Source: Oculina patagonica (taxonomy: Eukaryota). From it: a DNA stretch of 64,000 bases. Shown piece after piece: positions 1 to 64,000 of this stretch (positions are counted from its first letter, which is position 1; the number at the start of each line of letters is the position of its first letter). The stretch spans positions 310,001-374,000 of the forward strand of contig NC_135759.1 in NCBI RefSeq assembly GCF_052425735.1. The letters are read 5' to 3'. Below the pieces are notes generated by a model. It searched no databases and was not told the origin of the DNA. It was given only the letters and a program-made list of their open reading frames with translations. Made by a program: the position numbers and the translations under genes.

Positions 1-335
1 CTGAGAAAATATTTAGGGAGAATGAAGGCATTGCTTAGATGTTATTAAAGGAATTAAACCGATTACAAAACTCGCAGCGAAGAGAAATCAAGTTTAAATT
101 ACTTCTACGCACTTGTAATATTACAAAACTATTAACTGTAATTATTATTAAAAATAATATTGTCACTTTAAATTCACAGTGTTTTTTTAACACATTGACT
201 GAGATGTAACTTCTTTCAAAACCAGAGTTAAGACCTTTAGAAAATTGTAACTAGTTGCCAGTCTGAATTGAGATAATGATAAATTGCGCATAAAGGCTGT
301 GTCGAAGTTATTTAAAGGTCAAAAGGATAGTTTAC

Positions 336-3300
336 CTGAGAGAGTCCACATAATAGTTGTCATTAACAGCATCTGTCTCTAGGAAAAGCTGCACTGCTCT
401 GTCAGCCTACGAAAGGAATCAGAAAAAAAATCAAAAATCATCATTTCTTTCTTTTAATAGTTTTCCACAGATCAACCAAACTAATGTGGCTTACTAAAGT
501 GGAGCGTGTCACTGATGTCTTCGTGGCTTGTCACCGCTATCGTTTTAAAATACAATTTTACAACAATGTTCGTACCTGTCCTAGCAGCACAAGAGTCTCT
601 GCACATTTCCTTGTGTGATCGTATGTTGATCTTTTGCTGTCGTGAAGAGCGAGACGGTCCAGCTGACTTCTCTGAGAAAAAAATCGCTAATAATTAAAAA
701 AAAATATGTTCATAGATCACTGGGCATTGCACAGTGAGGGGAGGGGTAAGGGTGTTTTCCTATACCAGCCAAATGATCGTCCAATCAAATCACCTCTTAC
801 CTGAAATGCATCCGTGTCACTGATGATGTCATAGCAAGTGTCGAGGGAGACTGGGTAGCAACAGCAGCTTTCATTCTCACTCGCACCAGTCTCTTCTGGG
901 CCACACAGTTCAAGATCATCGTCAATTGACAGTAGATCCAGGCTCCTGGCACTGTAACTCCGCCTGAGTTTGGCTGTGGCCTCGGATGGGTTGAACAGAT
1001 CAGCTGAATATGACCTTGCACGGTTGTACAACGGCTGATGTTCGGTCTGGAATATAAACGACAACCAACAGCATGCAAGACCGTTAATGATCTAATAAGC
1101 GCCCGAGGCGTCTAGGGGAGGCGTTAAATAGGTACGAGGCGTTTATTAGAGAGAGGCGTTTATTTCACTTAAAACTGTGACAACGTCAACAAAACAAATT
1201 GGATGGGTAGTTTGCTAGTGGAGTACGATACAAAACAGAGTTTGTGGGTAGCAAACTAATCTATGCTGCGCTAATACAAAACCTAGAGATGTCGTTCACA
1301 GTTCGATATCGACGTTTTCATCGTCATCGGGGTCAAACATGTTGGCGTTGTTGGCCTCTTCGATGTCCGAGTCAGGCAAGAAACTTACAATTTTGCGTGA
1401 TTTTATTATTTTGAGCATTTCCTTGCTTTTTGAGTTGATAGTTTTTACGTATTCTTGGAGGGGGCGTCTATTAGGCACGGGGCGTTTATTAGAGGGGGCG
1501 TCTAATACAAACTTTACACTTCAGGAGAGGCGTTTATCAGATACGAGGCGTTAGCACTTTTCATTTAGGCTAGATGAACTGTGGTTATGCAGCACTTTGT
1601 GAGGATTCAGACAAATCTTGTTAAACTACGTGTAATCGCAGGATATCTGTTAGGTAAAGAGGACGGACAACCTTACCTTATGTTTTGAACACAAGAGTCT
1701 CGCCTTTTCCCGTCTGAGGTAGTGAAGGGCAACATCCCAAAACACTGTTTCTGCTTCATCTCCAAATAAACTGAAATGTGGAGTATGACGAAATGAGGTA
1801 TAACTTCTAAAATTCACGACATTTGAAAACTAGGTTAAGTCACTGGCAGCTAGTGGGAGTACCAGTCTACTTATAAGCAAGCCACGTCATGTAACTCTCA
1901 TCAGGTCTCTCTGACCTATGACAATCAAGTCCATGGAGGTATTAAAGAGGTTTTTGTTATAATTTAAAAAGGTTAGCTAGAAAAGCAAGATTTCTTGCTG
2001 TTTCATAACAAACTTACTGTGCTGCAAGGTAACACTTCTGTGCAGTTCCCAAAGTTGAATTCTTTAGCAAATCTGCAATATTCCTGAAGAAAACCAAAAA
2101 ATGATGACTATCTGTTAACCGATGCCTGGTTTCTTAGTAGCATGTCTGAAATATGGGCTTTAGAACATACTCCTTCAAGATGTTTTTAGCTTTGGCTGAC
2201 TCTTCTATCGTAACACTTACTTGTAGAAGGTGAAGGCGGGGAGGTCAAGCTCGAAGGTGTTGTTTTAGCCCTGGCCAAACGGTAACGTAAGTGGACGCAA
2301 GCAGTCACAAGTCGAGCTTGCGTACAGACTTGCGTTCGCTGGCCAAACGGACTCTTAAGTTTACTCGCAGGTGCACGCAAGTTGTCAAAAAAGCCAGTTC
2401 AATGCTACTGCGCGCGCTGCACTTCGTACTTGAAGTAAACAGCAAGACTTGCGTTGGGTGGCCAAACGGTGAAAAACTTGCGTTGACTTGCGTGCAAATT
2501 TGATCTCGACCACCAAAGTGAATGTAAGTCAAAGCAAGTGCACGCAAGTCCTGGTTAAACGGCAACGCAAGTGGACGCAAGTTTTCAACTTGCGTCTACT
2601 TGCGCCTCCGTTTGGCCAGGCCTTTATGGTGTAACCTCTCCTCAGTTACCTAAATACTGCGTCACAATGGTAAGTTTAAAAACAAAAGCTGTGGTGACAT
2701 ATTTTTCACATCAAGACAAGGGCATGTCTTATACTTACGGTGGAATCATTTCAAGTTGATCTTGAATTGCTTTCAGTGATTCTTCTTTCTTTATTTCCCT
2801 AAAGTATTTAAGGTAAGGTAAAGGTAAGGTCATCTAAATGAAACTAACACTCATCCCTTTATATGCATGAAGCAACTGGATCGGCCTTATGTGTGGACGT
2901 GCACAAAGAGGATTAAGCAAGTAAGTAACTAACTACTTTAGGTTACCCCAGCAGCATTTTATTGCCTTTAATACTAATACTACAGTACCCATTTGTGCAA
3001 AAATGATTTGTTAGCCAAAAAAGAACTACACGTAACTGTACAAAATAAAAACTACAGATTAATTTTTTTCTCTATAAAATCTGATTGCTTATTTTATTTT
3101 TAACTTCACGTTAACTGAATGTTGAGTGTTATGAAGTGAGAAAAAAGAAACGTTTTTGCAACAGCTACTTTACACATAGCAAAATCAATTAATAATTAAT
3201 ATCTTACAAGTCTGTAATGTCTGTAAAAGAGTACTGGTCCCTTCCCAGTGAGTGCTGCAGAATGGACTTTAGAATAAGACTTGTTTTTGGCTCCATGATG

Positions 3301-6300
3301 TGAGGGCACCACAAAGGACCTTAATGACAAAAAAAGGCCAGTTAGTCAAGTGATCACAAGCAAAATAACTTATAATAATAAAACTGTGATTTGAGAATTG
3401 TACTAATTGGAAGGAGTACAGACAACTTAAGCAAAGGAACATACCATCTAGGTCCATCTGAGCCATAGCTGAGGAAGAGGTTTTGAGGTCCATAGTCATA
3501 ACAAGAATGGCTCCATTGGAATGGGTGGCTATTGGCAGATCTGATGCAAGCCAGTCCATGTCAACAAGAGGCGGAGAGTCCTTGGGCAGTTTATAACTAC
3601 TGTAGATCTCAAACTTATGGAAAACAAAAGATAGAATTTAGTAAAAAAAGAAAATATAAAATTCATGTAATTGTACTGCGGATATACATTTTAAGCAAAT
3701 GAAGGATCATCGCAGTAATGTACTAAACTTAAGCAGTTGAGAAAAGCAATAGCCTGAAAAAAAAAAAAAAAAATCTGAATTTTTTTTTCCCCAGGCTTGC
3801 TTTTTTCAAGTACATTACTGCAATGATCCTGCATTTGCTTAAAATAGAATTTAGTGTTAACCTACTTTTAAATGATAAGGAATGTTTCAGCCAACATGTG
3901 ACTAAAATGCAAGGTATGTACTAGAATGTAACAAAACCTGCATGAAGGCCGGAACACTGAGGCACCCCAAAACAAGCCAGATTAGTTTAGGGTTAAGAAT
4001 TAGGCTCTAAGGTTAGTGGATGTTACCAGTTTAATGGCTGGTGCTTGGTGGTTTTTGTGTTAACTTTTTCAAGGGTGTTCTGGGTTCGGTTGTTTTGGAC
4101 TGTTCAAGTATTTCGTGCTACAGTACCAATGTACAATGTAGCACAAGTCTTAAGCTCAAGTTATAATAACCTTTCAATGCTATAAAATTAAATACCACAG
4201 TAACTAAATTTAAAATACCTTTTGTATATCCCAAATATCAATTCCGTCACTAAAGAGGGCAGCAAGCTTGTTGTTCCCTCGGCCAGGACCAAACTTGATT
4301 TTCTTGATGTGACCTCTGTGTGTTGCTATAGATCTGGTAACATTACAGACAACAGGAACAGAAAGTATAGAGGAATCCCAATTTCTCTAACTTCCTGACT
4401 ACTTGAACCCGTCATTTCCCTTGGATTTGCTCCACTTAGTCCCACACTACAATTTTATCCCTGTTTTCTCAAACTCCCGATTTCCTCAAAACCAATTTCT
4501 GTAAATTTCCCTCTGAGGTTCAAGAAATTGGGTTTCTGTTATAAAAGATAAATCCTTAATTTTCTAGCTAAAACTATCACTTTCTGGATGAACACAAAAG
4601 GAGACTGTAAATCATCACGAGATGAAGGTTCATTTGCAATATTGTCTATCAGTGAATAGTAAATAATGGAAGAACAAATCAAATTACAAGATGTGCAAGA
4701 CAACACTAAAATTTAGTCTTGTAATAAGTGTCTACTATAAAAAAAATAGTGTATACCTTGTTACCCTGGCCTTCAATTCCCAAATGCTCAAGTTGCCATC
4801 AACATCACTCAAGACCAACAAATCACCTTTCCAAGCTATGTAGGTGACGACACCAAGGGTACTCTGGGGGAGTGAGGAAAGGAACTTATTTGTCACTGCT
4901 GCATAAGACAGTTAAGATTTTCACTCTGACTACTAAATAAAAAGAACTCCATATAAATTTCTTTAACAGAATCCATACTTACATCACACTGAACCTTAGA
5001 GCCATCTTTGATAACTGTGCCTTCCACAAGAAAATGATACAACAATCTGTCTTGATCCACACACACAAAGTGTTCTCTTATCCAGGACTGAAAACCAAGG
5101 AGAAAGTAATAATAAAAGTACTTAAACTTCAATGAAAATGTCCTATTCGTCAATTAAACAGTTTGGCACAATACAAAGATAGAAAATAAACATTGTCTCT
5201 AGCATTTGTCTGTGGCTGAATTGTTACTCAAGAAAGCCAGATCCCTTAAGCCAAGATTTCAGTGACACAACAAGCAACACAAGAGGATCAAACTACTGCC
5301 TTACCATAGCTGTTGGATAAAAAGCCTTCCATATTCTCATTTAGTTTAAATAGCTCTAGAATTAACTTTGCAATGGTTGTGAGTGAGTTTCCCATCCATA
5401 ACATATTTGTAATAGCCTCAGAGAGTTGGGTGTGTGAGAGGGGAACACTTCTACCTGTGTCGCTGTGTGGTCTGTCTTGCTTGGGTCCAAAACATTTGCC
5501 GCAATGCCAGAGGGACTCATCTCAAGCTGCTGACTCAGCTTTTTCTTTAGGTGTTTGGAGTGATGTGATGGAGACCATTCCTAGTGAAAAGACAAAACTA
5601 GACTGCAATAAACCATTTCTCTGTCACATAATTATACCAATATTCAAAATTAAATAACGTAAATTTATAATATTTTGACTAAATTTCAAAATTCTGAGGA
5701 GCAGATACCAGCACATTAAAGAACTGTCCATTAGCTTCTATTTGATTGGTCACACACTAGGATTTTCAGACTTGAAGTTTTATAAAACAATCTTGTACAG
5801 CATTACAAAGACCTACATGGCCACATGACAGTAAAACTGAGTGCCTTTGTTGGAACGTTCACATACTTCAACTTCAACTTAATTACTTCCATCACTTACA
5901 TAAATAATTTATACTGGTGAGTTTCAGTTCATTTTCAGACTTTTATGACTTAAAAAGTAAGAACATAGAAGGGTTTCCTGTTTAAAGTGACAGACAAGTT
6001 TGGATGTAAGGATAAAATTTAAAGGATTTACAAAATTATGACTTTTTAAAACATACCAAAGCTGTGACTGATGAAAAGCTTGATGGCATCTCTCTGAGGA
6101 CTGTAAGGTTCTTTAGATCCCACAGCTGCAGTGGCCTGTCTTTGATTATGACGAGAAAGTATTGCCTGTCATGCGCAAGAAATCAGGTAAAAGGTTAAGT
6201 CGCATTCAAGCTTATTGCCTCATCAGGTCGGCACTTATCTCTGGTTCCTGTAGCATAACAATGACTTACAACAATGACTTTCAACTAGTAATAATCATCT

Positions 6301-9300
6301 ATTAGAGGAGTGCGTTTCATTTAATGCACACACCTCCCTAGGATTTTGATAAACCATTTTCAACAACATGTTGACTAAATTGAAAGAATAGTAAAATTTA
6401 ATTTTCAACAGTAGGGTTAACCGTACAAATCAAAGCGCCAATGAAGGTTTACGTTGATAATTATGTGCAATGTTGTGTGCTATAAGTCCATGTGATACGT
6501 GCATTAAATCGAGGTCAATAACATGAAAGCGAGGCATTTTGCTAACTCCAAAATTTCCCTTGGTATAATTAAGCAGGACACCCAGTATATGCACAGGATG
6601 CCACATGAAACTAAGAAGGCATTCTCTTTGGTTGAATGCAATAAAATTTATTATTAAGTAGTCACCTGAGATGAGACACCTTGACGGCTTCCACAGACGA
6701 TTCATCTGCTGCCTTGCCAAGTTCAATGGGAGTTGTTTGACCTGTAGACAAAAAAACTCTTTAGACTTGCATGAATTTATATTCATACTTTAAAGAAAAG
6801 ATTAATAATCAATATATAAAAAGGAGAGTTAGAAAGAGTTCAGCTTCTTAGCCAGATTCAACACCCTGACTAGGAGGATCTCACAATTTAAGGGCCATGA
6901 TTAAGCTATTACACTAAAGCTACAATGTAGGCTCACACTAGGGGACTAGTCGCAGGGAATAGTCGCAGGGACTTATCCCTTAGTGTGTACACACGTCTAG
7001 AAAATTGACCGATTTGTGGGACTATTGGTCCCTGCGACTAGTCCCAGAAATCAAACCAGCTTAATTTGTGGGACTTGTCACAGGGACCAAAAACATGGTC
7101 CCTGCGACTAGAATTTTGATGCAAAATACGAGTACACACTAGGGGACTGGTCTCCAAAGCAAGTCCCTGTGACTAGTCCCCTAGTGTGTGCCGACCTTAA
7201 GAAAAACATTTCCTCTGTGGATGTTGAAACATCAAGAAAAATTACTGTAAGCAGCTTACATTGCATGAAATTAAATATTAATAATATAATATACCAGTTC
7301 TTATGCTGACAAGTTGTAATTCATTCTTGGATGTACTCCCAGAGGGCTGAGCCCACGAAAAGAAACTCTCCAAGTTACTCCAGGTAATTCCTCTGCAAGA
7401 ACATTAAACAGGAAAATACTTAATAATTTCTTAAAAATGCTTAAATGGGCATGCCGTCACAGTTAAGACAGCCTAGATCATAGGCTGTGTTAGGATGTTA
7501 TGATACTTTCATGACTCAAGTAGAAGACTGAATTAATTACAAGAACATTAAACAGGAAAATACTTAATAATTTCTTAAAAATGCTTAAATGGGCATGCCG
7601 TCACAGTTAAGACAGCCTAGATCATAGGCTGTGTTAGGATGTTATGATACTTTCATGACTCAAGTAGAAGACTGAATTAATTACAAGAACATTAAACAGG
7701 AAAATACTTATAATTTCTTAAAAATGCTTAAATGGGCATGCCGTCACAGTTAAGACAGCCTAGATCATAGGCTGTGTTGTTGTTGGATGTTATGATACTT
7801 TCATGACTCAAGTAGAAGACTGAATTAATTACAGGTTATCAAAGGTTTCAAAAAGGTTAAAGCTGAAACAAGTTGCTCACTTCATAATTAGACTTTTAGT
7901 TAGTCAGTTAACCAGTAAATTAGGTAGTTTAGTTAGACAGTTAGTTAGTCACTTAGTTAATTAGTTAAGTTAGTTAGTTAATGAGTTAGTTTTTCATTTA
8001 AAGGTTTTAATGATTCTTCGTTTTTATTTCGATTTTTTACAGCTTAGCTATTTTTTTTGTTAGTATTTCCTTTTATCACTGATGTAAATTTTTAAAGTAA
8101 ATTTCACTTTTAAATAATATTTTTACTGTAAAGTGCCATGAGCCATGGATATGGCGCTATGTAAATCTTTATTATTATATTATATTGTTATTACTTCACT
8201 GCTCCAGTGTGAATGGTATATTCTCTGGTTAGCAAGCCAGTTCCAAGGTTAAAAACTTGAATGCAACCTTGATTGTTTCCTAGGAAAATAATAGAAAAAA
8301 TTACCTTATGGTTATAAAACAGTTTACAAATAATATTCACTGCATTGCTTGACTATTTAAAGTCCAATTTATCTACCCAGCATTTGCTGGAACAGACAAG
8401 AGTTTAAACAGCAGGTCCATCAATTTCAAGCCCTTTAAATTCTCTAAAGTTAATCAAAATTTGATCATCCATTCAATGGACAATTTACTATCTCTCAGTC
8501 TCTGTTCTATATCCAATCTATTTATGACTCCTTGACCTACCAACTGCTATGAGTGGTTTGTAATTTGCCCAATTTTTTGTCGTCAAGGGTGGACACATGA
8601 CTGAGCAGGTTGGCGGTGATGACACACTGCTAGACAAGGTCATCATGATGAACTTGAAATGACCAGAATTTGGAATCACGCTTCCCAAGGTAAGAGGTGG
8701 TTGAATCACATCGGCAAGCGTCAACTTAGGATTTATGTTACACTGCAAGTGTTCTTGGCCTGCATCACATGGCATTGAAGCTTTCAAAGCTTCTTCTGAC
8801 ATGAGTGATGACTCCATAGTTTGAAGCCTTGTAGCTTTTAATTCCCATATGATCATCCTACCGTCGCTGATCAACAAAGCAACTTTTCTTTCACTGAGTG
8901 GACAACACATGAAACCAAATAAACGGCTTGACTTGCTGAGACGCAGTGGGTCTGACTGGCATTTGTTTTCATAAATTATATCCACGGATGCATTTGTGTC
9001 ATTACTAGCTTCATCGCCAGGTTCAACAAAATAAGGATTGTTTGCCACACGTCTACGCACTCGCATAATCACACTGCCATTTTCATGCAAGCACATGAGA
9101 ACATCACGCTGCTGGCAAGGGATAACTTGGAGAAAGGCTGGACTGTTTCTTTCCAAACTAAATGAACAGACGGCTTGGTTGATTTCCATGTCTAATATCA
9201 TTACTTCTTTGGGAAACAATGCCAGAAGATGATGACGAGCTGAAGGGAGATATGCGAGCTGAAGGCAGTCGCTAAGGGCAACGCTCTCCTCTCCAGTTCT

Positions 9301-12300
9301 GAAACAGGAAAATAGGGATATTTTAGCCAAAACCTGACATACATTTTAGATATACCTTTTAAAGTAAACTGTATTTCTAGCATATTAGATGGAATGTACA
9401 CTAGCAAGTGTAGTGCAGAACTTAGAACACTATCCATGTAAAACTCATCATCATCATCATCATCATCATCTCCGCCATGTAAAATTGACATCTTCTTGTT
9501 GACATCTCATTCCTCTGCTTCCCAGTAGGGTTCAGTGGCAATACTAGTTTCCGTTTCTGTAAGAGGCATTATTTTTCGGAAGAGGTTAGCAGCCCACTAC
9601 CAAACTTCAACCTGGAGGAACAGGGGCTGTTCTTTGTCTGGCCTCTACCCTTCGACGAATCCAGTAGTCATTGCATTGAGTCATTGAGACATGCAAGCTT
9701 TCCCACCATGGCAAGGTGCCAGCCCAAGGTTTAGCCATGTAAGATAAGGAGAAAACATTCCGTACCTGTTTTTTGATTCACCTCCTGCCCACATTCTCAT
9801 CCTGGATAATGCTGACTTAGGTGTCGACGGTTTGGCTGAGTTCTTACTGTCCTGTCCAGTTGCAGGTGAACCTACAAAACTGCCGCTTGGTGATGTGGAA
9901 CCAGAGCTTGTCAAGTAGAATTTGCGGCCATTGCTTTCTGGTGCTCTGTTTATGGAAAAGTCATTGATGAAGAGAATCCAGTCCTGGCACATCACTGAGA
10001 ATGAGAAGGAGAACCTTTTTCAGTATTAGATCTGCTGCAAATGATTAATATTAGAGGGCTCGGAAAAAAAGTCATGCAGTGTTGTTTAGTGCTTCATGGC
10101 TAGGTAGCTATATTAAAGCCTCAGAGTTGGTAGCGTCCTTTTCTGAAGCTCTTTGGGCTTCTCAGTTGTCACGCACTCCTCTGAGGCTCTCAGGGAGGAA
10201 AGGTTGCATGATTAGCCCAATGGATGTTTGTGTAGACAGCTACAATGTTGGTGATCGATGCAGAACTCATAAACATTTTGACTCTTTTATTCTTCAGTAA
10301 TGATGATCAAAACTTATTTTTTCCTTGTTTAATCAATACATTGATAAGCAGACAAGTGATGGGAAAAAAGAGATTCATCAACATTGGGATTTGTCCCAAT
10401 GCACCACCAAATTCAAAGAACTAACATAAAAAATGTATTGAATAGATTTCGCCAAACCTATAAGTGGAGCACCCCAGTTATTTTCTTAGATTTCCTTTAT
10501 TTAAACCATATACAGGGAAAAATAGATCTAGTAGAAAACCATTATTTGGTCAGTGGTCAACTTCAGAAAAGCATGTGACCTTGATGAGTTCTGCACCTGA
10601 GCCTGCAATATGGTCATGTGATACTGGTCAGCGGATAACATGTCTTGACAGCTGTCAATTGAACATAACATGGATGTCCAATATCAAAGATGTAAGCTGA
10701 CGTTAGTTAACCTTAACAACCCATTTCTGGAGTATGGCCGCCATGTTGATGTCGCTAGGCGCACGTGCCCACGAACCATGCCACTAGCCAAGATGATCAT
10801 GAAAAACCAAAAGCATGGTTCTGTAAATTTTCCATGGATATTGGGCTCTGCTCTGCGGCCCTTCAGGCCGCTGAGAGCTCCGCTATGATACAGTAAGGCA
10901 AGAAAATTTACATTTTCTACTTCGACACTGAAACTTTGTTCATACAACATTTCTATCTTGAAGAACCATACATGTATATACTTTTAAAGTTTCATGCTTG
11001 TTTTCAGCTAAAGAAAAGATTGTAAACTTACAAGTTACATTGGAAGGCATGAAAGGATCAAAAGCAAAGCACAACAATGGCTCCTGGAAAGTCTTCTTCC
11101 ACAGCTTTGTTCCAGTGTCAGCATTCCACAGAATCATTGAAGATGGTGCGTGAAGCACTACTAAGAGATCATGACATGCATCTTGAGTCGCAAGCCATTC
11201 TAGATCCAGAATTGGCCTGTTTCCATCTGAGAACTCTGCCACTGCAGTCCCTTGGGGGATGTCCCAGACGATAACATTGCCAGCTGTATCACCAGATGCA
11301 AGGCGTAAGATATAGGGCGAGTTCAAGTCATGATGGTAGTTATCTCGTGCCCATTTGACCTTAGAAAATATAGCATAAAAGGGATATAAGCACCAGAGGT
11401 ATACAGAGAATACAGATTATTATATAAACTGCAGTGGTATAGTGAGTGGTAGCAAATCGAGAAAAATGGTATCACACATGTGTGGATAAAAATGGTATCC
11501 ACACATTTGTGATATAATTTTTGGCCAATCAGATCGCAGAGTTTGCCGTGTTCCAATGCTCAATGAGCCAAATTTTATCGATATGAAGTTGAAACATCTT
11601 CGGATCTTCCTCGACAATCTTCGGTAATCTTCGGTAGTCTTCGGAGAACTTCGAAAATTTTCGGAAAAGTTCGGAAAATGTTCGGAATCATTCGTATGAC
11701 CTTCGGACAACATTTTGAAAATCTTCGGAATTCTTCGGAAAATGGTCGGAAATCTTTGGAAAATCGTTAAAAACATCAGAATTAGTAGATTTATATAATA
11801 AGCACAATAATAAATGGTAGCTTGGATAATATCTCCGCGCAACCATGTATTATCCTTTATAAAATTCATGTAATTAAACCAGGCAAAAACCTACCTTTGT
11901 ACAAGGAGCAGTATGCTGGTTAAGAACTTGAATGATCTAAAAAAAAACAGTCAAAATAAATTATTGTCTAAAGACAACTACTCTAAATTTCAACACTTGA
12001 TTATGAATGCCACTCTCACAAGGACATGCCAAATATAAAATTGAAAATGATTAACATATAACTTAAAATTTCTAATAGAAGCTTTTACCTGAACTGATTT
12101 AGGATCAAAGACAACCACAAAGTTTTGACATCCATAAGCAATGATTGATTGCCGTCCCCTAAAAAAAAAAAAACATCAATTTATTCTAGGTCAGCTTGTT
12201 AATTTCTCCTAACTGTTTTTAATCTATATTTAGAGGTACCTTCTGATTGGCTAAAGGCTATGTTTTTAAATTCAAAAATTAAAACGAACATAATATGAAT

Positions 12301-13828
12301 TTAGTACTCTTGGGGTTACAAAAGTGGCAGTTGCATAATGGCTTAATTGCACTGCACTCTCAATAGGGAGATCTGGTTTCAAGCCTTGATGGGATCATCC
12401 TTTTCTTGTGTAATAGTATAAATGGGTGCTGGCAAATTAAGGTGATTCCACTGAAATAGAAGGAGTATTAAAAATTTTCTGAAACTTGGTCCAGGTTACA
12501 ATTATGTTATGAGCATTAAAAAAATGAAATAAAAAATGGGGGTCACCGCGCTAGTTTTTGTGTAAAATGGATGGACATTATAGCAAATATACGACCCGCG
12601 AGATATATATTAGGAACCCAAGTAATCCAAATGGGGATCGCTATTATTTCCAGAAAAAACATTTTGCATTAAAGAATTAGTCTAGTTCAACAACATAGAC
12701 TTTGATCTTATATTAAAAACTATTCTTATTGTACAGGAATTAAGATAAGGAAAGAAATTTAAGATTTTGCTTCGTGCGCACGTTAACGGCACTACCTAAA
12801 AACGTGTTTTTTACGGCATTAAAATTAAAATATCTCAATGTAGAATTTAAACTTTTTTTAAAATCGCGATATATTGTAGACAACCGTATGACATTTAAAT
12901 TAATGCATTAAAAAATGGGGGTCACCGTGCTCATTTAAGAGAAAATGAACATTTATTTCCTTACCGAGCTTAGCCTGAAGGGAATCTCGTTGTGTTCTGT
13001 GTGCGCGCGCGCTACATGACGCGAAAACTTATGCGCAGAAAGGATGCGCAATGCAATACCGTGGAATCACCTTAAAAAAAGTGACAAAAATGCTGGGGGT
13101 AAAATCCTGCCGTAACCCAAGTCAGGGAAGGTACTGATGCAGCTATCTGGCTTTAACCTAACCCCAACCTTCTTGGGGTTCCTGGTATTTGCTAAGAAGA
13201 CTGGTCTATTTTAATTTTAAACTGCAGAGAGAACTTTAGGTGGGCATGTTTACCCCTCTTCAATTGAGCATAAAGAGGACTAAGAGCCATTCCATTTTAT
13301 ATCCACACCTTCTCCCCCCCCCCCCCCCATATAGATAGATTTTTGGAGGGGGAAAGGGGGGGGGGGGCAGGGGGGGGGGGTAGGCTGTCTGAAGGGATTA
13401 AGAAAAGTTGGCTTTTTCTGAAGGGGTTTGGAAAAATCGGGTTATTTCTGAAGGGGGGTATCATGCTGGCACTTTGATCTTTTTTTCTTAGTGGGTAAAT
13501 TTTGACTTACCTCATCAATGGAGGGGGAAGGGGGGGGGGGGTGGATATAAAATGGAATGGCCCTGAGCAGTGAGACGATGAAAATGATCATGATAGTTTA
13601 AAATGATAATGAAGAAATGTGTGAGAGAGTTTAATAATTTATTATTGAGGCACTAAATTCTTCATTAGCGTACCTTAACTTTTTCAATAGTGTACCATTC
13701 AGCATATTTTATATACATTGTACAAGGAAAGCAGAAATGTACAAGTGAAACACAAATACTCACCAATCACAAGCTCCTCGATTTTGAGCGTGGAGCGCAC
13801 CGGGCAAAACTCGCGGTGATAGCTTCAT
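336..13828 (-). CDS. WDR11: WD repeat-containing protein 11, multi-exon, 3' end lies beyond the window start
   Basis: Spliced exons with GT/AG ends: 13764-13828 MKLSPRVLPGALHAQNRGACDW; 12089-12158 GRQSIIAYGCQNFVVVFDP; 11895-11936; ~11031-11359 VKWARDNYHHDLNSPYILRLASGD...LWNADTGTKLWKK; ~9766-9995; ~8541-9298 DCLQLAYLPSARHH...QRDVLMCLHENG; further exons near 8194-8279, 7295-7392, 6666-6742, 6056-6166, 5457-5580, 4983-5087, 4757-4865, 4219-4335, 3444-3600, 3208-3330, 2740-2798, 2017-2084, 1677-1770, 801-1047, 577-671 (RSTYDHTRKC), 336-407 (DRAVQLFLET). Motifs match human WDR11 as recalled. Positions 1-2 form an AG acceptor on the minus strand. Confidence 0.95.
1078..1553. mobile_element. MITE-like non-autonomous DNA transposon (ACCGT.. 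terminus, GGCGTTTATT subterminal repeats)
   Basis: Repeated aggcgtttatt/ggggcgtcta motifs at both ends. Similar to the elements at 20757 and 24654. Confidence 0.55.
2267..2622. mobile_element. PIF/Harbinger-like MITE
   Basis: TIRs gccctggccaaacgg ... ccgtttggccaggcc, TTA-type flanks, internal cttgcg/cgcaag repeats. Confidence 0.7.
2881..2935 (+). mobile_element. Probable 3' end remnant of an RTE-type LINE
   Basis: gccttatgtg...gcacaaagaggat followed by a degenerate (taag)n tail. Confidence 0.4.
3700..3840. repeat. Inverted-arm remnant of the tRNA-SINE-associated repeat family also seen at 61960-63070
   Basis: gatcatcgcagtaatgtac...gcctgaaaaaa / ttttt...aggc...gtacattactgcaatgatcc form inverted arms. 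Confidence 0.5.
6927..7198. mobile_element. Harbinger-like MITE
   Basis: TIRs cacactaggggactagtc ... gactagtcccctagtgtg with internal gggac/gtccc repeats. Confidence 0.7.
7396..7832. repeat. Tandem repeat, ~144 bp x 3, abutting a WDR11 splice acceptor
   Basis: Unit caagaacattaaacaggaaaatac...gactgaattaatta starts at ~7396, 7540 and 7684, near-identical. Confidence 0.95.
9445..9735 (-). mobile_element. Degenerate RTE/SINE-like retroposon remnant with (GAT)n tail
   Basis: (cat)n run at 9446-9470 and caacctggagga.cagggg...tctggcctctaccctt motif. Confidence 0.4.
11418..11860. mobile_element. Non-autonomous Crypton-like element with internal (ttcggaaaa)-type repeats
   Basis: Inverted pair ttattatataaa (~11417) / tttatataataa (~11790), CCAAT box at 11523, truncated terminal hairpin ~11803-11855. 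Confidence 0.5.
12438..13075. mobile_element. Kolobok-like MITE with TTAA target duplication
   Basis: ttaa|ggtgattccac ... gtggaatcacc|ttaa. Confidence 0.75.
13283..13563. mobile_element. MITE with C-run/G-run subtermini
   Basis: TIRs gccattccattttatatccac ... gtggatataaaatggaatggc. Confidence 0.7.
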
Positions 13829-14453
13829 GACAGCTCAGAATGGCGTGTAATGAATAACATTTGAATCCAACCTCACAGATTTATAAGATTTTGTAAAAAA
13901 ACAGCAACTTGTAGGCATAAAAACCTACAAACCCAGATTGCCTTTCGTTTCCGCCATCTTGGATTTCCTCTTTCGTATCATATTTACTTTTGCGACCGCT
14001 GACCTTGTGCGAAAGCCATTATTTCTAGGGAGGGGTAAGGAAAGAAAGTTTACGATGTCATATTTTTTGCTGTTGATCAAAATAACATTTGAATCTGGTA
14101 GAAAAAGTTATTTATTAAATAAAAGAAAACAAATTATGGTGCCTCTGGAAAAAGCACCTCCAAAGTGGTGATTTTATAGCAGATGTTTTGCTGTTAGTTC
14201 GGTTGCTTCTCTACCCTACCCCCGTTGAAACGGTGCAGTAGTCGGCGCGATGGCGCGAATTCTGAAGCGACGGACTGTACTCCTTTGGAAAAGAAGTCAT
14301 TTTTTTGAGGAAATGGCAGTCTTCAATTGCGCTTACCTTTTGTTTCAAGATAACGCCAGATTGCCGTCTTTCTTAGAGAAGTGAAAAGTTTTGTGTCGCC
14401 ACTGGATTATGTGCAAATAGGTACTTTACAAAATGCCAGCAAGCACCATGTTG
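13829..14453. promoter_or_regulatory. Bidirectional promoter WDR11/FANK1
   Basis: Divergent gene starts, CpG-richer segment, YY1-like CAAGATGGCGG on minus strand at 13951-13961, probable FANK1 first-exon donor gtaag at 14454. Confidence 0.55.
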
Positions 14454-26601: not shown

Positions 26602-28895
26602 CATCACGAATAAACTCTCTGAAAAGGAGCAATTAATGTTGCCTTTATGTTCAGACTGGTGACACTGAATTTCGAGAGTATAAAACTTTTTGCAGTTTAG
26701 CGTTACAGGATTCAAGAAAGTCGTATAAGCCAGCCAATCAGAGCGTCGACTTAGTTTAAGCAGCCAACCACGGCACAAGCGCGATTTGGCGCACGTTTCT
26801 TTTCCCGCGCTTTTCAGCGATTGCGCACAAGTGACTTTTCCCGCTCTTTTCACCAGTTGCGCGTTTTACTTCGGTTTCTGATTATTGGCAATGTTTGCGG
26901 TCTTATGTTCGGCTCTGTGCATGGAAATCTTGGTTTAAGGGAGTTTATTATGTCACGATGTGTTATTTAAGCTATTTTTTTGATGTGCATAATTATTTTG
27001 AATTTTGAGGAAACGTCAGAGTAATAATATATTAAGGTTGAAAAACACCAAACAGCAACAAGGAAAGTAAAGATTGGAGGAAGATAACAACGAAAACTTG
27101 AAAAATTGGGATGTGTCATCCGTTACGTAGTTCAAGGTTGAACATGGTTCAAGTGGTAAAAGTCCCCGCCTCTTTCGCAAATTAGTTCTCGTTTGGCTAC
27201 GACTAAAAAAGAAAAAGAAAAGGAGAGGACAAATTGGAATTTCCTGATTTTAATGGCTTAATTATTGAAATTACTTTTATTGTTTTAAAATTAAGTTCGT
27301 TTTAAGATAATTACCTTTGGCCTGCGTTTTGTTCGCCTTGTAAACTTTTGAATGTGATTCACGCACTTCACTAAACCGCTTGGCTTTTTAAATGTTGTTA
27401 TCAGCAATTTTTTACGTGTAATATGTTTTACGATGAGTTGTAAACATTTTTGTACTCGAATGTATCGGCTAAGGAATAAAATAAAAAACGCCAGAGAATG
27501 AAGCAAGCTTTGGGAGTCAGCTATGTTTTGTTTTGTTCTCACTGGCTGCCCGCTTCACCTATTGCTCGGCATCCGTTTGCTAGACTTGGCAAATGTTTCA
27601 GTTAACAATTTCAGTTTCAAGTAACCCATTCAAGAGGTCCATTGCTTCAACAAAACTCCTTTCATCTCTGTTTTAGAACTCCACTCAAAACTTTATTCAT
27701 TGTTACCGTAGTACGCGGCCGTGGAGCTGGCGAAGTTTGCACTATTCAACTTGCCCTCTTCCACTTTGGAACGTTGCCCAGACTGCTGGTCTTAGAACTT
27801 ACATCACTGAAATGGTTTACTTTTCCAAGAAATATGGGAATACCTTTCAGTTTGTTGTACGTGACTTGAAATTATTTCATTTTTATCGAAAAAAACTTCT
27901 TGGAATCGCGAAATTTATATTTGATTGCAGTCTAGTCGTATGTTTAAACGACTGTTTTTATTTTTGTCAATATGAGATTTGTACCTTATCCCAGCTGACG
28001 ATATTACTTCTGACAGCCGCAAATATTCGGAAAATATTCAAAAACTTGTTCAGTGGGAAATGACAACAACTTCCCGTGTTTTCTTCTAAGCTTGAAGGGA
28101 ATGCGAGATAACAGCCAAGATTATTTTCCCTATTAGTTCCAGGAAAATGAAAAATGTTTATATTTTTCAATTTAATTTTTCCTCTCAACCTTGGAATTTT
28201 ATGAGCTAGAAACCCAGTTACAACAACTTTGATAAATATAAAAGATGATGATTTGTTGTCGATTTTTTTAATCCACATTAAGCCCACCTTTACACGCAAA
28301 GTAAAACCAAATTTCATCATGCTTGAATAATTCTTAGCGTGTACCGCAAATAAACGCTAATTTTATAAATACAAAAAATGTTCCGCTTTTGCTGAAGCGA
28401 GAGGTGATGATGTAATCGGGGTCACGTTATCGACTATATATCAGCTTCGGCTAGCTGGCTTCTGAGCAACAATAGCTTTCGTGTCATTGGATATAACTTA
28501 ACTTGGTGGCTTGAATAGCGGCTGGATTTTACCAGTGCAAAGAAAGGGAGATCTATTTTTGTGCGTGTGTGTTCATTTGACCATTTTATCGCAAGTTCCT
28601 CGAGTCCTATATTGTACTTACGTGGTAAGCTCGCTCCCGTGTGGTTTCCAACTTATTCACGTTGTCATTGTCCGATAAAACACGAATTCTAATTGGTTCT
28701 CGTTTTATATTCTCGCAGCCGATTGGACAAAACTAGTCACGTGGCTTACACAGATAAGTCTAGCCTACTGTGTGTGGCGGTGGTGTTCAACAGTGTGCAA
28801 AGGCATATTTGGTGTTACGAAACACGCAAATTTCTGTCTAATTTAAGGTTTTCTAAACAACTGCAAGACTGGAGTCGATTACTTTACCCATCGCC

Positions 28896-31800
28896 ATGGA
28901 TGACTCGGAATATGAGAGCCTGCCAACAGAGAAAGTTACAGTTCATCTTGCAGCAGGCGCCTTAGCTGGAGTGATGGAACATTGTGTAATGTACCCTGTC
29001 GACGTTGTAAAGGTACGATCAATCCGATTTACGGGCTTCTTGTCAGAATTTAACAACTCTAGTCCATAAGAATGGTCCAATAGACTTTCACAAGACGAAA
29101 CGTGTTGTTTTCGGTTACGGTGGGCTAAAATATCGCCAATGTCTGGCGTTGAGGCTGGTCGCTCAAAGCGTGCCTTCGCGAAATTTGATATTAGGTCATT
29201 TGGGCTGCGGTTCAACTTTCCTCTAGATTTCGCTATTCTTCTGTGAATAATAGTCTCTTATCATTCGTGAGAACTTTTCAGGAGAATTTTGTTCATATTT
29301 TAATCATCTTTTAACTATATACTGATCATAACTTAACGTTTGTTTGCCAACGTCATTGTAGAAACCAACACGTTGTCGATATTCGGTCGGCAATATTGTA
29401 AATATAGTTCTCGGAAATAAGTACGGGCTGCCTGTCCAATGATTGTTTGCCTCGTTTATTTTTCATCCATCAGTTTAAAATATCAGCAATGTTTAATATC
29501 GAGAGTCGAAAATTAATGTGGATTTTTCCCTCTGAAATAAAATCTTATTAAATTTAAAGTACATTATAATAATTATTAATATAAAATAATTTGGGAATGT
29601 CTTGAATTTAATTTATTGTAAGGCAGATGAAGCCCACATAAGTACAAACCTTATTACAAAGACTTATACAAGTTGTATACACACATTATTACACAATTTT
29701 GGTAAACTTTAGACTAGACATAAAATAGCACCACTAATTTGCATATTTTCAGTGCGTACTAACAATAGGTGTATTGTTTGGTTCCAGAAAATATCCATAC
29801 CCCCACCACGGAGGGAATTGGAAATTCCAGAGGGGTGGGGGGGGGGGGTCAAAGGCCCAGGAAATTCCGAGGAGGAGGGGGGGTTGCCAGTGAAATTACG
29901 TTTCCAGATGGTCAAGTTTGATGCAGTGCAAACTAGTTTCAAAATCGTTTCTTACCTACTCTACAAATGTTTTACATAGCAAAAATAGCACCCTGGGTTC
30001 TTGATTCACAATCGTTTTACATTTAAAACGGGTTTTCTTTCTCCTGAAAGCACACTGAAAGCAAACTATTTCACTGAAATCCTCCATGCTCGTTCGTGGA
30101 TGCGGCCGCCATTACTTGTTACCAGTCCCCCAAAACTTGTCATATGGTTTGACCGAAATGCACTGGTGTCAAGCGTTGCTTGTTTCACGTTCGATCAAAG
30201 GAAAATCGTCCTTGTTTGTGAATAGTTTCACGTTTATTAGCGATGAAAATAGTGTAATGATGTCAGAAACTTGAGATTAACTTGTTCTTGTTGTTTCTGG
30301 CTATTTTTTGTAATTTTCCTGTTAAATTTTGCTTTCTAGGCGAGCATTAGCGATTTTGTGATCACGTCTTCGGTGAATGTTTATAATCAACACTTTTCAA
30401 ATCCCTGTTCTGAACATTAAGCGGGTTTCTAAAGCGATTGGAATGAAAAGGGATGGATAGTTATACAACAAGGTAATTTGACAAGTTACTACCAGATATT
30501 TTTTCTGTTAACTTTTAAGGTAAATTTCTGTATTTTGTCTTCAACAGTACATGTATGTATCGGTTTAAGATATCTTCCGATCGATCAGTTATACACTATA
30601 ACTGTTTACAAGAGTGGTGGCCTAAAATTTAGAGCATTGTACAATTAATCTTTTTTTCCAGAGGGGCTGGGGGGTACGCAATATACTTTTGGAAATTCCA
30701 GAGGGGTGGGGGGTTAATTTTTCTTAACAAAAAATGGAAATTCCAGAGAGGTGGGGGGGTCTTACGTTAAACTCCCTCCGTGGTGAGGGTATGGATATTT
30801 TCTGGAACCACACATTGTTTCATAAATGCCCAAATAACGATTTTTCACTTAATTACTTTTTAGACTAGGATGCAGAGTTTGTGTCCACATCCAAATGCTG
30901 TCTACAAAAATATTACCCACGCAATCACGTGTATGGTGAAAAAAGAAGGACTTTTAACACCTCTCAGGGGAATAAATGTGGTGGCACTAGGAGCAGGACC
31001 TGCACATGCCTTATACTTCAGTACATACGAAGCAACAAAGAAGTTCATAAATGGAAACCAGACATCATACAATCCGGTTTCGCATGGTAGGTACACGCTG
31101 ACCCCAAATACCATTGCAGTAATCCGATATTCAATTTTCTGAAAATGTCTGTTTTTGCACTGTTTTACTGGCAAATGTTTTTCCTTAATAAGTTGTTTTA
31201 CTTAACAGATTGTAGTTACCCCTAACTTAAAACAACATTTGACATCAAGTGAAAGTTTGTGTGCTATAAGTGAACTGTGCTTTTAGTACAAGCTTTTATT
31301 TTCCCAAAGAGAAAATGTTTTAAAATTTGCCAAATTTGTGTTTTGAACTTTTCATTGCGGGTTGTAGGTGTCATTTTGTTGCTTTGCAAACTTACAGCCG
31401 TAACACGCAGGTTAGGTATCAATGTTAAGCAGGCATTAGGTATTTTGCAGAACAGTTGTGCTTTTCTTTGAGTTGCAGCACCAGATGCATCTGGGAAGAT
31501 GTTCCAGTAATGGTTTGATTACATGTACAGTTGAACCCTGCGTTTTCCACACCTGCCTTAAACAGACATCACATTATTAAAGATGGTGGTTTTGGTCTTA
31601 AGCTTATGAATTTTTTTTCTTAGTATGGACACCTTATAAGTCCAGTATACGGATACCTTCTATGGACCTGTCAGTGTCCATATTTATAAACAGGGTTCAA
31701 CTGTGGTTTGTTTACTTATTAACTGTGTTGGGTATTAGCTACTGGATGGACTGAAGGTTATAGCATTTTTGTTTGGCCCATGTGTTGAGCTAGAAAGAAG

Positions 31801-32930
31801 GGATGTATTCACCAGGAATAAAATTCTTTTGGTATAAATTTAATGTTTTCCCTCATTGCTGTTGCTGTTACAGTAACTTTAAATAAATTTGAGTTTCTTG
31901 GTTATCTACACTAAGACCTAACTACTTTCTCTGTAAAAAAAAAAAAAACAAGCAAATTATTACTCATCTAATAACATCATGAAAATAAAGTAATATAATC
32001 TTTCAATTTTTTTTTTGTGATAGTTGATGAGCTATGGATTATGAGCATTGTACATTGCTCTGACTGCAAGTTCAAAAAGAAAAATGTTGTTATGGCTTCT
32101 ACATTGCAACTTCTTACAGTAGTTAGGGAAAAACATTTGTTTACAGTCATTAACTGTCTGTGTTTTCATCTTTGTCCTCAGGTCTTGCTGGTGTGTGTGC
32201 TACAGTATTCCATGACGGTGCAATGAATCCCATAGAAGGTGTATCTTAAGCCACCGGCTAGTTTCTTTAACATATTACTCAATTAATGCTACACAGAAAC
32301 TGGATGTAACATTTTCTAAAAATTTTAAACTTTTGGTAAGTTTAAGACTCTAATTCTGTTTTGTTGTACTTTCATGGTGTTTCATCAGTGGTCAAGCAAA
32401 GAATGCAGATATACGGCAGCCCATATCGTGGAGTTCTTCATTGTGTTAAGACTATATTTCAAGAGGAAGGAATCAGAGCCTTTTATCGCAGTTACACAAC
32501 GCAACTCTCCATGAACATTCCGTTTCAGTGCTTGCACTTTACTGTGTACGAGTTTGCGCGAGAGACACTTAACCCATCGCGTGGATATGACCCAAAGACT
32601 CATGTGGTAGCAGGTGCAACTGCAGGGGCAGTGGCTGCTGCTTTGACGACGCCACTAGATGTGGCAAAGACATTACTTAACACCCAAGAAAAGAGTGCCG
32701 TGGGCATACTTGTTAGGCCTGAAGGACATGCTGTGTATGTGAGTGGTATGCTTACAGCATTCCGTTCCATCTACAAGTTACGGGGCTTCTCTGGCTATTT
32801 CCAAGGACTGCAAGCTAGAGTGCTCTATCAGATGCCGTCTTGTGCTATCTGCTGGTCAGTTTACGAGTTTTTCAAGCATTTCTTGCACTTCACAGAGACA
32901 GAAGCTGAGTATGAACTCTCAGTGGTGTGA
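28896..32930 (+). CDS. SLC25A28: Mitoferrin, mitochondrial iron carrier (single SLC25A28/SLC25A37 co-ortholog)
   Basis: Exons 28896-29012 [10 protein letters not shown]...[20 protein letters not shown]; 30864-31086 TRMQSL...[10 protein letters not shown]; 32182-32238 [12 protein letters not shown]; 32389-32930 VVKQRMQ...[16 protein letters not shown]...[14 protein letters not shown]...WSVYEFFK. These are carrier PxD/ExxK motifs and mitoferrin signatures. Confidence 0.95.
29773..30817. mobile_element. MITE, TGTGGTTCCAGAAAATATCCATAC family (shorter copies at ~34911-35108 and ~38415-38638)
   Basis: TIRs tggttccagaaaatatccatacc ... ggtatggatattttctggaacca. Confidence 0.75.
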
Positions 32931-32950
32931 AGAGTTGTTACATGCAAGTT

Positions 32951-34177
32951 TGAAGGAGAAATCTCGGCTGCAGTGGATAAAGCCAGTTTCATCTTCAGCA
33001 GAAATGGTGATCCGCAATACAAAGAAGCCAATTGCAGCACTGCTGCAAGGTTTGTCTTCCATGGAATGCCGTAGTGGAGTACAAATGAAGAGAGAATTTT
33101 CGGCCGCAGAGTGTTCTGCCAGTTTTCAAATCTTCTGACGAGACCACAGCAGTATTGAAAGTTACATGCCATCCAAGACAAGAGAAGGGAGAAAGGAATT
33201 TCGGCTTCAGTGGTTACATGCCAGTTCCTGTGGTCTACTGCTGTGGTTGTAAAATGTAGATGGAAGTCAAACACAAGATGGGAGAGAGGAATTTCGCCTT
33301 CAGAGTTGACATGCCAGTTCCTGCTCCCATTGCTCTAGTTTTTAAATGTAGATGGAAAAGTCACTGAATGTGATCCAAGACGGACGAAAGGAAATTCGGT
33401 TGCAGAGTTTACAGACCAGTTCCTGCGTTCTACCCTATGAATTTATCTATGTATTCTTGGTGCCTTGATAACCTAAAGATAGACTGTAATGTGGTTTATT
33501 GTGCATTGACTGGAAGCATAACCAAAATGTTTTTTTCGGAAATGGTTAAAAGGAATAAACAGGTACCCTGGACTGATTTTACACAATAATGCTGGATGAT
33601 TGTTAGTTTTCACTTTGCATCTTAAAGCTGTAGACTGTGACTTTATGCAGGAACCTTTTTCTGGAACTTTAATAGACAGTAATGTTCAATTGAACACTCA
33701 GGACAATCAAATCTGACAAATAATGTTAATGGATTAACACCAAAGTGTTGGAGAAGCTGCAATTTTCATGCCAATTTTTCACACGGAGATCTTATCTGTG
33801 TGTGTTTGTTTACCATGACAAAACAAAGATGATGGTGATGGACAATCGAATCAGTATTATTTAATTGTGGGGTGGCTGCTCTTTGAAGAAGAATTCGCTG
33901 TTACAGTGTTTAGCCGTTTCTTCTTCCTTTAAGGCACAGGGCTCATTGCAGAGATAAAGACAGGACTATAGACATTCTCTGCTGGGCTTCGGTGTCTTTT
34001 GTTTGGCTGCAAAGCCTTCTACCAGTCTAGCCATTTGACTGGTGCATGACTTTTAACCATTGTACTTAGAATAATAGAGATCTATCCAGTCATAGTATGT
34101 TAATAGTTTTTAAAAATATCTAATAAGCAGAGCAGAACAGAAGCTCGGCTGCAGAGGATTTTGCCAGTTTCATTCTG
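32951..34177 (+). promoter_or_regulatory. Array of IRE-like stem-loops in the mitoferrin 3' UTR
   Basis: Six hairpins (32951-32997, 33087-33135, 33194-33229, 33278-33330, 33382-33430, 34133-34177), each C-N5-CAGWG with a lower stem closing on AGTTYY. AATAAA at 34216. Confidence 0.55.
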
Positions 34178-35854
34178 AAAAGTTAGGTTGTATTATTCTC
34201 GTATATAGTTTGTAAAATAAAACCAATAGATTACAAGTTATTTGAGCTATCCTGACTCTGTTGTGTAATAATGTTAGATGCTTTGTTTTTCAAGTACCAG
34301 GCCTCAACCTAGTTGGCGGTTTCATTGGCGTATGGGAGAAAAAAACATTAATTAAGTTGTCATTGTGTGAAGAAAGGATATTTTTTTATATGCACTTTGT
34401 AACTGTGGTAATTTTTGGGGTGCAATTAAGAGGGGGGAGGGGGTGGTATTCTACCTTAGAAATTTTGCAGAATTAAGTTATTGAAGTCCATATTTCCTGC
34501 ATTCTGAGAGTCATTTTAACCCTCACTCCCGTATAAGGTGAACCTTTCTGGCCCATGGGGCAGTGCGGATGCACCCATTGCACCCCCCCCCCCCCCTCTA
34601 AGGCCCTGTGTAAGTGGGTACGCTTGCCCTGGCTTGACTGTAATGCTGTCGTGGTGTATACAGTGAAAGTGTACCAATAGTTTATTCTAGACCTCCCTGG
34701 ACTTGAACCTTGATAAAAATAGCAAAACAGGTCAGAAGTTCTTTCCAGAATATTGTGTGATTTTATACATAACTTTATTGCACTTTTCAGGTTTTTTTTG
34801 TGATTACTATTGAACTTCATAGTTTTATAGATAATTGTATTCATGACAAAATATTTTATAAAATTATTTTAATAGAATTTCTTTTGACAAGGAATTTGCA
34901 ACAAAATTTCATTGTGTTGCTCCATAAAATATCCATACCTCCCCCCACGGAAGCGATTCTTTTAAAAGAATCCCCCACCCCTCTGTAAATGCCAGTTAAA
35001 TTTCGTACATTTCTCTAAAATTTTTGGTCTTTGAGACCCCCCCCCCCCCCAGGAAATTTCCAATCGCTTCCGTGGGAGGAGTATGGATATTTTTTGGAAC
35101 TATACATTAGTACACATTAACAGGTGGCTACTCACAGTTTAGTCAAATTTATAAGTTTGTGAACTACCTATCACTGACTGGCTTTCTGTCAGAGATAGAC
35201 CACTAATGAGTAGCTGGAAGAATCCTTGAAGATACCATGGCAAGATGTTCCCTTTCATTCATGAATCACAAAAAAATAGGAAATTCTAGTTAGATCTGCT
35301 AGGAAAGGTTAAACTATACTTACTATTGGTTTGTTTTAAAAATGTATGCTTGTCAAAAATGAAGACTTGATCCACTCAGATTTTTAGAAATTGATATTAC
35401 ACTTATACAGCTCAGTGGGGATATGATAAAGGAAAAAAGATGTCTTGATACAAAACCAAATTCTCTAACACAAAATCACAAAAATTTATCGGAAACAGTA
35501 ACGAGTAGGACTTGAGCTTTTGATGTGCCTAATGTGTACTTTCAGGTACTTCTCCTTGATCGTAGGCCTAGATGTAGTAGCTAAGGCTAGCACTCAAGCA
35601 TGGTAGAACAGGGACAGGGTGATCCCATCCCCTTACTCACAAACATGCATATCACATGCTCATACTGTCTGAATCAATTGTGTCACCACACATGGACCCC
35701 TTATCACCCTGCTCTTGCCAAGATCCTAAGTTTTGCAGAGCTGCAACTAATGACCCTACTGAAGGTATATGGGCCTTAATTGCCTGACAGTTCATCACTA
35801 GCTACTGGCTATGATGGCATAATAATTATATTCTGCATGAACTATAACAGCCTT

Positions 35855-38800
35855 TTAGTTATCATCTGGAAGAACAGAGATGATCATTCCATATCTTGGC
35901 CAGCGATATTCCCTTGGAAGGACAAGCTGAAAATGAAAAACAAAGGGTGCATGTGGTAAACTTAGAGAATTTCTATAATTTCTCAAGTAGAGTCAACTCT
36001 AGTGTTATAGACACCTCCCTAGAATTTAAGACCTGCCATGCAGTCATTTTTAGGGGGGATTGCCCCTAAAAACAACTTCGTGGGAGGCTATGTTATTTAG
36101 AAACACCCTGTTTTTATTATGGTCAGGAGTGGAAGTGCTGTGAAAACGATTCCCACTATTCCTGGACTTTCTTTATTACAGACACCAAATTGTGCTACCA
36201 AAGATATAACGGGAGTTGGACTATAACATGCGTGAAGCTTGTACAAGAAATCCAGATCACATTTGGGGTTTAATGGGTCACAACTCATGGGCATTATATG
36301 ACGTACCTCACTGGGCCTTGTTAAATCATCCAGGTCTCTGTCAAGCCTTTGCAAAAAGTCGTCTGTAATCAGCACCTGGTGATTAGGATGCAGCGCATTA
36401 TTTGAAATATTAAGGTTGAAACATGAGTTGCAACGTCCATAATTTACATGTACTTACAGTTTACAGATCCAGGGAAAAAAATTACCACTCATTGGTCAGA
36501 TTGCTATCAGGATGCTAGCCAGCCCACCCACTGTAAATTTTAATAATACATAGTGAACTTTGTTAAGTACCAGTTTTTAGACAAATTGAAAGGATGGCAC
36601 AGTCTAGCTTATTTCTTTAGAACTACAGTCAACTCTCTCTTAACAGACACCTCTATAAGACGGACACCTCCATAAGATGGACACATGGTGACGGTCCCTG
36701 CCCTTTTACAGTCATTTTACTGTAACCAAACTCCCTATAAGATGGACACCTCTCTAAGACGGACAACAGACACTTTGAAATCATTCACAGACACTTGAGA
36801 AGTGTTTTTTTTATCATGTTTAATTAGTGAAAATACTTCCAAACTTTGTATTGACCTAAAGCAAAGTTAGTTAGCGACCTAAGGATACGTATAAAAGAAA
36901 TGAGACACTGTGAATCCTGACCACTGAATAGGATACGTGTATACCAAGCTTACTAACCAAAAACATTACTTTTCTGCTTACGTGTATGGGCACTAAAGAA
37001 GTCGTTTTCAACTTACAGTTTAACAGTTTGCGTAGAAGCTCTCAATTTTTGCTTTAACAAGCAAATACGTTCCTTTCATTATTCTAGTCTTGTTGCAGTT
37101 AGCAAATGTTTGTTGCATTGTGCAAAGGTTTAGCTTTATTATCTCGGAATTACTGGTGTCGTGTTACTTTGACTCTCTACAGAGCGGACACCTCTCTAAG
37201 ACGGACAGCTGCGGCCAGTCCCGAAGGTGTCCGTCTTAGAGAGAGTTGACTGTATCAGAAAATACAGTGGAACTCTAGGGTCCTGCCAAAAGCCCTGACT
37301 TTTTTAGGCTTAATAACGTTCTAAAGGCAAGACAGTTAACTGTCAGTATCCTGGCTGTTTAAATTGGTCCAGGCAAATAAATGCTGGGGGTGACCCTGCG
37401 ATGGACAAGCATCTCATTGTGTGTAGAAAAACTTCTACTTGCTATTAAAGCAGAGTTAAGAGCCAGCCATATGGGACCTTTTATAGGCATGCAATGTGTG
37501 CTAAAGGCTATAATTTATGTAGCTGTAGCCTTTGCATGCATTGCATGCCTTATGCGGATAAATTATTTATACAGAACATAGCAAACACTAGATGTACCTG
37601 AAGCCAGGTCCCACAGGCTGCAAACCTGTGTTCATTGTCAGTTATGGAGCCTGTGACATTAGAAGTCACAAAGGTAATGGCCATGTCATTAACTGAACTG
37701 TGGAATGTAAAATGTCGTCCATGATTTAGACGGCCTCTGCGGAATAACAAGATTAACAGGAAAATGTGAGTGCTTGTTTAGGACATGCCCCACTTACTCA
37801 GGACTACACACTATGCACTGAATCATCTGATGAAAATTTACAGAGTAATTAGTTGCAAACTTAATAAAAACTTTGAAAAAAATATTAATACTATCTGAGA
37901 GTTGTTAAACGTTGTGCATAATTTTTTTCAAAGAAAGGTCAAATTAATATTTGATAGAGAGTACTCCAAGTTGTGTGTACTGCAAGTGCTTTACTGATAT
38001 ATTCTGGCAACACTTACTCACCTTAAAGCAAGTGGTAGAAGCATGGCGGCCTCCAAACCAAACCTTAGATGAATCCCTCTTAGCGTCCTTGTCCGAGAAA
38101 TCTCACTTACAACACTGCTACAAGCCGGCCTCTCAGATGCAAGCCCGTCCACTGTGGGCCTTTTGGGTGTCACTGAAGACCCTGTGCATATCGGAGGCAG
38201 GACAGGGAAGCGTGTGGGCAGGTCTCTTCCTGTCAGAGCGTCGTGAGATGAGCCAGGAGGGAATCCAGTGTGTTGGCTGGAAGAATTGTTCACAAAGTTC
38301 TCTTCCCACCAGCATTTAGCACTGACACCACTAAGATTGGAACCTTCTTTCTCAATTCCTGTTGTAACTGTTTGCTGTTCAACAAAAGGTTTGGGATGTC
38401 AGTTGCAACAACTACTCATTGTGTAGTTCCATTAATAAATTAAATAAATTATTATCCATACCTTCTCCACGGAAGGGATTTCTCCTTTTTAAGACCCCCC
38501 AAAGTGCCCCTCTGGAAATCCAATTTAGCTTTATAAATTTTCCTTAACGTTTTTGGCCTTTGAGACCCCTCCCACCCCCAGCAATTTCCAATCAGCTCTT
38601 CTTTGGGGGGAGTATGGACTTTTTCTGGAACCACACATTCTTAAAAGAGTCCTTATTGTATGGGGACCTAGTGACGCTATAGCTCAAGTGGTATGACAAG
38701 AGAATTTTTCAAATTTCAGAGGTCACATGTTGAAATCTCACTGACGTCACACAAGAGAAACATGTCAATCAAATCAACATTACCTGAAGAGAGGGATCAA

Positions 38801-51000: not shown

Positions 51001-52817
51001 GGCAAGGGAAGTCAAATGTGCTTGCAGGAAGAGGAGAGGAGACTAGAACTGCAAGTCCTGTCAATGAAAAGGTCCCATCAGATGAGGGCAGCAGAGCTAA
51101 AGAAGGAAAGAGCAAGATATCCAGAGTAAAAGCAGAAAGTTTGAGTCGAGATGATGGCCGTCTGTCTCCTAAAGTAGAAGAAAACAGTCACAAAGTGAAC
51201 AAAGTGACTAAAGTGAAAGTGGAAAGTACAAGTCGAGGTGAGAGTTCTGCTTCTTCCTTAGCAGAGGACAAAAGCAAATTGATTGTTCAAGCTAACAATA
51301 CCAGCTCATCAGGAGAAATGAATGAAAATTCAAATCCAGTTCATCTTTTGCCTGCAGCTGAGGAAATGGGTTTTTCCCAAGGTGATGTCACTAGGCTGGT
51401 AGAAGTGAAAACGGAGAAAGGTATTGAAAGCGAGAGTTTCGTTTCCTTGGAGAATATAGTCAAAGTGAAGGAGGAAAAGAGCGAGACATTTGGAGTGAGC
51501 GAGCAAAATGAGAGAAAGAATATTCCATGGCAACAAAAAGAGGAAGTCAAAGCAGGACTAGGGGTGAAGCCTTTAGATGACTGTGGTAAACAAGAATCTG
51601 AGAATATTCTGTTGAGTGAAGTCTCTCATATCGACACGGGAGCTCAAAGAAGTGATGGCTTTCAAACAGCAAGGAATGTTGAAGAAATGCCTCAAGGACA
51701 GAGCGGAATTAAAGAAAAGTCTAGTGTTAATTTGACAGTCTCTGCTGATGAAAGTAAAATGCAAGAAAGTGTTGAAAGATTGGAGTTTGTAAAGGAATCC
51801 GCCGAAAACGTGGTCGGGGTGTTGGATATCAAAAGTGATGAAAAAATCGCAGCTAAAGCTGGTGGAGTTGCAGATAGCGGTGCTTTAGAACATGGTGGAA
51901 TGAAGATCACTGACCTTCCAACTACTCAAGGTTGCACTGAAAAGGTTGTCGAAGAATTGCCATCAGTCGTAAAAACAGAAGCTGGCGAGGTGATCACCAC
52001 AAGTGATGAGATCCAGAGGCAAACTTTGCTAGAACAAAGCCGTGAACTCCATTCCCGACTGGAAGAAGACCCTGTTGAAAGTGAGCCTAGTCTTGGAAAG
52101 TTAAGTTCAGTGGTTCAGTCCTTAACAAGGGAAGACTTGGGCCAGGTGTCATCAACTGGTGAATATTCCGATGGCGAATCAGACATCTCCGAGGTATCAT
52201 CTGTTCACACGAGTGACTTGTCGTCATTTGACGAGGAAATAACTTCTGTGAGCGAGTCTTATGACGAGGACGAGGAAACCCGCGAGGGTGAGGCTGCAGA
52301 GAAGCGCGAACGTGGATCAGATGACGATAAAGAGACAACAATGCCGCAAAGCCAGCAAGATCCTAATGCACCGCCAAAGCGTCGCTCTACAAGAATCAGC
52401 TCCCGCAGAAGCACAAAAGAAGGCGACAGCGAAGTCTCAGAGAATGAAACCAGTAGAAAAGAAAGTCGAGATTCCTCGCATAAACGAAGGCATAGCGAAA
52501 AAAGAAATAAAAAACCACGCCCCAAGACTGTCAAAGAACAGGGTGTACCTGGCATTGATAAGCCCCGCAGAAGGGGTCGTCCTCGTAAGGATGAAAGGCG
52601 TGCGTCTAGTCATGCTGATAGCCAGATCAGGCGTTCTAGAACACATGATCGAGAAGACAGCAGTACAGCAGTGGAGAGAAGTGGCAGTGATTCCAGAAAG
52701 TCCAGGAGTACACGATCTCAAAGACAGATCAAACGAACTCGCTGCTACTCGCCAAGCAGCGAAGGGACAAGAGAGGTGTTCTTGCCGCGTAAACGAAGCC
52801 GTGATGATCCCATTTAA
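45004..52817 (+). CDS. BOD1L1: Biorientation of chromosomes in cell division 1 family protein (Shg1 domain, long low-complexity tail, AT-hook)
   Basis: Exons 45004-45135 ...IVQHVKSQGMFDQFRRDC; 49424-49548 SYRQLKQRVESHVATFLSKQTW...KNQVRDSLRKHI; 50633-52817 SEVLERGIKQLISQ..., with acidic/serine tract and PRRRGRPRK. Confidence 0.88.
45787..47991 (-). mobile_element. Crypton-type tyrosine-recombinase DNA transposon, apparently intact
   Basis: Terminal 142-bp hairpin 45793-45934, 13-bp inverted pair tttattatatggc / gccatataataaa flanking the ORF, short direct repeat taaaata at both ends, CCAAT box upstream of the ORF. Confidence 0.8.
46295..47761 (-). CDS. Crypton tyrosine recombinase (DUF3504 / KIAA1958-QRICH1-ZMYM-like), 488 aa, intronless
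   Basis: Uninterrupted ORF with GDEYEPSTL, LHFGFRARDE (R), TKTRKG (K), NHSVRKT (HxxR), SGHKN (H), LQSY (Y), i.e. the full YR catalytic set. Confidence 0.88.
   Translation of the reverse strand: MSDEDSHSESEFYYPEEDEQAKTEQNNMANVATHGDENSSNSQEELQKFVQEQKSENTVKKTTSDVKCFYRFLGSINKRNVQILDLPPEELDHLLGKFFKDVRKVSGDEYEPSTLTGFQRSIQRFLSDSGSKMNILKDDEFAFSRKVLEAKRKNLVVHGKGNRPNATRSLTKEEEDKLFQSGAFSAENPVALQRTMWWILSLHFGFRARDESRKLCWGDVSLQTDPIQDGREMLVWLNERGTKTRKGEENGHRRPFSPKAYATNTERCPVQFYKLFKSHRPDEMNKPDAPFFLAVRHGDRRVNPEVWYMKAPLGKNEIGKFLKTAADEASLQRQGSKVTNHSVRKTSIGRLLDANTPETFVAQLSGHKNLQSLQSYKSANEHHQRQMSNILSGSGQSQNAQQITAPPVSSGGQLMSNSQQSHSQLSLQHTTNSLAVNNTSVPAASNGVFPGANISSISGCHFHIFNGPVKFIQQGKKRRYVIESNDED
49121..49393. mobile_element. 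MITE
   Basis: TIRs atgcacctatcaatggtttgccccagga ... tcctggggcaaaccattgataggtgcat. Confidence 0.8.
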
Positions 52818-54855
52818 AACATAGCAAGCAGATAGAATTTCTTATTCCTCCTTTTACTAAGAATGCAATTTCCTCTGCAGAACTGAGAAAATGACTCCTT
52901 TTTTCTTTGCTACACGCAGGAAAGGTCTCTTTTCCGCTTGAAGCAAAGAAAATAGGAGACGTTTGCACACAAGCTAGGCAATGGACGGCAATCTTGACGA
53001 AGTTTTTTGCAGCATTCGACTAAAAACCAAGACGAAACCGACTCAAAGTGGTGTGTAAATCTTAGTATTATGTTTCTGTACAGCTGATGATTTACCTTGT
53101 ATAAATAAAGATCTTTTGTTTTGTTTGTATTAAATATTGTCTGGCTGCTTCTGGGATGGAGCAGGGGTGGGGTGGTGGTGAGGGGTGTAGAGGGAGAGGG
53201 CTGGGCACAATCTCTTCAGCGACCCACAGCACTGCAACTATCTTCAAGTCCCTATCCTTTCTCAATTATGTACCCCTCCCAGGGGATCAAAAGAGTACCC
53301 TAAAGAAAAAAACTGGTATACCCTATAAAGACTGCCTAGAATAACTGTAAAAACATTCAGCATGGAAGAAAAACAGCAGTGAATCTCATCGTTTAATAAC
53401 TGTCACTGTACAAATTTACAGGAATGGAGCAGCACAATTATTTACTCAATAATAATGTACAACTAAAAATGTGTCGTGAATGTGCATATAATATGTACTA
53501 ATAATAAAAATGCTGCCGGTCTTTCCTTGAAGGAACAATGCATGCAAATACGAGGATAGTTATAAAGGAGTAAATCAATCAAACATAGACGAGCTCAAAA
53601 GTTCAATTACCACTTGCAGATTGTCATTCATAATACTTGGTGTGAGTAAATTCTGACCTGAGTAAGCTCTTCTAGTCACTTAACTTGCTAACAATAACAT
53701 TGCTGTCATCTTTTCACAAATTCATATAAAACAACAAGGCTAATAATACCCATTTCCCATTTGAGCCTCCTGACATACTGTTACAGTTCTAGAATACATG
53801 TATAAGGTAAGATCCTTAATTTGAGCCTTCTTTCTACATCCAGAGTACGCCCTTCGTCCCCCTCGTTTTTTCCTCGCTCTTCAATTACAGGGGTGTGTCC
53901 ATTTGTAGAGGGTCAACATGAGTTCCCTTCTCCAAGGACAGTTGAACCTCTTTAATACGGTCCTTATAATGGAGATGTCCGTATGCACTGTATTCTTGGA
54001 AGAGTTTGTATAAATTTTGGTCTCTTTTGGGCAAAATAAACAGTCTGCAATAGGGAGGTGTCTCATTATAGAAGTGTCCATCAGGAGAGGTTCAACTGTT
54101 TCTGAAATTAATGTACGTGGCTATAATTAAGCCTCTCTTAGAGTTATCAGGGTATAAGAAATGAATTTCAGCTATTTGCAGTACCTAATCTACATCATTT
54201 TATTTCGAGTCAACATTTAAAAGGTTGATACTACTGTCTACAGTTATCTTCTAGGCTTGTTTTAACACTAGTAATGTGCATGTTCGGTGTAGATGTGCCA
54301 TTGACCTGAAAGTCAAAGGCATTGCTTAAGAAAACAAACCTTCTAGATAACTTTTGTAAATTACATCTAAATTTTAATAATTTGCTTAATAAATCATTGA
54401 CAAATTGATTGTTACATAGAGGAGAAACTGTTTGCTTTTGAAAATTAATAATACCATTGTAAAACAAAAAGAAATCGAGAGAACTTCCATTCTTTTATAA
54501 GTTGTTAAGCAGTTATGCTTAGCTCCAAAATTAAAATTTCAATTTCTTCATTTCTTGGAATGCTAACTGCAACAATGAGGTATAGTGTAGCAGTTGTTTG
54601 CGGGCATTATTCCTGTTGTTTGTTCCATTGTTTTTTTCTTTGAAGGGTAGTGAGCAATTCATGTTAATACTTTGTGAGAACTGCTACTGTATAACTGAAC
54701 CAGCAAGAAAGTATTCCATCAGCAATTCTTTCAGTGCCAGAAAGAGTCAGAATGATACATTTTCCCTTGATGTTGTGGAATGCATCATCTTCAGCAGTCA
54801 ACAAATCCACAATTCAGAAATAAAAACAATACTTGTGATATTTACTGGCCAGGTG

Positions 54856-57800
54856 TTACTGAAGCGAACAGAATGAACTCTTTGTTTGAGTAGGTGCAGC
54901 TCTTGATGGCATTTCATGATTGCTATATTGAATGATGTCAGCTTTGATGACTTTCTGTATATTTACAATAAGGTCAAGGAAAAACACCCGGCAACTTTAT
55001 TAAGTTTCTTATTCAAACAGTTACTGTTAACTACACAGCAACCCAGGCTTTTAACCAGGATAAAATCTTTATAAGGCCTGACTTTGTGGACTAGGAGGGC
55101 CTAAAGGAGCATTCAAGGTGTTTTTCTGTAGTTATGAGTGCAAAGGTATCTAAAGATTTCCAATGCTAAAAAAACCTCGTTTACAGTTATTCATATTAAT
55201 TTTTTTCTGGAAAGTGGCCATCCATAGTACTCTCTTTATTCTGACCTGGCTAAAGCCCGAGAATGGGTAATTTGGGACGAATAAATTGTGGATGTATGTA
55301 TGTATAAGTTAGCAGTCTGTTAGCAAAGGATACAGATTGTTGATCCATCTCATTCTTCGTTAAACGTATTCCCAGTATTTCAGCAGCTATTTTTTGAAAA
55401 CAAAGGCTGATCTGAAAGTGAATGGACAATAATAATTAGTATAAAAAATAATGTGATAATTTGACCTTTGTTTATGATCATATAGTTGGTGATGGCTGTG
55501 TACGTTATGAATCCTTGAAACTGTACTTTTAGGTTATTGACCAGACTCGAGAGACAACATGTACTGGGTAAACAGTTAGGGTAATGAACATTTTAATACT
55601 ATTAAAATAATAATAAAAATAAAATTAATTAAGATAAAAATCTTTGTGAACTGACCTGATCTGCTGTTTTTGCAGACACATAATAACTGAAAGGCAAAAT
55701 AAACTTGTTAATAAAATAATTTCCAAGTTATTAACGTCCTGATGGTTAGGATCATCCAAGCCAAGATTGGTTTTGGCAACTAAACCTGACACATTATTTA
55801 TAGAAGGAACGTTGTAAGAACTAAAGAAACTCAGGGGATTAACAAAATGTACATGCTGTAGATGGTATTACTAATTAAAAGAGTTAAATGTTTTCCCATA
55901 ACATACCGAGGCCAATATTCCACTAAAGTTTTACCTTGACATTCCATGTTCCTGGGCAAATTTTCCATGTTTGTCTGACCTTACCACTCTTTGATGCTCT
56001 AGATCAACTAGTGTAAAGAAAACAAAAACTTCACTTGCAAGGCATAGTTTTTAAATTTATAAAATGACTTCTTTAACATGACCAGTACTGTCTATACATA
56101 AACCCCCTCCCCCCCCCCACGACAAAGTCATAAGTAGAACCCTTTATAGTCAATTTCAGTGCAGTGTATAGACCAAGGTTTTTCAAACATCAGTTGACCA
56201 TGATTGTTAATTCATCCAAGGCAATCATGAAAGTGGCAATAAATAAACCTGATGCCTGCACAAATTTGGACAAACTTTAGTTAACTATTTTTTATGGCTC
56301 ACTGAGCATAAAATTTTTGTTAATAAAACACCATAAAAAAATACCGTACAGTACATGCCACCCTGCGAGCAGAGCCCTTTCTTTTCCACTGATACACTTG
56401 AGAAGAAAAGGGCTCTGCAAGAATCGTGTAAAATCTTTGTTGAGCATGCGCGAGGTTTACGCGATGCTTGCGCGTTTAGCTTGCGAGGGCTGCACGAGCT
56501 TGTGCGAGGACGATTTAATCTTGGCATGCGCACGCGGAATGGCGTGACGGATCGCACACGACAGCGTGAACAAAGTGTTTCTTTAACAAGTTCTTTTTTT
56601 TAAGAGCATCTGAATTCCTTCAGTAAAAACACGTCAAGTACCGCTTGAGGTATTATTAGTGAATTTATGGTAGAGATACATGTGCGATTTTAACAGTGAA
56701 ATTTCTTCTTGGTTTGCGAAAAAAGCGAGATCTTAAATGATCCAAAAGCTGCACGCGCGCACTAACGGTCGCAGATGGCGAGAGCATTCGTCAGCTCTTG
56801 TGCTTTTGAGAGCGTACTGTGGGCTCTGTCTTGACCGTCAATTTTTCCAAAAATTTATGCCTGCGCAGCAAAAACCGGTTTAATCCGGGTTGACCAGCCC
56901 AAACTTTGGGGCTGCGGCGACTTCAAAGAAATGACAAGATTCAGGCAGAGCCTCTTTCTTCTTTCCAAATCTCAACCGAAGGGAAGTTTAAAGAGGCTTT
57001 GCTCGCAGGGTGAGTACATGTACCTTTTGGTTTGTTACATCATAAACAAGTAATTAATACAGCCTATAATGGAATATCACACACAACATGAATAAGGACT
57101 GAGAACCTCAAAACCATACCCTATCTCATGGCAAAGTGAAGTCATTTCTGACAACTTAACTACTCATAAGGGTTCAATTTGTAGCAGTTAAAAATACAGT
57201 GTTAAGAAGTTGTGGCCATGGAATAAAATTTTTTATCGCCCATCATTGGGCTAATAATGGATGGTCAAATGATGTTTTGAAAAACCAGGGCTACATACTA
57301 CGCTGAAATGAACTGTAATTTCAAAGGCCACTTTATTTTGGCCCCAATGGAAGGTCAGTCACCCATTTCTTTCATTTAGAACCCTAGCCCAACTCTTAGC
57401 ACAGTCGTACTGTTAACATGACTGCATACGGATGGTCTGTAGGTGATCAGACTGAGTGTTAACAACAGAGTTATCAAAAGTGAACTATTGCAGTTTCAAA
57501 CTTACCTTTATTTGCTACAAGTGCTATGTGAGGTAATCTAGAGCCATCTTTTTCACAAAGCTTTTTTACTGTGTCATACCAATCTTCAAGGTTATCAAAG
57601 CTGTTTTGGTTTGTTACATCATAAACAAGTAATACAGCCTATAATGGAATATCACACACAACATGAATAAGGACTGAGAACCTCAAAACCATACCCTATC
57701 CAATGGCACATATTTTCCATAGAATGGGAATCCCCCCTCACCCCCCCCCCCCTGGCCGGGTTCTAAGGTCAGTTTTTTATGCTACCCTAGTCTACTGGAT

Positions 57801-59106
57801 TAACTCGACTTTTATTGGATAAACTACCTAATATTAGTTCTTTATTGCGCGGGTACTTAATTTCACGATTTTGGCGAGACAGCATTTCGTGGGTTTTACA
57901 TGTATTTTCGGGATTTGGACAAAAAGTATGTTTTAAAAAACATTACAAAATATGTCAAAAAAACGTTAAAAAATACATTTCACGGATCTTTTATGTTGCA
58001 AATTTTTTGAGAATCATAAAAATTGTGAAATTTAAGACCCGCAAAATTAAGTACTGGATAGTTATTTATTTTAATTGATAAAAATCGTTATCCATGTTTT
58101 ATACAGCCAGAACAAGGCTCTTTTTTCAGGATAACCAACAATTTAACAGTACTTAAAAAAAGTCAAGTTACTAGGACTTAACAGATGTAAATAGTTTGGT
58201 TTTTTGGTCTAAAACGTCGCGTTGGAAAATTTTTTTTTTATAACTTTTTTATACTATCTCTTTTATTATTTATATTTTTTTTTTTTTTTTTGTTTTTTTT
58301 TTTTTTTTCCCCAAAATAATTTTGGGGAAAAAAAAATAGGAGGATAGCAACTTGTGCTATGCCTAGGAACAATATCATAATCACTTATGTTTATTTACAT
58401 GAAGAAAGCTGGAATATCAATATAAAAATTCAACTGGAGGGCAGTATGTTTCATCTTGTCTGATTAATTGTAAATATTCTTTTGAAAATTTAGATCATCG
58501 CCAGAAAATGAAATTTCGAGGGCAATAATAAAATTTTAAGGGCAATTAATTTTAGATGAAAGTTGATACGTATACCGGCACTTTTTACTTACATGGGCGC
58601 CAAATATATATTTATCTATCATTTTTCCTCCGAGGGTTTGTCCTCCAATGTCCCACACTTGTAACGTGACATGAACATTGCCTAAAACAAATATAAAGAG
58701 CGTATGGTCATGATAAGATTCAATTCAACATTCACAGCACCTGTCAAAATATTTCAATTTCAGACCATCGATTCTTTTCAAATCATGCATGGCCATCATT
58801 TTAAGTCCAGTTTCAATACAAACCTGGCAAAACAATTCTCGCCAGAAAGAAATCCAGCCCTAAAGTTTGCTTGTAGGCTTTGTCGAAGTTCTCCTGAGAA
58901 TACCTCACACATATCGAAGTCTAAAAATGAATGTGTAACACAATTAGACCAGATAAAGACAAATTTCGAGCAACCGCTCGTATCAACCGAACTGCAAAGG
59001 GCTTCAGTAGCTTATCTACAGAACTTACTTTTCCCGATGCACCATCGCCTAAAAGAACGAACTTAAGCTGATGGTCTGTCGGCGTTTCGTCGTCTGAATC
59101 AGTCAT
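54856..59106 (-). CDS. RAB28: Ras-related protein Rab-28
   Basis: Exons 59029-59106 MTDSDDE...[13 protein letters not shown]; 58824-58920 [10 protein letters not shown]; 58593-58681 [23 protein letters not shown]; 57506-57638 ...ALVANK; 55935-56007 DLEHQR; 55657-55686 VSAKT; 55335-55411 [12 protein letters not shown]; 54856-54955 ending CSLQ (CaaX). Confidence 0.96.
56360..57012. mobile_element. MITE in RAB28 intron
   Basis: TIRs caccctgcgagcagagcc ... ggctttgctcgcagggtg. Confidence 0.7.
57025..57125 (-). repeat. ~100-bp local duplication of the RAB28 exon 4 acceptor and 5' part
   Basis: Identical to 57604-57699 except for a 4-bp (taat) insertion. Confidence 0.9.
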
Positions 59107-59272
59107 TTTAATCAATCGCTAAGCAGCAATCCGAAGTTTGTATTTCATCCGAAACTCTCAGCCATGTTGATTCCTCAAGACTTTGTGTTTGTCGTGACGT
59201 CACACGCACGGCAACAAGTATACGTGCAAAAAAGTCGCGGGCTCAAGTAGTAGACAACATGGCGGCGCGTAG
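59107..59272. promoter_or_regulatory. Bidirectional promoter RAB28/TMEM53-like
   Basis: ~150 bp between divergent first exons, perfect CRE tgacgtca at 59195-59202, caacatggcggc followed by a gtaag donor. Confidence 0.6.
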
Positions 59273-60161
59273 GTAAGTGTGTCAAGTGTGTTCAAATTCT
59301 TGTTGTTGTTTTCCCAGAACAGCTTTGCTATTATTAAAAGTTTTTTTATGAATTATTCTGCGGTTAAGTTGTGGAGTAGTGACCGTTTATTCTGGGATTC
59401 AAAAAGACATTTGGATTTGAAACGGTTGTAACAAATATAAATGAAGGTTTTTATTTTATTTAGCTTATTTAGTTATGTTATTTATTTACTTTATTATTAA
59501 ATTTTTATTTAATAATGCAAAAACCTTCACTTCTGAAACTGGGAATATCAAATGGCTGAATTTTGCATGCACAAATTAGAAATGAACTTTCAAGGGACCA
59601 AAAGATGAGAATAACAATTAAAAAAAAGATCTTAGTCATCTTACATGTACATGCAGACAAGTATCAAAGATCTTTGTAATGTTCCTTCAAGATCCTCAAG
59701 ATTTTGACGAGGATTTTACCAGGGCCTAAAATTATTAATTCTTTGCAAGAATCTTGAGGAATCCTTGCAGGATTGTTGCAAGATTTTGTGCAGAATCCTT
59801 GAAGAACCCTAACTGAGTTGTGAAAAGTGTCGCAATTCAGCCTCTCTAGGAGCTGCTATGATTTTACTTTAAAACTATCCAATCTCTACCTCTTTTGAGA
59901 TTATTATAGACAAAGATCCTCAAAGATCCTAACAAAAATCTTTGAAGATCCTTGAAATATGTTTGCTACTCTGGAACATGCCAAACATCAGTCAGTAACT
60001 GTAACATGGGAAGTTTGTGGTGGTAAAGAGATATTTTGTGGATTTAGCTGGGTGTTTTTGAGGTAACAGTAAATTATAAAAATTGAAACTTTGTTTTCTG
60101 TAATATATTTTTAGATAAAGAACATTCCAAATTAAGGTGGAGGACATATCTTGTTGTGGCA

Positions 60162-61079
60162 ATGGCACTCCTATCTCTGAGAACCAAGAAATGCTTTACA
60201 CTGTGCCAAATGTGTCATAAATTGATGTCAGTACCTCACAGAACAACAATAAGTGAGTCCACCCATTTTCAAGCCAAGTGCAAAAAGATTGGTGCTGTTG
60301 TCACTAGAGTGGGAACAGAGAGTGCAAGTACATGCCCAATTGTCGCTCTCCTTGGCTGGAACAGTGCACAAGATAAACACCTGGCAAAATACAGTGAAAT
60401 ATTTGAACAGAAAGGCTTTGATACTGTGAGAATACCCGCTAACCCTTATAACACTTTCATTCGTTTGAGCAAAGTCAAGGAGATAAGTATGGAGTTGTTG
60501 GATATACTTGTAGAAATAAAATCACAACAAAACCAACCATTCATCCTCTATGCGTTCAGCATGGGAGGGTTTAATATGTATTACTTCATAAAACAAGCAA
60601 TAACCACCCCAGAGCATAAGCATTTCAATACAATTCATGTCATGGGCTGTATATTTGACAGTTGTCCTCATTTTCCTGGCTTTCACAGTCTGAAAGGTAT
60701 TCAATCAACAATCTTAGAAACCATCCCAAATCCTCTAATTAAGGTTCCTGTGTGGGTTGGATTGGCTGTGGTAGTTCCGCCAGTCTTTTATTTTACACCC
60801 TATATAAAACAACTTATACCAGGAACCATTTCCTCACCCCTGGGATGTCCAGAATTATTTTTGTTCTGTAAAACAGATCCCTTAGTCCCTTACAAGGATG
60901 TCCAGACTTTTATTGACGCACACAAGAATAAAAACATCAAAGTGTTTTCACAGTGTTGGGAGGTATCAGGTCATGTACAACATTATAAGAACTACCCTGA
61001 AGAATATCTAAGAGAACTCAATACTTTTACTGACTATTGCTTAAAACAGCATCTGACTTCAAAAGCATCTAAGTTATAG
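60162..61079 (+). CDS. TMEM53: TMEM53-like DUF829 alpha/beta-hydrolase-fold protein, single coding exon
   Basis: LLGWNSAQDKHLAKYS, YAFSMGG, IFDSCP, LFLFCKTDPLVPYKDV, SGHVQHYKNYPEEY motifs. Confidence 0.8.
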   Translation: MALLSLRTKKCFTLCQMCHKLMSVPHRTTISESTHFQAKCKKIGAVVTRVGTESASTCPIVALLGWNSAQDKHLAKYSEIFEQKGFDTVRIPANPYNTFIRLSKVKEISMELLDILVEIKSQQNQPFILYAFSMGGFNMYYFIKQAITTPEHKHFNTIHVMGCIFDSCPHFPGFHSLKGIQSTILETIPNPLIKVPVWVGLAVVVPPVFYFTPYIKQLIPGTISSPLGCPELFLFCKTDPLVPYKDVQTFIDAHKNKNIKVFSQCWEVSGHVQHYKNYPEEYLRELNTFTDYCLKQHLTSKASKL

Positions 61080-61435
61080 TAATCATTACAATAGAGACAA
61101 AATTCCATTTGTCACAAATTTGAGGTTGTAAGGCTAACAAACTTAATTTCCACTTTAAATACTCTTTGGTTATTATTATACTCTTAAGTTAGGATAATAA
61201 TTGTTACCTATATGACACCAATTTCAAAAGGTATTTTCTTGGCTTTTACTCCTTTTGCAAGGAACATTTTTCTTTGTTTCATGCTGTAAATAATCTAATC
61301 TGCCTTAGTTAACTGTACACGAATTTGTGTAAGAACTTGGTAAAGTTTCTCTCCATTTAAACATCGAAGTAATGTATTTTCTCTTACGAGCACTACTTCC
61401 CACTCACCCAGAAAGATGCTTAAAAAATACCCTCA

Positions 61436-61466
<31 letters not shown>

Positions 61467-61982
61467 ACAAGCTGGGGGGTATTAGTAGAGGATAATTTAT
61501 ATAACTACAAGTTTATTAACATCCATTGGACTTCAATGGAAGAGTAAAGTTACATGTTAGTTCAGATCTTGACTCGTTCACTATGTAATAGCCAAGAACC
61601 CTATGTTATTATATTTAAAAATATTTTATCATTGTCTAAGTATATATATATATATATATATATTTGCTAAATTTTTAAAGAACATTAAAAATAAATGCTA
61701 CTATAAAAGATGTGTTTCTTATGCACAAGAACAAAAGATGATGCATTATTCCTCATAATCTAGCCCCAAACATTGTCCATATAAATGCATGGATAAAGCC
61801 AATACTGTACAATCGAACTTTTTTTTTAGCTGCAGTTTATACATATATAAAGTTGGTTCTAACTCGCTCTCTCATTGGTTGTTTCGTGGTCCGCATTGAC
61901 TGAAGTTGTTTTGCACAGCGGAGACAAATGAACAAGCGATGACACGATCCCCAGCCACAAAAATGACCTTGCTCTCAGTGTG

Positions 61983-62071
61983 TGGCTTCATAGCTCAGTT
62001 GGTAGAGCATCGCGCCAGTATTCGCGGAGGTCACGGGTTCGAATCCCGATAAACCATGAATTTTTTTCAGG
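61983..62071 (+). mobile_element. tRNA-derived SINE head
   Basis: tagctcagttggtagagc (A box), gggttcgaatccc (B box), T-run. Acceptor stem and anticodon arm do not fold canonically. Confidence 0.7.
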
Positions 62072-62079
62072 CGCCTTTT

Positions 62080-62301
62080 ACGCAACGTGTTGCCGAACAC
62101 AGTTCTCAGAATTTGTCAATTGGAAAGCACATGTTGAACACGCACGGGATCTCAAAACCGGAGCTAACTTACAACTTCTCAGTTTTAAAGAAATGTCGCA
62201 GCAAATTCGATTGTCTCATCAACGATATGCTAATTATTCGAGGCCTAAAGCCAATTTTAAACGTGCAAAGTGACTCCATCCGCGCGAAAATATTTACATA
62301 A
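62080..62301 (+). mobile_element. Penelope-like element GIY-YIG endonuclease C-terminal fragment
   Basis: QRVAEH...IGKHM...FSVLKKCRSKFDCLINDMLIIRGLKPILNVQSDSIRAKIF. Confidence 0.75.
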
Positions 62302-62902
62302 CCATGCAGCAAATGTCTATTATACTATATTCTGACTACACTCACACGAGACATTCAATGTGAAGAGTTTATTGAGGATGCGTCAGTCAGTCATCTGATG
62401 CAAAATGTATCCTAATACAGTCATCTGATGCAAAATGCATCCTGAATACAATCTTGAATTTAGCAAAAAAGAACAGTTCGTTCTAAGAGTGTTAAGGTGT
62501 GTGCTACGCCAGATACGAAAAAACCACTAAAAACCACCCTTTAGAAGTGGCCAAAAATAAGTGGAAAACGTATCCCTCATCTAATGCAGCAGCACGAGAC
62601 CCCGAGGAAAGGGCACTAAATAATCTAAAGAATTTTTCAATAGACTTGTTACAAAAGCTGAACAAACAACACTTTAAAGAAAAAAGAAAAGCAAGCGAAG
62701 ACGAGGACTGACGACGTAGAATGACCTAAATCTCCCGCCAAAACCTATATATACCTAGACATCCCATAACAACCCGCGAACCTCTCAATCGTGCCATCAG
62801 AATAGTAATTTCTGTCTAATTCATTCATTCAAACGTCAGAAATTACATTTTCCACAAACTAATTTATATTCACACCAGACTCACACCACGATACAACACT
62901 TT

Positions 62903-62940
62903 ACCTTGATAATGATGTTAGCTTCATCGAAACGTCGAAC
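62903..62940 (+). ncRNA. Variant minimal hammerhead ribozyme motif of Penelope type (probably degenerate)
   Basis: TTGATAA-t-GATG ttagctt CATC-GAAAC-GTC: U3/A8 covariant core, stem II and palindromic ACGT stem III. Stem I is weak. Confidence 0.4.
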
Positions 62941-64000
62941 AACTTTAGTTTTAATATTTCTATTGAAGTTTTTCAATAAACCGTTGATTCTTTTACCCAA
63001 TTGCTTAAATTGGTGGGCTCGCGGTGAGTACCCTGTTGTTGCTCCTGGACCATGTTATTATTCACATTCCATCTTTGATGCGCAGGAAACTCCGTTGTGT
63101 TTTTCTTCGATCAATGGAAAACTGAAAGTTTAATAAATACCTAAATGACCGATATCCCTACCCTTCCATATACCTAGGCTAGACTTGTGAAATTCCTACC
63201 CTTTTATATACCTGAAGCATAAAAAAGGTACCCCTTTCGGGCGGGGCCTCCCCGTATAGGCCATTATAGGGGTACCCCCCCCCCCCCCAGGTTCGTCATT
63301 CGCATAACAGTTCCTTTTCTGGATTATTGCCTCCTTAGTGGTTTTTGGCCTATAGTATTGAGTAAACCATATAAAAGGGTAAGGGGTTGGGCGTAGGGGG
63401 GAGCCATACAAATTAAACATTTTTTAGTATCCCCCCGGGATGACGAATTGAGCCATAACGGTGCACTTCTTGAAATTGCTGATGGTTAGTCAAAATTGCG
63501 TAGAATAGGTTGTTTTGTTTTTCAGAAGGCGAATGGATTTGGATGGTTTAATGCACCTTAAAAGTGAGCTAGCTAATTAGCTAGCTAATTCTAGCTAGCT
63601 AATGGTTCTATTACAGCAAGACCACCTTGAGTTATAATCGTGAATTTTCCAGTAATTAGCAACGTAATTTGTTCAAACATATTAATGAGTGAGTTAGAAC
63701 GGTTTTCTGTTTTTTTTTTGTTTTTTTACAAATAAGAATTTGCTTTAAACTTTGTGCGACGTCACTTTTAAGTACAGACTTGTAACGTTCTTTTTGTCGT
63801 CCTGGTTAAATTAAAGATCGGCACGTTTTCTTCATCGACTTTAACGTCTTTTACTCACGACGTGATAGTTTTTGCTAATTTCGTAGACATGAAACAATGT
63901 GGTTTATTTTAATAGAACTGTCAAGTTTCTTGCTCTCTGACAATACTTTTAGGATGCACACGAACAGACGCAAACAAATATCAATTTGTTAACCGTTTAT

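Follow-up and report, generated by a model that had tools for sequence, protein, structure and literature searches.

Conserved hairpins resembling iron-responsive elements in the mitoferrin 3' UTR of stony corals

The 3' UTR of mitoferrin mRNA in stony corals carries a family of hairpins that are transcribed, confined to the sense strand, conserved, supported by compensatory changes and, as far as tested, specific to mitoferrin. Judged from their sequences, these hairpins are probably conserved protein-binding control elements that set the stability or the translation of mitoferrin mRNA. The best candidate for the protein that reads them would be apo-IRP1, and it is possible, though we suggest it with reserve, that the full IRP1 mechanism operates on this mRNA. 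The comparisons below indicate that the hairpins are not canonical iron-responsive elements (IREs), and the IRE label is not established. The overall interpretation in the original prediction, an array of IRE-like hairpins acting as an iron switch on cnidarian mitoferrin, is therefore best described as partly supported. The hairpins bear on the question of how mitochondrial iron import is matched to Fe-S demand at the mRNA level in animals.

Hairpins in the mitoferrin transcript

The window, by which we mean the whole 64-kb stretch of DNA analysed here, contains the last coding exon of a gene of the SLC25A28/37 family (Table 1). Homologs of this exon are annotated as mitoferrin and carry PF00153, identifying the gene upstream of the array as the mitochondrial iron importer, and 180 columns of the exon are 100% identical to Oculina patagonica mitoferrin-2-like; the coral is O. 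patagonica or a very near relative. Its splice joint (32236>32387, with GT..AG ends) is seen in RNA contigs. In the RNA of run X1, word depth was 400-870 across 32392 to 34149 with the intron uncovered, and zero at 34232-34415. Because of the AATAAA signal, we placed the end of the 3' UTR at 34240; the RNA contigs stop at 34149 and, therefore, only the first bases of copy 6 are directly shown to be transcribed. A further AATAAA, at about 33557, might give rise to a shorter mRNA isoform. Acroporid transcripts also carry the hairpin within the mitoferrin UTR. We conclude that the hairpin array lies inside the mitoferrin transcript, as originally proposed.

The pattern TCGSYYKCAGWG has six matches in the window, all on the + strand and between 32964 and 34156, compared with 0.10 matches expected by shuffling; six matches were attained in none of 100 shuffles. 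The original prediction had described six hairpin cores between a mitoferrin stop codon and an AATAAA signal, and all six cores, the stop codon and the signal are found exactly where it placed them. With two decayed members added, the transcribed UTR holds six good and two decayed copies over about 1.2 kb. Tandem Repeats Finder detected no array at the mitoferrin 3' UTR because the copies are too diverged and their spacing is too irregular.

The good copies differ in their distribution. The copy 1 type is confined, among the lineages sampled, to the Oculina/Orbicella group. Copy 2 (type A) sits about 170 nt past the stop codon, a distance of 171, 170 and 172 nt in three lineages. Orthologous copies occur in Porites, the acroporid and Orbicella, and in decayed form in Pocillopora. 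Copies 3-5 (type B) form a tandem unit of about 95-100 nt (repeat families D2 and D5), of which copy 3 is missing from the sister species (L002) and copy 4 from Orbicella. Copy 6 (type C) precedes the poly(A) signal by 40-80 nt, a position that is kept in Porites and the sister species, with the copy decayed in Orbicella and Pocillopora. Copy 7, a diverged member that is 85% conserved over 60 nt in comparison with Pocillopora, is not IRE-like because of its 9-bp GAAGAAGAA/UUCUUCUUC stem and its C-N7-CAGUG core. Together with the segments at 33805-33836 and 34016-34043, it belongs to a set of further deeply conserved blocks or hairpins in this UTR that do not resemble IREs.

Table 1. Features of the mitoferrin locus in the window
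Feature	Positions	Strand	Basis
Last coding exon of mitoferrin (SLC25A28/37 family)	32387..32930	+	ORF and translation; homologs
Mitoferrin stop codon	32928-32930	+	Read from sequence
Mitoferrin 3' UTR	32931..34240	+	RNA contigs to at least 34149; end inferred from AATAAA
AATAAA poly(A) signal	34216-34221	+	Direct read; kept in sister species L002 and Orbicella
Hairpin copy 1, C32965-GGCUG-CAGUG	32948..32999	+	Covariance model, 45.1 bits
Hairpin copy 2, type A, C33101-GGCCG-CAGAG	33087..33135	+	Covariance model, 50.7 bits
Hairpin copy 3, type B, C33202-GGCUU-CAGUG	33188..33236	+	Pattern, fold, covariance model
Hairpin copy 4, type B, C33295-GCCUU-CAGAG	33278..33330	+	Pattern, fold, covariance model
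Hairpin copy 5, type B, C33397-GGUUG-CAGAG	33382..33430	+	Pattern, fold, covariance model
Hairpin copy 6, type C, C34146-GGCUG-CAGAG	34133..34177	+	Covariance model, 47.3 bits
Copy 7, diverged member, 9-bp GAAGAAGAA/UUCUUCUUC stem, C-N7-CAGUG	33885..33926	+	z -3.19; 13.9 bits
Copy 8, decayed, GGCUGCAAAG...ACCAGU	34000..34026	+	Family D4; 10 bits, E 5.5

Structure and conservation of the hairpin

The consensus hairpin consists, from its base upwards, of an outer stem, a lower stem G(G/A)AA/UUYC, a 1-nt bulge, two base pairs YU/AG and an unpaired C, above which lie a five-position upper stem (GGCUG with ...GCC, containing one mismatch or 3' bulge) and an apical loop, CAGWGNNNN, of roughly 9 nt. 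When the window copies are folded as single sequences, the outer stem, lower stem and unpaired C originally described are recovered for copies 1, 4, 5 and 6; in copy 2 the upper part adopts another pairing above intact outer and lower stems, and the outer stem of copy 3 is just 3 bp long. The changes in pairing reported for the window were confirmed, with GGC/GCC becoming GGU/ACC in the upper stem of copy 5 and a C-C mismatch in copy 4. Copy 4 also has a 7-bp outer stem and folds with -19.5 kcal/mol (z -2.68), and the fold stability of the six window hairpins is unremarkable, with z-scores of -0.3 to -2.7.

Counts across species rest on 29 distinct hairpin copies. The bulged position, unpaired in the consensus fold, is C in 24/29 copies (6/6 in the window) and U in 5/29; the n7-n25 pair is U-A in all 29, and the spacing between bulge and loop is exactly 5 nt with zero indels. 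Loop positions C, A, G and G each carry 1.57-1.78 bits, the one variable position of CAGWG is A or U in 28/29 copies, and the later loop bases carry 0.3-1.0 bit; copies 1, 3 and 6 carry a G at loop position 19. The complete CAGWG is present in 24/29 copies, and it has been lost from a retained stem in some orthologs (Pocillopora 4646, CAGCU, and 5537, CACAG; Orbicella 4525, CGAAG). The original description of only three to four solid upper pairs agrees with the minimum-energy and consensus folds, which pair GGC/GCC and sometimes a fourth position, but with the tolerance used by SIREs (at most one mismatch or one 3' bulge) a five-position stem can be drawn in 26/29 copies, perfectly in 3, with one 3' bulge in 11 and with one mismatch in 12. 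With the best five-position stem the loop measures 9 nt in 21/29 copies, 7-10 nt in six more (mostly 8 or 10 nt) and 6 nt in two. Of these two, the one that looks functional is a Porites variant with a deletion (L010:3548); the other, from Pocillopora, is decayed, with two stem mismatches and the loop CACAG.

Pairing is kept while the sequence changes. In the structure test 93.9% of cells were paired and 5 of 9 pairs had changes on both sides, a result matched by only 0-1 of 500 shuffles, while slid controls reached at most 53% paired; the same pairs were recovered from an alignment made without fitting to structure. Between copies 4 and 5, moreover, the outer stem has undergone two compensatory double changes.

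A search of eight sources with covariance model R1 (threshold E<0.01) gave 32 matches, all on the sense strand and downstream of a mitoferrin stop codon. The hairpin is present in Oculina, its sister species, Orbicella, Pocillopora, Porites and an acroporid, the last represented only by transcript contigs (L014-L016), and hence, as predicted for orthologs, in the mitoferrin UTRs of both major coral clades; the Orbicella array was confirmed by a separate look. Nematostella and three other cnidarian loci yielded no copy, so the original attribution to cnidarian mitoferrin should read scleractinian. Copy number ranges from one to six: six here, five in the sister species, four to five in Porites, four in Orbicella (two of them decayed), one good copy plus decayed ones in Pocillopora and one in the acroporid. 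The term array, correct for the window, describes a feature that varies among lineages. Every scleractinian lineage sampled keeps at least one copy with C-N5-CAGWG.

Neither the 64-kb window nor the coral loci of seven taxa, together about 110 kb, contained a copy outside mitoferrin UTRs. A pattern scan of JGI metagenomes gave at least 120 matches; the only coral contigs listed (two) carry a mitoferrin exon directly upstream, and the other 118 of the 120 matches listed were rejected as chance occurrences in GC-rich microbial contigs that lack the GGAA flank.

Few blocks of the UTR can be aligned to Porites, Pocillopora and the acroporid, and the hairpins belong to these few; in the acroporid comparison the hairpin is the sole alignable block. 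Between close relatives the UTR as a whole is generally conserved, and the hairpin cores are slightly better kept than the rest of it (90 vs 86% and 80 vs 74%). The split between the complex and robust clades appears to be younger than at least three of the copy types: A, close to the stop codon, B, in the middle, and C, by the poly(A) signal. Type B has been amplified and lost through tandem duplication in separate lineages.

Candidate readers and alternative explanations

The positions that are constrained in the coral hairpins are those contacted by IRP1 in IREs, and the contact residues of IRP1 are near-invariant, sponges included (PMC7034838). In the mechanism that we propose, the hairpins would be an expanded-loop variant of the IRE in which the C-G cross-loop pair and the AGW triloop are kept and the three extra nucleotides are extruded, and the candidate reader would be cluster-free cytosolic aconitase (apo-IRP1). 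At low cytosolic iron or low Fe-S supply, binding of IRP1 to the hairpins would stabilise mitoferrin mRNA; more iron would be imported into mitochondria, Fe-S synthesis would be restored, and IRP1 would then be switched off. Several copies might offset a lower affinity per site. That a multi-copy nonaloop IRE variant in the mitoferrin 3' UTR, read by apo-IRP1, regulates mitochondrial iron import in stony corals is the model that we favour, tentatively and in the knowledge that it may well prove wrong. A literature search found no published IRP-binding or iron-response data on coral mitoferrin.

The hairpins could instead be functional 3'-UTR elements read by another RNA-binding protein, acting in localisation, stability or translation with no link to iron and with a coincidental resemblance to IREs. 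We regard this as a serious possibility, if a somewhat doubtful one. The nine-base loop and the weak upper stem misfit the known geometry of IRP ligands (PMC2649033), U replaces the bulged C in 5/29 copies, and the other deeply conserved, non-IRE-like blocks of the UTR (33805-33836, copy 7 and 34016-34043) suggest a dense regulatory UTR with multiple factors. On the other hand, the strongest constraint matches IRE identity one for one (the bulged C, C-A-G-W-G after a 5-nt spacing, and a base other than G at n25) and the host mRNA encodes an iron transporter; because both hold, a hairpin unrelated to the IRE would amount to a double coincidence. We know of no other RNA-binding protein with such a recognition pattern, and the motifs of Smaug (CNGG), Roquin (YRY triloop), Musashi, Rbfox and MBNL were each considered and rejected, none fitting the conserved positions. 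A kissing dimer formed through a palindromic loop (CUGCAG) was also rejected because copies 2, 3 and 4 have no palindrome there.

Positional conservation of the three copy types in both major coral clades, where most of the spacer is unalignable, makes it unlikely that the array is a neutral relic, that is, a hairpin segment duplicated in tandem within the UTR and slowly decaying without function. The compensatory double substitutions and the retention of at least one C-N5-CAGWG copy in each scleractinian lineage sampled speak in the same direction, whereas the tandem unit of copies 3-5, the difference in copy number between close relatives (the sister species without copy 3, Orbicella without copy 4), the visible decay of several copies, cores that are barely better kept than spacers between close relatives and the unremarkable stability of single hairpins are what such a relic would lead one to expect. 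We consider it very unlikely that the conserved blocks are small-RNA target sites or DNA-level sites rather than a protein-binding RNA structure. It is true that the 5' arm and loop (GGAAUUUCGGCUGCAGAG) make up an 18-nt nearly invariant block, that cnidarian miRNAs and piRNAs use extended complementarity and that small RNAs typically target sites repeated within a 3' UTR; yet the two conserved blocks are mutually complementary and co-vary, neither of which a linear target needs, the element lies on one strand only, and a literature search with reverse-complement strings returned only unrelated primer matches. Dispersed repeats do occur near the gene in the window and the scan covered no more than a small fraction of any coral genome, but a fragment of a MITE or SINE that came to lie in this UTR by chance is extremely improbable given that every copy is on the sense strand and that none lies outside mitoferrin UTRs in the window, the coral loci or the coral contigs among the JGI matches listed. 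The original prediction, which had named a dispersed repeat among the outcomes that would count against it, is borne out on this point as far as the scan reached.

If the proposed reading by apo-IRP1 is true, this would be, to our knowledge, the first multi-IRE switch in a 3' UTR outside vertebrate transferrin receptor 1 (TfR1) and the first IRE on mitoferrin, and it would tie a cytosolic Fe-S sensor directly to the transporter that feeds Fe-S synthesis. The result would be a simple negative feedback in which loss of the Fe-S cluster activates IRP1, mitoferrin goes up, and mitochondrial iron and Fe-S synthesis go up with it. It would also mean that IRP1 tolerates three extruded bases after G18, widening the definition of an IRP ligand, and it would provide a post-transcriptional marker of the iron status of the coral host, relevant to symbiosis and to bleaching under iron limitation. 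Whatever the reader protein, the hairpin is a well-defined RNA element, deeply conserved and specific to one gene as far as tested, that differs in copy number from lineage to lineage.

Comparison with known iron-responsive hairpins

The original prediction had related the hairpins to the IRE consensus, a label that the standard tools do not bear out. The Rfam models IRE_I (RF00037) and IRE_II (RF02253) gave no match at E<=10 on standard copies (7 kb; 501 nt; the acroporid copy), and a re-coded SIREs core rule (PMC2896125; motifs 1 and 2, n7-n25) was passed by 1/29 distinct copies. The lone passer is the natural Porites variant without three of the loop bases, which aligns to IRE_II as UCGGCUGCAGAGUCAuGCCA to UCgGcggCAGUGUcc.gCcA with 14.5 bits (gathering score 30) and E 4.4. 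A relaxed rule allowing an expanded loop is unspecific, with about 25 background matches in 313 kb.

Like the canonical IRE, the coral hairpin leaves a C unpaired on its 5' strand and has, exactly five bases further on, a loop starting with CAGWG, in which a possible C-G cross-loop pair would leave an AGW triloop; it shares the n7-n25 pair, with a base other than G at n25, and has a lower stem beneath, its primary sequence on both strands recalls the IRE_II consensus (UCGGC..CAGWG..GCCA), and its host mRNA encodes an iron-handling protein. Unlike the canonical IRE, it has a loop of 9 nt (8-10) instead of 6 (CAGWGH), n12 and n13 pair only through a mismatch or a 3' bulge, and two base pairs below the C are followed by a second, 1-nt bulge. 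The H of CAGWGH, moreover, excludes the G at position 19 of copies 1, 3 and 6. Functional atypical IREs with a bulged base on the 3' strand offer a closer parallel in that 11/29 coral copies need such a bulge for a perfect 5-bp stem, but those IREs keep a six-base loop and the coral hairpins add three loop bases besides the bulge.

The domain IV hairpin of the HCV IRES is a cautionary case, an IRE look-alike with three departures from the consensus that is not bound by human IRP1; binding was regained once its extra loop base and the two bases facing the bulge had been deleted (PMC2649033). The coral hairpins share with it the bulged C, a possible C-G cross-loop pair, extra loop bases and, where the upper stem can be drawn in full, five pairs; they differ in keeping the G at the apex of the triloop and in having nothing extra opposite the C, but they have more extra loop bases.

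What is known of the IRP/IRE system outside vertebrates comes mostly from 5' IREs, foremost that of ferritin, and the 3' stabilising arrangement is regarded as an innovation of vertebrate TfR1. We know of no IRE described on mitoferrin, and published summaries name none. A survey of sponges likewise reported no IRE for mitoferrin (PMC7034838). In vertebrates, TfR1 mRNA carries five IREs in its 3' UTR, and binding of IRP stabilises the mRNA (PMC4056636). The coral case differs from TfR1 in the protein, the compartment (the mitochondrial inner membrane) and the phylum, as well as in a copy number that varies from one to six and in hairpins that are non-canonical. The two are alike in having several similar hairpins over about 1.2 kb in the 3' UTR of an iron-uptake gene, and they would be alike in the proposed logic, by which low iron would lead to a more stable mRNA and more uptake.

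The mitoferrin transcript and its hairpin array

The gene carrying the array is mitoferrin, as the original prediction had it: the ORF ending at the stop corresponds to the final exon of a mitochondrial carrier whose homologs across animals bear the names mitoferrin-1 or mitoferrin-2. A tree of the exon protein groups the window with Orbicella in a starred clade, and the exon is 100% identical to Oculina patagonica mitoferrin-2-like over 180 columns, which assigns the window to O. patagonica or a very near relative, within the robust clade of stony corals. Because contigs from a public RNA run (X1) span the last splice joint and most of the 3' UTR (Table), copies 1–5 and copies 7 and 8, two diverged or decayed family members between copies 5 and 6, are within the spliced transcript, and the motif does not lie outside the mRNA. 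Copy 6 begins where the last X1 contig ends, 40–80 nt upstream of the distal AATAAA, and would be part of the mRNA provided that this signal is used. We note that the proximal AATAAA, if used, would give a short UTR isoform with copies 1–5 only; because RNA depth stays high beyond it, the long form dominates in X1. X1 coverage upstream of the last intron, at a depth of 147 compared with 450 and above in the last exon, could reflect intron retention, use of an alternative exon or a second transcript that overlaps this one, and only the last joint is clearly spliced. Contigs linking 30711 to 35067 and jumping back from 35039 to 30777 fit copies of the one repeat family that flanks the gene.

Direct reading of 32700-34500 found all six predicted cores, exactly where they had been placed. 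The degenerate pattern TCGSYYKCAGWG has 6 matches in the 64-kb window, all on the + strand within 32964-34156; dinucleotide-preserving shuffles give an expectation of 0.10, and 0 of 100 reached six. Repeat finding added two decayed relatives and assigned copies 3–5, through families D2 and D5, to a tandem unit of ~93–102 nt; Tandem Repeats Finder reported nothing. The architecture originally described (outer stem, small internal loop, lower stem, unpaired C) was recovered in single-sequence folds of copies 1, 4, 5 and 6; copy 2 retains the outer and lower stems with a top that pairs differently, and in copy 3 the outer stem is just 3 bp. Fold energies are modest (-11 to -19.5 kcal/mol; z-scores -0.3 to -2.7).

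Table. Features at and around the mitoferrin gene (window positions)
Feature	Position	Description
Mitoferrin stop	32930	end of last-exon ORF
Last splice joint	32236>32387	GT..AG intron, X1 word depth zero
X1 coverage, last exon	32387-34149	word depth 400-870
X1 gap	34232-34415	word depth zero
X1 coverage upstream of last intron	31306-32236	
Hairpin copy 1	C32965	Oculina/Orbicella group
Hairpin copy 2	C33101	type A
Hairpin copy 3	C33202	type B
Hairpin copy 4	C33295	type B
Hairpin copy 5	C33397	type B
Hairpin copy 6	C34146	type C
Decayed relatives	33882-33920, 34005-34026	
Proximal AATAAA	33557-33562	just 3' of copy 5
Distal AATAAA	34216-34221	
Conserved block GUUUGUUUACCAUGACAAAACAAAGAUGAUGG	33805-33836	94% identity over 32 nt to Porites lutea UTR (L001 11053-11084)
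Separate conserved hairpin	34016-34043	CCAGUC-UAGCCAUUU-GACUGG, 93% identical to Pocillopora
Spacer blocks	33054-33070, 33140-33163, 33253-33279	89-100% identical to Pocillopora UTR
Dispersed repeat, both strands	29750-29980, 30730-30870, 34470-34990	pseudo-ORFs share a common peptide string
tRNA-like sequence GGCUUCAUAGCUCAGUUGGUAGAGCAUCGCGCCAGU...	~61980-62030	also L007 ~1259 (- strand)

Distribution, covariation and age of the hairpin family

Orthologous mitoferrin loci were fetched via exact protein look-up and comprise Porites lutea (L001) and two Tara Porites contigs (L009, L010), a sister species, its protein 97% identical (L002-L004), Orbicella faveolata (L017), Pocillopora (L011, L012), acroporid spliced transcripts with a complete 313-aa CDS (L014-L016) and Nematostella (L005, L006) together with three further cnidarian loci, L007, L008 and L013. 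A covariance model of the hairpin (R1), trained on 19 copies, gave 32 matches at E<0.01, spread over the window and seven scleractinian loci. All of them are on the sense strand and 3' of the mitoferrin stop; the flanks and the remainder of the window have none. Orbicella carries four copies, and the element is present in orthologous UTRs. In Nematostella, L007, L008 and L013, R1 found nothing above 10 bits, even with filters off. A pattern scan of JGI metagenomes yielded two coral-like contigs among the 120 matches listed (GC 0.39–0.40, two copies each, GGAAUU flank), both with a mitoferrin exon directly upstream at 93–95% identity; the other 118 were rejected as chance matches on microbial contigs. 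With no copies outside mitoferrin UTRs, the motif is, within the limits of the window, the fetched coral loci and the JGI matches listed, gene-specific and not a dispersed repeat. Separately, a tandem array of ~54–60-nt units in a Nematostella mitoferrin intron (L005 6740-7405) gives a row of identical weak R1 matches (9.7 bits) and is unrelated to the hairpin family, and the tRNA-like sequence, which matched the searched motif in part and by chance, probably represents a tRNA gene or a SINE derived from a tRNA.

RNAalifold on a plain MAFFT alignment gave a consensus of 4 bp G(G/A)AA/UUYC, a 1-nt bulge, 2 bp YU/AG, the unpaired C, 3 bp GGC/GCC and a 14-nt open loop. Over 29 distinct copies, 93.9% of cells are paired and 5 of 9 pairs show changes on both sides, these being counts of cells rather than independent events in an alignment fitted to the model; at most 1 of 500 shuffles matched the pairing or covariation values, and slid controls were 19–53% paired. 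The claim that pairing is kept while sequence changes was borne out: outer stems vary between paralogs and still pair (copies 4 and 5 are two compensatory double changes apart), CU/AG becomes GU/AC in Pocillopora, the upper stem GGC/GCC becomes GGU/ACC or GUC/GGC, and in the lower stem G-C is exchanged for A-U.

Against Porites, Pocillopora and the acroporid, few blocks of the UTR remain alignable by BLAST, and the hairpins belong to them; with the acroporid, the hairpin is the sole block that aligns. Among close relatives the whole UTR is conserved, with hairpin cores only slightly ahead (90 vs 86% against the sister species; 80 vs 74% against Orbicella). Elsewhere in this UTR, the GUUUGUUUACCAUGACAAAACAAAGAUGAUGG block, which L002 and Orbicella share, has the potential for an A-U-rich stem (UUUGUUU/AAACAAA) and appears to be another element of deep conservation, unrelated to the hairpins. 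The separate conserved hairpin shows a compensatory double change in Orbicella (CCAGUU/AACUGG) and a G-U intermediate in L002 (CCAGUU/GACUGG). The identity of the spacer blocks to Pocillopora indicates sequence constraint on the spacers as well among robust-clade corals.

Type A (GAAUUYUCGG...GCCAGUUUUCAA) lies 170–172 nt past the stop in Oculina, Porites and the acroporid and 128–150 nt past it in Pocillopora and Orbicella. Tandem amplification concerns type B (GGAAUUUCGG...CAUGCCAGUUCC), which has three copies in the Oculina window, two each in the sister species and Orbicella, a single one in Pocillopora and two or three in Porites. In Oculina, Porites and the sister species, type C (AGAAGCUCGG...UUUGCCAGUUUC) is found immediately 5' of the poly(A) signal; in Orbicella and Pocillopora it is decayed; the acroporid UTR (889 nt, AATAAA near its end) has type A only. 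In Porites, the type-B units are nearly identical (~89 nt) and number three in Tara contig L009 (2481-2700) vs two in P. lutea L001 (10785-10914), so copy number is polymorphic or fast-changing within a genus. Because the element occurs both in complex-clade corals (Porites, acroporids) and in robust-clade corals (Oculina, Orbicella, Pocillopora), it appears to predate the basal split of living Scleractinia, which is very old.

Likeness to iron-responsive elements and candidate readers

Information content per column, computed over the distinct copies (n=29), is highest at n7, the base below the bulge (U, 2.0 bits), at the bulged C (1.34; C in 24, U in 5) and at G9-G10-C11; the loop C-A-G (1.78, 1.78 and 1.57), the second loop G (1.57) and the 3'-strand GCCAGUU are also high, and n25 is invariably A, paired with n7 U. 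The single tolerated loop variation, A or U in 28 of 29 copies, falls at the W of the published IRE consensus loop CAGWGH (PMC2896125), and bases past CAGWG hold just 0.3–1.0 bit. Measured against the IRE consensus C-N5-CAGWGH, the C bulge, the spacing (five bases in all copies, no indel) and the CAGWG constraint fit, and the loop size does not. Rfam IRE_I and IRE_II gave no match at E<=10 (7 kb, 501 nt, acroporid copy). The SIREs core rule, re-coded from the paper (bulged C8, five upper pairs and the n7-n25 pair, with no more than two wobble pairs and a single mismatch or 3' bulge tolerated), was passed by one distinct copy of the 29, the Porites variant L010:3548, which is without three loop bases. 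This is also the sole copy aligning to IRE_II (14.5 bits, E 4.4, well under the gathering score of 30), with UCGGCUGCAGAGUCAuGCCA against UCgGcggCAGUGUcc.gCcA, a likeness that reaches both stem strands. With any loop length allowed, a five-position upper stem can be drawn within SIREs tolerance in 26/29 copies; the loop that accompanies the best upper stem is 9 nt in 21 copies and 8 or 10 in most others, a 6-nt loop occurring only in L010:3548 and one decayed Pocillopora copy with two stem mismatches. Because this relaxed rule is unspecific (~25 background matches in 313 kb), it serves to describe the hairpin, not to diagnose it, and "IRE-like hairpin with a nonaloop" is the accurate term.

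Piccinelli and Samuelsson in 2007 reportedly traced ferritin 5' IREs back to sponges and cnidarians and found 3' IREs to be vertebrate-specific. The supposition that no IRE array had been described for mitoferrin agrees with our full-text literature search, in which neither an IRE nor any other UTR element turned up for the mitoferrin of any animal, and coral mitoferrin did not feature at all; a SIREs survey of sponges explicitly reports no IRE for it (PMC7034838).

The hairpin is real, transcribed, sense-strand, structured, conserved across Scleractinia and, in the sequences scanned, gene-specific, and we consider it quite probable that it is a protein-binding site controlling mitoferrin mRNA. 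A neutral tandem-repeat relic is unlikely, a small-RNA target or DNA-level site slightly more so, and a dispersed repeat, given the confinement of copies to mitoferrin UTRs in the sequences scanned, highly improbable. As to the reader, an unrelated RNA-binding protein, which the loop geometry, the copies with U replacing the bulged C and the other conserved non-IRE hairpins of the same UTR would favor, is a real possibility, almost as likely as apo-IRP1, our leading though tentative candidate. In the IRP1–IRE structure of Walden et al. from 2006, the identity elements are said to be the bulged C, a helical ruler and an AGW triloop closed by C-G. Apo-IRP1 is a candidate because the constrained positions match such elements, because the host mRNA encodes the mitochondrial iron importer, because the unconstrained loop bases would be those extruded after G18, and because the residues with which IRP1 contacts RNA hardly vary, even in sponges (PMC7034838).

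Judged from sequence, the coral hairpin is IRE-like in its conserved features and fails the defining loop geometry of the family: its nonaloop comprises CAGWG plus four bases, whereas the IRE has one base there. An experimental precedent is domain IV of the HCV IRES, a hairpin that combines a bulged C and five pairs with a possible C-G cross-loop pair. Its loop has one base too many and two bases face the bulge; human IRP1 does not bind it, and does so once these extras are taken out (PMC2649033). This analogy urges caution on the IRE label. Should apo-IRP1 be the reader, the parallel would be TfR1, in which IRP1 bound in the 3' UTR stabilises the mRNA (PMC4056636); IRP1 bound to the mitoferrin 3' UTR would be expected to do the same, and stabilisation would then create a feedback loop from Fe-S sensor to Fe-S supply.
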